A stretch of 53,846 nt of DNA from Anaerolineales bacterium UBA3001 (GCA_002346435.1 DDZT01000064.1:1-53846), one strand, 5' to 3'. Shown: positions 1-53,846, counted from the first letter of the stretch. Translations and numbers: made by a program. The notes: a model not told the origin generated them from the sequence alone.

Positions 1-166
1 CCAATTGTTTGAGTGCACGTGAATTGCATATGTCACCTGCATGCAAAATGGTAGCAACATCATTCTGATAGAAAGACTGTAGAGCTGATGCAGGTATTGT
101 TTTCATTCGTTCCGGTACATGCGAATCTGTCACCACTCCTAATACTATTTGATTTTCATTACCCAT
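1..166 (-). CDS. Metallophosphoesterase (YfcE/MJ0936-like), N-terminal fragment; gene continues past the window edge
   Basis: Not in the ORF track because it is truncated. Reverse-strand translation from ATG at 166-164 gives MGNENQIVLGVVTDSHVPERMKTIPASALQSFYQNDVATILHAGDICNSRALKQL. It carries DxH (TDSH) and GD (HAGD) motifs I/II of calcineurin-like phosphoesterases. Confidence 0.6.
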   Translation of the reverse strand, partial: MGNENQIVLGVVTDSHVPERMKTIPASALQSFYQNDVATILHAGDICNSRALKQL

Positions 167-226
167 AGAGATTAAAACATCCTAGATGTAGATCAATTTC
201 ACGATATGTGTTATACAACAATATTG

Positions 227-826
227 TTACCCGACAATTTTATGGAGATCAGTCAACGTCTGTTCAGTGTTCTCGAACAATATCCCATGCATACCTATGT
301 CAATTGCTGCATTAACATTTTCTACCATGTCATCCACAAAAACAATATTTGAGGCGTCCACTCCAATCTGATCGCAAGCATGCAAAAAAATTCTACTATC
401 AGGCTTTGCTATACCAACTTCAGCCGAAACAATAATTTCTTCAAATAATTTCAATTCGGTAATGGAATTGAATAAATTACGTGCATTTGGCCAGGCATTG
501 CTAAGAATACAAGTACGATATGTGACACCATGTGTTCCAATATAATCCATAAGTTCAATATTTATTTTGTCGCCTTTCCAAAAATCACTTTCTAGATCTA
601 TCAGTTCACTATTTGACAAACCCAGTTCTAGACCAACATAATCCCAGACATCAGAACTTTGTGCATCACCGATGGTCGCCTGCATCGCTACCGGATTATC
701 AAATACAAGCTTTGCAAGACCAAGCTTAGGAAGCCCATAACTAATCTCCCAATGACGACGTGGGGTTTGATCCACTGTCCGCATTAGAACACCGCCAAAA
801 TCAAAAATTAGTGCTTTTATTTGCAT
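227..826 (-). CDS. HAD-superfamily hydrolase (subfamily IA-like)
   Basis: 199 aa. N-terminal nucleophile motif IFDFGGVL (DxD), S/T motif ILSNA, C-terminal FVDD motif. Confidence 0.8.
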   Translation of the reverse strand: MQIKALIFDFGGVLMRTVDQTPRRHWEISYGLPKLGLAKLVFDNPVAMQATIGDAQSSDVWDYVGLELGLSNSELIDLESDFWKGDKINIELMDYIGTHGVTYRTCILSNAWPNARNLFNSITELKLFEEIIVSAEVGIAKPDSRIFLHACDQIGVDASNIVFVDDMVENVNAAIDIGMHGILFENTEQTLTDLHKIVG

Positions 827-868
827 TTTTCCTATTTATAGTACGCTGTTCTATTAACATCTTACTTT

Positions 869-1609
869 CTATAGCATAGGCCAAGGATAATTGTAATCCA
901 AACCCGGTTGTGGCAAACAACCAGAAGCAACAAGACCAGTTGCTCTTTCTGACAGAGCATTAATTTCGGCTGTGCTAAGCAATTTGCTAAGTTTATTCCT
1001 TAGTTTGCCAAAAGAATTTATAGACGTCGCCAAATCTGTAATATCTGAACACATATTCTCAGACAATTTCTCACCCGCAAAATCCCACAAAACTGTGCGT
1101 AATTTTTCTTCATAATGAAAGCATACACCATGATCTATCAACTGTATGTGACCACGGTTTGATCTGACAATATGTCCTCCTTTTCTGTCAGCATTGTTGA
1201 TCACATAATCAAAAGCTGCCACACTACGACATATTTCTCTCTCTGTATTAGTAAAATTAAAATAGTGCCCATCAGGAGCAAAGTCCACAAATAGCTGAAC
1301 AGAGCCTAACCCATATGGTCCATTCTTTCTCAAAACAGTGGGAGGAACCAAACCCCAACCAAGTGCTTCACTTATCAAATATGCAGCGACCTCTCTCTTA
1401 GCCAAAGTTCCTGAAGGAAAATCCCATAGAGGTTTCTCGCCTTTTGTTGGCTTGTATACTGCCTCTAAAGATTCTCCTTGTAAATTAACTTCAACAAGAA
1501 AAGTATAGTTGGATCCAACTTGAAAAATCCCCTTTAATTGAATCCTACCTGACCGCAATACAGAAAGTACGTGATTTGCAGCAGTAAAAGTTATATTATT
1601 TGTGCCCAT
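869..1609 (-). CDS. SCO1664-family protein with PI3/PI4-kinase-like catalytic core
   Basis: Catalytic-loop-like NNADRKGGH and DFG-like LIDHG motifs. Start moved to internal ATG 1609 (MGTNNITF...) because the longest ORF would overlap the upstream gene by 83 nt; a 14-nt overlap remains. Confidence 0.65.
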   Translation of the reverse strand: MGTNNITFTAANHVLSVLRSGRIQLKGIFQVGSNYTFLVEVNLQGESLEAVYKPTKGEKPLWDFPSGTLAKREVAAYLISEALGWGLVPPTVLRKNGPYGLGSVQLFVDFAPDGHYFNFTNTEREICRSVAAFDYVINNADRKGGHIVRSNRGHIQLIDHGVCFHYEEKLRTVLWDFAGEKLSENMCSDITDLATSINSFGKLRNKLSKLLSTAEINALSERATGLVASGCLPQPGLDYNYPWPML

Positions 1610-2150
1610 TGCTCTTGGGACAAAAATGACCTTCAGCATCAATCGGCTGCATGCAATTACCACATATTGGACGACCACTTAATACTTGTTTCTCTCCATG
1701 ATCTGCCATTTGTAACATCTGCAAACAAGTAGCCCATATACGTACTTTCACAGTCTCTGTTTCATCTTGATAATCATCTTCTACCACTTCTTGTCCCAAT
1801 TCCTGTGCTATTAGAACCATCAGCTCACTGTCCTCATCATAACCTATACCAATTTCACCTAGACGGAATAAAGGTTCAATTGGTCTCCTAAGAACCAAAT
1901 CAGGCACATCATCCAATAAAGCACCAGTCTCGAGATTAGGATGTTTTTCACTCAATCTCTTCACGAACTGACTTATACCTCCTACCAATTGCTGCACCTG
2001 AAATTTCTCACATAAAATCGTCAGTGTTTCATCTTCTTTAGCAGCTTGAATGTAAAATGTCCTATTACCAGGTTTTCCTACACACGAAGCTATCAAATGA
2101 TCTGCTGGTTTTATTTCAATTAACATTAAAGTAAACGGTCTATTTGACAA
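1596..2150 (-). CDS. DUF3090-family protein
   Basis: 184 aa. C-terminal Cys/His cluster CGNCMQPIDAEGHFCPKSNGH. Overall pattern and neighbours match the DUF3090 family as I recall it. Confidence 0.6.
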   Translation of the reverse strand: MSNRPFTLMLIEIKPADHLIASCVGKPGNRTFYIQAAKEDETLTILCEKFQVQQLVGGISQFVKRLSEKHPNLETGALLDDVPDLVLRRPIEPLFRLGEIGIGYDEDSELMVLIAQELGQEVVEDDYQDETETVKVRIWATCLQMLQMADHGEKQVLSGRPICGNCMQPIDAEGHFCPKSNGHK

Positions 2151-2748
2151 ACGCCTCAGTTGTTTGATTCATTCTAATCACCTTTACTACATCATGTGCT
2201 ATATACAATTCAGATATTGAAGCTGTGTCTATAACAATACGCTGATATAAATCTAAAGCAAGACCCATGTAATGAGCCAAAATCATTTTGATTACATCGG
2301 AGTGAGACACTAATGCCACACAAGATTTTGGGTGTCTAATAACTATAGTTTCAACCGCACCTACAGCACGACTTTGTGCATGTCGAATTGATTCTCCATC
2401 TGGAAAACTGGTTAAAGATGGTACATTTTGAATTTGATTCCACAATTTTCTCTGACGCAACACACGCAGACTTTTACCCTGCCATTGACCATATCGCACT
2501 TCACCTATTTGGGTACATTTCAATACATTAAGATCCTTGGCGGATGCAATAGGCCTAGCAGTTTCTAGTGCTCGGACAAGTGGACTTGAGTAGACATACT
2601 TAATTGGGTATGTAGCCAGATTATCAGCTAGTGTAGTAGCCTGCAATCTGCCAACCTTGTTGAGATGTACACCTTTAATCCAACCAGCTAACTTGCCAGT
2701 CTTAGTGTAATTGTTCTCAGCATGACGAACAAGTAATATACGAGTCAT
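2140..2748 (-). CDS. Histidine-phosphatase (phosphoglycerate-mutase-like) family protein, MSMEG_4193-type putative phosphomutase
   Basis: N-terminal ILLVRHAEN (RHG-type catalytic motif) and distal LVSHSDVI histidine motif. 11-nt overlap with the downstream DUF3090 gene. Confidence 0.75.
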   Translation of the reverse strand: MTRILLVRHAENNYTKTGKLAGWIKGVHLNKVGRLQATTLADNLATYPIKYVYSSPLVRALETARPIASAKDLNVLKCTQIGEVRYGQWQGKSLRVLRQRKLWNQIQNVPSLTSFPDGESIRHAQSRAVGAVETIVIRHPKSCVALVSHSDVIKMILAHYMGLALDLYQRIVIDTASISELYIAHDVVKVIRMNQTTEAFVK

Positions 2749-2892
2749 ATCACAGATTCTACCATTTGAACCTCAAATAAAACATTCAAGTATATCTATT
2801 TCTAATACTAGAAAGAATCATATCAAGGATTAATGAGCATAACTAATTTATTGAAATGTTCATAACACGCACTAATTTAATCTATTAAAGCT

Positions 2893-4275
2893 TCAATCCG
2901 ATTTGTTCGAAGGGGATTCATATTGATTTCTATCAATACCAAGTACTGATTTTTGAGCTGTTCTCCAACGTTGAAGACGTTTATCTACTTCTTTTTCATA
3001 TCCCTGGTCACTTGGTTGATAAAAACATTTACCTAACAAGCGGTCTGGTAAATATTGTTGGCCAATGTGATGACCGACTTCATTATGTGGATAGACATAC
3101 TCTGTACCATGCCCTAAAGCATCACCATCTCTATTAACATCTTTCAAATGGTTAGGTACATCTACATGACCTTCTGCTTCAACTAGTGTATAGGCTTCGA
3201 AATAGCTTTTAGTACTGTTTGATTTAGGAGCTGTAGACAAGTAAATGGTTGCCTCAACAATAGGATATACCCCTTCTGGCATTCCAATATACTCAAAAGC
3301 CTGAGAAGCAGCGATTGCTATCAAAAGCCCATTAGGGTCAGCCATCCCCACATCTTCGCTTGCCAATATAATAAGCCGGCGTAAAATGAAACGTGCTGAT
3401 TCACCAGCATATATCATTTTAGCTAGCCAATACAAAGCTGCATCAGGATCAGAACCCCTGACAGATTTGATAAAAGCACTAATAGTATCATAGTGAGCAT
3501 CACCATCCTTATCGTAATGGATTGCTCTTTTTTGTATAGATTCTTGAGCAACTTCCAATGTGATTGATATGACACCTGACATATCAACCTGACTGGATTC
3601 AACTGCCAGTTCTAGTGCATTAAGTGCGTTACGTGCATCGCCACCCGACACGGCGACCAAATGATTCATAGCCTCTGCAGATATTTCTATAGATTTATCG
3701 CCATAACCATGCTTTGAATCACTAATAGCCCGGTATAAAATTTCCCGCGTGTCATTATCGGAAAGAGCACGAAACTGAAATATTCTGGAACGAGACACCA
3801 AAGCACTAATGACTTCAAAATACGGGTTTTCAGTAGTAGCCCCTATTAATACGATCTCTCCAGATTCTACATGGGGCAATAACGCATCCTGCTGGGCCTT
3901 GTTCCATCTATGTACTTCATCCACAAAGAGTATGGTTCGAACTCCATACAACTTTCGCCTTTCTCTGGCTCCTTTTATAACTTCACGTAATTCTCGCTTA
4001 CCCGCAAGTACTGCACCCAATGTTACAAAATGAGCCTCGGTAGTATTCGCAATAATATTAGCTAGAGTGGTCTTACCAGTACCCGGAGGTCCCCACAACA
4101 AAATAGAGGAAAAAAGACTATCACTTTCGATAGCACGTCGAAGCAACCGCCCTGGTCCTACTATTTCCTGTTGCCCTACAAACTCATCTAAATCACTTGG
4201 ACGCACTCTAGCAGCCAATGGGGCTTCATACTCCATCCTACTCTGCATGGCATGATCAAACAGGTCAGGTTCCAT
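2893..4275 (-). CDS. rarA: Replication-associated recombination protein A (AAA+ ATPase, MgsA/RarA)
   Basis: Walker A GPPGTGKTT, Walker B LFVDEVHRWNK, MgsA C-terminal region AHYDTISAFIKSVRGSDPDAALYWLAKM. Confidence 0.9.
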   Translation of the reverse strand: MEPDLFDHAMQSRMEYEAPLAARVRPSDLDEFVGQQEIVGPGRLLRRAIESDSLFSSILLWGPPGTGKTTLANIIANTTEAHFVTLGAVLAGKRELREVIKGARERRKLYGVRTILFVDEVHRWNKAQQDALLPHVESGEIVLIGATTENPYFEVISALVSRSRIFQFRALSDNDTREILYRAISDSKHGYGDKSIEISAEAMNHLVAVSGGDARNALNALELAVESSQVDMSGVISITLEVAQESIQKRAIHYDKDGDAHYDTISAFIKSVRGSDPDAALYWLAKMIYAGESARFILRRLIILASEDVGMADPNGLLIAIAASQAFEYIGMPEGVYPIVEATIYLSTAPKSNSTKSYFEAYTLVEAEGHVDVPNHLKDVNRDGDALGHGTEYVYPHNEVGHHIGQQYLPDRLLGKCFYQPSDQGYEKEVDKRLQRWRTAQKSVLGIDRNQYESPSNKSD

Positions 4276-4940
4276 TACTTAAAAAATCTATACTTTACTA
4301 ACGCACGAAGTGTTGGTATACCATCTAATGGTGAAAGCTTTTTGTTATCGTAACGAGCATTATAAGTGATAGGACACTCATTAATAATGAAACCAGCACG
4401 TAATATTTTCGCAGTAATTTCCGCCTCAACATCAAAACGCCTACATTCAAGTGATAGTGTCTGAAAAACTGATCTGGTCATCATCTTGTAGCAAGTCTCC
4501 ATATCGTGTAACTTTACTTTAAACAGCCAACTAGCTATCCAGCTAAGCAGATTGTTTCCTAATCGCATTATGGTTCTCTGGCTACTAAGATCTCGTACTC
4601 CATAAACTACAGTTGCACCTTCGTGTAATATTGGTTGTATTAGGTTCAAGTAATCTTGGGGATCATACTCTAAATCAGCGTCCTGAATCACAACAATATC
4701 TCCAGTGACCGCCTCCAGCGCAGTAGCTATAGCGACACCTTTTCCTCGATTCACAGAATGCGACAACACTAATGTATCTGAATCGGAACCAAGTTTTGCC
4801 AGTATTTCACCAGATCCATCAGTAGACGAATCATCCACAAGTAGAATTTCCTTTTCCAAGGGAACTCTACGAACACGTTCAACTATTTCGTGTATTGTTT
4901 CTGCTTCATTGAAAACCGGAATAATCACTGAAAGTTTCAC
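4275..4940 (-). CDS. Family-2 glycosyltransferase (polyprenol-phosphate glycosyltransferase-like)
   Basis: LSVIIPVFNEAETI, LLVDDSSTDGS and QDADLE (DxD) motifs. Stop overlaps the rarA start by 1 nt (TAATG). Confidence 0.8.
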   Translation of the reverse strand: MKLSVIIPVFNEAETIHEIVERVRRVPLEKEILLVDDSSTDGSGEILAKLGSDSDTLVLSHSVNRGKGVAIATALEAVTGDIVVIQDADLEYDPQDYLNLIQPILHEGATVVYGVRDLSSQRTIMRLGNNLLSWIASWLFKVKLHDMETCYKMMTRSVFQTLSLECRRFDVEAEITAKILRAGFIINECPITYNARYDNKKLSPLDGIPTLRALVKYRFFK

Positions 4941-4953
4941 AAAATTAATAACC

Positions 4954-6024
4954 TCAAGGTAAATAGTTCCAAGGATTTACACGTGTGCCCTGATAATTAA
5001 TCTCGAAATGCAAATGTGGTCCTGTTGAATTTCCTGTACTACCTGACAATCCTAATACAGTACCTTGATATACTGATTGACCACAATTTACATTCCATTG
5101 AGAAAGATGTGAATAAAGTGTTTGCCATCCATTACCATGATCAACTACGACCATATAACCGTATCCCCAATTACTCCATCCAGCAAAAACTACAACTCCG
5201 CTATCTGAAGCATATATTGGAGCGCCTAAACCAGCTGCTATATCAATAGCAGGATGATATCCACTGTAATTGTAACCTGAAAGATAGCGATTACTAGCTG
5301 GCCATATAAAACTTCCGGACCCTACAGCACCACCTTGGTAACCACCTGTGCAGGCACCGGGTCCAGCGCTCATCGGAAGTGGATTACGCTTGGCTCTCGC
5401 TATTCGTGGCACGGTCCACTGCACAAAATCACGCTCTCCACCAGGGACAACAATTACACTGTCTTCAATTAGTGCAGGATTGTAAGGGTCAAGCTTATTA
5501 CCGGGCCAATTAATTATGTCTTCAGAATCAGCTCGATACACAGAGGCTAATCCATCTACAGTATCACCTTCATGAACTACTCTCACAACTCCTGTCACTG
5601 GCGATATAAGCAATTCTTGGTCAGGTCGCAATAAATGTGGATCATCTTTCAATATGGCATTACTCCATAAAATAGTTTCAGGAGTAATGCCATATTTCTC
5701 GGATATACCAAAAAGTGTGTCGCCTGACCTTACAGTATAGGTAATCACCTCTTGCCGAGGTCTGCTCGGTATATGAGTCCGAAGGTTGATGGTGCGAGTA
5801 ATCTGATCAGAAAATACACTGCCCTCAGGATACGATACAATTGAATTAACAATGTTTGCCCCATCCTCACCTGATTCTAATACTGGTTGCTCGAGCTTGG
5901 AATAATCTAAAAGCACACTGGGAAATTCGATTTCTATCTTTAAAGCACTAACACCAATAGTTACAATAACTATCAACAAGAGTACTACATGGACACCATA
6001 ACGTACAATTAATGAACGGAACAC
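4954..6024 (-). CDS. Membrane-anchored LysM-domain M23 metallopeptidase
   Basis: N-terminal TM helix, LysM-like YTVRSGDTLFGISEKYGITPETILWSN, M23 motifs HPAIDIAA and GSTGNSTGPHLHFEI. Confidence 0.85.
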   Translation of the reverse strand: MFRSLIVRYGVHVVLLLIVIVTIGVSALKIEIEFPSVLLDYSKLEQPVLESGEDGANIVNSIVSYPEGSVFSDQITRTINLRTHIPSRPRQEVITYTVRSGDTLFGISEKYGITPETILWSNAILKDDPHLLRPDQELLISPVTGVVRVVHEGDTVDGLASVYRADSEDIINWPGNKLDPYNPALIEDSVIVVPGGERDFVQWTVPRIARAKRNPLPMSAGPGACTGGYQGGAVGSGSFIWPASNRYLSGYNYSGYHPAIDIAAGLGAPIYASDSGVVVFAGWSNWGYGYMVVVDHGNGWQTLYSHLSQWNVNCGQSVYQGTVLGLSGSTGNSTGPHLHFEINYQGTRVNPWNYLP

Positions 6025-6089
6025 TTATATAAAATGTCTGCTAATTTTCCAAGTACTACCAACAAACAATCTTTGGTCATATGACAAAA

Positions 6090-7370
6090 TTAGTCGGAGT
6101 CTTTCCCTAATTGTTCCAAAAACTCAAAATTGTTCTCTGATTGTCGTATTTGCTGCATTACTGCCTCAGTCGCAGCTCCCATATCCATGCCTGCTCCCGC
6201 TGGTGCTGGAGAAATCATCTGATTATACATACGACGCATCAACCAAACTCGTTGAGTAATATCAGGTCCTAATAGTAATTCTTCTCTCCTGGTAGATGAC
6301 CGATCTATGTCAAGGGCTGGAAACACTCTACGTTCCTGCAATCTTCTCGACAAATGTAATTCCATGTTCCCAGTGCCTTTAAACTCTTCATACACCATGT
6401 CATCCATCCTTGATCCTGTATCTACCAAGCAAGTAGCAACTATAGTCAGTGAACCTCCATCTTCTATATTTCTCGCTGCTCCAAAGAAACGTTTAGGAGG
6501 GTACAAAGCTGCTGGGTCAAGTCCACCCGACAGTGTTCGACCTGAAGGAGTAACTATCAAATTATAGGCTCGAGAAAGACGAGTAATAGAATCCAACAAA
6601 ATAGCAACGTCGCGACCGCATTCTACTAAACGTCTTGCACGCTCTAAGGCCATTTCAGCGACTTTTACGTGTGCAGTAACTGGTTCATCGAATGTACTAG
6701 CTACAACTTCAGCATCTACAGAACGGTCCATATCCGTTACCTCTTCCGGACGCTCTCCAATCAATGCAACCATTAAGTGAACTTGTGGGTACTTCAGTGA
6801 AATAGCATTCGCCAACTGTTTCATTACAGTCGTTTTACCGGCCTTAGGAGGCGAGACTATTAATCCACGCTGCCCCTTACCGATAGGAGCAACTAGATTG
6901 ATAAGTCTAGTTGCTAATGAATGTTGATCAGTTTCTAAGTCAAAACGTTCATCCGGAAAAATTGGTGTTAATGAGTGAAAAGTTGGACGCTTCTTGGCCT
7001 CTTCAGGATCCATCCCATTCACTGCTTCAACACGTATCAGACCAAAATATTTTTCGCTATCTTTCGGGGGTCTGACTTGTCCAATGACCATGTCTCCTGT
7101 ACGCATACCAAAACGTTTAATCTGTGACTGACTTACATAAACATCGTCTGCACTAGGAAGCAATTGTCCGGATCTCAAAAAACCTATGCCATCATCAACT
7201 ATTTCCAAGACACCTCCCCGTAAGGTATGGCCTCCTTTCTCAGCCTTAGCCCGCAAAAGGGCTAAGACTAAATCATCCTTTTTCATTCGCCTATACCCCG
7301 ATACTTCCAACTCCTTACATAGTTTTCGTAATTCTTCCAAGGTTTTCTTTTCTAGTTTAGCTATATCCAT
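6090..7370 (-). CDS. rho: Transcription termination factor Rho
   Basis: Rho N-terminal helix bundle (LEKKTLEELRKLCKELEV), CSD-like RNA-binding region, Walker A PPKAGKTT. Start set to ATG 7370 (MDIAKLEKK), which removes the overlap with glpX. Confidence 0.95.
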   Translation of the reverse strand: MDIAKLEKKTLEELRKLCKELEVSGYRRMKKDDLVLALLRAKAEKGGHTLRGGVLEIVDDGIGFLRSGQLLPSADDVYVSQSQIKRFGMRTGDMVIGQVRPPKDSEKYFGLIRVEAVNGMDPEEAKKRPTFHSLTPIFPDERFDLETDQHSLATRLINLVAPIGKGQRGLIVSPPKAGKTTVMKQLANAISLKYPQVHLMVALIGERPEEVTDMDRSVDAEVVASTFDEPVTAHVKVAEMALERARRLVECGRDVAILLDSITRLSRAYNLIVTPSGRTLSGGLDPAALYPPKRFFGAARNIEDGGSLTIVATCLVDTGSRMDDMVYEEFKGTGNMELHLSRRLQERRVFPALDIDRSSTRREELLLGPDITQRVWLMRRMYNQMISPAPAGAGMDMGAATEAVMQQIRQSENNFEFLEQLGKDSD

Positions 7371-7374
7371 ATTA

Positions 7375-8379
7375 TTATTCCTGATCATACACAATTTGCG
7401 AAAAACGCATTAGTTTGTCCGAACGATGTTTACTAATAATTTCTCTAACAGTTCCTGATTTAGAACGCATTACTAAAGAGTGCGTTCTAGCACCATCACC
7501 AAAATATTTCACCCCGCTAACTAACTCTCCATCAGTAATCCCAGTAGCTGCAAAAAAACAATTATCGCTAGACACCAAGTCTTCCATTTGAAGGACAGAA
7601 TTGAAATCGTAACCCAATTTATGACCCAATGATTTTTCGTTATCATTCCGAGGCCAAAGTTTGCCTTGGATTTCTCCACCCATACATCTTAGTGCACAAG
7701 CTGATAACACTCCCTCCGGAGTACCACCAATTCCCATCAATACATCAATGCCTGATCCAGGCCATGCTGTCATCACTGCTCCAGCTACATCACCATCAGT
7801 GATCAAACGGATACGAGCCCCAGTATTTCGCAAGTCAGCTATAAGCTCTTCATGACGTGGGCGATCCAACACAACTACAGTAAGGTCATTAACATCGCAA
7901 CCCTTGGCTCTAGCAACGTTTGCTAAATTATCACTTGCTGGAGCCTCAACATCTATAGAATTTTTCGCATCCGGACCAACAGCTATTTTGTTCATGTAAA
8001 CAAACGGTCCCGGATTAAACATACTACCACTATCAGATGCCGCCACCGTAGCTAAAGCATTTGCGCGACCCATGGCTAGTAAACTAGTGCCATCAATTGG
8101 ATCGACAGCTATATCAATACCTGGCAAGCTGCCTGTACCTACAATTTCACCATTAAACAGCATAGGAGCATCATCCTTCTCTCCCTCTCCTATAATCACA
8201 GTTCCTGTCATATCAATCGTATTGAGCATGAGCCGCATAGCCTCCACAGCAGCATGATCACTAGCATTTTTTTCATTACGACCCATAAATCTTCCGCACG
8301 CAAGGGCGGCTGATTCTGTTACCCTTACGAGTTCAAGCGCAAGATTACGGTCTGGATTAGAAGTATTTATATCACTCAT
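7375..8379 (-). CDS. glpX: Class II fructose-1,6-bisphosphatase (GlpX type)
   Basis: 334 aa. LALELVRVTESAALA, VDPIDGT and GIGGTPEG segments are typical of GlpX. Confidence 0.9.
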   Translation of the reverse strand: MSDINTSNPDRNLALELVRVTESAALACGRFMGRNEKNASDHAAVEAMRLMLNTIDMTGTVIIGEGEKDDAPMLFNGEIVGTGSLPGIDIAVDPIDGTSLLAMGRANALATVAASDSGSMFNPGPFVYMNKIAVGPDAKNSIDVEAPASDNLANVARAKGCDVNDLTVVVLDRPRHEELIADLRNTGARIRLITDGDVAGAVMTAWPGSGIDVLMGIGGTPEGVLSACALRCMGGEIQGKLWPRNDNEKSLGHKLGYDFNSVLQMEDLVSSDNCFFAATGITDGELVSGVKYFGDGARTHSLVMRSKSGTVREIISKHRSDKLMRFSQIVYDQE

Positions 8380-8421
8380 TTTGCAAAACTACGATATGGG
8401 TATCCATATTATATTTATTGT

Positions 8422-9249
8422 TCAAGATAATGCAATTAGCAAAACATAATAGTAACTAGCTGCTCCTGCTAACAACCATGAATCAATACGATCAAGCACC
8501 CCTCCATGACCAGGAAAAATCCGACCAGTATCTTTAATGTCAACCTGACGCTTAAACAAAGATATACCTAAATCACCTATCAGACCAACTAGAGATGCTA
8601 TAACTCCAATAACTGCTCCTTGATACCACTCTAACCTATCAGGAGATAAATCCCCGATCCATTGCCAAAGTACGACCAACGCACCGCCAAAAACCGCTCC
8701 GAATACTATACCCCCTGCAAGACCTTCCCATGTCTTCTTTGGGCTTGTACGATGCACAAGCGCATGCTTTCCATAGTACCTACCAACTATATATGCACCA
8801 GTATCTGAAATCCAAACTACAGGCAATACAGTGAGAGTTAACCATTGCCCAAAAGGCAAAGCACGTAGTGACAACAAATGACCGCCTAACAGACCAATAT
8901 ACGCTGGTCCAATCAATGATAATGCCCAATTTTGCAGCGAATGTGTAGCTCCCTTCTCGTAGTCGACAATATGCCAAATAGTTGTAATCATTATTGAGAC
9001 TACAATGCAAGCAAGCAACCAATTACCTGTTGTTAGTCCACTGACAGACGCAAGCGCCCACATACTCAACAAACTGATAGCTCGAGAAGGTCGTAATGAA
9101 GCTTTAGTAGCAATTTCGCAAAACTCCCATATCGCTACTGTTAACAGAACTAATACCACAACATTGTATATCCAACCACCCTGATAAATTACCCAAAGAA
9201 ATATCGGAACTAAAAGACCTGCTGTGACTAATCTTTCGCGTAACATCAT
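8422..9249 (-). CDS. cdsA: Phosphatidate cytidylyltransferase
   Basis: Polytopic membrane protein with the CDS signature SLFKRQVDIKDTGRIFPGHGGVLDRIDS. 4-nt overlap with uppS. Confidence 0.85.
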   Translation of the reverse strand: MMLRERLVTAGLLVPIFLWVIYQGGWIYNVVVLVLLTVAIWEFCEIATKASLRPSRAISLLSMWALASVSGLTTGNWLLACIVVSIMITTIWHIVDYEKGATHSLQNWALSLIGPAYIGLLGGHLLSLRALPFGQWLTLTVLPVVWISDTGAYIVGRYYGKHALVHRTSPKKTWEGLAGGIVFGAVFGGALVVLWQWIGDLSPDRLEWYQGAVIGVIASLVGLIGDLGISLFKRQVDIKDTGRIFPGHGGVLDRIDSWLLAGAASYYYVLLIALS

Positions 9250-9977
9250 CCGATCTGCGCAGAAATTTGACCAAATCTACGCTCTCTGTTACCAAAAAAC
9301 TCAATAGCACGATATAGTTCCTTTTCATTGAAATCTGGCCAAAGAGCATCTGTAAAATACCACTCTGAATATGCACCTTGCCATACCAGGAAATTGCTAA
9401 TGCGATATTCACCACTTGTTCTAATTATCAAGTCAGGATCCGGTTGACCAGCAGTATAGAGATAGTTGCTTATTGATTCTTCAGTAATTTGTTCAACATC
9501 TAGACCATCTGAGATAATTCGCTGTACAGCACGAACCATCTCATCTCTACCACCATAATTAAAAGCTACATTTAGTACCATCTTGGAGTTATCACTGGTT
9601 AGTTGAACTGCTTCTGTAATTTTCTGCACCAGCCGCTTGTTCACTCCATTACAATGACCTAAATGTAGTATCCTAACACCATTTTTATGTAGAGATTTAA
9701 GTTCACGATCAAGCATAGTTTCTAATAACTTCATAAGCCCAGAAACTTCATCAGGCGGCCTCTGCCAATTTTCAGTAGAAAATGCATAAATGGTAAGGTG
9801 TTCAATATTCAGATTAACGCACTCTTCAATAATCTTACGTAGATTTTCCGTACCAGCACGATGCCCGGCCAACCTCGGCAAACCACGCTTCTCAGCCCAG
9901 CGACCGTTGCCATCCATTATTATGGCTACATGGCGTGGTATCACCATTTTTGAGTCAATATATTTGCTTGTAGACAT
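9246..9977 (-). CDS. uppS: Undecaprenyl/isoprenyl diphosphate synthase (cis-prenyltransferase)
   Basis: HVAIIMDGNGRWA and IRTSGEYRISNFLVWQ signatures. Confidence 0.92.
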   Translation of the reverse strand: MSTSKYIDSKMVIPRHVAIIMDGNGRWAEKRGLPRLAGHRAGTENLRKIIEECVNLNIEHLTIYAFSTENWQRPPDEVSGLMKLLETMLDRELKSLHKNGVRILHLGHCNGVNKRLVQKITEAVQLTSDNSKMVLNVAFNYGGRDEMVRAVQRIISDGLDVEQITEESISNYLYTAGQPDPDLIIRTSGEYRISNFLVWQGAYSEWYFTDALWPDFNEKELYRAIEFFGNRERRFGQISAQIG

Positions 9978-10069
9978 TTCCGAATTGATGTAAATTAGAT
10001 AATCAACCTATAATCGGGAATGAAATCCCGGGGACCAATCTTCAAACTTGTAATGCAACTGTGTACATA

Positions 10070-10627
10070 TTATACATGCATAACTTCATCATGTTTACTA
10101 TCTCCAAGTACATTAATTTTTTCCACCGACTGATCAGTTAATTGCTGCAGTTCTTTCTGCCCATTCTCTAATTCATCTTCCGATATTAATTTTTCGCGCT
10201 CAAAATCACGTAAATCATTTTGTATATCTCGACGCACATTGCGCACTGACACACGAGCTTCTTCTACTCTTTGCCCTACAACCTTAGTTATTTCCTTCCT
10301 GCGTTCCTCTGTCAAAGGTGGAATGCTTAGTCTTATAATTTTGCCATCATTATTGGGAGTAAGTCCCAAATCTGACGCCATGATGCTGCGTTCAATTTCA
10401 CTAACCGTACTGCTGTCAAAGGGTCTAATAGCTATCATACGAGGCTCCGGAATACTAATGCTAGCCAACTGATTAAGCGGAGTCTGCTGTTCATAATAAT
10501 TTATCATTAATTTCTCCACCAGAACAGGCGAAGCTCTACCGGTTCGAATAGTCGACAGCCCATCTTCCAATGCACTAATAGAAGCTTGCATACGATCTCT
10601 AGCATCTTGTATCAATTCCTTAATCAT
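10070..10627 (-). CDS. frr: Ribosome recycling factor
   Basis: 185 aa. RTGRASPVLVEKL and LSIPPLTEERRKE segments. Canonical frr-pyrH-tsf-rpsB synteny. Confidence 0.95.
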   Translation of the reverse strand: MIKELIQDARDRMQASISALEDGLSTIRTGRASPVLVEKLMINYYEQQTPLNQLASISIPEPRMIAIRPFDSSTVSEIERSIMASDLGLTPNNDGKIIRLSIPPLTEERRKEITKVVGQRVEEARVSVRNVRRDIQNDLRDFEREKLISEDELENGQKELQQLTDQSVEKINVLGDSKHDEVMHV

Positions 10628-10746
10628 AGCCAGTTTAGACCTCAGAAACTATCTGTTAGGATTTATTGAACTATTGAACTATTAGTAATTTAGGCACCTT
10701 CAGTATACACCTATGCAAAAATTACGTAAAAACATTGTAGTGCAAA

Positions 10747-11466
10747 TCAATTGGATACTAATGTGCCTACCGTATCTCCCCGTACAATTTGCAACAAACT
10801 ATCTTTCTTCCACAAGTTGATCACTGCAATGGGCATATTGTTGTCCATACATAAAGACAATGCCGTACTATCCATAATCTTCAAACGAAGATTTATAGCT
10901 TCCATATAAGAAAGTCGATCATATTTCTCAGCATCAGGATTTTCTTGAGGATCAGAGGAGTAGACACCATCAACCTTAGTTGCCTTAATAAGAATATCGG
11001 CATCTATTTCGACAGCTCGCAGCGCACCTGCAGTATCAGTAGTGAAATAAGGATTGCCCGTTCCTCCTCCTAGAATAACTAACCTGTTCTTCTCCAAGTG
11101 CCGTACAGCACGACGCCAAATATATGGCTCAGCAACTGCTTTCATTTCTATTGCTGTTTGCACTCTAGTAGATATTCCACTACGCTCAAGAGCATCTTGC
11201 AAAGCAATTGAGTTCATTACGGTAGCAAGCATGCCCATATGATCAGCAATCGTACGTTCCATCCCACTATCAGTGCCTGTGGTACCTCGCCACAAATTAC
11301 CAGCACCAACCACTATGGCTATCTCCACTCCTTGTGTAGCAACGGACCCTATAACTTTAGCGACTTTGTCAGCCTGCTTAGGGTCAATCCCAACACCACT
11401 AGATGATGCTAGAGCCTCGCCCCCTAATTTCAAAAGTACCCGTTTGTATTTGTATGTCTTGCTCAT
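10747..11466 (-). CDS. pyrH: UMP kinase
   Basis: [12 protein letters not shown] and [19 protein letters not shown] motifs. Start set at ATG 11466 (MSKTYKYKR), with GAGG about 12 nt upstream. Confidence 0.93.
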
Positions 11467-11516
11467 ATTTGTATATGCCTCATATCTGCACATACCACAT
11501 CAGAATTCAATTTAGG

Positions 11517-12110
11517 TTATTGACCTAGTTCAAAACGCACAAATCTATGCACAACAATATTTTCGCCCAGCTTTGCAATCGCATTGTTAACTAAATCCTG
11601 TACTGTTTGATCCTCATCCTTTATAAAGGGCTGTCTCAACAAACATACTTGTTTGTAATACTTCTCTATTTTTCCAGCAACAACCTTATCAACAATATTA
11701 TCAGGCTTTCCTTCTTTAAGGGCCTGCTCTCGAAAAAGATTCTCCTCTTTAGACAACGATTCGGATGGAAGATCGTCTTTATCAATACACAACGGATTAG
11801 CCATAGCTATATGTAAAAGAATGTCATGTACTAACGCACGGAAATCATCAGTTTTGGCAACAAAATCTGTCTCACAATTTACCTCAACAATTACTCCTAC
11901 ACGATTACCAGGATGAATGTAAGAGTCAATCAAACCCTCGCTTACATCTCTACCAGCTTTTTTGGCAACACTAGACAACCCTTGTTTTCTAAGCCAATCT
12001 ACAGCTTGATCCAAATCCCCTTTACTATTTTCTAGAGCTTTCTTACAATCTAGTATTGGCGCGCCAGTTACACCACGCAATTCTTTTACCTGACTAGCAC
12101 TTACCCCCAT
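11517..12110 (-). CDS. tsf: Elongation factor Ts (short, about 197-aa form)
   Basis: UBA-like N-terminus VKELRGVTGAPILDCKKAL. Lies 1 nt downstream of the rpsB stop. Confidence 0.92.
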   Translation of the reverse strand: MGVSASQVKELRGVTGAPILDCKKALENSKGDLDQAVDWLRKQGLSSVAKKAGRDVSEGLIDSYIHPGNRVGVIVEVNCETDFVAKTDDFRALVHDILLHIAMANPLCIDKDDLPSESLSKEENLFREQALKEGKPDNIVDKVVAGKIEKYYKQVCLLRQPFIKDEDQTVQDLVNNAIAKLGENIVVHRFVRFELGQ

Positions 12111-12111
12111 A

Positions 12112-13128
12112 TTATTCCTCCGACTTAGAGTCCGATGAATTTTCTACATCATCAGCTTTTCCTATATCAGATTCCGCTTTGTCTAAATCAGAATCGTCCG
12201 CATTATTACTATCATCATCTTCCACTAACTTTATGTCAACATTATCGGCAGATACTGATGATGTTTCGGATTCTTTTTTGTCAATAGTACCGGCATCGTC
12301 TGGTACTCCTGCAAAATCCAATTCCCCACTACTCAGTTTTGCCAACGTTGATGCACCTAACAAATCCTCATCAGCCTCAGCTATAGTTTCCATAGCAGCT
12401 GCTGAACGATCTAATCCTTGTTCATCTGTAGACTCTTCATCCTTGCGCAGACTGATACCTTCTAGGACTGCATCAGACATATATGTCATCATAAGCCGAA
12501 TAGCACGAATAGCATCATCATTAGCAGGTAACACATATTCAACAGAAGAAGGATCACAATTTGAATCTACCATAGCAATTACAGGTATATTTAGAATGTT
12601 AGCCTCTTTAATAGCAGCAGATTCACGACGAACATCCACCACAAACATTAACCTAGGCAAACCTTGCATAGAACGGATTCCTCCAAGTCTATACTGAAGC
12701 TTGTCGATTTTCCGATTCAGCATTAGACGTTCTTTCTTTTTTAGAGCATCCCATTCGCCTGCCTCATTTTCACTTTCCAATCGCTCAAGTTCGTCGATAC
12801 GCTCTTTCATAGTACGCCAATTTGTTATCATGCCTCCCAGCCAACGTCTGTTAACATATGGCATGTTACATTTTTCAGCCTCATTCTGAATAGCGTCTTG
12901 AGCCTGCCTTTTAGTTCCTACAAATAACACCTCTCCCCCGGAAGCTACTGTGTCGCGTATTAGTTCACATGCCTCTTGCAACGCCCTAGAAGTTTGCTGC
13001 AAATCTATAATATGAATACCATTACGTTCGGTAAAAATATAAGGTTTCATTTTCGGATGCCATCTACCTGTACGATGGCCAAAATGCATACCAGTTTCAA
13101 GCAAACTTTTCATTGATATAACAGTCAT
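12112..13128 (-). CDS. rpsB: 30S ribosomal protein S2 with long acidic C-terminal tail
   Basis: LLETGMHFGHRTGRWHPKM core. Start set at ATG 13128 (MTVISMK), preceded by AGGAG. Final ~90 aa are a D/E/S-rich low-complexity tail. Confidence 0.93.
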   Translation of the reverse strand: MTVISMKSLLETGMHFGHRTGRWHPKMKPYIFTERNGIHIIDLQQTSRALQEACELIRDTVASGGEVLFVGTKRQAQDAIQNEAEKCNMPYVNRRWLGGMITNWRTMKERIDELERLESENEAGEWDALKKKERLMLNRKIDKLQYRLGGIRSMQGLPRLMFVVDVRRESAAIKEANILNIPVIAMVDSNCDPSSVEYVLPANDDAIRAIRLMMTYMSDAVLEGISLRKDEESTDEQGLDRSAAAMETIAEADEDLLGASTLAKLSSGELDFAGVPDDAGTIDKKESETSSVSADNVDIKLVEDDDSNNADDSDLDKAESDIGKADDVENSSDSKSEE

Positions 13129-13303
13129 CTGGGGGTATTCTCCTTTCCGTTTTAGGCTTCCGTCAGTTTCACACCCACCTGGAGCCATCTAGTTTACTAG
13201 GGGGCACGGCCATATGGGTCCACTAACGTGCAATATGATTATGATTCTAATTGTTCAACCACAGCAAAAATACAGCAAAAATATATTCTATACTAAAGTC
13301 ACA

Positions 13304-13654
13304 TTATTGTTTTATAGCTAAATCAGCAACTGCAGAAAACGTATTAGGGTCTCTTACAGCTAAATCAGCAAGTGTTTTCCGATTAAGTCGTATATTTGCT
13401 TCACGCAACTTATGCATAAAAATACTATAACTAATACCACGTTGTCGTGCAGCAGCGTTTATGCGCATTATCCACAAACGCCTACGGTCCCGCTTTCGTA
13501 CCCTACGGTCACGGTAGGCATACCAGTAACTTTTTAGCATCGACTCATTGGCTCGACGCCACAGACGATGCCTAGATCCAAACTGACCTTGCATACTCTT
13601 AACAATCTTTTGGTGACGACGGCGCCGGTATGGGCCGGTTTTAACTCTTGTCAT
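13304..13654 (-). CDS. rplT: 50S ribosomal protein L20
   Basis: 116 aa, basic, MTRVKTGPYRRRRHQKIVK N-terminus. infC-rpmI-rplT synteny. Confidence 0.95.
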   Translation of the reverse strand: MTRVKTGPYRRRRHQKIVKSMQGQFGSRHRLWRRANESMLKSYWYAYRDRRVRKRDRRRLWIMRINAAARQRGISYSIFMHKLREANIRLNRKTLADLAVRDPNTFSAVADLAIKQ

Positions 13655-13678
13655 TATTTAAACCTCTTTGATATCCAC

Positions 13679-13930
13679 CTAAGCAGGCGGATTATACTTA
13701 TAACGTCTAAGATATGGAGCCAATCTTCTCACTCTCTTGTTAATACTAGGCGATTCCACCTCTATCATTTTTGAGAATAAACGCTTAGTACGTTTCGAAG
13801 TATTTCGTCGAAGATGACCCTTGCCAATCTTTGTACGCACTAATTTACCAGAACCGGTAACCTTGAAACGTTTTGCTGTAGCACGATGAGTTTTTATCTT
13901 GTATTTTTTCTTTGTTTTCTTTCTAGGCAT
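13679..13930 (-). CDS. rpmI: 50S ribosomal protein L35
   Basis: MPRKKTKKKYKIKTHRATAKRFKVTGSGK. Start set at ATG 13930 rather than the longest ORF. Confidence 0.93.
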   Translation of the reverse strand: MPRKKTKKKYKIKTHRATAKRFKVTGSGKLVRTKIGKGHLRRNTSKRTKRLFSKMIEVESPSINKRVRRLAPYLRRYKYNPPA

Positions 13931-13991
13931 AATTACACACAACCATTACCCTGTCTTTAATCTATATTACCCTATATTACCTTACTATAAT

Positions 13992-14555
13992 TCAGGAATT
14001 TTTGTCAGCACCTGGAGCTAGCACCATTAACATTGTTCTACCTTCCATACTAGGAGGAGACTCCATATGTGCAACATCTGATAGTTCTTCATAAATCTCA
14101 GCCATATCTTCCCTAGCCACATCGGGTAAAGTAATCTCACGACCTCTAAATCTAATCCGCACCCTAACCTTCTTGCCACTTCCGAGCCATCTGCGTGCAT
14201 CACGAACCTTAAATGACCGATGATGAACTGTAGTTTTTGGCCGCAATCTAATCTCTTTTATCTCAACCTGCTTTTGTGATTTGCGAGCCTCTTTTTCCTT
14301 CTTGGATCGCTCATACAAAAATTTGCCATAGTCAAGGACCCGGCACACAGGCGGTTTAGCATTGGGAGACACCTCTACCAAGTCTAAATCAGCTTCCCGA
14401 GCGATAGCTAGTGCCTCAGCTACAGGCACAGACCCACGATTTTTACCATCGGGTCCAATCAGCATAACATCTTTAGCCCTAATCCTACCGTTTATTCGGA
14501 AAGCATCAGACTTGTTGCGTACTTGTTTTATGTTTCTACGATAAAGTCTTGCTAT
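13992..14555 (-). CDS. infC: Translation initiation factor IF-3, probable non-canonical ATA start
   Basis: The ATG-initiated ORF (14465) lacks the conserved IF-3 N-terminus. The open frame extends upstream as IARLYRRNIKQVRNKSDAFRINGRIRAKDV up to an in-frame TAA at 14570-14568. ATA at 14555-14553 lies 7 nt downstream of GGGGA. Confidence 0.8.
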   Translation of the reverse strand: MARLYRRNIKQVRNKSDAFRINGRIRAKDVMLIGPDGKNRGSVPVAEALAIAREADLDLVEVSPNAKPPVCRVLDYGKFLYERSKKEKEARKSQKQVEIKEIRLRPKTTVHHRSFKVRDARRWLGSGKKVRVRIRFRGREITLPDVAREDMAEIYEELSDVAHMESPPSMEGRTMLMVLAPGADKNS

Positions 14556-14762
14556 TGTAGTATCCCCTTATGATTGTTCAATCTATTACTTTGCTTAATA
14601 ACTATAATAGTGTTATTTTATTACTTGTGTAAACAGAGTGCGATAATACCATAGCAAGAAAAAGCCGTCAATGAAAATACTGCTTTCACATACACTATAA
14701 TTGCATCATTTATAGCTAAATTTACATATACTCATTGCAACATTATTAATAGGGAGACATAC

Positions 14763-15335
14763 ATGAAAGATCTTAAGGACCGCATTCGCACACAAGGTAA
14801 ATATCTGGGCAAAGGCATTCTAAAAGTCGACGGATTTATCAATCACCAAGTAGATCCTATACTGATGAAATCTTGTGGAAGTGCTCTTGCGTCTAAATTC
14901 TCAAATGTAGCAGCTACCAAAATCCTCACAGCAGAAATATCTGGGATTGCACCTGCTTTGATGACTGCCATGTATCTAAACTTACCTGTTGTATATGCTC
15001 GCAAACACAAACCCGTCACTATGCCAGATGAAGTTTTACTAACATTAGCGCCATCTCACACAAAGGGACGATTGGTAGAATTAATCATATCTCCTGAGTA
15101 TCTACAAGCGGGCGAAAAAGCACTCATCATTGACGATTTTTTGGCCTCTGGGCAAACTATACTTGGACTTGCAAATCTAGCGGAGGCAGCAGGTGCCGAT
15201 ATAGTTGGCATTGGAACATTAATTGAGAAAACTTTTGAGGATGGTCGCTCAGCGTTATCGAAACTAAATGTGCCAATAAAATCACTAGCCCCTATCTCGG
15301 AGATGAGTGAGGACAATATAGTTTTTGCCGGTTAA
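14763..15335 (+). CDS. xpt: Xanthine phosphoribosyltransferase
   Basis: 190 aa. N-terminal LKDRI...GILKVDGFINHQVDP pattern and PRPP loop ALIIDDFLASGQT. AGGGAGA RBS upstream. Confidence 0.85.
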   Translation: MKDLKDRIRTQGKYLGKGILKVDGFINHQVDPILMKSCGSALASKFSNVAATKILTAEISGIAPALMTAMYLNLPVVYARKHKPVTMPDEVLLTLAPSHTKGRLVELIISPEYLQAGEKALIIDDFLASGQTILGLANLAEAAGADIVGIGTLIEKTFEDGRSALSKLNVPIKSLAPISEMSEDNIVFAG

Positions 15336-15355
15336 TATAGGTCTATTATTACGAT

Positions 15356-16900
15356 ATGGATTCAGTTGCTATCATAGATTTCGGATCACAATACTCACAA
15401 CTTATTGCTAGACGCATACGAGAAGCACAAGTTTATTGTGAACTATTTCCTTTTGATACTGATGCAGATAAAGTGCTAGGCATTCAACCAAAGGCACTCA
15501 TTCTATCAGGAGGTCCTAGCAGTGTGTACGAAGAGAATGCACCAACACTGCCAGACTATATCCTGACATCAAATATGCCAATACTAGGTATATGTTATGG
15601 AATGCAAATTCTAGCGCACAATATAGGCGGAATAGTTTCGCAGGCACCTGTTCACGAATATGGGCGCAGTTTGGTTGAGTGTCACTCTAACTCTATGTTA
15701 TTTCCAGAACATATTGCAGGAAATACATTTCAGGCTTGGATGAGCCATGGAGACCAGGTCGCCCAGGTCCCCCCCGATTTTCATATCACAGCTTCGAGTA
15801 AAACCTGTCCAATTGTCGCAATGGAAAATTCGAAACTATCAATTTTTGGATTACAATTTCATCCGGAAGTGCATCACACAGAATATGGTAGTGAAATCAT
15901 TCAGCATTTTCTAAAAACTGCTTGTATAAAACGCGATTGGATGCCTAGTCGTATCGTACAAGATAGCATACATCAGATTCAATCCATAGTAGGCGATGAT
16001 AAAGTGATTGCTGCAGTAAGTGGTGGAGTAGACTCAACAGTAGCAACAGCTTTAGTGCATGAGGCTATCGGGGACCAGTTGTCATGTTTTTATGTGGACA
16101 CTGGCCTGATGAGAGAAGGTGAGACTAACCAAGTAGTAAGAACGTTCCAAAACCATATGCAACTCAACTTTGAAGTTATTTCTGCAGCAGATGAATTTAT
16201 TAATGTACTATCAGGAGTTGTAAATCCTGAACACAAGCGTAAATTAATAGGGGAAAAATTCATACGAGTCTTTGAAAGAGAAGCGCAACGACTAGGGAGT
16301 AACGCCAAATTCCTAGTACAAGGTACTATATATCCGGATGTAGTTGAAAGCAGTGGACAAGACAAAGACAAGTCAGCAAAAATCAAGACACATCACAATG
16401 TCGGAGGATTACCTGACGAACTTAGGTTCGATTTGATAGAACCACTGAGGTTTATGTTTAAAGATGAGGTCCGTAAAGTGGGCACAGAACTAGGTCTACC
16501 GGATGAAATGGTATGGAGACAACCTTTCCCAGGACCAGGACTGGCAATACGATGCCTTGGCGAAGTTACTCCAAATCGACTAGACCGTCTAAGAACTGCA
16601 GATAGTATTATGCAATCAGAATTACACCAAGCCAATTTATTGCGACATGCAACATCTCAATCATTTGCAGTATTGTTACCAGTAAAATCAGTGGGTGTAA
16701 TGGGTGACTCAAGATCATACGAAGAGGTTATAGCGCTTCGAGCAGTAGTGACTAATGATTTCATGACCGCTGACTGGGCACACCTACCATACGAAATCCT
16801 TGCCAAAATATCTAGTCGCATAATAAATGAGGTTCGCGGTGTCAACAGGGTAGTTTATGATATAAGCACAAAACCCCCTGCAACAATAGAGTGGGAATAA
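15356..16900 (+). CDS. guaA: GMP synthase (glutamine-hydrolysing)
   Basis: GATase-1 (GICYGMQ, FHPE), ATP-PPase SGGVDS loop, C-terminal KPPATIEWE. Confidence 0.95.
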   Translation: MDSVAIIDFGSQYSQLIARRIREAQVYCELFPFDTDADKVLGIQPKALILSGGPSSVYEENAPTLPDYILTSNMPILGICYGMQILAHNIGGIVSQAPVHEYGRSLVECHSNSMLFPEHIAGNTFQAWMSHGDQVAQVPPDFHITASSKTCPIVAMENSKLSIFGLQFHPEVHHTEYGSEIIQHFLKTACIKRDWMPSRIVQDSIHQIQSIVGDDKVIAAVSGGVDSTVATALVHEAIGDQLSCFYVDTGLMREGETNQVVRTFQNHMQLNFEVISAADEFINVLSGVVNPEHKRKLIGEKFIRVFEREAQRLGSNAKFLVQGTIYPDVVESSGQDKDKSAKIKTHHNVGGLPDELRFDLIEPLRFMFKDEVRKVGTELGLPDEMVWRQPFPGPGLAIRCLGEVTPNRLDRLRTADSIMQSELHQANLLRHATSQSFAVLLPVKSVGVMGDSRSYEEVIALRAVVTNDFMTADWAHLPYEILAKISSRIINEVRGVNRVVYDISTKPPATIEWE

Positions 16901-18322
16901 TTACATGATTGGAGCGTTGGCCTGCCTATGTAGAAATTGACCGTATCCGGCTTTACCCAACCATTTACCCCTATCCACCAATAAATGGCCACGCAAATAC
17001 ACTTGTAATGGGTATCCTTCCACCTCAACTCCTTCCCACAAATCATGGTCTGTTCGCATATGAGAATTTGTAACACTGATTGTATGTTTGATACTCGGGT
17101 CCCACAAAACAATGTCAGCATCAGACCCTGGCGATAATGTACCCTTGCGTGGATACAAACCAAATATTCGAGCAGGGTTGCCAGATGTTAATTCAACAAA
17201 CCTTTGCATAGACAGCTTTCCTGCAGAAACGCCAAAATGCCACAGTAAAGACATTCTATGCTCAATAGCTGGCAGACCATTAGGTATCCGCGTAAAATCA
17301 GATTTACCTAACTCTTTGCCAGGTATAGCCAATTGCTGTCCATCGAACTCTATTGCAGTAGCACCATCCGCAAAAAACGGACAATGATCTGTTCCAACAG
17401 TTTGTATACTCCCATCTGATAATCCCTTCCAAAGGGCATCATTGTCCTCAACAGTACGGAGTGGCGGCGAGCATACCCAGTTCGCCCCATCAGGTCTCAA
17501 CAAATCTTCCTGTGTAAAAAATAGATATTGCGGACAGGTTTCTCCCATGACATGTGCTCCCCGTTTACGCGCAGAAGCTATCTGATTGAGCAGCCCTGCA
17601 GTCGTAACGTGAACAATATATAGCCCAGCTTTACTACTTTCAGCGATGCTTATTGCTCGCCTTCCTGCAATGACTTCACCATGTGCAGGGCGTGTACGGG
17701 CATGCCATATCGGATCTGTATAACCATCTGATAACGCCCTAGCAACTAACCGATCAATCTCATCACCATCCTCGATATGTATCATAACTAACATACCATT
17801 TTCTCTAGAGATATTAAGTACTTTTGAGATCTCGTCATCAGATAGACGAAGTCGACCATTATAAGCAGTGAAAACTTTCAGTGTAGTTAATCCCTGCAAA
17901 GGCAGACTAGGTATCTCCCTTGCCACATCATTAGAGAAATCTGTCACATTGACATGAAACGAGTAATCCACTGCAGCTATTTGGGATGCCTGCGTTCGGG
18001 ACAAATCAATAGATTGTTGCAATGAAGATCCAGGAGACTGTGAGGTAAAGTCCATTACCGTAGTAGTGCCACCAAAAGCAGCAGCCCTATGACCAGTGAA
18101 GTGATCATCCGAACTTATCGTATCGAACATAGGAAGCGAAAAATGTGCGTGAGGTTCAACACCACCTGGCAGCAAAATTAGACCGCTACAATCAACTACT
18201 CTAGCATCTGATACTGGCAAATCTGTGCCTACAGACACGATCTTATCGCCAATTACCAATAGATCAGCTATTATTGTTTCAGTTTCGGTAACAACATCAC
18301 CACCACGAAAAAGTATGTTCAT
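16901..18322 (-). CDS. Dihydropyrimidinase / D-hydantoinase-type cyclic amidohydrolase
   Basis: 473 aa. HxH metal motif GGVEPHAHF and VGTDHCPF motif. Length and pattern are typical of the family. Confidence 0.8.
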   Translation of the reverse strand: MNILFRGGDVVTETETIIADLLVIGDKIVSVGTDLPVSDARVVDCSGLILLPGGVEPHAHFSLPMFDTISSDDHFTGHRAAAFGGTTTVMDFTSQSPGSSLQQSIDLSRTQASQIAAVDYSFHVNVTDFSNDVAREIPSLPLQGLTTLKVFTAYNGRLRLSDDEISKVLNISRENGMLVMIHIEDGDEIDRLVARALSDGYTDPIWHARTRPAHGEVIAGRRAISIAESSKAGLYIVHVTTAGLLNQIASARKRGAHVMGETCPQYLFFTQEDLLRPDGANWVCSPPLRTVEDNDALWKGLSDGSIQTVGTDHCPFFADGATAIEFDGQQLAIPGKELGKSDFTRIPNGLPAIEHRMSLLWHFGVSAGKLSMQRFVELTSGNPARIFGLYPRKGTLSPGSDADIVLWDPSIKHTISVTNSHMRTDHDLWEGVEVEGYPLQVYLRGHLLVDRGKWLGKAGYGQFLHRQANAPIM

Positions 18323-18476
18323 ACAATATTTTTACCACTCCGCGACAACAAATCCAATGATACTTTGACTTTGTAAGTTTAAAATGCAACGCTAAATCAC
18401 CATTACATATACACCTGAAACGATAACAGTCGTATAATAGGATAGAAAGTAGAATACAAAATGGAATAATAGACTA

Positions 18477-19703
18477 ATGAATAATTTTCTGCAATTCATA
18501 TTAGCACTTACAGTAATCGTAACTTTTACAAAAGTTGGCGGATATTTAAGTGTGCGTTTAAGACAACCTGCAGTAGTTGGAGAATTACTTGCAGGTATAG
18601 CCTTAGGTCCTACAGTTCTAAACATGATGCAGTGGAGTGTGTTTACTGACCAGCATTTAGGTGAATTGATAACCCATCTCGGAGAATTTGGTGTAATTCT
18701 TTTGATGCTACTTGCAGGAATGCACCTACATTTGGATGATCTAGTTGATTCAAGTAAAGTAGCAGGATTATCAGGCACCTTAGGTGTTGTCACTCCTCTA
18801 CTAATGGGCTGGGGAATATGCGTCCTTTTTGGAATGCCGACACATACATCAGTATTTATTGGCTTGATACTCGCCGCCACTAGTGTGAGTATATCCGCAC
18901 AAACTCTGATGGAATTGGGTATCTTGCGCAGCAAAGTTGGCGTCTCTATGATGGGTGCAGCTGTAATTGACGACGTATTAGTGCTATTGGGATTGTCAAT
19001 ATTTACTGCATTAACTAGCAGTCAATCTACTGGTGGAATGGGAGAAATATTGACGATATTACTGCAGATGATAGGCTTTTTTACAATTAGTATTGCGGCT
19101 GGAATATTATTGCTGCCAAGACTGACAAATTGGATTGATGGCCTACGTATAAATCAAGGTATATATCTTTACACACTTGTTGTAGCATTAGTGTACTCCT
19201 GGACAGCTGAGGTTATAGGAGGTATCGCAGCAATTACCGGCGCGTTTCTTGCAGGTCTTTTCCTTAGCCGCACTCTACAACGAGATCGTATTATTGAAGG
19301 AGTGTCTACCATAGCCTATTCACTGTTTGTGCCAGTTTTCTTTGCTAACATAGGTCTGCAAGCTAACGCCAGAAATATTACAGGAGACCTAATATGGATT
19401 ACTTCCGCAATTATTTTAGTGGCAATAATTAGCAAATTAGTAGGGTGTACATTGGGCGCACGTTTAGGGGGAATGAACTTGCAGGAATCTTTGCAAGTAG
19501 GAGCAGGGATGATTTCACGCGGCGAAGTAGGACTTATAGTAGCTACACTTGGATTAACTCACGGTATTATCAACCAAGAAGTTTTCTCCATCACAGTTGT
19601 AACAGTTATCGTAGTCACTCTAGTTACACCTATCATATTATATAAACTATCAGACAAGACACTTCCAGATAATTCAAACCCACCTATATTGTCACCAGAT
19701 TAG
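18477..19703 (+). CDS. Cation:proton antiporter (CPA2/Kef-NapA-like)
   Basis: 408 aa, about 12 hydrophobic helices. N-terminal GGYLSVRLRQPAVVGELLAGIALGP is typical of Na+/H+ exchanger family proteins. Confidence 0.8.
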   Translation: MNNFLQFILALTVIVTFTKVGGYLSVRLRQPAVVGELLAGIALGPTVLNMMQWSVFTDQHLGELITHLGEFGVILLMLLAGMHLHLDDLVDSSKVAGLSGTLGVVTPLLMGWGICVLFGMPTHTSVFIGLILAATSVSISAQTLMELGILRSKVGVSMMGAAVIDDVLVLLGLSIFTALTSSQSTGGMGEILTILLQMIGFFTISIAAGILLLPRLTNWIDGLRINQGIYLYTLVVALVYSWTAEVIGGIAAITGAFLAGLFLSRTLQRDRIIEGVSTIAYSLFVPVFFANIGLQANARNITGDLIWITSAIILVAIISKLVGCTLGARLGGMNLQESLQVGAGMISRGEVGLIVATLGLTHGIINQEVFSITVVTVIVVTLVTPIILYKLSDKTLPDNSNPPILSPD

Positions 19704-19713
19704 GAAAACAACC

Positions 19714-20067
19714 ATGAACCAAATGATAATATTTGTACTAAACGATCTTGATAAATCTGCTGATTTGCTAGAAGCATGGGAAGAAGCAGGCGCACGAGGA
19801 ATTACTTGCATAAATACGACCGGCCTCGGTAGTATACGTCATAGCGCAGAAATAGCGGATCTACCGTTTTACCTCAGCCTGACGGATATCCTTAAATCCA
19901 AACAGCATCATCATTGTACATTTTTTACGGTAGTTAACGACGACAATTTGTTGGAAAAACTCATTCAAGCCGCCCAAAAAGTAACGGGAGGATTGGACAA
20001 ACCAAATACTGGCTTCCTTTTCACTATACCTGTCAGTAGTGTTTACGGTATGAGTTCTGACGATTAA
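19714..20067 (+). CDS. Small soluble protein, possibly P-II-like fold
   Basis: 117 aa. beta-alpha-beta-like pattern MIIFVLND..ADLLEAWEEAGARGITCINTTGLG resembles P-II/P-II-like proteins. AGGA RBS. Starts 10 nt after the antiporter stop. Fold assignment is tentative. Confidence 0.4.
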   Translation: MNQMIIFVLNDLDKSADLLEAWEEAGARGITCINTTGLGSIRHSAEIADLPFYLSLTDILKSKQHHHCTFFTVVNDDNLLEKLIQAAQKVTGGLDKPNTGFLFTIPVSSVYGMSSDD

Positions 20068-20111
20068 ATTACAAATAATCACAAGTAGATCCTGTAACAT
20101 GATTAATCACA

Positions 20112-21164
20112 ATGAACACAAAGTGGACTGAATCAACTAAATACACAGTAATAGTAATCCTTGGACTGCTATTAGTATGGTTAATCTGGATAGCTAAGCC
20201 ACTAATTGGTCCGATAGTAATATCAGCTTTGCTAGCATTTACTTTAAATCCGCTTGTTACTTGGCTCTGTAATCGCACTCGCATAAACCATAATGTGGCA
20301 GTAGTTGTGGTATATACACTCCTTACTGTATTTCTAGTAGCCTTTCCATATATAGTACTGGATGAGCTTGAGAACAATAATGACTTTTCCGAAACTGTTA
20401 ATTGGGTATTAGACAGTACAGGTCTACTTTTTTCACGATCATTTACTATAGCGGGTATCACTCTATTACCTAGTGATTGGGTAACCGATATCGATCAATT
20501 TGTTGCAGAATCAGTTGCGACAATAGCAGGAAATACACTCAATTTTATTGCAACATTCACCGGAAACATGATTTGGGTGTTAATTACTATGGTTACATTA
20601 TTTTACTTCCTTAAAGATGGAAGTAGACTGAAACAAAATATGCTAAAGCTTGCTCCACCAAATTTACGTCATGAATGGGAACAGCTTCTCACCGATATTG
20701 ACCATGCATGGGGAGCATTCTTAAGGGGTCAATTACTTTTGATGTTAATAGTAGGAGTATTAGCAGCCGTAGGCGGAGTAGCCATAGGTTTACCTGGAGC
20801 TGTAATTTTAGGTGTATTAGCTGGACTACTGGACATAGTACCTTCGCTCGGACCCACTGTAGCAGGAATAGTAGCAATCACTGTTGGAATGGTGCTCGGG
20901 TCTACCTATCTCAATATTCCAAATGGATGGTTTGGATTAATTGTGGCTGCTCTATACTTTTTTGTACAACAAATTGAAAATATATGGCTAAGGCCACAAA
21001 TCATGAGCAATCGCTTGCGACTTCATCCGGGAGTTATATTTATAGGTGTGGTAGGAGCACTAGCAGTGCAGGGAATTTTAGCAGCGCTGCTTATAGTGCC
21101 AATTATGGCAAGCGTATCTATCCTAGGACGTTACATCTACTCAAAACTTACAGATTCAAATTGA
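20112..21164 (+). CDS. AI-2E (PerM/YhhT) family transporter
   Basis: 350 aa, about 8 TM helices, with the C-terminal VGGVAIGLPGAVILGVLAGLLDIVPSLGP pattern characteristic of the AI-2E family. Confidence 0.8.
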   Translation: MNTKWTESTKYTVIVILGLLLVWLIWIAKPLIGPIVISALLAFTLNPLVTWLCNRTRINHNVAVVVVYTLLTVFLVAFPYIVLDELENNNDFSETVNWVLDSTGLLFSRSFTIAGITLLPSDWVTDIDQFVAESVATIAGNTLNFIATFTGNMIWVLITMVTLFYFLKDGSRLKQNMLKLAPPNLRHEWEQLLTDIDHAWGAFLRGQLLLMLIVGVLAAVGGVAIGLPGAVILGVLAGLLDIVPSLGPTVAGIVAITVGMVLGSTYLNIPNGWFGLIVAALYFFVQQIENIWLRPQIMSNRLRLHPGVIFIGVVGALAVQGILAALLIVPIMASVSILGRYIYSKLTDSN

Positions 21165-21194
21165 TGATTATTAAGCTAGGACGTTACATCTACT
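21123..21194. repeat. Perfect 19-nt direct repeat (two copies, 53-nt period)
   Basis: CTAGGACGTTACATCTACT occurs at 21123-21141 (inside the 3' end of the AI-2E gene) and at 21176-21194 (intergenic, overlapping the stop of the convergent DUF360 gene). Confidence 0.85.
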
Positions 21195-21558
21195 TGAAAG
21201 CCAAGCGAAATACAAAGTTAGTAGGAATACTTACAATACTCACTGCCAACGCACCTACAAACGCTGCAACAAATCCATCTACGTTAAATCCATAACCCAG
21301 ATAACTTCCTAGCCATCCAGCAAGAACAAACATGCAAGTGTTCACTATTAAAGTACCCAAACCTAAGGTAGCTATGATTAAAGGAAAAGTCACAAGTTTA
21401 AGCAACGGACGAACAATTGAATTAACTAATCCTAATATCAATCCATTCACTAGGATAGCATCCAAACTAGTGGCAACAAAAGTAACTCCAGGTACAAACT
21501 GAAATACCACCCAGATAGCAACCACATTAACAGCCCACCGAGTTAGAAAAGCTCTCAT
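21190..21558 (-). CDS. Small 4-TM membrane protein (DUF360 / holin-4-like family)
   Basis: 122 aa, four hydrophobic helices. N-terminal FLTRWAVNVVAIWVV pattern is typical of the YvlD/DUF360 family. Confidence 0.55.
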   Translation of the reverse strand: MRAFLTRWAVNVVAIWVVFQFVPGVTFVATSLDAILVNGLILGLVNSIVRPLLKLVTFPLIIATLGLGTLIVNTCMFVLAGWLGSYLGYGFNVDGFVAAFVGALAVSIVSIPTNFVFRLAFK

Positions 21559-21632
21559 CGATTAGTGCTAATACTCAAACAACAAGATTGAATATATGAC
21601 ATAAGTTGATTGTGTTAGCATGTAAGAAATTT

Positions 21633-22565
21633 CTACAATCCTACCAAACCATAATATACGTCATCATCAACATTTCCTCCACTGAGAACGCATCCTATTT
21701 TCAGTCCTGAAAACCGCTTAGTTTCTGCAAAAAGTGCTGCGACAGACAATGCGCCTGTAGGCTCCACTCTTAGTTCACATTGATGCAAATGTTTCATTGC
21801 AACACCAATTAGACTCTCATCGATTTCTATGACTCCATTCATTTCACGAGAAAGAATCTCGAAATTTAGCCGGCCCAAGCTAATCGTTCGTGCACCATCA
21901 GCTAAAGTATCAGGTTCCTTGTCATTTGCAATGAGAACACCATTTCGTAAAGATCTTGCAGCATCATTTCCAATTAAAGGCTCAGCCCCCCACACTGATA
22001 CATCAACACCTCTTGACCTCAATCCTGATATTATTCCTGCACTTAAGCCACCACCACCTATGGGTGCTATTATTACATCGATATGAGGTATAGACTCAGC
22101 CAACTCAATACCTAATGTAGAATTTCCATTAATTACATGTTCACTATCATATGCACTAGACACATAATAATCTGGTAGAGATTTTGACAATTCTAATACA
22201 CGCTGTTCTCTAGAGATAATATTTGTATCAACAAGATCAACTTTGGCTCCATAGTATCTGACTGCATCAACCTTGACTTTCGCAGCTGTGTTAGGCATCA
22301 CAACAGTACATTTACGATTTTGCATTTGTGCTGCGCAAGCAAGAGCCTGACCAAAATTACCTGAAGAGGCAGCTAAAAATCCTGGGGCATCAACTCGACT
22401 TACAACATTCCATGCTGCTCTAAATTTGAAAGAACCAGTGACTTGACACAATTCGCTTATAAGATAAATTTCGCAATCTGCGAGTTCGTTCAAATGAGTG
22501 TCTTGCATTATGTGGGCAGGTATTATTGGATCAAAACTTTCAACATTTCCCATAATGGCGTTCAT
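21633..22565 (-). CDS. PLP-dependent threonine/serine dehydratase-like enzyme (fold-type II)
   Basis: PLP-lysine motif TGSFKFRAA and glycine loop IGGGGLSAG. Start set at ATG 22565, preceded by AGGAG with 8-nt spacing. Confidence 0.8.
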   Translation of the reverse strand: MNAIMGNVESFDPIIPAHIMQDTHLNELADCEIYLISELCQVTGSFKFRAAWNVVSRVDAPGFLAASSGNFGQALACAAQMQNRKCTVVMPNTAAKVKVDAVRYYGAKVDLVDTNIISREQRVLELSKSLPDYYVSSAYDSEHVINGNSTLGIELAESIPHIDVIIAPIGGGGLSAGIISGLRSRGVDVSVWGAEPLIGNDAARSLRNGVLIANDKEPDTLADGARTISLGRLNFEILSREMNGVIEIDESLIGVAMKHLHQCELRVEPTGALSVAALFAETKRFSGLKIGCVLSGGNVDDDVYYGLVGL

Positions 22566-22899
22566 ATAAATAACTCCTGTAAGAGGCTCAATACTAAATG
22601 TTGGCAACATTCAAGAATAGCTCATATTGACAATTTTATTAATTTGTTAGTGAATGACTAAAAATTGCCAATGTCAACAATTCTATAGACTATCAATCTG
22701 ATTCAAGTATAAACTGTTCAACAAATATCGTTCAACAATTGTTACATGATCATATTGTAGCACCCACTAATATACGAACATACAAAGGATACAGTTAATT
22801 CACCTGTTAGCTCCTGTTTGACTTCCAACAACAATTGATGATACACTGTATATCAACCTGATACAGTATAGTAAGTTCTACAATTAACTGTCTATTAGG

Positions 22900-22943
22900 T
22901 TCGGGTTCAAGCCCGAAGATTACCGGGCCCGAAGATTACCGGG
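22900..22943 (+). repeat. Hairpin plus perfect tandem 16-nt repeat in the liv 5' region
   Basis: TTCGGG-ttcaag-CCCGAA hairpin (22900-22917). CCCGAAGATTACCGGG occurs at 22912-22927 and again immediately at 22928-22943. Each unit can fold on itself (CCCG/CGGG), and the junction forms the palindrome CGGGCCCG. Confidence 0.7.
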
Positions 22944-23034
22944 TCTGCACAACAACTTTACAGACAAAATAAATAGTCCACCTTCTTCAATTACTAGTAA
23001 ATGAAGGGTCAAATGCTCAAATACCAAATATAGG

Positions 23035-24108
23035 TTGCAAGTGACTAGTTTACAGAAAACAAAGCGGGTTTCATGGGTCTCAATAATACTATGGGTGCTG
23101 CGTGTAGCTGTAATTACCCTAGTCATCTATGGATCTTCTGTAACACTTTCTTCTGGAAAATATGCGCCTAGCAGTTGGATAAGTCTACTAATAGCTGGAC
23201 TGGCTCAAGGAAGTATATATGCCCTGATTGCACTGGGATATTCTCTTGTCTACGGCATTATGCTAATGATTAATTTCGCTCATGGAGAAGTGTATATGGC
23301 AGGTGCATTTGTATCATTCTTTGTGGCAGATGCACTTGAGCAATCTGGTTTTCTTCAAGCACAACCACTAGTCACAATTTTTATATTGCTTTTATCAGCG
23401 ATGGCAACCTCAACTTTAGTAGCATTAATTCTTGAACGTGTAGCCTATCGCAAACTACAAAATGCTCCCCGCATGATTTCATTGATCACTGCCATTGGAG
23501 CATCATTCTTCCTCCAGTATACATTTAGAGGTTTCTTTGGTTCTGGGTTCAAAGCATATCCTGAATTTGGCACAATGTGGGGGCGTTGGACTTTCGGATC
23601 AGTTACTATTCAAATAGTACAAGTCGTAGTAGCTATGGCAGCTATATTGATGATGGGTGGATTATATTGGTTTGTCGAGAAAACAAAAACAGGAAAATCA
23701 ATGCGTGCAGTATCCGAAGACAAGGAAATCGCATCTCTCATGGGTATAGATGTTAACAGAGTTATAGTGATCACATTCATGCTGGGTGGAATGCTAGCCG
23801 GTGCTGCAGGAGTATTTCGCGGCCTTTATCAACCACAAGGCATTGGATACAACATGGGATTTTTACCAGGACTTAAAGCATTCTCAGCCGCAGTACTAGG
23901 TGGTATTGGAAACATCCCTGGAGCGATGTTAGGTGGACTATTTCTTGGAATATTTGAATCTATAGGCCCTAATCTCATTCTACAAGGACTAGGAATTGTA
24001 GGAGCAAACCAACTGAAGGACGCTATTGCAATAGTGATGCTTGTGTTAGTTTTAATATTTAGACCACAAGGCATCCTTGGTGAGAAACTAGCCGAAGAAA
24101 AAGCATGA
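23035..24108 (+). CDS. livH: Branched-chain/hydrophobic amino-acid ABC transporter permease (LivH-type)
   Basis: GLAQGSIYALIALGYSLVYG and downstream pattern are typical of LivH. TTG start of the longest ORF is uncertain (GTG at 23041 is an alternative). About 50 extra N-terminal residues include one hydrophobic helix. Confidence 0.85.
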   Translation: MQVTSLQKTKRVSWVSIILWVLRVAVITLVIYGSSVTLSSGKYAPSSWISLLIAGLAQGSIYALIALGYSLVYGIMLMINFAHGEVYMAGAFVSFFVADALEQSGFLQAQPLVTIFILLLSAMATSTLVALILERVAYRKLQNAPRMISLITAIGASFFLQYTFRGFFGSGFKAYPEFGTMWGRWTFGSVTIQIVQVVVAMAAILMMGGLYWFVEKTKTGKSMRAVSEDKEIASLMGIDVNRVIVITFMLGGMLAGAAGVFRGLYQPQGIGYNMGFLPGLKAFSAAVLGGIGNIPGAMLGGLFLGIFESIGPNLILQGLGIVGANQLKDAIAIVMLVLVLIFRPQGILGEKLAEEKA

Positions 24109-24112
24109 TACT

Positions 24113-26251
24113 ATGACCGACTCAAACGCTGCACAGATGATAATAGAACGCAAGCACGCTACTAGGACCATGTTGATTGGTATCTATTCAGGCTTAGTGG
24201 CCCTTTTCATATGCCTAATTGGTATGGTTGAAACATTTGGAGAAAGGGACATTATCGGCGGAATAATATCAATGGGACACACCATGTTAATCATAATTGC
24301 TATAGGTAGTGGTGCTATTGCAGTCAAAACACTTAGAGAAGATATGTCTACGCCCGGCGCAACAATAAATAAAACCTCATTCGTAGTTGAAATTTTTGTT
24401 GGCGTAACAGCTGGGCTCATAGTTGGCGCCACATTATCACTTTTCGTTTTTGCTACTGAGCTTGTTGATATGCGTTCAGTCCTAATCAACGTATCTCCTG
24501 GATTGCTTGAAATGCTAACATTACAAAAACCTGCGTCTCAGGTCATGGTTACCATGACGGTTTTGGGATCACTTCTAGGTGGCATAGGTGCAGCAATATT
24601 TAACATTGCTCCAAGAATAAGATTGCCTCTTGTGTTAGGTCTGACATCAATCGTATCGCTTGGCATGCTACGTGATATGCTAAAGATTGTCCTAACAAGA
24701 GAAGGATGGCCTAGTGTTTTGTTGAATTTCCTGGTAAAAAACCAAGGCTTGTCAATTGCAGGTGGAACAACTATATTTGCAACCACTGTTGCTCTAGTGA
24801 TAATATGGCCACATTTACCAGTAATATACGATAAAACAGTAAGAATAATAATAGCTTATGTCCCCAAGGTTTTACAATTCTCAGTCGGTATCATATTTGC
24901 AATTACACTAACAATGAGAGTATTCTGGTTTATTGCAATAAGCGATAAGGATTTACCTATTCTACCTGCATGTCAAACAGCCGATAATTCTCCCGATGTA
25001 GGCCTGGACAAATGTATAAGTATCGTCTCTAACGATATCAGCACAACAACCGATCTTCTAGGAACTAATCTGGCTACCCTAGTTAGTACTATTATTACAG
25101 TTTCTGAAATGCTGATTGGCACATTCATTCTCTTATGTGTCATCTTTGCTATTTGGAATATACGACAACGTGTAAACACAACAAACATAAAATCGACATT
25201 GGAAGACCCCAACAACGCATTACTCATAATCGCTAAGCGCAATATTTCTGCTTTCTTTGGTGTTTCATTGCTTGTATCACTTCCTATCTTATTAGGAGTA
25301 TTTCCAAGTGAAGTATTATTAAATGTTGGTCTCTACATGCTAATGGGATTTGGCTTAAACATAGTCGTTGGTATGGCTGGATTGTTAGACTTGGGTTATG
25401 TAGCATTTTTTGCTGTAGGAGCTTACTCTACAGCACTTCTGACATCACCTCGCGCCTCTATAGAATTAGGGATGTCATTCTGGGCCGCTCTTCCTATAGT
25501 TGTCCTGATAACAGGTGCAACAGGATTATTGGTAGGAGCACCGGTATTACGAATGCGCGGCGACTATTTAGCAATTGTTACTCTAGGATTTGGTGAAATA
25601 GCTCGATTTCTCTTCCTTTCTGATTGGTTTAAACCTTGGTTAGGTGGAGCACAAGGCATAATACTTATACCTCCAGTCAGTATAGGAAATATTCAACTGA
25701 TTGGGCCGCACAAGCTCTATTACCTAATAATTACAGGTTGCCTTATTGCACTTTTTATATCAGCACGTTTGCGTGAATCTCGTGTAGGAAGAGCATGGAT
25801 GGCAATGAGTGAAGATGAGCAAGTAGCTGAAACTATGGGTATTAACACTGTCTATTACAAATTGCTCGCGTTTGGATTGGGAGCAATGATAGCTAGTCTC
25901 AGTGGAGCAGTTTTTGCAGCAAAATTAGGCACCATTTTTCCGCACAGCTTTAACGTATTAGTTTCTATTACAGCCCTCAGTTTGCTAATTGTTGGAGGCA
26001 TAGGTAGCTTACCAGGCATAATAGTAGGAGCATTAGTACTAGTAGGACTTCCTGAACTACTACGCGAATTCACAGAATACCGTCTACTCATTTATGGTGC
26101 AGTCTTAATCTTCATGATGCTATCACGTCCGGAAGGTCTGATACCCAGAGTACGACAAACCAGAAAGCTTGATGACCAAGAACTCAACCAAGATGCCTGG
26201 CTGCACGATGAAACTGAAGCCAATAATGGCCCAAGTGTAACAGTAACATAG
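24113..26251 (+). CDS. livM: LivM-type ABC permease with ~380-aa N-terminal polytopic extension
   Basis: C-terminal ~330 aa carry the LivM pattern (GLNIVVGMAGLLDLGYVAFFAVGAY...LRMRGDYLAIVTLGFGEI). The N-terminal half is an additional multi-helix membrane region. Confidence 0.8.
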   Translation: MTDSNAAQMIIERKHATRTMLIGIYSGLVALFICLIGMVETFGERDIIGGIISMGHTMLIIIAIGSGAIAVKTLREDMSTPGATINKTSFVVEIFVGVTAGLIVGATLSLFVFATELVDMRSVLINVSPGLLEMLTLQKPASQVMVTMTVLGSLLGGIGAAIFNIAPRIRLPLVLGLTSIVSLGMLRDMLKIVLTREGWPSVLLNFLVKNQGLSIAGGTTIFATTVALVIIWPHLPVIYDKTVRIIIAYVPKVLQFSVGIIFAITLTMRVFWFIAISDKDLPILPACQTADNSPDVGLDKCISIVSNDISTTTDLLGTNLATLVSTIITVSEMLIGTFILLCVIFAIWNIRQRVNTTNIKSTLEDPNNALLIIAKRNISAFFGVSLLVSLPILLGVFPSEVLLNVGLYMLMGFGLNIVVGMAGLLDLGYVAFFAVGAYSTALLTSPRASIELGMSFWAALPIVVLITGATGLLVGAPVLRMRGDYLAIVTLGFGEIARFLFLSDWFKPWLGGAQGIILIPPVSIGNIQLIGPHKLYYLIITGCLIALFISARLRESRVGRAWMAMSEDEQVAETMGINTVYYKLLAFGLGAMIASLSGAVFAAKLGTIFPHSFNVLVSITALSLLIVGGIGSLPGIIVGALVLVGLPELLREFTEYRLLIYGAVLIFMMLSRPEGLIPRVRQTRKLDDQELNQDAWLHDETEANNGPSVTVT

Positions 26252-26277
26252 CATATATAGAGAAATGGTGAGTTACT

Positions 26278-27078
26278 TTGAACAAATTATTTGAATGTAA
26301 AAACCTCTCAAAAGATTTCGGTGGATTAACTGCTGTCAATAAGTTTAGCTTTGATATAGAGGAAGGTGAAATAGTCAGCCTGATTGGTCCTAATGGTGCT
26401 GGCAAAACTACATTCTTCAATCTAGTCACTGGTCTTTATCCACCTAGTAGTGGAATGATCATGTTCAAAGGAGAAGATCTGATCGGACTTTCTCCTTATG
26501 AAATCACTCAATTGGGCATCGCTCGTACTTTTCAAGCAGTACGCCTCTTCCCAGACATGACTATACTAGAAAATGCCATGGTTGGTCAGCATTGTAGAAG
26601 CAAAAGCGGGGTACTTGGAGCAATTCTTCGACCTCGATCATACCAAAAAGAAGAAGAACGCATACGTAATAATGCAAAGGAGCAGCTAGCATTTTTTGGT
26701 TCAAGATTAATGGGTTTTCGCTTGGATCAACCAGCTGCTAGTCTTTCTTATGCTAATCGCCGAAGACTTGAAATTGCCCGAGCAATGAGCACTGAAGCAA
26801 AATTATTGCTGCTTGACGAACCTGCCGCCGGCATGAACCCTAAAGAGACTATAGAAATTGCACACTTAATCGGAAAGTTGAGAGATGAAAGAGGGTTTAC
26901 TATTCTTGTCATAGAACATGACATGCGAGTAGTGAAAGATGTGTCTGACCGCGTAGTAGCAATGGACTATGGCGGCAAGATTGCCGAAGGCACTTATGAA
27001 CAAGTGGCAACTGATGAACACGTAATTGAGGCTTATTTAGGGCGTACAGGAATTGAAGAGCAAGATAATGCAAACTGA
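26278..27078 (+). CDS. livG: ABC transporter ATP-binding protein (LivG-type)
   Basis: Walker A GPNGAGKTT, signature LSYANRRRLEIARAM, Walker B LLLLDEPAAGM. Confidence 0.9.
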   Translation: MNKLFECKNLSKDFGGLTAVNKFSFDIEEGEIVSLIGPNGAGKTTFFNLVTGLYPPSSGMIMFKGEDLIGLSPYEITQLGIARTFQAVRLFPDMTILENAMVGQHCRSKSGVLGAILRPRSYQKEEERIRNNAKEQLAFFGSRLMGFRLDQPAASLSYANRRRLEIARAMSTEAKLLLLDEPAAGMNPKETIEIAHLIGKLRDERGFTILVIEHDMRVVKDVSDRVVAMDYGGKIAEGTYEQVATDEHVIEAYLGRTGIEEQDNAN

Positions 27079-27796
27079 CGAACATCCCATTCTAGAGCTT
27101 AGAAATATTGACACTCACTATGGGCCAATCCAGGTACTTCGTGAAGTCAATATAAGCATCCGTTCAGGCGATATAACTTGCCTGCTTGGTGGAAATGCTA
27201 GTGGAAAATCTACAACCCTACGCACTATTCTAGGAATGGTAACTCCTAGTCGAGGAAGTATACATTTTCGCGGTAACCATATAGAGGGTATTAGCACCAC
27301 TGAACTAGTACAACTCGGAGTTTCAATGGTGCCGGAAAATCGACGTATTTTTGGGCGGATGACAGTACTAGAAAATCTTGAGATGGGTGCCTTTCTACGT
27401 AAAGACAGCAATGAAATTGATAAAGACATGGAACGCGTATTAGATCTTTTTCCTAGACTAAGAGAACGCCTTAAACAGCTTGGTGGCACAATGTCTGGAG
27501 GTGAGCAGCAAATGCTCGCTATGGCACGTGCTCTAATGTCTCGGCCAAGTTTATTGCTAATGGATGAGCCATCTATGGGTCTATCTCCATTGTTCGTACA
27601 GCAGGTTTTTAGCATAATACAGGAAATCAATGAACAAGGTACAACTATATTCATGGTAGAGCAAAATGCAAACATGGCACTATCAATAGCTAATTACGGA
27701 TATGTTCTGCAAACAGGTGAAATTGTACTTAGTGACACAGCTGACAATTTGCGTGACAACAAAATGATGCGACAAGCTTATCTTGGAGAGACTTAA
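27068..27796 (+). CDS. livF: ABC transporter ATP-binding protein (LivF-type)
   Basis: Walker A GGNASGKST, signature MSGGEQQMLAMARAL, Walker B LLLMDEPSMGL. Start set at ATG 27068 (11-nt overlap with livG) rather than TTG 27053. Confidence 0.9.
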   Translation: MQTDEHPILELRNIDTHYGPIQVLREVNISIRSGDITCLLGGNASGKSTTLRTILGMVTPSRGSIHFRGNHIEGISTTELVQLGVSMVPENRRIFGRMTVLENLEMGAFLRKDSNEIDKDMERVLDLFPRLRERLKQLGGTMSGGEQQMLAMARALMSRPSLLLMDEPSMGLSPLFVQQVFSIIQEINEQGTTIFMVEQNANMALSIANYGYVLQTGEIVLSDTADNLRDNKMMRQAYLGET

Positions 27797-27828
27797 TCTC
27801 TGACAAAAACTCTACCCCCGCTTCTTAC

Positions 27829-28812
27829 ATGAAAATTCTAGTCCTGACAGCTTCTGAAGTGCGTCAAGCTATACACATGAAAATTGCTATTGACGTGATG
27901 AAAACCGCCTTTAAGGACTTTAGCATGGACAACTCACAAGCACCGCTGCGCAGCAAGATTAGTGCTGATAAATCTAATGGAACCGTATTGTTAATGCCCG
28001 CTATTACAAATAGCGATTTGGCAATAAAAATCGTTTCGGTATTTGACAATAATCAACATCTATCATTGCCTCTTATACACGCTATGATCATTGTCTTAGA
28101 TGTGTCTACAGGCAAGCCATTAGCTCTATTAGAAGGTGGGTCTATAACTGCTATCCGTACCGGTGCTGCTAGTGGAGCAGCCACTGATGTATTAGCACGA
28201 AATGATGCAAAAAGTGTAGCCATAATTGGTAGCGGTGTTCAAGCTCAAACTCAAATTGAGGCAGTATGTACAGTTCGTACAATTGAAAAAGTATGGGTAT
28301 ATAGTCCAAACACTGAACACGCTGAAATTTTTGCGTCTAAAATGAGTGGAAGGGAGCCTATCCCCGATGATTTGTGTGTTGTCAGATCCCCCATGGAAGC
28401 TATACAAGATGCGGACATCATATGTACAGCTACCACTTCCAATACGCCTGTCTTCGATGGTAATTATATAAAGAAGGGTGCGCATATTAATGCAATAGGC
28501 TCATTCACACCAAAAATGCAAGAAGTGGATCATTTAACTATTAGTAAATCCTTAGTGGTAGTAGACTCACGGCAAAGCGTTTTAAAAGAAGCTGGCGACC
28601 TGATTGTTCCTATTGAGGCCAATATAGTACAAAAAGATCACATCCATGCTGAATTGGGTGAGATCATATCAAATAAACTATTAGGTCGTACAGACAAAGA
28701 TCAAATCACTTACTTTAAATCGTGTGGAGTTGCAGTCCAAGATGTAGCTGCTGCTCAACTTGCAGTACAAGAGGCCAAACGAGTAGGTCTAGGGACTGTT
28801 ATCTCATTGTAA
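27829..28812 (+). CDS. Ornithine cyclodeaminase / mu-crystallin family enzyme
   Basis: 327 aa. Rossmann loop VAIIGSGVQAQTQ and overall OCD/mu-crystallin pattern (ITAIRTGAASG). Confidence 0.85.
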   Translation: MKILVLTASEVRQAIHMKIAIDVMKTAFKDFSMDNSQAPLRSKISADKSNGTVLLMPAITNSDLAIKIVSVFDNNQHLSLPLIHAMIIVLDVSTGKPLALLEGGSITAIRTGAASGAATDVLARNDAKSVAIIGSGVQAQTQIEAVCTVRTIEKVWVYSPNTEHAEIFASKMSGREPIPDDLCVVRSPMEAIQDADIICTATTSNTPVFDGNYIKKGAHINAIGSFTPKMQEVDHLTISKSLVVVDSRQSVLKEAGDLIVPIEANIVQKDHIHAELGEIISNKLLGRTDKDQITYFKSCGVAVQDVAAAQLAVQEAKRVGLGTVISL

Positions 28813-28857
28813 TTTACCAATAAATAGAGCTCTATAATTCGCGCGCATAACCCTGCG

Positions 28858-28866
28858 TGCTATAAT
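28858..28866 (+). promoter_or_regulatory. Candidate extended -10 promoter element (TGcTATAAT) for the NurA-HerA operon
   Basis: Exact TGnTATAAT match about 150 nt upstream of ATG 29017 in a 204-nt non-coding spacer. No convincing -35 element. Sequence match only. Confidence 0.3.
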
Positions 28867-29016
28867 CGCTTGAGTACATTTTTCTTGGTATATTTGGGCA
28901 CTCTAGTATTAATCAATAGCATTAACATTAGCAGTAGTAGATTGAAATCATTTGCGTAATTGTCAGATAAATTTGGTTCAGTCTAGCTGCGACCAAATAC
29001 ATAGGACGACATAGAA

Positions 29017-30207
29017 ATGGGACTAGAACTGAACAAACTGTCGAAACAAGTTAATAAGATGGGTACTACCGTAGCATCTCGTTCTGCAGAAATAGAAGCT
29101 CGACTCCCAAAGGCTCGTGCAACTCTAAAGAAGATTACCAACAACGACCCAGAACTTAAGAAAAAAATAAAAAGAGCACTGTCAATGCACTGGACTGGAG
29201 CCATCCCTACTTCTGAACCAGTACATGCGGTTTTTCCATGTCCAAAACACCCAAAACGAGCGAATATTGCGGCCGCAGATGGATCACAAATCTATCCAGA
29301 CCGACATGGTATAGCAATTTATTATCTCATTAACACAGGAAGCATTATATTTCGTCATGGCTTAGACGAAGCGCCAATATGTTCATCTTATCCTAGTTTA
29401 TTCTACGAAAATCATGACCTATACCCTAATGAAGTTCTAATCCCAAGTTCTTTAGTGAATGCGCGACGTGACATTACGGAATTGCGCGAATTGGCACAGA
29501 TTGCTGAAAAAGAGGTCAAGACAGCACCTACGTTACTAATGTTAGACAACGGATTGCTACTTTATCTAGGACTACAAACAGCGGAACACAGACAATCGGA
29601 GGAAATTTTAGGAGAATACCTGGAAACATTGAGTGCGATAGAGTCAACAAACGCTTGTATTGCGGGAGTAATAGATAGACCACGAGCTGCCAATGTTCTA
29701 CGTCTACTCAGATTATATGATATGGAAAATGACATGTTCGACACCAACGTATTGCGCTCACTAGGAGATTACTCGCAACTAACCGACCGAATGCTATTTG
29801 GTACACTACAGCCGGGAGAAAGAAGTGCTATTTTTGTAAATGCATCTCCACAAAATCTAGAAAGGTATCTACCCAAGGGTCAAAAAATAGTGTTTTACTA
29901 CGTTAATGCTGGTACCAGAGAGCAACCTGTAATCCTAAGAGTGGAAATCCCAGAATGGGTCGCTAATCAACCTGAACAACTGTCGCTAACACACGCAGGT
30001 GTAGTAGAGCAGGCTCGTTTTGGTGATGGATTTCCATATGTACTTATGCGATCACACGAACTTGCTGTCGTATCCTGGACAGAACGTGGGCATCTTGATG
30101 AGATGATTGGTAGCAGCCTGCACCGCAGTGGACTTTCCGCTGTTGTATCTAGAAAAGCACAGGGGAAACAATGGACTAATAGTGCTAAACGGAGGTATGG
30201 AAAATGA
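29017..30207 (+). CDS. NurA-domain nuclease-like protein
   Basis: 396 aa. NIAAADGSQIYPDRH (NurA DGS catalytic-aspartate motif, around residue 88), LLMLDNGLL, and C-terminal GDGFPYVLMRSHELAVVS resembling the NurA C-terminal Pxx(L)xxAH/D motif. An alternative start at Met15 is possible. Confidence 0.7.
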   Translation: MGLELNKLSKQVNKMGTTVASRSAEIEARLPKARATLKKITNNDPELKKKIKRALSMHWTGAIPTSEPVHAVFPCPKHPKRANIAAADGSQIYPDRHGIAIYYLINTGSIIFRHGLDEAPICSSYPSLFYENHDLYPNEVLIPSSLVNARRDITELRELAQIAEKEVKTAPTLLMLDNGLLLYLGLQTAEHRQSEEILGEYLETLSAIESTNACIAGVIDRPRAANVLRLLRLYDMENDMFDTNVLRSLGDYSQLTDRMLFGTLQPGERSAIFVNASPQNLERYLPKGQKIVFYYVNAGTREQPVILRVEIPEWVANQPEQLSLTHAGVVEQARFGDGFPYVLMRSHELAVVSWTERGHLDEMIGSSLHRSGLSAVVSRKAQGKQWTNSAKRRYGK

Positions 30208-30830
30208 GTGATGTCAATTCTGAAGAAAAAACAAATTCATCAATCCCAATTGGTAGAATGTTGCGTAGTGACACCACAGGTTTTACATTCGGATGCTTGC
30301 TACCAGAGCCAGAAGTCCCACTATTTGGAGACTTCGTCAAAGCTCCTGCACAACAAGGGTTGACCGAAATCATCGGAATAATACATAATATTGTTATAGA
30401 AGATGATTTGTTTGTGCGGCAGCTTATAGCCGCTCCTGAACTACCGGAAGCTTATATTCAAGATCAACGCAAAAATAGGCAAATACCCATAGAGGTTAGT
30501 GTTCTATCAGTCGGATATTCATCTGAAAACAATATCATACAAGGCCTGCCACCCCAACCGCCAGTTACCTTAGACTATATTAAGCGCTGCTCACTCAGTG
30601 ATGTAATCGATTTTACAAATGTGCAAGATTATCTTGCACTAATACTAAACTCCAAGGAAACACCTGTGGAAGAGCTAATTGGAGCAGCTTTACAACGTGC
30701 ATCAAAAGCACGACCTATTGAAGATCGGGAACTTTTCTTGTTACAGGCTGGAAAAGAGCTAGCTAGATTACTTTCGGATGACCTTTCCAAGCTCAACTCG
30801 ATATTGCGTCGTATACAGGTGAACATATGA
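30204..30830 (+). CDS. Hypothetical 208-aa protein, translationally coupled between the NurA-like and HerA-like genes
   Basis: ATGA stop/start overlaps at both ends (30204-30207, 30827-30830). GGAGG lies 8 nt upstream of its ATG. No catalytic motif recognised. The N-terminal part is weakly reminiscent of a HAS-type beta-barrel; the C-terminus looks helical. Confidence 0.6.
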   Translation: MSDVNSEEKTNSSIPIGRMLRSDTTGFTFGCLLPEPEVPLFGDFVKAPAQQGLTEIIGIIHNIVIEDDLFVRQLIAAPELPEAYIQDQRKNRQIPIEVSVLSVGYSSENNIIQGLPPQPPVTLDYIKRCSLSDVIDFTNVQDYLALILNSKETPVEELIGAALQRASKARPIEDRELFLLQAGKELARLLSDDLSKLNSILRRIQVNI

Positions 30831-32518
30831 AACCAGAATCAGAACTTGAAAGAATTTTTCCTGACAATCAAGGCAATTCAGGCACTCCAGGCATACGAAT
30901 TGGTACTGTAGTTGGAGGTTCATTATCTAAGGGCCTTGTTGTCAAATTAGATGCTGGTGAACTACCAGGCAGTATGATTGAACAGCTAGCTGTAGGACGC
31001 TACGTGGTAGTACAAGGTTTAACTGAACGTCGCTTTTTCTGCATAGTAACCGATGTTGCACTCGAACACACTAATCCTTATGTCGAATCCAATCCTCCTG
31101 AAACAACAGATAGTATTATGGCCGAGGTATACCGCAGCACATTAGCATACGGTAAAGCTAACGTGGCTCCCATGCTTGTACTAGAACGCGATTCGGAGGA
31201 ACCAAAACCAGTCAAAACTATACCCGCTCATTTTTCAGTCGTTGTGCAAGCAAACGAAGAAGACGTGGAACAAGTTTTTGGAAAAGCAGATGGAGACCAT
31301 TTCTATATAGGCAATCCAATAGAAATGGACCAGGTGCCTATTAACGTCAATCTTGATAGATTCATAGAACGTTCATCTGGAGTATTTGGTAAAAGCGGTA
31401 CTGGTAAATCCTTCATAACACGCACATTATTGTCGGGAATAGTCAAGTCGGGTAAAGCATCATGTCTTATTTTCGATATGCACAATGATTATGGTTGGGC
31501 TATCAAAAATGAACATGGTAGAGAATATAAAGGTCTACAGCAACTGTTTGATGCAAATCGTGTAAATGTCATTACACTAGATCCAGAAACCTCGCAAGCA
31601 AGAGGCAACAGACACGATGGCGCATTACAAATTCCTTACGATGCTATTGAGCCGGAAGACATAGCCATGCTAGCCGGTGTGCTAACACTAAGCGAAGTCC
31701 AAGTAAATGCGTTATATTTCTTGCGAAGACGTCTAGGACGTAAGTGGTTACGCAAATTACTTTCCAACGATGAAAATGACCAGTCCGAGCTTGATGAATT
31801 CGTGCAACAGGGAGATTTAATAAAAGGTACTCTAGGAGCCATTCAACGCAAATTTGAGATTTTCAGACGAATGGGATTCCTCCAAACAAATGTCAGTGAG
31901 GATCTTGTTGAAACACTGTTTCAAAAACTTAACTCCGGTATCAGTATAGTGCTTGAATTTGGTATATACGGAGATAGTCTGCCGGCTTATATGTTTGTTG
32001 CAAATTATCTAACACGCAGAATTCATCATCGCTATGTTGCAACAAAAAACAAAGCATTTGGGAACCAGGGAGATGAACCAAATCCACTTATGATTGTCAT
32101 AGAAGAAGCTCACAAGTTCCTAGACCCCGAGATATCTCAGCACACTATTTTTGGAACCATAGCTCGTGAGCTAAGAAAATACAATGTAACACTTCTAGTA
32201 GTGGATCAACGACCAAGTGGTATAGATGATGAGGTAATGAGTCAGATCGGTACACGTGTAACATGTTTGTTAGACAATGAATCAGATATCCGAGCTGTAT
32301 TTTCTGGAGTAAGTGGAGCAAGTGCTCTACGTGAAGTACTTGCCCGATTAGACACACAACAACAGGCACTTATAATGGGTCATGCTGTTCCAATGCCAGT
32401 AGTCATTCGGACAAGGGACTACGGGCCCGAATTGTATGAAGAGATAAACCAACAGACGTTTCAGTTACAATCTGATGCAGAAACAGTAGCGCAGGCTAAA
32501 GACGATTTATTTGGATAA
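30827..32518 (+). CDS. HerA-like (FtsK/HerA-class) hexameric ATPase/translocase
   Basis: 563 aa. N-terminal barrel-like IRIGTVVGGSL...VGRYVVVQG, Walker A GKSGTGKSF (around residues 188-196), Walker B LMIVIEEAHKF, LLVVDQRPSGID motif typical of HerA. Confidence 0.8.
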   Translation: MKPESELERIFPDNQGNSGTPGIRIGTVVGGSLSKGLVVKLDAGELPGSMIEQLAVGRYVVVQGLTERRFFCIVTDVALEHTNPYVESNPPETTDSIMAEVYRSTLAYGKANVAPMLVLERDSEEPKPVKTIPAHFSVVVQANEEDVEQVFGKADGDHFYIGNPIEMDQVPINVNLDRFIERSSGVFGKSGTGKSFITRTLLSGIVKSGKASCLIFDMHNDYGWAIKNEHGREYKGLQQLFDANRVNVITLDPETSQARGNRHDGALQIPYDAIEPEDIAMLAGVLTLSEVQVNALYFLRRRLGRKWLRKLLSNDENDQSELDEFVQQGDLIKGTLGAIQRKFEIFRRMGFLQTNVSEDLVETLFQKLNSGISIVLEFGIYGDSLPAYMFVANYLTRRIHHRYVATKNKAFGNQGDEPNPLMIVIEEAHKFLDPEISQHTIFGTIARELRKYNVTLLVVDQRPSGIDDEVMSQIGTRVTCLLDNESDIRAVFSGVSGASALREVLARLDTQQQALIMGHAVPMPVVIRTRDYGPELYEEINQQTFQLQSDAETVAQAKDDLFG

Positions 32519-32668
32519 TGAAACAACTATGCTAAATTGATCCTACTTATTTGTACAGTATAAACAACACATAAACTCCAATGCACAGTTATGTGCTTAC
32601 ACAATCTGTATAACTTGTATTTGATATCACATCACTTGCAAATCCTTATCAATGCTGAAGTCAGACAA

Positions 32669-32700
32669 CAGAAAAGTCCCCTGATCAGGGGACTTTTCTG
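32669..32700. terminator. Bidirectional intrinsic terminator shared by the HerA-like gene and acnA
   Basis: Perfect 32-nt palindrome CAGAAAAGTCCCCTGATCAGGGGACTTTTCTG. The GC core stem is GTCCCCT/AGGGGAC with loop GATC, flanked by an A-tract and a T-tract, so a U-run follows the hairpin on either strand. Confidence 0.8.
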
Positions 32701-32731
32701 TTGTTCCAATAAATGAATAGTTTTGTTATTT

Positions 32732-35431
32732 TTACATAAACTTACGCAGGACAGTCTGCAATATACCACCATTACGATAATAATCCACTTCTACCGGAGT
32801 ATCTACACGCACCGTTACCACAAATTCCACTACTGACGCATCAGGTCTGACTGACCTAACAACAACTTCCTGCAAAGGCTGCAAATCATTAGACAAATCT
32901 ATGTCATAAGTTTCATTACCAGTAAGACCCAATGAACGCCATGTATCACCTTCGGCAAATTGCAATGGAATTACACCCATGCCCACCAAGTTGCTACGAT
33001 GTATTCGCTCAAAACTATTGGCAATCACGGCACGCACCCCTAGTAGCTGGGTGCCTTTAGCAGCCCAATCTCTGGATGATCCTGTACCATATTCTTTACC
33101 AGCTATAACCACTAATGGAATCGCTTTGGTTTTGTACAGTTCTGCAGCATCGAAAATTGTCATTGGATTAGATGCCCCACCTTTGTCATCAAAGCATACT
33201 GTGAATCCACCTTCAGTACCAGGTACCAATTCGTTCTTGAGACGTATATTGGCAAATGTGCCACGAGTCATCACTCTATCATTCCCTCGACGCGCACCAT
33301 AACTGTTGAAATCCTCTGGTACCACTCCATGTTCCATAAGATACTGTCCTGCAGGAGATTCTTCAGAAAACTTACCAGCAGGAGATATATGGTCAGTAGT
33401 TATTGTGTCCCCTAGCAATGCTAATACACGCGCGCCGCTAATCGGATATATTTCGGGAACAGAAGATGAAACACTTTCGAAAAATGGAGGCTCCTTAATA
33501 TAGTTTGAGTCAGCATCCCATTGATATAAATGATCTGCTGAACCTGCAATCTGATTCCAGGCATCATTCCCATCGAATACATTGCTGTATTTCTCCAAAT
33601 AATGCTCAGTCTTTACTGAGCTACTAATAGCATTTGCTATCTCAAACTGAGTAGGCCATATGTCGCGTAGAAACACTGGTTGATCATCATGCCCAACACC
33701 CAAGGGCTCAGAATACAAATCAACATCGACTGTACCTGCCAACGCATAAGCAACAACAAGAGGTGGAGAAGCCAGATAATTAGCTTTTACATGTGAATGT
33801 ATTCGACCTTCAAAATTTCTATTCCCAGAAAGAACAGAAGCAGCCACCAATTCGCTACCATCAATGACCTGACTAATAGCCGGATCGAGTGGACCACTAT
33901 TACCTATACATGTAGTGCAACCATATCCAACGGTATGAAAGCCAAGCTGCTCTAAATATCCTGTTAATCCAGCCACATTTAAATATTCAGTGACTACACG
34001 CGATCCGGGAGCAAGAGTAGTTTTCACATGCTCCTTTACTGACAATCCCTTTTCAACTGCCTTTTTGGCCAATATCCCAGCACCCAACATAACACTTGGA
34101 TTAGAAGTATTTGTACAAGAGGTAATTGCAGCAATCACTACAGATCCGTGGTCTATGTCAATATCCCTTGCAACCGTTGGTTTGCTGATGTCGTCATCAT
34201 CTAGACCAAATCCACCCGTATCCACCGAAGAATACAACGAATGTCTAAATTTGGACTTCATATCCTTAAGTAAAATGCGGTCTTGCGGACGTTTCGGACC
34301 AGCCATACTTGGCTGTACAGTGCTTATATCCAATTCTAACAAGGTGCTAAATTGTGGATCCGGAGCATCATCAGTACGAAAAAGATTCTGCTCCTTGCAA
34401 TAACGCTCTACCAAATCGGCATCACGCCCTGTGCGGGTCAAAAAATCGAGAGTCTCAGCATCTACTGGAAAATATCCCATTGTTGCCCCATATTCAGGAG
34501 CCATATTTGCTATAGTTGCCCTATCCGGCAAGCTCATGCTATCAAGTCCTGGACCAAAAAATTCCACAAATTTTCCAACAACACCCTCTGCACGCAATTG
34601 CTCTACAATTGTCAAAGCTAGATCAGTAGCAGTAGAACCTTCGGGTAACACCCCATTTAACTTATACCCAACCACCTCCGGTGCAATCATATAAATCGGC
34701 TGACCAAGCATAACTGCCTCAGCTTCAATACCGCCTACACCCCATCCAAGCACACCAAGTCCATTAATCATGGTCGTATGCGAATCGGTACCAACTAAAC
34801 TATCTGGATATATAACCAACTCATTATCTACCTCAGATGCTACTACAACACTGGCCAAATACTCCAAATTCACTTGATGGATTATCCCAGTAGCTGGCGG
34901 TACCACACGTAAATTATCAAATGCATTGCTAGCCCAGGCCAAACATGCATAACGTTCACCATTACGCTTAAATTCCATCTCAGCATTACGTGTCAACGCT
35001 AAGCCATTACCAAAATAATCCACCTGAACTGAATGATCAATAACTATATCGACAGGAACCATAGGATTGATTTTATTGGGATCAATTCCATGACGATCGA
35101 GTGCGGACCTCAAAGCTGCCAAATCCACTACACTTGGCACTGCAGTAAAATCCTGCATAACTACCCTGCCTGGCTTGAACGGAATCTCTGACAATTCACC
35201 GGCATCATTACCCCATCTTGCAAGTGATTGCACATCATTAGCAGTCACAGAGAAACCATCTTCTGTGCGTAAAAGGGCCTCGAGCAAAACCCTTATAGAA
35301 TATGGCAATTCAGATATATTGCAGATTCCTTGCTTTTCAAGCGCATCAAGTCTATACAAGTTTGCACTACCTGTCTTGGTTTTTATCTCACTCCTTGAAC
35401 CAAAAGAGTCAGGATTTTTATATGTTTTCAT
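32732..35431 (-). CDS. acnA: Aconitate hydratase A
   Basis: 899 aa. Fe-S ligand regions [10 protein letters not shown] and [13 protein letters not shown]. Full-length AcnA/IRP-type pattern. Confidence 0.95.
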
Positions 35432-35433
35432 AG

Positions 35434-36456
35434 CTATAGACGTGATTGCAAGCGATTACCATATTGCTTCAGGTAATATTCCTTGAATTCTCCATCCTTA
35501 ATAGGTCTCCACCACCTTTCATTATCCTGATACCATTTAACAGTAGATTCCAAAGCTTCTTCAAATGTTTTAGATGGACTCCAACCTAATGACATCAACA
35601 GACTTGAGTCAAGTGCATATCTTTGATCATGTCCTGGACGATCCTCAACTGATACAATAAGGTCACGGGACTTATCCACATATTTTAGGATTAATTCCGT
35701 CACTTCGATATTTGTTCGTTCGTTACCTCCGCCCAAGTTATATACACCACCAGGTGCACCCTGATGCAATGCCACATCAATCCCAGAACAGTGGTCTGTG
35801 ACATAAAGCCAGTCACGCACCTGCAATCCATCGCCATAGAGTGGTAACGATTCGTTATCAATCGCATTAGTAATAAACAATGGTGCAATTTTTTCAGGAT
35901 ATTGATATGGACCAAATGTATTGCTACCTCGAGTCACCACAGTATTGAGACCATACGTCTCATGATAAGCACGTACAAGTAATTCAGCACCAGCTTTGCT
36001 AGCAGCATAAGGACTGTTGGGCTCAAACACATCTCCTTCTTTAAATCTACCTTCTACAATACTTCCGTACACCTCATCGGTACTAACTTGATGCAAACGT
36101 TCCAATTTATGATCCCGAGCTGCATCAAGCAAAACATGAGTTCCTACTATATCTGTCTGGATAAATGCATCAGGCGACAATATTGATCTATCCACATGAC
36201 TCTCTGCAGCGAAGTTTACAATGGTATCAATCTGGTGGGTAATAACAACCTCATTAACTGTTTCACGGTCAGCAATATCACCATTCACAAAAACATAACG
36301 CGGATTATCCTGCACCTCGCTTAGGTTATCTAAGTTACCTGCATAGGTAAGTTTGTCAAATACAAATAGATTATAGGACGAATATTTGTCCAGAATGTAA
36401 TGCACAAAATTGGAGCCTATGAAGCCTGCCCCGCCAGTCACTAGTATATTTTTCAC
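35434..36456 (-). CDS. rfbB: dTDP-glucose 4,6-dehydratase
   Basis: [10 protein letters not shown] Rossmann motif, YAASKAG catalytic YxxxK, 340 aa. 4-nt overlap with rfbA. Confidence 0.92.
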
Positions 36457-37526
36457 GGCATCCAGAAGTTGCTGTAATCACCTAAATTCATCTTAATGGC
36501 CTTTGGTAGCCTAGTGGTGTGTCCTACTATAGCATTTCTACCTATCATACTATCTACTACTCGCATGGAGATACCTGAAATCTGTGACTTTTCCAACATA
36601 ATTGAATGCTCAATTTCGCAATTTTTGAGCACACAATCATGGTAGATAGAAGTATAGGGACCAACATAAGCATTCTCTATAACAGTATTATCTCCAATTA
36701 TGCTAGGGCCGCGAATAGTGCTGTTAATTATTCGTGCGCCAGGTTGCAGGGTCACTCGTCGACCAACTTCGGATGCAGAATCTACATCTGAAACTTCCGA
36801 TACTTCGTGCACCATCTCATCTAGTACATGATCATTAGCACTTAGCATATCTAAGGGCTTACCAGTATCAATCCACCACCCAGTATGTATATACGGATGA
36901 ACTGTATGACCATTAGTCAACAACCATTGAATTGCATCAGTAATTTCCAATTCGCCTCTATTAGATGGCTTGATATTTTTAACCGCTTCAAAAATGCTGG
37001 AATCGAACATATAAATACCTACCAAGGCCAAGTTAGATGGAGGATTTTCAGGCTTTTCAATAAGCCTTTTTATGTCCCCATCATCATCAAGCTCAGCCAC
37101 TCCAAAATGCTGAGGGTCCGGAACCTGTGTAAGTACTATCTGACTATCCCATTGTGAATGAGCAAACTGTTCAATAAGAGTACTAATACCACCTTGGATA
37201 ACATTATCACCTAAAAACATGACAAACCGATCTTTACCAATAAAATCTTCTGAGATTTTTACCGCATGTGCCAAACCGGCAGGATTGTCTTGAGGTATAA
37301 AAGTAACATTAACACCCCATAAACCCCCATCTCCTACTGCAGCTTCAATCTCAGTCCCTGTGTCACCAGTCACCACACCAATTTCTGTAATACCTGCATC
37401 TCTGATAGCTCTAATAACACGAAAAAGAACCGGTTCGTTGGCTACAGGAATAAGTTGCTTTGCGCGTGTATAAGTTAGCGGATAAAGGCGAGTACCTTTG
37501 CCTCCAGAGAGGATCAGTCCTTTCAT
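36453..37526 (-). CDS. rfbA: Glucose-1-phosphate thymidylyltransferase (long form with C-terminal left-handed beta-helix)
   Basis: ILSGGKGTRLYPLT nucleotidyltransferase motif. 357 aa with a hexapeptide-repeat-like C-terminus. Confidence 0.85.
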   Translation of the reverse strand: MKGLILSGGKGTRLYPLTYTRAKQLIPVANEPVLFRVIRAIRDAGITEIGVVTGDTGTEIEAAVGDGGLWGVNVTFIPQDNPAGLAHAVKISEDFIGKDRFVMFLGDNVIQGGISTLIEQFAHSQWDSQIVLTQVPDPQHFGVAELDDDGDIKRLIEKPENPPSNLALVGIYMFDSSIFEAVKNIKPSNRGELEITDAIQWLLTNGHTVHPYIHTGWWIDTGKPLDMLSANDHVLDEMVHEVSEVSDVDSASEVGRRVTLQPGARIINSTIRGPSIIGDNTVIENAYVGPYTSIYHDCVLKNCEIEHSIMLEKSQISGISMRVVDSMIGRNAIVGHTTRLPKAIKMNLGDYSNFWMP

Positions 37527-38179
37527 AAATATGATTTCATACTTGAGTCTACTGGTGCATTGTTCAATACCGCACCAACTATTCGTGCACCTACTTGGTC
37601 AAGCATCTCACAAGCACGTTCCGCATGTGCTCGCCGACTGACACCTGCACTTAATACTAGCAAAACCCCGTCAGTATATATTGACAACAATGCCGCATCT
37701 GTAACCGGCAAAACAGGTGCAGAGTCAAGCAAAACAAATTCTGCCTTTTGCCTAAAACCCGCCACCAAGTTTTCCATAGCAGTTGAGCCCAACAAATCTG
37801 CTGGATTGTCAGGTCTGGGGCCTGCAGCAACAACTGAAAGATGGTCTACTCCAACATCGTTAGCACTCAGTTCATCACCTGCCATCAATACATTGCTAAT
37901 TCCATGTTCGTTTGATATACCCCAAATTTCATGTTGCATAGGATGACGCAAATCACAATCAACGAGCAACGTATCACGACCACTTTGAGCTAAAGTAACA
38001 GCCAAGTTTGCCGCTACCTTCGATTTACCTTCACCATCTTGCTCTGGTGAAGAAGAAGCAATCAACAAAACACGTTGTCTTGCATCTCCATCAGAAAACA
38101 TAATGTTGGTACGTAGTGCACGATAAGCTTCAGAAGTACTTGTAGCCGTACCAGAGAGTGTAATAAGTTTCTTATTCAT
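37523..38179 (-). CDS. CpsD/CapB-family P-loop ATPase (BY-kinase-like) lacking a C-terminal tyrosine cluster
   Basis: EAYRALRTNI, Walker A SSSPEQDGEGKS, Walker A' LLVDCDLRHP, Walker B FVLLDSAP. The C-terminus ...PVDSSMKSYL has a single Tyr. Confidence 0.75.
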   Translation of the reverse strand: MNKKLITLSGTATSTSEAYRALRTNIMFSDGDARQRVLLIASSSPEQDGEGKSKVAANLAVTLAQSGRDTLLVDCDLRHPMQHEIWGISNEHGISNVLMAGDELSANDVGVDHLSVVAAGPRPDNPADLLGSTAMENLVAGFRQKAEFVLLDSAPVLPVTDAALLSIYTDGVLLVLSAGVSRRAHAERACEMLDQVGARIVGAVLNNAPVDSSMKSYL

Positions 38180-38182
38180 AAG

Positions 38183-38860
38183 TCACTTCCCGTTATGTCT
38201 AACATGTCTACTGTCATTAGGTATAGATCCAATCACTGATACAGGTAGAAAACTTTCAATATCATTGCGTGATCTGATAATACCTGATTCCAAATTTTCC
38301 ATGACAAGCACAACAATTGCGCCAACAACAAATCCTAGAATCATTCCAGCGGAAGCATTGATAATTCTACGTGGACGTTCCAAAATATAGCGAGGACTAT
38401 CCAGTATTATTGCTGTCACACGATCCTCACGACGCTGTTTTTGATTTTCGTCGTTACGCCACTGCACCAAAAGTTCAGCCCAAGAAAGTGCTATATCATT
38501 TGCCAACTGTCCATTCTCGTTTTCTACTTCAATTCTAATAAGGAAACGCTGTGGTTCAGCAGCTATATATACGTCCCTACGCAATGTTTCTGGAAGAGTA
38601 TCTAATTGCAGCGTTTCAATCACTTGCGATGCACTAGTATCAGTGTCCAAGAATGCAACATACGAATCAAGCAACAATTTCGCACTCTGTGTAAGCCCAA
38701 AATCAGTCCTAGCAGGCTGAACTAATACATTTACGCTTGATTGATATACAGGAGTCATTATTAAACTGAAAAACAATGCAGAGCCTGCAGTAAGCAATAC
38801 CGAAATGATTAACACCCATATACGCCTTTTAAAAATAAAAAAGTATTCAACAAGTGCCAT
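38183..38860 (-). CDS. Wzz/CpsC-like polysaccharide co-polymerase (chain-length determinant) membrane protein
   Basis: 225 aa. N- and C-terminal TM helices flank a soluble domain. MTPVYQSSVNVLV motif is typical of Wzz-domain proteins. Confidence 0.65.
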   Translation of the reverse strand: MALVEYFFIFKRRIWVLIISVLLTAGSALFFSLIMTPVYQSSVNVLVQPARTDFGLTQSAKLLLDSYVAFLDTDTSASQVIETLQLDTLPETLRRDVYIAAEPQRFLIRIEVENENGQLANDIALSWAELLVQWRNDENQKQRREDRVTAIILDSPRYILERPRRIINASAGMILGFVVGAIVVLVMENLESGIIRSRNDIESFLPVSVIGSIPNDSRHVRHNGK

Positions 38861-38975
38861 TATAATCAGCCTTTATAAGCTTGAACATAAATATGCAATA
38901 TAGTCAAAAATACCATGAAGCTTACGGAATAAATCACTCGCAGGCATTCATTGTACCACAGGCGCATGGATATAC

Positions 38976-39662
38976 TCACTGATGTGTGTTCTCCATGATT
39001 ACTTGAATGCCCAACATCTCAACATCTGATCTATTACGAATATATGGATCAAAAAAATGTCCGCACAATACTAGCAACAAGCCTAGAACAATACCAGTAG
39101 TAATGCGTACAAAGATTTCCAAATACTGGGTAATTCCAGGAGAAGCTAGTGTGACTATTGGCTCATCCAATGGTACTACAGTAGCATTACGTCCACCCAA
39201 CTGTGGAAAAACATTTTTATTTTTTTCTTGCATAACTTTAATTGCAGCGTTTGCAATTTTTGAAGTATGATCGGGATCTATGGAATTCACATAAATCACA
39301 ACCTCACTGCGCACATAATCACTACTGAGAGAATTCTGTATTCTGCTAGCTGATATATACGTATTATCACTTTCAAGCTGTTTACTTACTGCAGTCGCAA
39401 ACGCTCCAGTAACAGACCAATCGGAGAGACCACTCACCAAATATTCTGAGCTCAGCCATGAGTAGTAAGTCGTATCAAATTGGGTAATGTTAGTGGCCAT
39501 ATTTTCATCCGGAGTAAGCGCAGCAGAAAGGTGTACAGTAGTCACATATCTGTCAGATGGTGCCTCATAGAAAATTAAACCAACAATGGTTATCATCATA
39601 GTTGGAACCACCAACAAAATCCACCATCGTCTAATTATGGTTACAAATTCACCCAATCTCAT
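38976..39662 (-). CDS. Second Wzz/CpsC-like bitopic membrane protein (divergent paralogue)
   Basis: 228 aa with the same architecture (TM, ~150-aa loop, TM). Sequence similarity to the neighbour is weak by eye. Confidence 0.45.
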   Translation of the reverse strand: MRLGEFVTIIRRWWILLVVPTMMITIVGLIFYEAPSDRYVTTVHLSAALTPDENMATNITQFDTTYYSWLSSEYLVSGLSDWSVTGAFATAVSKQLESDNTYISASRIQNSLSSDYVRSEVVIYVNSIDPDHTSKIANAAIKVMQEKNKNVFPQLGGRNATVVPLDEPIVTLASPGITQYLEIFVRITTGIVLGLLLVLCGHFFDPYIRNRSDVEMLGIQVIMENTHQ

Positions 39663-39745
39663 GTAATTTACCTAAAACATATATATCTGCTAGATTCAAA
39701 GCAATACCTATTACAATTATCGCTCATATATTACTATATTCCAAT

Positions 39746-39768
39746 ATTGTATGAAACTTTCATACAAT
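39746..39768. promoter_or_regulatory. Perfect 23-nt palindrome (possible operator or weak hairpin)
   Basis: ATTGTATGAAA-C-TTTCATACAAT, in the 165-nt spacer between the GT4 gene stop and the Wzz-like gene start. Confidence 0.3.
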
Positions 39769-39827
39769 GTATTAATAGCTCCAAACAACACGTGTCAAAC
39801 CAAAATATTTGGTCACAATTACATCTT

Positions 39828-40910
39828 TTAATTCATAGTTGTCGCAACAAACTCCCTAATCTTCTGTTCGAAAACCGACTGATCGAACTTAAGGGCAAAT
39901 TGTCTAATTGACGAATAATTAAACTTGCAGTTCCCAAAACGCTCTATTCCGTCCATGAATGCATCAACTGTTTGATGTGAAATCAAATTACCTGTTTCTC
40001 CCTCTCGAACATAATCTAGAGCACCACCTCCCGCAAAAGCAATCACTGGTCTACCAGAAGCCATAGCTTGCAAAGGTGTTATACCAAAATCTTCTAAACC
40101 TGGAAATAGCAGGGCTTTACAACCCGACATCAAGTCAGGCAAGTCTGCATCCGAGACACGTCCTAGAAATTCAACATTGTCACCGGCTAGAGTCTGCAAA
40201 CGATCCCGATCACGTCCTTCTCCAGCAATTTTTAGTGGCACTCCTAATTTAGTACATGCCTCTATTGCTAGATCGATACGTTTATATGGTATCAATCGTG
40301 ATACCACGAGAAAATACGATCCTTGTCCCTCGGAAAGCACAAAACGATTGGTATCTACTGGAGGATAGATGATCACTGATTTGCGCTCATAAATACGCGA
40401 TATGCGCTTTTGAACTTCAGTTGATATGGCTATGAAATAATCCACTCCATCCGCTGCTTTTCTGTCCCACTTCTGCATCAACTTAACAAACGGTTTTAAG
40501 AGCAGTGGCATCAACGGATGAAATTTCTCTTGCTCTAGATAAGACTCAAGGTCCCATATATACCTAGTCGGAGTAAGACAATAACAGATATGTGTTGTAT
40601 CTGCAGAAGCTCTTACACCATGACAAAAACCACTTTTGTTTGACAACACTAAATCGTAACCAGAAAAATCAAACTGATTGAACACAAACGGGTATACAAA
40701 TAGATAAAGTTGATGTTTGACATGAATTTTGGGTAATTTATTAGCCCACGAGACATGGATATCCATTTCAAGAAACTCTGGGCCAACTTGTTTCGGTGCA
40801 TAAATGCTTGTGTAAATTGGTGTCGAAGGGAAAATGTCATTCAGGACATTTAGCACATCTTCTGCTCCTCCCATCTGGTTCAACCAATCATGCACCATTG
40901 CTATTCTCAT
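39828..40910 (-). CDS. Family-4 (GT-B) glycosyltransferase
   Basis: MRIAMVHDWLNQMGGAEDV N-terminus and EX7E region EDFGITPLQAMASGRPVI. Confidence 0.85.
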   Translation of the reverse strand: MRIAMVHDWLNQMGGAEDVLNVLNDIFPSTPIYTSIYAPKQVGPEFLEMDIHVSWANKLPKIHVKHQLYLFVYPFVFNQFDFSGYDLVLSNKSGFCHGVRASADTTHICYCLTPTRYIWDLESYLEQEKFHPLMPLLLKPFVKLMQKWDRKAADGVDYFIAISTEVQKRISRIYERKSVIIYPPVDTNRFVLSEGQGSYFLVVSRLIPYKRIDLAIEACTKLGVPLKIAGEGRDRDRLQTLAGDNVEFLGRVSDADLPDLMSGCKALLFPGLEDFGITPLQAMASGRPVIAFAGGGALDYVREGETGNLISHQTVDAFMDGIERFGNCKFNYSSIRQFALKFDQSVFEQKIREFVATTMN

Positions 40911-40934
40911 AATTGTTTGACCAAGATAGGCATC

Positions 40935-41597
40935 TTATACTTCTAACAAAGAAGCAATGGGCTTAAATGTGTGTCGATGTACTGGCGTTGGCCTTAATTG
41001 GGTTAACATATCATGATGCATATTAGTACCATAGCCTTTATGACGCTCAAAACCATAACCTGGATATTCTCTTGCGAGCGCAACCATCATTCGATCTCGG
41101 TGAACTTTTGCCAGAATCGATGCTGCAGCAATTGACAATGAAATAGAATCGCCAAAATTCATTGCTTTTTGGGGAATATCAAGCTCATTATTCAAATCAA
41201 CAGCATCAATCAACAATTGGTCTGGCTGCGAACTTAGTGCAGTAACAGCCCGAAACATAGCTATACGAGTTGCATTGACTATCCCATGCTCATCAACTTC
41301 TTCTGGATTCGAAATCCCCAAACCAGAGAATAAAGCTATATCAAGAATTAATCTTGACATCTTATACCTGATGCTAGGAGACAAACATTTTGAATCCCTA
41401 ACATCTTTAAGTTTCCTGTTTAGAAACCGAGGTCTAATAGGAAAAACTACTGCAGCTGCAACCACAGGGCCTGCCCAAGCTCCACGACCCACCTCATCTA
41501 TGCCAGCGACAATTTTATATCCAGAATTCCAGCATCGATTTTCCAGTCTTAAGTGTGGTCGTTTTGGCAAATTGCCTTGTCTAAATTTTACGTTCAT
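40935..41597 (-). CDS. rnhB: Ribonuclease HII
   Basis: GIDEVGRGAWAGPVVAAAV catalytic motif and DSKCLS. Start set at ATG 41597 (MNVKFRQG), leaving a 17-nt overlap with the upstream GT2 gene. Confidence 0.85.
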   Translation of the reverse strand: MNVKFRQGNLPKRPHLRLENRCWNSGYKIVAGIDEVGRGAWAGPVVAAAVVFPIRPRFLNRKLKDVRDSKCLSPSIRYKMSRLILDIALFSGLGISNPEEVDEHGIVNATRIAMFRAVTALSSQPDQLLIDAVDLNNELDIPQKAMNFGDSISLSIAAASILAKVHRDRMMVALAREYPGYGFERHKGYGTNMHHDMLTQLRPTPVHRHTFKPIASLLEV

Positions 41598-42306
41598 ACC
41601 TTCCACTTTTCCAGTTTTTGCGTAAAACCAAAATATCGACCAACATGCGTAGAGAGTCCTCAAACATTCTAACTCTAGTTTCTTTGTGAAAATACCAATC
41701 CACAGGAACTTCTATAATTTTATATCCGCGCTTTCGAGCTATATACAACACTTCGACATCAAAACTCATTCCATCCAAGATCTGACTAGTGAATAAATCT
41801 ATAGCTGCATCTGCATGGAAACATTTGAAACCACATTGGGTATCTTCAAATCCAGGCAATACCATCAGTTTAACTAAGTTACTAAAAATACGACCTCGCA
41901 CATGCGTAAAAGCAGGTTCATGAAACCGAATCGAACCTGATACCTCGCGCGACCCCATAGCAATATCATAATTCGATGCTTCCGGGGGCAGAAACCTATC
42001 AATTTGCTCAATAGGCATTGACAGATCAGCATCACACATGAAACGATACTCTCCATTAGCAGCCAACATTCCAGTTCGAACAGCAATGCCTTTGCCACGT
42101 TCCGCTACTTTAATCAAATTTATGTGGTCATTGTCTAAAGAATAAGCTTCTACAACCTCGGCAGTATTATCCTCGCTGCCATTCTCAACTATAATAATTT
42201 CAAACTTGTATGTCTGTCCAGACATGTAATCATTTATTGAATCAAGAGTCGCTGGCAAACGTTTTGCCTCATTATGAGCAGGAATAATTATCGATAAATA
42301 AGTCAC
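41581..42306 (-). CDS. Family-2 glycosyltransferase (polyprenol-phosphate hexosyltransferase-like)
   Basis: LSIIIPAHNEAKRLP, IIIVENGSEDNT, CDADLS (DxD). Confidence 0.85.
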   Translation of the reverse strand: MTYLSIIIPAHNEAKRLPATLDSINDYMSGQTYKFEIIIVENGSEDNTAEVVEAYSLDNDHINLIKVAERGKGIAVRTGMLAANGEYRFMCDADLSMPIEQIDRFLPPEASNYDIAMGSREVSGSIRFHEPAFTHVRGRIFSNLVKLMVLPGFEDTQCGFKCFHADAAIDLFTSQILDGMSFDVEVLYIARKRGYKIIEVPVDWYFHKETRVRMFEDSLRMLVDILVLRKNWKSGRYERKI

Positions 42307-42319
42307 AATAATTCTAACT

Positions 42320-43255
42320 TCACACCATAGTTAAAATGCTTTCTATATATTCAGAAGATACCTTACAAGTAGATTGTATCTTTCGCCTTCTTGAGAGAAG
42401 TGCAGGTATAGCACAGATGCCTGCCAATTGACCCCTGAGACGTGCTCTAGCATCTTTTCCGCGCCATGAACATAATGCTTGCCAAGCTAATGCTATCTGA
42501 CGCCATAAAATCGACCTCCAATACACACGCCAGACACTATTGGGCACATCCTTGATTAGAACGTAAATACTATTACGACCATCATGATAGCTCGCAGTCG
42601 TACCGCCACCAGTAGCCGATAGTTGATGATACACAACTGCACTTGGCACATACACAGTTTTCCAGCCCTGCAATTGTGATCTCCAACCAAGATCAACATC
42701 CTCCAGAGAAAAAAAGAAGCTTTCATCTAAGAGTCCCACCTGCTGCAACATTTCGCGACGATATCCTGCAGCACCCCCACAAGCAGAGAATACGTAACCT
42801 TCCCTATACTGACCAACATCCTTCTGCCACACACCTCTATTAGCAGATGTACCATCAGATCTAAACAAATCACCCGCAGCATGAAACACGTCACGTTTAT
42901 CAAACAGCATCAATCTAGAGGCTAATATACCAGCATCTTGATATCTATCAAAAGCAGATGCTAATTCCTGTAACCAATTATCTGCAGCTTCGGTATCATT
43001 ATTTAATAGCGCAATAATATTTCCATGTGCAGCACGAATTCCTACATTGCAGGCCCCGGTAAACCCTGCATTGCTAGTCAATCTTATAACACGTACTGTA
43101 GCATATTTTCTTTCGATCAACTCACATGACTCATCGCTACTAGCATTGTCTACAACAATAACTTCAAAATCACGTATAGTTTGATTGTTCAGTGCATTTA
43201 GGCATGTAGGCAAATGACTAGCCCCATTCCAATTGGGTATGACCACAGATAACAT
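42320..43255 (-). CDS. Family-2 glycosyltransferase (rhamnosyltransferase-like)
   Basis: LSVVIPNWNGASHL, VIVVDNASSDES, LLNNDTE motifs. Confidence 0.85.
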   Translation of the reverse strand: MLSVVIPNWNGASHLPTCLNALNNQTIRDFEVIVVDNASSDESCELIERKYATVRVIRLTSNAGFTGACNVGIRAAHGNIIALLNNDTEAADNWLQELASAFDRYQDAGILASRLMLFDKRDVFHAAGDLFRSDGTSANRGVWQKDVGQYREGYVFSACGGAAGYRREMLQQVGLLDESFFFSLEDVDLGWRSQLQGWKTVYVPSAVVYHQLSATGGGTTASYHDGRNSIYVLIKDVPNSVWRVYWRSILWRQIALAWQALCSWRGKDARARLRGQLAGICAIPALLSRRRKIQSTCKVSSEYIESILTMV

Positions 43256-43299
43256 TTACACCTCTAGGTCTATAACTAGTGTAGTATTATTCAACATTG

Positions 43300-44136
43300 T
43301 TAAAAATTATTGGTTAAAAATTCACCTAGTGCAGTCTGCCATGGACGCAAAGTGATTCCATAGCTAGATGCGGCCCAATTAGATAAAACACCATTTCTAG
43401 GAGGACAAGATTCTCGCTCATATTCCTCAAGTAGGATTGGTTTTATCGCCAATGAACTATATCCCGTCAAATTAAGTACTTGTCGCGCAAATCCATAACG
43501 AGAAACATTGCCAGAGTTAACCAAATGATATATTCCATATGGGGCCCTGTCCACAAGTTCAATGATTGCTAAAGCTAAATCTTGAGCATATGTAGGTGCC
43601 CCTAACTCATCAGTGACGACAGCAATATCTTGCCCTTGATTTGCTAGATTAAGAATAGTATGCACAAAATTTGCTCCACCGGCAGCATACATCCATGATG
43701 TCCGAACAATATAATATCTTTCCAATATATCAAGCATATATCTTTCGGCTGCAAGCTTAGATTCACCATAAGGATTGATTGCTCCTGGTAAATCCTGCTC
43801 TGTATATGAATACAACTTACTGCCATCAAAAACCTCATTGGTGCTAAGTAATACCATGGCAGCTCCATATTCAGCACAAAGATGAGCTATGTTTTTAGTG
43901 CCTATAGCATTGACCAAGTTTGCAATTTCCGGATTGAGAGCACATCCTTCTACATTAGTATAAGCTGCACAGTGTATAACCACATCTACCGACCAACTAT
44001 CAAACACATTACGCATAGCCTCTATGTCACCAACATCATACTCAGGCAAATTTGTTGCAAATACCGAGTTTTCCGGAAGCATGTCCACTAAAGTTGCCCC
44101 CAACTGTCCTCGAGCGCCAGTAATAAAATATCGCAT
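43300..44136 (-). CDS. rfbD: dTDP-4-dehydrorhamnose reductase
   Basis: 278 aa. ITGARGQLG Rossmann motif, YGESKLAAE catalytic YxxxK. Confidence 0.85.
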   Translation of the reverse strand: MRYFITGARGQLGATLVDMLPENSVFATNLPEYDVGDIEAMRNVFDSWSVDVVIHCAAYTNVEGCALNPEIANLVNAIGTKNIAHLCAEYGAAMVLLSTNEVFDGSKLYSYTEQDLPGAINPYGESKLAAERYMLDILERYYIVRTSWMYAAGGANFVHTILNLANQGQDIAVVTDELGAPTYAQDLALAIIELVDRAPYGIYHLVNSGNVSRYGFARQVLNLTGYSSLAIKPILLEEYERESCPPRNGVLSNWAASSYGITLRPWQTALGEFLTNNF

Positions 44137-44183
44137 ACGTGTTAGTAATATTTAATAACCTAAATCAGCTATGAACATGCTTA

Positions 44184-44951
44184 TTATACCCTCCCCAATT
44201 CTAGCGAGAAGTAATCATTTAACATTACAATGATATTGTCTAATGCTCTTTGTCTAAATTCATCGAGACTAATTCGAGACATTCTAGAGAAAATCTTCTT
44301 CTCCATCAAAGCGTCATCTAGCAAAATTTCTTCAAAATCCTTAGGTTCTACTCCCATACGAGCAGCAAACACTTCTATAGTCCTAGACGATAATCCATCT
44401 GTCAGTTGCTCCAACAAAAACTTGTACCATCGGTAAAGATCTTTATTATCTACAAATGGAACCCACTGAGTAGTAGATAGATTTAGTGTAAATTTCTGAT
44501 CAATGTCAGATGGTAAACGATCATAATCTCGCTGGTCCAAAAAAGTACGCAAAACATTGTGCAAGAACAAACGCTCTCTAAACTCGCCCCAATCGACACC
44601 CTTACCAAACACGGGCTTAAATACTTCTACTATCCAGGCCTGATCTAGAAGTAAATGAGTGAGGTAACCTGCCACAAAAGCGCTTCGAACTGGTGACAAT
44701 CGTCGAACATTCGACAGCTCTTTATGTTTTGACAACAGCACCTTATAAGCAATATTTTTTTCAACATTGTCAATAGAGAAAAAGTGGGTATCTTCACGAG
44801 TGTAGCTCGCTACTGCTTGAACATCAGGAGCTACATTGCCAAATAGAAAAGCCGAAAAGAAATCAGCCAGTAGGTCTTGAATAGGTGTATTGAGTCTACT
44901 GTCTTCAAGAATTTCTTCAGCAATTGCGATATGATAAAAAGGAGTAGGCAT
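44184..44951 (-). CDS. Zinc-dependent phospholipase C-like family protein (cytoplasmic, function unknown)
   Basis: N-terminal MPTPFYHIAIAEEIL...FGNVAPD...EDTHFF histidine/aspartate pattern resembles the Zn-PLC-like superfamily. No signal peptide. Confidence 0.5.
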   Translation of the reverse strand: MPTPFYHIAIAEEILEDSRLNTPIQDLLADFFSAFLFGNVAPDVQAVASYTREDTHFFSIDNVEKNIAYKVLLSKHKELSNVRRLSPVRSAFVAGYLTHLLLDQAWIVEVFKPVFGKGVDWGEFRERLFLHNVLRTFLDQRDYDRLPSDIDQKFTLNLSTTQWVPFVDNKDLYRWYKFLLEQLTDGLSSRTIEVFAARMGVEPKDFEEILLDDALMEKKIFSRMSRISLDEFRQRALDNIIVMLNDYFSLELGRV

Positions 44952-45150
44952 ATTTATATATATACAACACCAACAAGAATACTATGTCAATCCAATTAAA
45001 CCATCTTCTACACAATCTGGCATGATGGGTTAGAATAGTCATCAGATTAATGACTTGGAACTTCCAACATTTTGGACACTAATTAGGTACTTAAGTAAAC
45101 CGGTGCATACCTGCATGGATACAGAAAAGACAAACAATACAATACACGAC

Positions 45151-46473
45151 ATGCATAAGCTAAGTAGCATAATATATATGCTGTTGGTAATACTTTTATG
45201 TTGTAGCATGACAGCATGTGCAATGTTGAACAACCAGGAAGACAATAAGCTCCGGATACCTCAAAGCCCATTATTAAAATCTATCGAACGCAAATCTGGT
45301 CTTATAGCGTACGTAGGTATAGATGGGAACATATACACAATGGATCAAGCCGGTAAAAATGTAGTGCAACTTACTACCGATGCAACGATAAGTGACGAAC
45401 AAGTTTTATACTATACACACGTAACCTGGGCACCTAATGGCAATCAGATTGCCTATGTAAGTTATACTGGTGCCAATACACAAACCATGGAAGCACATCT
45501 CTACGTTAGTGATGCCAACGGAACAAACACCAAGGAAGTCTTTGCCAGTGATCGCATGATTCCAATTTTCTTATATTGGGCCCCTAACAGCAAATCTCTG
45601 GCTTTCCTATCTACACAAACCGATGGCAATAGTGGGATACTTCGTCTATCTTTACTTGATGGACAGGAATCAACAATATTAGATTCGGGTCAGCCACTGT
45701 TCTGGGCATGGGCACCGTCAAGCAAGCGTCTGTTAATCCATAGCAACGGTTCTGATTACGACTCTCGACTTTCTTATCTGTATCTTGGAGAAACAATCGT
45801 AGAAGAGTCCCTATCCATAAAACCTGCCTCTTTCCAAGCCCCGGCATTCTCACCAAACGGCGATGAAATAATGTACGTTGGTACAACAGAAAGTGAAGAC
45901 AGCACCCTAATAACATTAAACCGACTGGACAACAGAAGTAAATCTCTGGCAGCAGTCAAAGGACAAGTAGCGTTTGAGTATTCTCCAACCGGAAAGCATG
46001 TAGCTTACATTGATAGCGATAATTCTAATAATTCATGGATATCAGGCACATTAAGTGTAATGGAAACACAGGGATCAAATCCACAAACTTTAGCAAATAT
46101 AGGTGACAATATAATAGGATTTTTTTGGTCGCCCGACGGCGAAAAGATCGCTTACTTTAAGTCAATAGTAGCACAGGAGGAAATTGATGGGGAGATCAAA
46201 CAATTCTCCTACTTAGAATTACATATACTATCTATCATTGACGGGACAAGCAACAACCTTTTTTCTTTTGCACCTTCAGAACTGTTTGCTGCACTGTTGC
46301 CATATATAGACCAATATCAACGCACTTTCACTATTTGGTCTCCTGACAGTCAGTATTTGGCACTTTCAGCATATACTGAGCAAGGCCCTGCAATAATTGT
46401 TGCTCAAGCTGAAAGCAACTTTGAACCTAGGATACTTGAATTTGGTATGCTACCAGTATGGTCATGGAAATAG
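45151..46473 (+). CDS. TolB-like beta-propeller lipoprotein
   Basis: Lipobox LLCCSMTAC after a hydrophobic core. Repeated WAPNG/WSPDG-type propeller blades (WAPNGNQIAY, WAPNSKSLAF, FSPNGDEIMY, WSPDGEKIAY, WSPDSQYLAL). Start chosen at ATG 45151; 45115 or 45055 are possible. Confidence 0.65.
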   Translation: MHKLSSIIYMLLVILLCCSMTACAMLNNQEDNKLRIPQSPLLKSIERKSGLIAYVGIDGNIYTMDQAGKNVVQLTTDATISDEQVLYYTHVTWAPNGNQIAYVSYTGANTQTMEAHLYVSDANGTNTKEVFASDRMIPIFLYWAPNSKSLAFLSTQTDGNSGILRLSLLDGQESTILDSGQPLFWAWAPSSKRLLIHSNGSDYDSRLSYLYLGETIVEESLSIKPASFQAPAFSPNGDEIMYVGTTESEDSTLITLNRLDNRSKSLAAVKGQVAFEYSPTGKHVAYIDSDNSNNSWISGTLSVMETQGSNPQTLANIGDNIIGFFWSPDGEKIAYFKSIVAQEEIDGEIKQFSYLELHILSIIDGTSNNLFSFAPSELFAALLPYIDQYQRTFTIWSPDSQYLALSAYTEQGPAIIVAQAESNFEPRILEFGMLPVWSWK

Positions 46474-46483
46474 ATATACTCAG

Positions 46484-47038
46484 CTAGAGTTTAGGAAGTA
46501 CAATTGATTCCTGTTTTTGATACTTGCCTTTTTTGTCAGCATAAGATACATCACATTCACTGTCAGCCTCGAAGAACAAAACTTGAGCGATACCCTCATT
46601 AGCATAAATTTTCGCTGGCAAAGGGGTTGTATTGGAAATCTCTAGTGTTACATAACCTTGCCATTCAGGTTCAAATGGCGTGACATTCACTATTATGCCG
46701 CAACGCGCATAAGTACTTTTACCAACACATATAGTCAAAACACTGCGCGGGATACGAAAATATTCCACAGTTCGGGCAAGAGCAAAAGAGTTCGGTGGAA
46801 TAACACATACTTCACCCGTAAAATCTACCATCGAACGCGGATCAAAACTTTTGGGATCTACAATAGCAGAATGTACATTGGTAAATATCTTGAATTCATC
46901 TGCGACTCGAATATCGTAACCATAAGATGAAACCCCATAAGATATCACTCCATCACGGACTTGATTAGATTCGAAAGGATCAATCATCCCATGTTCACTT
47001 GCCATCTTTGTTATCCAATGGTCCGGTCTAATGCTCAT
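46484..47038 (-). CDS. dcd: dCTP deaminase
   Basis: 184 aa. MSIRPDHWI...[10 protein letters not shown]...and the beta-barrel dUTPase-like pattern are typical of Dcd. Confidence 0.92.
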
Positions 47039-47106
47039 AATTTTTCTCCTAATATCTATTAATCTTTTACTATCATAATCAATGTGCGCATAAACCCAAA
47101 GAATAT

Positions 47107-48750
47107 CTACATGGATTCGGGAGCACTGACACCCAACAAACCTAAAGCGTGTGACAATCCTATTCTAACTGCTCTAATAAGATTTAAACGTGCAAGAGTA
47201 AGTGATACATCATCATCATCTAAAACTCTACAATCACCATAAAAAGTATGGAAACTACTTGCAAGATCTCTCACATATGTGGTCAAATAATGTGGCGCCA
47301 TTTCACTTACAGCACGATCTATCGTATCCGATAATTCTAGCAAATTACGCATTAGCAATCGTTCTGAAGGATGTACTAGACTATCCACTTTAGTATCCTT
47401 CAATGAGTAGCCAGCTATAGACGCCTTTTCCAAAATACTGCAAATGCGAGCATGCGCATACTGTACGTAATATACCGGATTCTTGTCTGATTGATCACGA
47501 GCCAAATCAATGTCAAATTCCAGATGACTTTCAGATGCACGCATAAGCATAAAAAACCGCACCACATCAGCACCAACTTCATCGATCAGGTCATCCAAGC
47601 TGATAAATTTTCCAGATCTTTTGCTCATACGTTGACCCTTAATATTTACAAACTGATGCATGAGCATTTTTATCCTATCAGCCTCATAACCCATCGCTTT
47701 GACACCTAATATTACATCAGGAAACGAATCCTTATGATCTGCCCCCAAAACATCTATAACCAAATCAAATTTTCGTTCCATTTTATTGCAATGATATGCG
47801 ATGTCAGGCAACCTATATGTTGGCTCTCCAGTTGATTTCACTATGACTCTATCATCTGATCCACCTAACTCTTTTACAGCAAACCACACGGCACCATCTT
47901 TATCATAAGCTAACTTTTTCTGTCTAAGTTTTGCAACCACTTTATCTAGTGAACCATCTTCATAGAGTGATTGCTCATTGTATAGCACATCCATAACAAT
48001 ATTAAGTCTATTCAAGGTGCTGTGTTGTTTAGCAGCAATGTCCGTTTCAGCAATATCCTTGAAAGTTTCCCAGCTTTCTTCTGACAAACTATCAGAATGA
48101 GACTCTACAATCTGTGCGGCTAAGGAAATCAGATATTCACCCTGGTAATGATCTTCCGACAACTGCACAGAGATACCAAGAGATTGCAAGTATCTAATCC
48201 TCAATGATTCACCTAATTTTTTCATCTGTTGTCCAGCATTGTTGTAATAAAATTCTCTAGTGACTTTGTAACCTACCGCACTCAGCAAGTTCGACAGTGT
48301 ATCACCAAGTACACCACCTCGCCCATGTCCAACTGTTAATGGGCCTGTAGGATTTGCACTTACAAATTCTACTTGAGCACTTTGATTAGAGTACAAATCT
48401 AAATTCATAAAACTAGTCCCTTCACTAATAACTCTAGCAACCTGTGAGCACAACCAGTCTGACGACAAAGTCACATTTAGAAAACCAGGTTCCGATACGG
48501 TCGAATGTTCAATAATTGGACTTTTGGGCAAATAATCTTGAATGTGATTAGCGACAACAATAGGAGAATGGTCAATCTGTTTTGCTAGTTGCAATGGCAG
48601 CGCAGATGAATAATCACCCCATTCCCGTCTATTTGGACGAGTCAGATGAATGAGTTCCGGCAATTCAAAAGATGGAAGCGCTCCTTCTTTTTGAGCTCTA
48701 GCTACTCCCGCAAGAACCAATTTTGACAGTTGTATTGAAAGTAAAGTCAT
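47107..48750 (-). CDS. argS: Arginine--tRNA ligase
   Basis: HIGH-type [20 protein letters not shown]-type MSKRSG, C-terminal DALR anticodon-binding pattern. Confidence 0.95.
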
Positions 48751-48839
48751 TGATAAATTTTACAATATCTTTTAGTATGGCGATGCAACAAATTATTAAT
48801 GTTAACAGACTGTTTCACTACATTAAACAAATAGAGCAT

Positions 48840-50363
48840 TTAATATCTATACAAAACATGGCACCTGTATGGTCTGATAGGGCCTTGAAGACGTGGTCCA
48901 TATCCCTGTACCAAATCTATAACTTTGAGTTTATCTTTGTCAACATGTCTAAAATTCCTTATATCTTCTGAGCAAATTTTATCAGACATAGAACAATCAC
49001 AACTGCCTGTTACAGTACTGATAATGATATTTTTACCTGTAGGAAGAAGTGTTTTTGAAACTTCAGAAGTGAACAAATGCGCATTGTTTTCAGTACTAAA
49101 ATAAAAATCTCCTAATTCCATTGCATAATAAATATATTCGTAATCGAGCTTTGTTGCTATATTATATGTTTGATCTATTCCTGAAGTCCATTCAATTCGA
49201 GGTTGCGCTCTAATATACCCCCAACCTAATACTACAACTACAAGCACACTCCTTAATACTGTTCCTGTAAACATATGTGTAGTGCTAAATCTCAATCTAG
49301 ATACAATCATACCAATAGAATAACCTATTAAAACAGGCACTCCTGCCATAAAGATTATGTAATATTTTTTTAATGCTAATCCCTTGGTAGGTATAGACAA
49401 TTCTAACAATACCAGTGGGACCAAAAACAATGTGAGAGCGCGAAAAATACTAGACGAACTCGTACGTTTTAGTTGTAACAAAGACACGATAAAACTTATC
49501 AAAAACAGTACTGCTACCAACAAACCATCAGTAAATACGAAGGTTTCTATGTAAGAAAAATAATCACTAATATACTTAGCAGGCGGAAAAGGATCAAACA
49601 TCTGTAGGAATGCTCCACCTATCCATGATGCGGCTGTTATTCCGTACATGCGACTTACTCTAACTACTATCTCAGCTACCGACACTGGAATGAACATTGC
49701 CACCGTCAATACACTGACCCCCCTAAATACTCTGATTATTTTAGTTGGTATATCAGACGACAACCGAATCTCCCGCAACAACTCCCACAACCCTAAGATT
49801 AGGTAAGAAGGAATAAAGTACATGCTGTGTAGGGTAATGGTAAACCCCGCTGCTACCCCAACCAAAACCATTTCCCGAACACGTATCCAGCCTTTTTTAG
49901 CAAACTTCAAATACAAATTAACTGCCAATAGCATAAAGAAAAGACTTGCCATTGGCGCCCTAGGCAAACGGGATACGTGAATAAAAGTCAACATGGAGGC
50001 AGTAAACAATGCCGCATAAAATCCAACATCGCTATTAAAAAGTCTTTGACAGAGTTTATAAATCAGTGCAATAATTGCTGTGCCAAAATAGACTGCCCAT
50101 AATGAACCAACAAACAGTCTAAAACCCATCACCCTATATCCAAATGCAACCATTAATTGCCATAGAGGCTTGCTAACTCCCGGGAAAGAATTGTTGATTA
50201 CAATATCTTTACTTTCTAGTATGCGACCAGCCATAAAGTCTTCGCCATCCCATGGTACCTGATCAAATACATTGGACACTCTCAAGTAAAACCCACAAAG
50301 AATCACCAATACAATGATTGGATAAACAACTATCCTTTTATTTGTATCACCAACAACAATCAT
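48840..50363 (-). CDS. GT-C fold membrane glycosyltransferase (ArnT/PMT-like)
   Basis: 507 aa with more than 10 TM helices. Acidic first-loop motif WDGEDF as in GT-C enzymes. Soluble C-terminal ~110 aa. Confidence 0.6.
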   Translation of the reverse strand: MIVVGDTNKRIVVYPIIVLVILCGFYLRVSNVFDQVPWDGEDFMAGRILESKDIVINNSFPGVSKPLWQLMVAFGYRVMGFRLFVGSLWAVYFGTAIIALIYKLCQRLFNSDVGFYAALFTASMLTFIHVSRLPRAPMASLFFMLLAVNLYLKFAKKGWIRVREMVLVGVAAGFTITLHSMYFIPSYLILGLWELLREIRLSSDIPTKIIRVFRGVSVLTVAMFIPVSVAEIVVRVSRMYGITAASWIGGAFLQMFDPFPPAKYISDYFSYIETFVFTDGLLVAVLFLISFIVSLLQLKRTSSSSIFRALTLFLVPLVLLELSIPTKGLALKKYYIIFMAGVPVLIGYSIGMIVSRLRFSTTHMFTGTVLRSVLVVVVLGWGYIRAQPRIEWTSGIDQTYNIATKLDYEYIYYAMELGDFYFSTENNAHLFTSEVSKTLLPTGKNIIISTVTGSCDCSMSDKICSEDIRNFRHVDKDKLKVIDLVQGYGPRLQGPIRPYRCHVLYRY

Positions 50364-50426
50364 TTCTTTGTACTATATCAATCCTTTCTTATAATCAACA
50401 ATTCAAATGAATAATTGACTACTAGA

Positions 50427-51290
50427 TTAACGCAATTTTTCCACAGAAACTATTGGCAGTTCGGACAAATTGGTAACATATTTATACAATTCACTCATTA
50501 ACATAAATTCATACCCTTTTTCACGTAACAATGTAATAACACCCTCAAATACCTCAAATGCTTGGTCACAATTCCGTAGATGAGCATATTTCTTCCAGCC
50601 GTGAATATTACCTGCAATTTGATTAATGTAATAGTCATAAGGATGCGAATCTAAAATTACTACATCTGGCAAGGGAAAAAACCGCATTAAAGTCTTATAT
50701 ATGTCCAGACCTAAAAACTTGATGTAGCTCATAGAAAATACTAATCGAAGGGTGTCTAAACAAGCTGCCGGCAGTTCGATTATCTCATTACCTGAATGAA
50801 CAAAACGAAACGGTTGATTTGGCAGGTGTAAATTTGAGTATCCATATTCGTCCAGACGTATTGAAGGGAATATACTCGCATCATATTTAAATTGATTTTC
50901 TATTAAAGAGACAATACCTTTGCTATCAATCAAGCCATTAGGTGCACGATACCCTATTGGCTTAACTCCAAAAAAGTCTTCATATGCAGCAACTGAACTA
51001 GAAACTTCGTCAGCAAAATATTGCATCCTTCTTTCATGACTGTGCGAATGGACACCAAACTCAATTGGAATGGTTTGTGACAAAAGTTTAATTTCAGTAC
51101 TATATTTTTCAATGAGAGATGTGACTAAAAATCCAGTAACTTTGATGTTATGTTTTTGAACAATTCTAGAATATTGCCTCATCAAATCAGTACTATCAAA
51201 CATGCGTATACGACCACTTTTGTCCAACAAATCTGACTCTATATCAAGCGTAACACAGGCAATTCGTTTGCTCAATTTCCCAACCTTCAC
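50427..51290 (-). CDS. NodB-type polysaccharide deacetylase family protein
   Basis: VTLDIESD (metal/catalytic Asp motif), HSHSH (HxxxH) and GYRAPNG motifs. Confidence 0.7.
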   Translation of the reverse strand: MKVGKLSKRIACVTLDIESDLLDKSGRIRMFDSTDLMRQYSRIVQKHNIKVTGFLVTSLIEKYSTEIKLLSQTIPIEFGVHSHSHERRMQYFADEVSSSVAAYEDFFGVKPIGYRAPNGLIDSKGIVSLIENQFKYDASIFPSIRLDEYGYSNLHLPNQPFRFVHSGNEIIELPAACLDTLRLVFSMSYIKFLGLDIYKTLMRFFPLPDVVILDSHPYDYYINQIAGNIHGWKKYAHLRNCDQAFEVFEGVITLLREKGYEFMLMSELYKYVTNLSELPIVSVEKLR

Positions 51291-51338
51291 TATATGAAAA
51301 TACTAGAATTCACTTGGGACAGAAATCAATAACAATAT

Positions 51339-52376
51339 CTACGATCTCAACCAAGCTTTTAATATAGCCAAACCAAATTTGAGTGGATATACTATCCCCC
51401 TAGGTTTTTTGCTAGAACCCAATTGTCTAGACATGATTGAAACCGGCACTTCCTTAATGGACAATCCTTTATTAACTGCCTCCAAAATCAATTCGGGGGC
51501 ACTGAATTGAGGCTCGCGCAACTCTAGTCTGGTAAGAGACGAAGCTCGTATAGCCCTAAAACCGTTGGTACAATCCGTAATTTTAGTTCTAGAAAAAAAT
51601 GATAATATGGAGGAATACAATACTATTCCAGCATGCCTAGTACTATTACGATCAGAGTAATGACCTAAGAAACGTGAACCCATAACATAGTCTGCTTGCC
51701 CTTCAAGAATTGGTGTTATCAGACACTCAATTTCCTCAGGACGATGCTGTCCATCTGCGTCCATAGTGACTACAATTTCCGCACCTTCTCTACAAGCTAT
51801 TTCAAAACCAGTTCGCAAGGCATCTCCTTGTCCACGATTTACTACATGGAACACTGCTAATCCACCTTGGCTCTGTACTACGTCACCAGTGCGATCGGAA
51901 GCACCATCAATAACAACTATAGATCTAATATTCATGCCTAGCACCTGTTCAGGAATCCTATCAAGGACCTCAGCAATAACACCTTCCTCATTGTATGCAG
52001 GAATAACAACAGCAATATTGGCCAAGTCTGACTCATAAACATTGTCCTTGCCATATGAGGTCAGAGCTAATGCTTGCACCAAATCACCAAAAGCCCTGCG
52101 CATGGTGGATAATCTGATAATGAGATGTATGATCAAAAGAAAAGAAACAAAGCTAGATAAAATAGCGATAGAAAACAAGCGCCCTTCAACTTGAAATATT
52201 GATGCTAAAACATCAACTATGGGTGGATAAATGGCAATGATCCATACTGAAACAAACAGAAATTGAGCTAAGAAAAGCTCTCCTCTTCTAAGCTTACCCG
52301 ATCTTCGCATAGCAAAAGAATAAATCAGGACAAAAGCCCCAAAAACCAACCCTAGAATGCGAACTCCACTAATCAA
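51339..52376 (-). CDS. Family-2 glycosyltransferase fused to an N-terminal ~100-aa multi-TM module
   Basis: Three to four N-terminal hydrophobic helices, then VVIPAYNEEGVI, VVIDGASDRT and TMDADGQH (DxD), typical of polyprenol-phosphate glycosyltransferases. Confidence 0.8.
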   Translation of the reverse strand: MISGVRILGLVFGAFVLIYSFAMRRSGKLRRGELFLAQFLFVSVWIIAIYPPIVDVLASIFQVEGRLFSIAILSSFVSFLLIIHLIIRLSTMRRAFGDLVQALALTSYGKDNVYESDLANIAVVIPAYNEEGVIAEVLDRIPEQVLGMNIRSIVVIDGASDRTGDVVQSQGGLAVFHVVNRGQGDALRTGFEIACREGAEIVVTMDADGQHRPEEIECLITPILEGQADYVMGSRFLGHYSDRNSTRHAGIVLYSSILSFFSRTKITDCTNGFRAIRASSLTRLELREPQFSAPELILEAVNKGLSIKEVPVSIMSRQLGSSKKPRGIVYPLKFGLAILKAWLRS

Positions 52377-52385
52377 ATCTAACCC

Positions 52386-53327
52386 CTATGTATAATTGAC
52401 AAACCATTCGTATGTTTTACGTAGACCCAAGTCCAAATTTACTTCTGGGTCCCAACCTAACATATCGCGCGCCTTTACAATCATAGAATAATTCTTTCGC
52501 ACGTCTCCATGTCTAGTCGGAGCTTTATAAATACTAGTGTCACTTCCAGACACATCCTGAACCATTTCAACCAATCTATTAATACTAGTTTCAATTCCTG
52601 TAGCAATTTGGTACACTTCGCCAACTTCATCACAATCCAGCGCCAATAGCACAGATCTGCACAAATCCGCAACATAAACAAAATCTCGTGTCTGCTCTCC
52701 ATCTCCATGCATTGTAATAACATTATTATTGCAAATTGCCTTAAAGAACTCAGCAACCACACTACCTTTGTGCTCGGAAAAAGGCCCATAAACGTTACCG
52801 AACCGAAGTACAATTGTATTTAATCCCCAAGAGCCATAGTACGCCAAGCAGTAGGCTTCTGCTGCTAGCTTGCTGGCTCCATATGGAGAGACTGGCAAGG
52901 GTGCCTTATCCTCAGAAGCGGGTGGTATTTGTCTGCCCAAAGGTGCATTAGAAGAAGCAAAAATAATCTTCTGTGACATCTTCGTGTCAGAGCTATCTTT
53001 GGCTGCTCGACATGCTTCTAGGACATTGAGAGTGCCAACCACATTTGCTTCGCAGTCCTGATAAGGGTCAATCAATGAACCAGGAACACCAGTCTGAGCT
53101 GCTAAATGTATAATCGATTGATGCGATCTTATAACTTCAACTAAAAGATCTCTATCCAATACGTCTCCCTCAACAATGTCAACAGGTAAACCTTCTAAAT
53201 ATGCATATCTTCCCGTACTGAAATTGTCGAAGACAGTAACTTTGTAATCAAGCTTAAGCAGCATACGAACTAGATTAGCTCCAATAAATCCAGCCCCACC
53301 GGTCACCAAAACACTAATGTTTTTCAT
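52386..53327 (-). CDS. NAD-dependent sugar-nucleotide epimerase/dehydratase (extended SDR)
   Basis: [11 protein letters not shown] Rossmann motif and YGASKLAAE catalytic YxxxK. 313 aa. Confidence 0.85.
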   Translation of the reverse strand: MKNISVLVTGGAGFIGANLVRMLLKLDYKVTVFDNFSTGRYAYLEGLPVDIVEGDVLDRDLLVEVIRSHQSIIHLAAQTGVPGSLIDPYQDCEANVVGTLNVLEACRAAKDSSDTKMSQKIIFASSNAPLGRQIPPASEDKAPLPVSPYGASKLAAEAYCLAYYGSWGLNTIVLRFGNVYGPFSEHKGSVVAEFFKAICNNNVITMHGDGEQTRDFVYVADLCRSVLLALDCDEVGEVYQIATGIETSINRLVEMVQDVSGSDTSIYKAPTRHGDVRKNYSMIVKARDMLGWDPEVNLDLGLRKTYEWFVNYT

Positions 53328-53354
53328 TAGGCGAAATTTGCCTTTACAACAAGA

Positions 53355-53846
53355 CTAAATTGTTTGCACCTTCTTCCTGGACCCATTCCACCTTACATCC
53401 GGAATAAGCACATCTTTATTAGCCTCTATTCTGTCTCTATACTTTATTAAATCCTCAAGCATCATCAGTATTTCTTTATCAATATCTTCAGTAGGCTGGT
53501 AACCTAAATCAAAAAGCGCCTGATGCGTGGGATTATAGTAATGATTTTCAGCTTCAATCCGCGGATTTTCTAGATTAGTAATTGGAACATCAAAACCAAC
53601 TTGAGCAGCTACTTGGCGAACTTTAAGAGCTAGCTCCCTGACCGTAAATACACCTTGAAATTGATTGAAAACTCGATATTCGGCCATATCAGGAGGGTTT
53701 TCAACAACTAACGTCAAACATTGCATAGAATCTTTCAATGGTATGAAACTGCGCTTCTGACCACCATTACCATAAGGAGTAAGTGGGTGACCAATAATTG
53801 CCTGGCAACAAAAGCGATTGATGATCGTACCAAATGCTTGATCGAA
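53355..53846 (-). CDS. sqdB: UDP-sulfoquinovose synthase-like SDR (SqdB/SQD1-like), C-terminal part; 5' end lies outside the window
   Basis: The frame stays open upstream of the listed ORF to the window end. It reads FDQAFGTIINRFCCQAIIGHPLTPYGNGGQKRSFIPLKDSMQC...EYRVFNQFQGVFTVRELA...NPRIEAENHYYNPTHQAL. As I recall it, this parallels the plant SQD1 / bacterial SqdB C-terminal half (FGT..NRFC.QA..GHPLT.YG.GGQ.R...D...C; FRVFNQFTE.FSV.ELA; NPR.EAEEHYYN). Confidence 0.7.
   Translation of the reverse strand, partial: FDQAFGTIINRFCCQAIIGHPLTPYGNGGQKRSFIPLKDSMQCLTLVVENPPDMAEYRVFNQFQGVFTVRELALKVRQVAAQVGFDVPITNLENPRIEAENHYYNPTHQALFDLGYQPTEDIDKEILMMLEDLIKYRDRIEANKDVLIPDVRWNGSRKKVQTI

Follow-up and report, generated by a model that had tools for sequence, protein, structure and literature searches.

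The NurA nuclease and the HerA ATPase form the textbook DNA-end-resection machine of archaea, and the role of their bacterial counterparts is disputed. A 2026 study reportedly questions the resection model even for archaea. The HAS-barrel (PF09378) is the N-terminal domain of HerA as well as of the F1-ATPase alpha and beta subunits. In Deinococcus radiodurans, a NurA dimer docks onto the acidic HAS-barrel face of the HerA hexamer through an ionic interface (PMC9960219). Deletion of NurA-HerA improves damage tolerance in Deinococcus (PMC9960219), and for archaeal HerA-NurA, which shreds both strands, foreign DNA has been suggested as the target (PMC12977600). HerA-like and NurA-like proteins act in Thermus transjugation (PMC5365140, PMC5448004), and in Oceanithermus SbcCD is encoded downstream of the nurA-herA pair (PMC5448004).

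The locus described here lies in a 53,846-nucleotide stretch of DNA from Anaerolineales bacterium UBA3001 (the window) and consists of nurA, a small gene termed X, and herA. With a probability of about 0.65, its product is a NurA-HerA machine for processing DNA ends, of the Mre11-Rad50-linked kind and in a three-subunit form specific to the Chloroflexota. The trio does not represent a new type of system, and nothing marks it as a new defence system; its only unusual point is the conserved, unnamed small barrel protein encoded between nurA and herA.

Organization of the locus

The three co-directional genes are joined by two ATGA stop/start overlaps, with a GGAGG element ahead of the middle gene (Table 1). 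This layout was described in the initial annotation and is retained with small coordinate corrections, as is the upstream spacer with its TATAAT-type element. The overlaps on both sides of X suggest translational coupling of the three genes, and the same overlapping junctions are seen again in two relatives (L001 and L044). dN/dS values of 0.08 to 0.14 across nurA, X, and herA indicate purifying selection on all three. The GC content is even around the trio. The neighbors are housekeeping genes that differ between lineages, with flanks common to close relatives.

Table 1. Features of the nurA-X-herA locus, with positions counted from the first nucleotide of the window
Feature	Position	Strand	Description	Basis
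Spacer, putative promoter/leader	28813-29016	+	204 nt	sequence read
TATAAT in spacer upstream of nurA	28833-28838	+		sequence read
TGCTATAAT in spacer upstream of nurA	28858-28866	+	extended -10-like	sequence read
ORF1, nurA	29017-30207	+	396 aa	gene call
GGAGG	30191-30195	+	8 nt ahead of ORF2 ATG	sequence read
ATGA stop/start overlap nurA/X	30204-30207	+		sequence read
ORF2, X	30204-30830	+	208 aa	gene call
ATGA stop/start overlap X/herA	30827-30830	+		sequence read
ORF3, herA	30827-32518	+	563 aa	gene call
Palindrome	32665-32704	.	40 nt, perfect 18-bp stem and 4-nt loop	sequence read

Close relatives preserve the spacer, and TGCTATAAT is kept in all four of the readable sequences. A generic promoter scan of the spacer gave no signal above chance, and no Rfam family matched it. 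We infer that the spacer with TGCTATAAT is a putative promoter or leader. The palindrome sits between the convergent herA and aconitase genes and folds as RNA with -31.7 kcal/mol (z = -6.9; none of 200 shuffled sequences was equally stable). It is likely a bidirectional terminator, as initially proposed; lacking a clean T-run, it went unmarked in a simple scan for terminators.

The nuclease and the ATPase

ORF1 matches the Pfam family NurA (PF09376) with 81.2 bits (cut-off, 21; E = 1.1e-22). The match covers residues 83 to 352, corresponding to profile positions 2 to 254 of 254, and both motifs on which the initial assignment to NurA was based, IAAADGS and FPYVLMRSHELA, are present. Relatives of ORF1 carry the NCBI name "DNA double-strand break repair nuclease NurA"; no solved NurA matched ORF1 by sequence. 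The catalytic Asp-Glu-Asp-His metal-binding set of PfNurA consists of D51, E105, D126, and H411. Among 13 divergent NurA homologues, D88, E155, D177, H326, and E348 never vary and H347 hardly varies; 28 closer homologues, aligned separately, all keep H347 and nearly all keep H326. The AF2 model places D88 in the strand of residues 82 to 92, E155 in the helix of residues 144 to 166, and D177 at the end of the strand of residues 172 to 177, an arrangement compatible with an RNase H-like site. The model (pLDDT, 86.5) adopts an RNase H-like/PIWI-like fold with EndoV and Argonaute PIWI as top fold neighbors, both of which were likewise reported for NurA from P. furiosus (PMC3300031). The predicted fold and the conserved D/E/D/H set are in keeping with published NurA features. 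The protein starts with a basic helical hairpin (residues 5 to 56) and ends in a basic tail with a pI of 12.

ORF3 matches PF01935 (DUF87) with 111.4 bits (cut-off, 23.2; E = 8.7e-32) and contains the Walker A motif GKSGTGKSF (residues 188 to 196), the Walker B motif IVIEEAH, and VVDQRPS. Across 12 homologues, no variation occurs at the catalytic Walker A/B residues or in the DQRPS core. By sequence, the protein is a ring ATPase/translocase of the FtsK-HerA superfamily, in line with its first identification as HerA. The barrel-like segment noted earlier at its N terminus is also borne out: the HerA family profile aligns residues 55 to 223 to residues 24 to 182 of Sulfolobus (Sso) HerA (E = 3e-5), so that ORF3 carries a HAS-barrel of its own. 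The homologous HerA proteins of L052 and L054 show a weak HAS-barrel match in precomputed Pfam annotations.

The closest solved sequence and the best NCBIfam model of HerA come from defence systems, which raises the possibility that the trio interferes with phages or other foreign DNA, with NurA as the effector on a scaffolding HerA hexamer and X in a sensory or regulatory role. In the PDB, the best match by sequence is 8wiv, the HerA of the SIR2-HerA defence system (E = 5e-25), followed by 4d2i (E = 1.6e-18); PADLOC HerA models match strongly (best E = 7.7e-37), and the best NCBIfam model is HerA_antiphage, with 98 bits. These matches do not discriminate, however, since the archaeal model HerA_Thermprot scores nearly the same (90 bits) and all HerA equivalog scores lie about 10-fold below the cut-offs (800 for these two models); HerA matches therefore cannot separate repair from defence. 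NCBIfam places ORF3 among the equivalogs of neither the archaeal repair HerA nor the anti-phage HerA. From these profiles, the window HerA is a distinct subfamily, which the HMMs assign to neither functional class. HerA from D. radiodurans was not among the phmmer or profile matches of ORF3 at E ≤ 1e-3.

The middle protein

No Pfam, NCBIfam, or PADLOC model matches X above its threshold, and no description of X was found in the literature consulted. It belongs to a family of 811 homologues in 717 clusters at 50% identity and evolves with a dN/dS of 0.10 to 0.14. The AF2 model (pLDDT, 78; pTM, 0.73) shows an N-terminal HAS-barrel-like β-barrel (residues ∼17 to 128) and a C-terminal helical bundle (residues 131 to 207); the signature motif of the family is LPPQPP. 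All of the top 50 PDB fold matches of the model are HerA chains (E = 1e-4 to 3e-3), TdpA and anti-phage HerA proteins being among the best, and no other barrel family occurs among these 50. The barrel aligns with the N-terminal regions of HerA over ∼135 columns with a Foldseek probability of 1.00. While the fold of the model is thus that of a HAS-barrel, the HMM score of X against PF09378 (13.4 bits) stays below the gathering score of 25.2. Of 19 divergent members, 8 give sub-threshold matches to PF09378 (best E = 2.2e-4), and the HAS-barrel is the sole Pfam family recurring across these 19. A comparison of X with the HerA family by hhalign gives an E value of 0.07, and hhalign and Pfam mark one and the same hairpin. 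On the strength of the model, X is a free-standing HAS-barrel-like protein without a named family. The designation as an orphan gene in the initial annotation holds for the family name; the resemblance to the HAS-barrel had been missed.

X could instead be a conserved passenger of the operon with a function of its own, its likeness to the HerA barrel reflecting fold convergence. Small β-barrels are common folds, the similarity of X to HAS-barrels is below threshold, and in L031, L051, and L053 neither nurA nor herA adjoins X. Against this stand the fold matches to HerA chains only, the recurrence of the HAS-barrel alone among Pfam families, the suggested translational coupling on either side, and the position between nurA and herA, which is held down to 28% identity. 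A passenger role is accordingly regarded as quite improbable.

Conservation of the gene order and genomic context

Synteny was counted over species-level Chloroflexota loci by a genome scan with two exact peptide patterns. NurA is encoded directly upstream of X in 37 of 42 loci, with a tight nurA-to-X junction in all 37, and HerA is encoded downstream of X in 34 of 36. The order nurA-X-herA is retained in members with 28 to 32% identity (L049 and L052). X is a real, conserved, syntenic component and not filler, and the neighborhood survey suggested with the initial annotation thus finds the 208-aa family conserved between nurA and herA. The genes of the trio co-diverge with r values of 0.95 to 0.99, which is expected for any genes in one genome and is therefore no proof of interaction. 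X and HerA occur without adjacent NurA in L035, L036, L042, L043, and L054, and NurA and X without HerA in L029 and L048.

The whole 53.8-kb window contains neither mre11 nor rad50. In contrast to this, Mre11-like and/or Rad50-like genes, the latter with a zinc hook, are linked to the trio in at least three divergent lineages of relatives. They lie co-directionally 3' of the trio in L011 to L014, L016, L019, L022, and L047. A Rad50 gene overlaps herA in L049 and L050 (nurA-X-herA-rad50 in L049), and L052 contains a packed five-gene operon, nurA-X-herA-mre11-rad50, with overlapping genes. An AlkZ-like DNA glycosylase is encoded between herA and mre11 in L011, L013, L019, and L022, with the order nurA-X-herA-alkZ-mre11-rad50 in L011, L019, and L022; in L023, an AlkZ-like gene follows herA and the locus ends before any mre11. 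The linkage to mre11/rad50 is therefore a feature of the family and not of this locus. The initial annotation, which described a self-contained trio unlinked to Mre11-Rad50 and named their presence in related genomes as the mark of an ordinary repair locus, was right about the window, but not about its relatives. The embedding between metabolic genes, which it held to be noteworthy, is not unusual either, because such a setting is the norm for the NurA-HerA pair in Thermus (PMC5448004).

The same context bears on a role in defence. Mobile-type genes gather at the X-herA junction, where insertions of an MntA/HepT pair, nucleotidyltransferases, and PDDEXK_3 (small toxin-antitoxin and nuclease genes) are found, and one orphan X adjoins a pair of AAA_15 and DUF4276. 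The foreign-DNA proposal for archaeal HerA-NurA and a CRISPR-linked nurA-csm6-herA cluster (PMC12977600) point in the same direction. NurA and X, on the other hand, have no PADLOC match, the lineage-variable housekeeping neighbors leave no defence island visible, the GC content is uniform, viral contigs yielded no relatives, and the genes that recur beside the trio encode Mre11, Rad50, and a DNA glycosylase and are not defence genes. The earlier idea of a defence island gains no support from these data, and an anti-phage function of the trio is considered unlikely.

Another possibility is that the module serves DNA transfer or chromosome handling by FtsK/HerA-type pumping instead of break repair. 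HerA is a member of the FtsK-HerA group of pumping ATPases, ORF3 gives weak matches to CedD and VirB4 models, and Thermus transjugation involves proteins resembling HerA and NurA. The CedD and VirB4 matches are nevertheless weaker than those to HerA models and far below the cut-offs, conjugation, pilus, or membrane components are not adjacent in any locus examined, and the genes found repeatedly beside the trio are those for Mre11, Rad50, and AlkZ, which makes this explanation highly improbable.

Proposed mechanism

For the favored NurA-HerA end-processing machine, a mechanism can be proposed in analogy to solved complexes. HerA would form a ring translocase whose channel passes duplex DNA to a dimer of NurA seated on the face formed by the HAS-barrels, and NurA would cut the DNA delivered to it. 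X is probably an accessory subunit acting at the interface of NurA and the HerA barrel, where it would join the assembly. Either it may bridge nuclease and motor, as an adaptor or an additional ring, or it may mimic the HerA barrel and so hold or gate the basic NurA. NurA is basic (pI 8.8), whereas X and HerA residues 1 to 160 are acidic (both pI 4.7), a pattern that would fit the ionic contact of NurA with the HAS-barrel in D. radiodurans (PMC9960219). Physical interaction and stoichiometry are deduced in this scheme, in which the module may serve either recombinational repair or the degradation of linear DNA.

A more specific and tentative suggestion, doubtful at present, is that X is a hitherto unrecognized third subunit, a stand-alone copy of HerA's docking barrel, forming an extra ring between NurA and HerA or a decoy that gates NurA. 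If so, X would set the balance between duplex shredding and one-strand resection, would represent a new regulatory principle for NurA-HerA machines, and might explain the poor in vitro behavior of two-subunit bacterial complexes. By its resemblance to the NurA docking surface, X offers a handle on how the coupling of nuclease and motor is controlled. It adds a conserved, coupled subunit to a phylum-wide lineage of NurA-HerA operons and defines an unnamed family of hundreds of clusters, always annotated as "hypothetical protein," which could receive a name and a testable function.

Comparison with known systems

The initial annotation did not recognize the architecture as a described system, a view that still holds for X in the literature consulted. 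Compared with the HAS-barrel domain PF09378, the N-terminal barrel of X superposes on the N-terminal regions of HerA, but X lacks the ATPase domain and adds the C-terminal helical bundle and LPPQPP.

In SIR2-HerA/Nezha, DUF4297-HerA, and TdpAB, a partner protein sits on the HAS-barrel face of a HerA hexamer, as is proposed for the locus. They differ from it in that the trio stands in a housekeeping context with recurrent linkage to repair genes; Pfam searches and PADLOC searches of ORF1 and ORF2 detected no SIR2, DUF4297, or TdpB-like effector beside the window HerA. That nurA and herA can be separated by a third gene has a precedent in the Pyrobaculum cluster nurA-csm6-herA (PMC12977600; PMC3396285), which adjoins CRISPR arrays and in which the inserted gene encodes the CRISPR ancillary protein Csm6. 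X has no Pfam match to any Csm6-type domain and folds as a HAS-barrel with helices in the model, and no CRISPR context was seen around the trio.

The archaeal operon herA-mre11-rad50-nurA for the repair of double-strand breaks encodes the same four functions as those carried by relatives of the locus (L052, L011, L019, and L022). The gene order differs, X is additional, the window is without mre11/rad50, and the window HerA scores far below the NCBIfam cut-offs for archaeal HerA equivalogs. The nurA-herA tandems of Deinococcus and Thermus (DrNurA-HerA and Thermus NurA-HepA) show nurA first and a stop/start overlap, as does the locus described here, and the Thermus pair lies among metabolic genes without adjacent Mre11/Rad50, as in the window (PMC5448004). 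A basic NurA and an acidic HerA N terminus are likewise shared. The sequences, however, are very distant, and where no intervening gene is reported for Deinococcus-Thermus, the Chloroflexota locus carries a conserved 208-aa gene between nurA and herA.

Operon Architecture and Identity of NurA and HerA

The sequence features described in the initial annotation are all present in the window: three co-directional open reading frames, namely, nurA (ORF1), a middle gene here termed X (ORF2), and herA (ORF3); ATGA stop/start overlaps linking ORF1 to ORF2 and ORF2 to ORF3; a GGAGG sequence 8 nt 5' of the ORF2 start; a 204-nt spacer with a TATAAT-type element between ORF1 and an upstream ornithine-cyclodeaminase-like gene; and a perfect hairpin. 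The spacer (28813-29016) is well conserved in relatives with NurA identities of 83 to 91% and contains two TATAAT-like elements as a candidate promoter; it has no Rfam match. A generic promoter scan of the window gives no signal above chance, and a scan for terminator consensus sequences is likewise uninformative, and the sole Rfam match, below threshold, is the putative terminator hairpin at 32665-32704. An inverted repeat, TTTGGT...ACCAAA, in the 5' leader just before the start codon was dropped because relatives show no compensatory change. In comparison with close relatives, all three genes show dN/dS values of 0.08 to 0.14. In L001, one of the homologous loci from other genomes compared with the window (L001 to L055), the longer "spacer" from the cyclodeaminase-like gene to nurA (positions ~6300 to 6810) is uninformative because it is partly a run of N, either masked or a scaffold gap. 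Upstream in the window (24113-26251), a branched-chain amino acid ABC permease gene encodes an unusually long product of 712 aa, with a long hydrophobic N-terminal extension ahead of a recognizable permease-type domain and equal length in L044 and L045.

Profile searches bear out the assignments of ORF1 to NurA and ORF3 to HerA. ORF1 matches the full Pfam NurA model with 81 bits (cut-off of 21). ORF3 matches the Pfam HerA central domain with 111 bits, the solved HerA structures 8wiv (5e-25) and 4d2i (1.6e-18), and also many HerA models of PADLOC, a collection of defence-system models. With the HerA family profile, residues 55 to 223 align to residues 24 to 182 of Sulfolobus HerA, and the protein thus keeps its own HAS-barrel (PF09378), the N-terminal domain on which NurA docks. 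Gene fission of HerA as the source of X is therefore rejected. None of the NCBIfam equivalogs is approached by ORF3 (98 bits for the anti-phage model and 90 for the archaeal repair model, with cut-offs of 800), so these models cannot place HerA in a repair or a defence subclass.

Sequence searches of PDB chains with ORF1 alone and with its family profile retrieve no solved NurA, and the structure was therefore predicted (pLDDT of 86.5). In the PDB, the model comes closest to Endonuclease V and to Argonaute PIWI domains, as reported for NurA from P. furiosus with its catalytic residues D51, E105, D126, and H411 (PMC3300031). Across 13 divergent homologues, no variation occurs at D88, E155, D177, H326, or E348, and H347 is nearly invariant; in a set of 28 closer ones, it is H347 that never varies and H326 that is nearly invariant. 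These conserved residues, a putative catalytic set, fall on the secondary-structure elements of the predicted model that are expected of such a site. The protein is basic, with a pI of 8.8 and a C-terminal tail with a pI of 12.

Features of the window and of homologous loci (L handles, other genomes)
Feature	Position	Context	Details
ORF1 (nurA)	29017-30207	co-directional with ORF2 and ORF3	396 aa
ORF2 (X)	30204-30830	co-directional with ORF1 and ORF3	208 aa
ORF3 (herA)	30827-32518	co-directional with ORF1 and ORF2	563 aa
TGCTATAAT element	28858-28866	within 204-nt spacer	kept in 4/4 readable close relatives
Perfect hairpin	32665-32704	between herA and convergent aconitase gene	18-bp stem; -31.7 kcal/mol, z -6.9
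AlkZ-like gene	L011:4979-6190; L013:7614-8846; L019:11722-12936; L022:11510-12733; L023:11498-12721	after herA	
PDDEXK_3 gene (GxxExxY-type, PF13366)	L009, L012-L017, L022, L023, L026, L028 (examples, L016:8626-9027; L022:8612-9055)	between X and herA	E about 1e-40; ~134-148 aa
Nucleotidyltransferase-like gene plus MntA (Polbeta NTase)/HepT toxin-antitoxin pair	L027:8683-10505	X to herA	
DUF8196 gene	L054:10602-11366; L055:7378-8097	between X and herA	coiled-coil; 254 aa

The Middle Protein X

X had been taken for an orphan, a description that no longer fits: the family comprises 811 homologues in a 90%-clustered database, near the 804 found for NurA, and 717 clusters at 50% identity (413 with E < 1e-10), nearly all of ~200 aa. 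When the homology search was repeated with a divergent profile, the members listed were again all of Anaerolineae type. In close homologues, 55 alignment columns are invariant, those of an LPPQPP motif among them, and members are always annotated "hypothetical protein." X falls into no Pfam, NCBIfam, or PADLOC family, and searches against PDB chains by single sequence and by profile gave nothing relevant.

The AlphaFold model of X (pLDDT of 78; pTM of 0.73) shows an N-terminal beta-barrel followed by a C-terminal helical bundle. Its best 50 PDB matches are all HerA chains, with ~135 columns aligned, and include TdpA, the anti-phage SIR2-HerA and DUF4297-HerA, and the HerAs of Sulfolobus, Deinococcus, and Thermococcus. 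The sequence-level link to the HAS-barrel is weak but consistent. X of the window matches the Pfam HAS-barrel with an E value of 0.088, hhalign of the X and HerA families gives 0.07 for the same hairpin, and among 19 divergent members scanned singly the HAS-barrel is the only recurrent family (8 matches; best E value of 2e-4). Predicted fold and sequence matches together point to X as a free-standing HAS-barrel-like protein. Neither a recent duplication of HerA nor sequence-proven homology between X and HerA is claimed, the hhalign value not being significant.

Conservation of the Gene Order

Scanning genomes at one per species yielded 43 loci, each from Chloroflexota (class Anaerolineae and allies), and further, divergent loci were obtained by exact-protein look-ups. 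This gene-neighborhood survey shows conserved synteny of X, with NurA immediately upstream in 37 of 42 evaluable loci and HerA downstream in 34 of 36, an arrangement maintained even in members of just 24 to 33% identity. The flanking metabolic genes of the window are common to the closest relatives only; the module thus persists in changing surroundings. Sequence identities vary together across the three proteins (r of 0.95 to 0.99), which is weak evidence because such co-variation is expected of genes within one genome.

The nurA-X junction is tight in 37 of 37 loci, and the X-herA junction carries insertions in 12 of 34. A PDDEXK_3 gene occupies this position in ~12 species-level loci of one Anaerolineales sub-clade; it may represent a fourth component or, alternatively, a vertically inherited selfish insertion. 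Nucleotidyltransferase or nucleotidyltransferase-like genes are found at the same position in L027, L029, and L040. L054 and L055, from Candidatus Brachytrichaceae and Candidatus Roseilinea-type genomes, have no adjacent NurA and carry a divergent FAD oxidoreductase gene upstream, as in L035.

Exceptions to the full arrangement are X-HerA without adjacent NurA (L035, L036, L042, L043, and L054), NurA-X without HerA (L029 and L048, Herpetosiphonaceae), and X without either partner (L031, L051, and L053). In L029 (8604-16549), herA is absent within 8 kb downstream, and what follows X instead is the nucleotidyltransferase-like gene, together with one carrying a CxxxCxxC motif of the radical-SAM type. 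In L051 (3755-6421), a divergent X member directly follows an AAA_15/AAA_21 ATPase and DUF4276 pair with neither NurA nor HerA nearby, the sole context with a defence-like flavor.

Linkage to DNA Repair and the Question of Defence

The initial annotation viewed the trio as a self-contained module without Mre11-Rad50, the archaeal repair partners of HerA-NurA. Neither mre11 nor rad50 is found in the 53.8-kb window, but the broader reading fails, since relatives encode one or both of them beside the trio. Genes for Mre11-like and/or Rad50-like (zinc hook) proteins follow it in the same direction in L011 to L014, L016, L019, L022, and L047, and such genes directly abut herA in L049 (Rad50) and L052 (Mre11-Rad50). 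The resulting orders are NurA-X-HerA-Rad50 with overlapping genes in L049 and L050 and NurA-X-HerA-Mre11-Rad50 in L052. An AlkZ-like DNA glycosylase gene (PF06224; E value of 1e-62; QLD motif) follows herA in five loci. It lies between herA and mre11 in L011, where it overlaps the herA stop, and in L013, L019, and L022; the L023 locus ends before any mre11. This linkage suggests a wider repair gene cluster, which may include interstrand-crosslink repair.

The defence module envisaged as a possibility finds no positive support. PADLOC has no match for NurA or X, the neighbors of the trio in the loci examined are housekeeping genes, and the GC content is uniform (0.40 to 0.42); a viral origin was rejected, with 0 of 33 IMG/VR pattern matches confirmed. 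A 2026 study of Thermococcus HerA-NurA, on the other side, suggests that the complex may destroy foreign dsDNA (PMC12977600). In Deinococcus, deletion of NurA-HerA improves damage tolerance (PMC9960219). As the physiological role of the family is debated, an action of the trio on foreign DNA is kept as a live, albeit improbable, rival.

Proposed Mechanism and Comparison with Known Systems

By homology, HerA would assemble into a hexamer that translocates dsDNA, with a NurA dimer docked on its HAS-barrel face in a 2:6 arrangement. The Deinococcus complex makes this contact through an ionic interface of an acidic barrel face with a basic NurA (PMC9960219). X shares the predicted fold and the charge of this docking surface (pI of 4.7, likewise 4.7 for the N-terminal region of HerA), and it is probably coupled translationally on both sides, with the tightest join to nurA. 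X thus probably acts at the interface of NurA and the HerA barrel, with interaction and stoichiometry both presumptive. It could be an adaptor or extra ring, or a barrel mimic holding or gating NurA; the data do not separate the two options.

NurA and HerA are already known and are annotated in related metagenome-assembled genomes. A full-text literature search that did not extend to Iyer et al. 2004 (FtsK-HerA comparative genomics) yielded no account of a bacterial nurA-herA operon with a third gene, nor of a free-standing HAS-barrel partner. As an accessory subunit, widespread and conserved, of a machine whose mechanism is under debate, X would be a testable and nontrivial lead. The window resembles Thermus, in which overlapping nurA-hepA genes lie amid metabolic genes, likewise without mre11/rad50 nearby; Oceanithermus, unlike Thermus, has SbcCD downstream (PMC5448004). 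The sole precedent found for an intervening gene in a nurA-herA pair is the CRISPR-linked nurA-csm6-herA cluster of Pyrobaculum (PMC12977600), which differs from the trio in that csm6 is unrelated to X.
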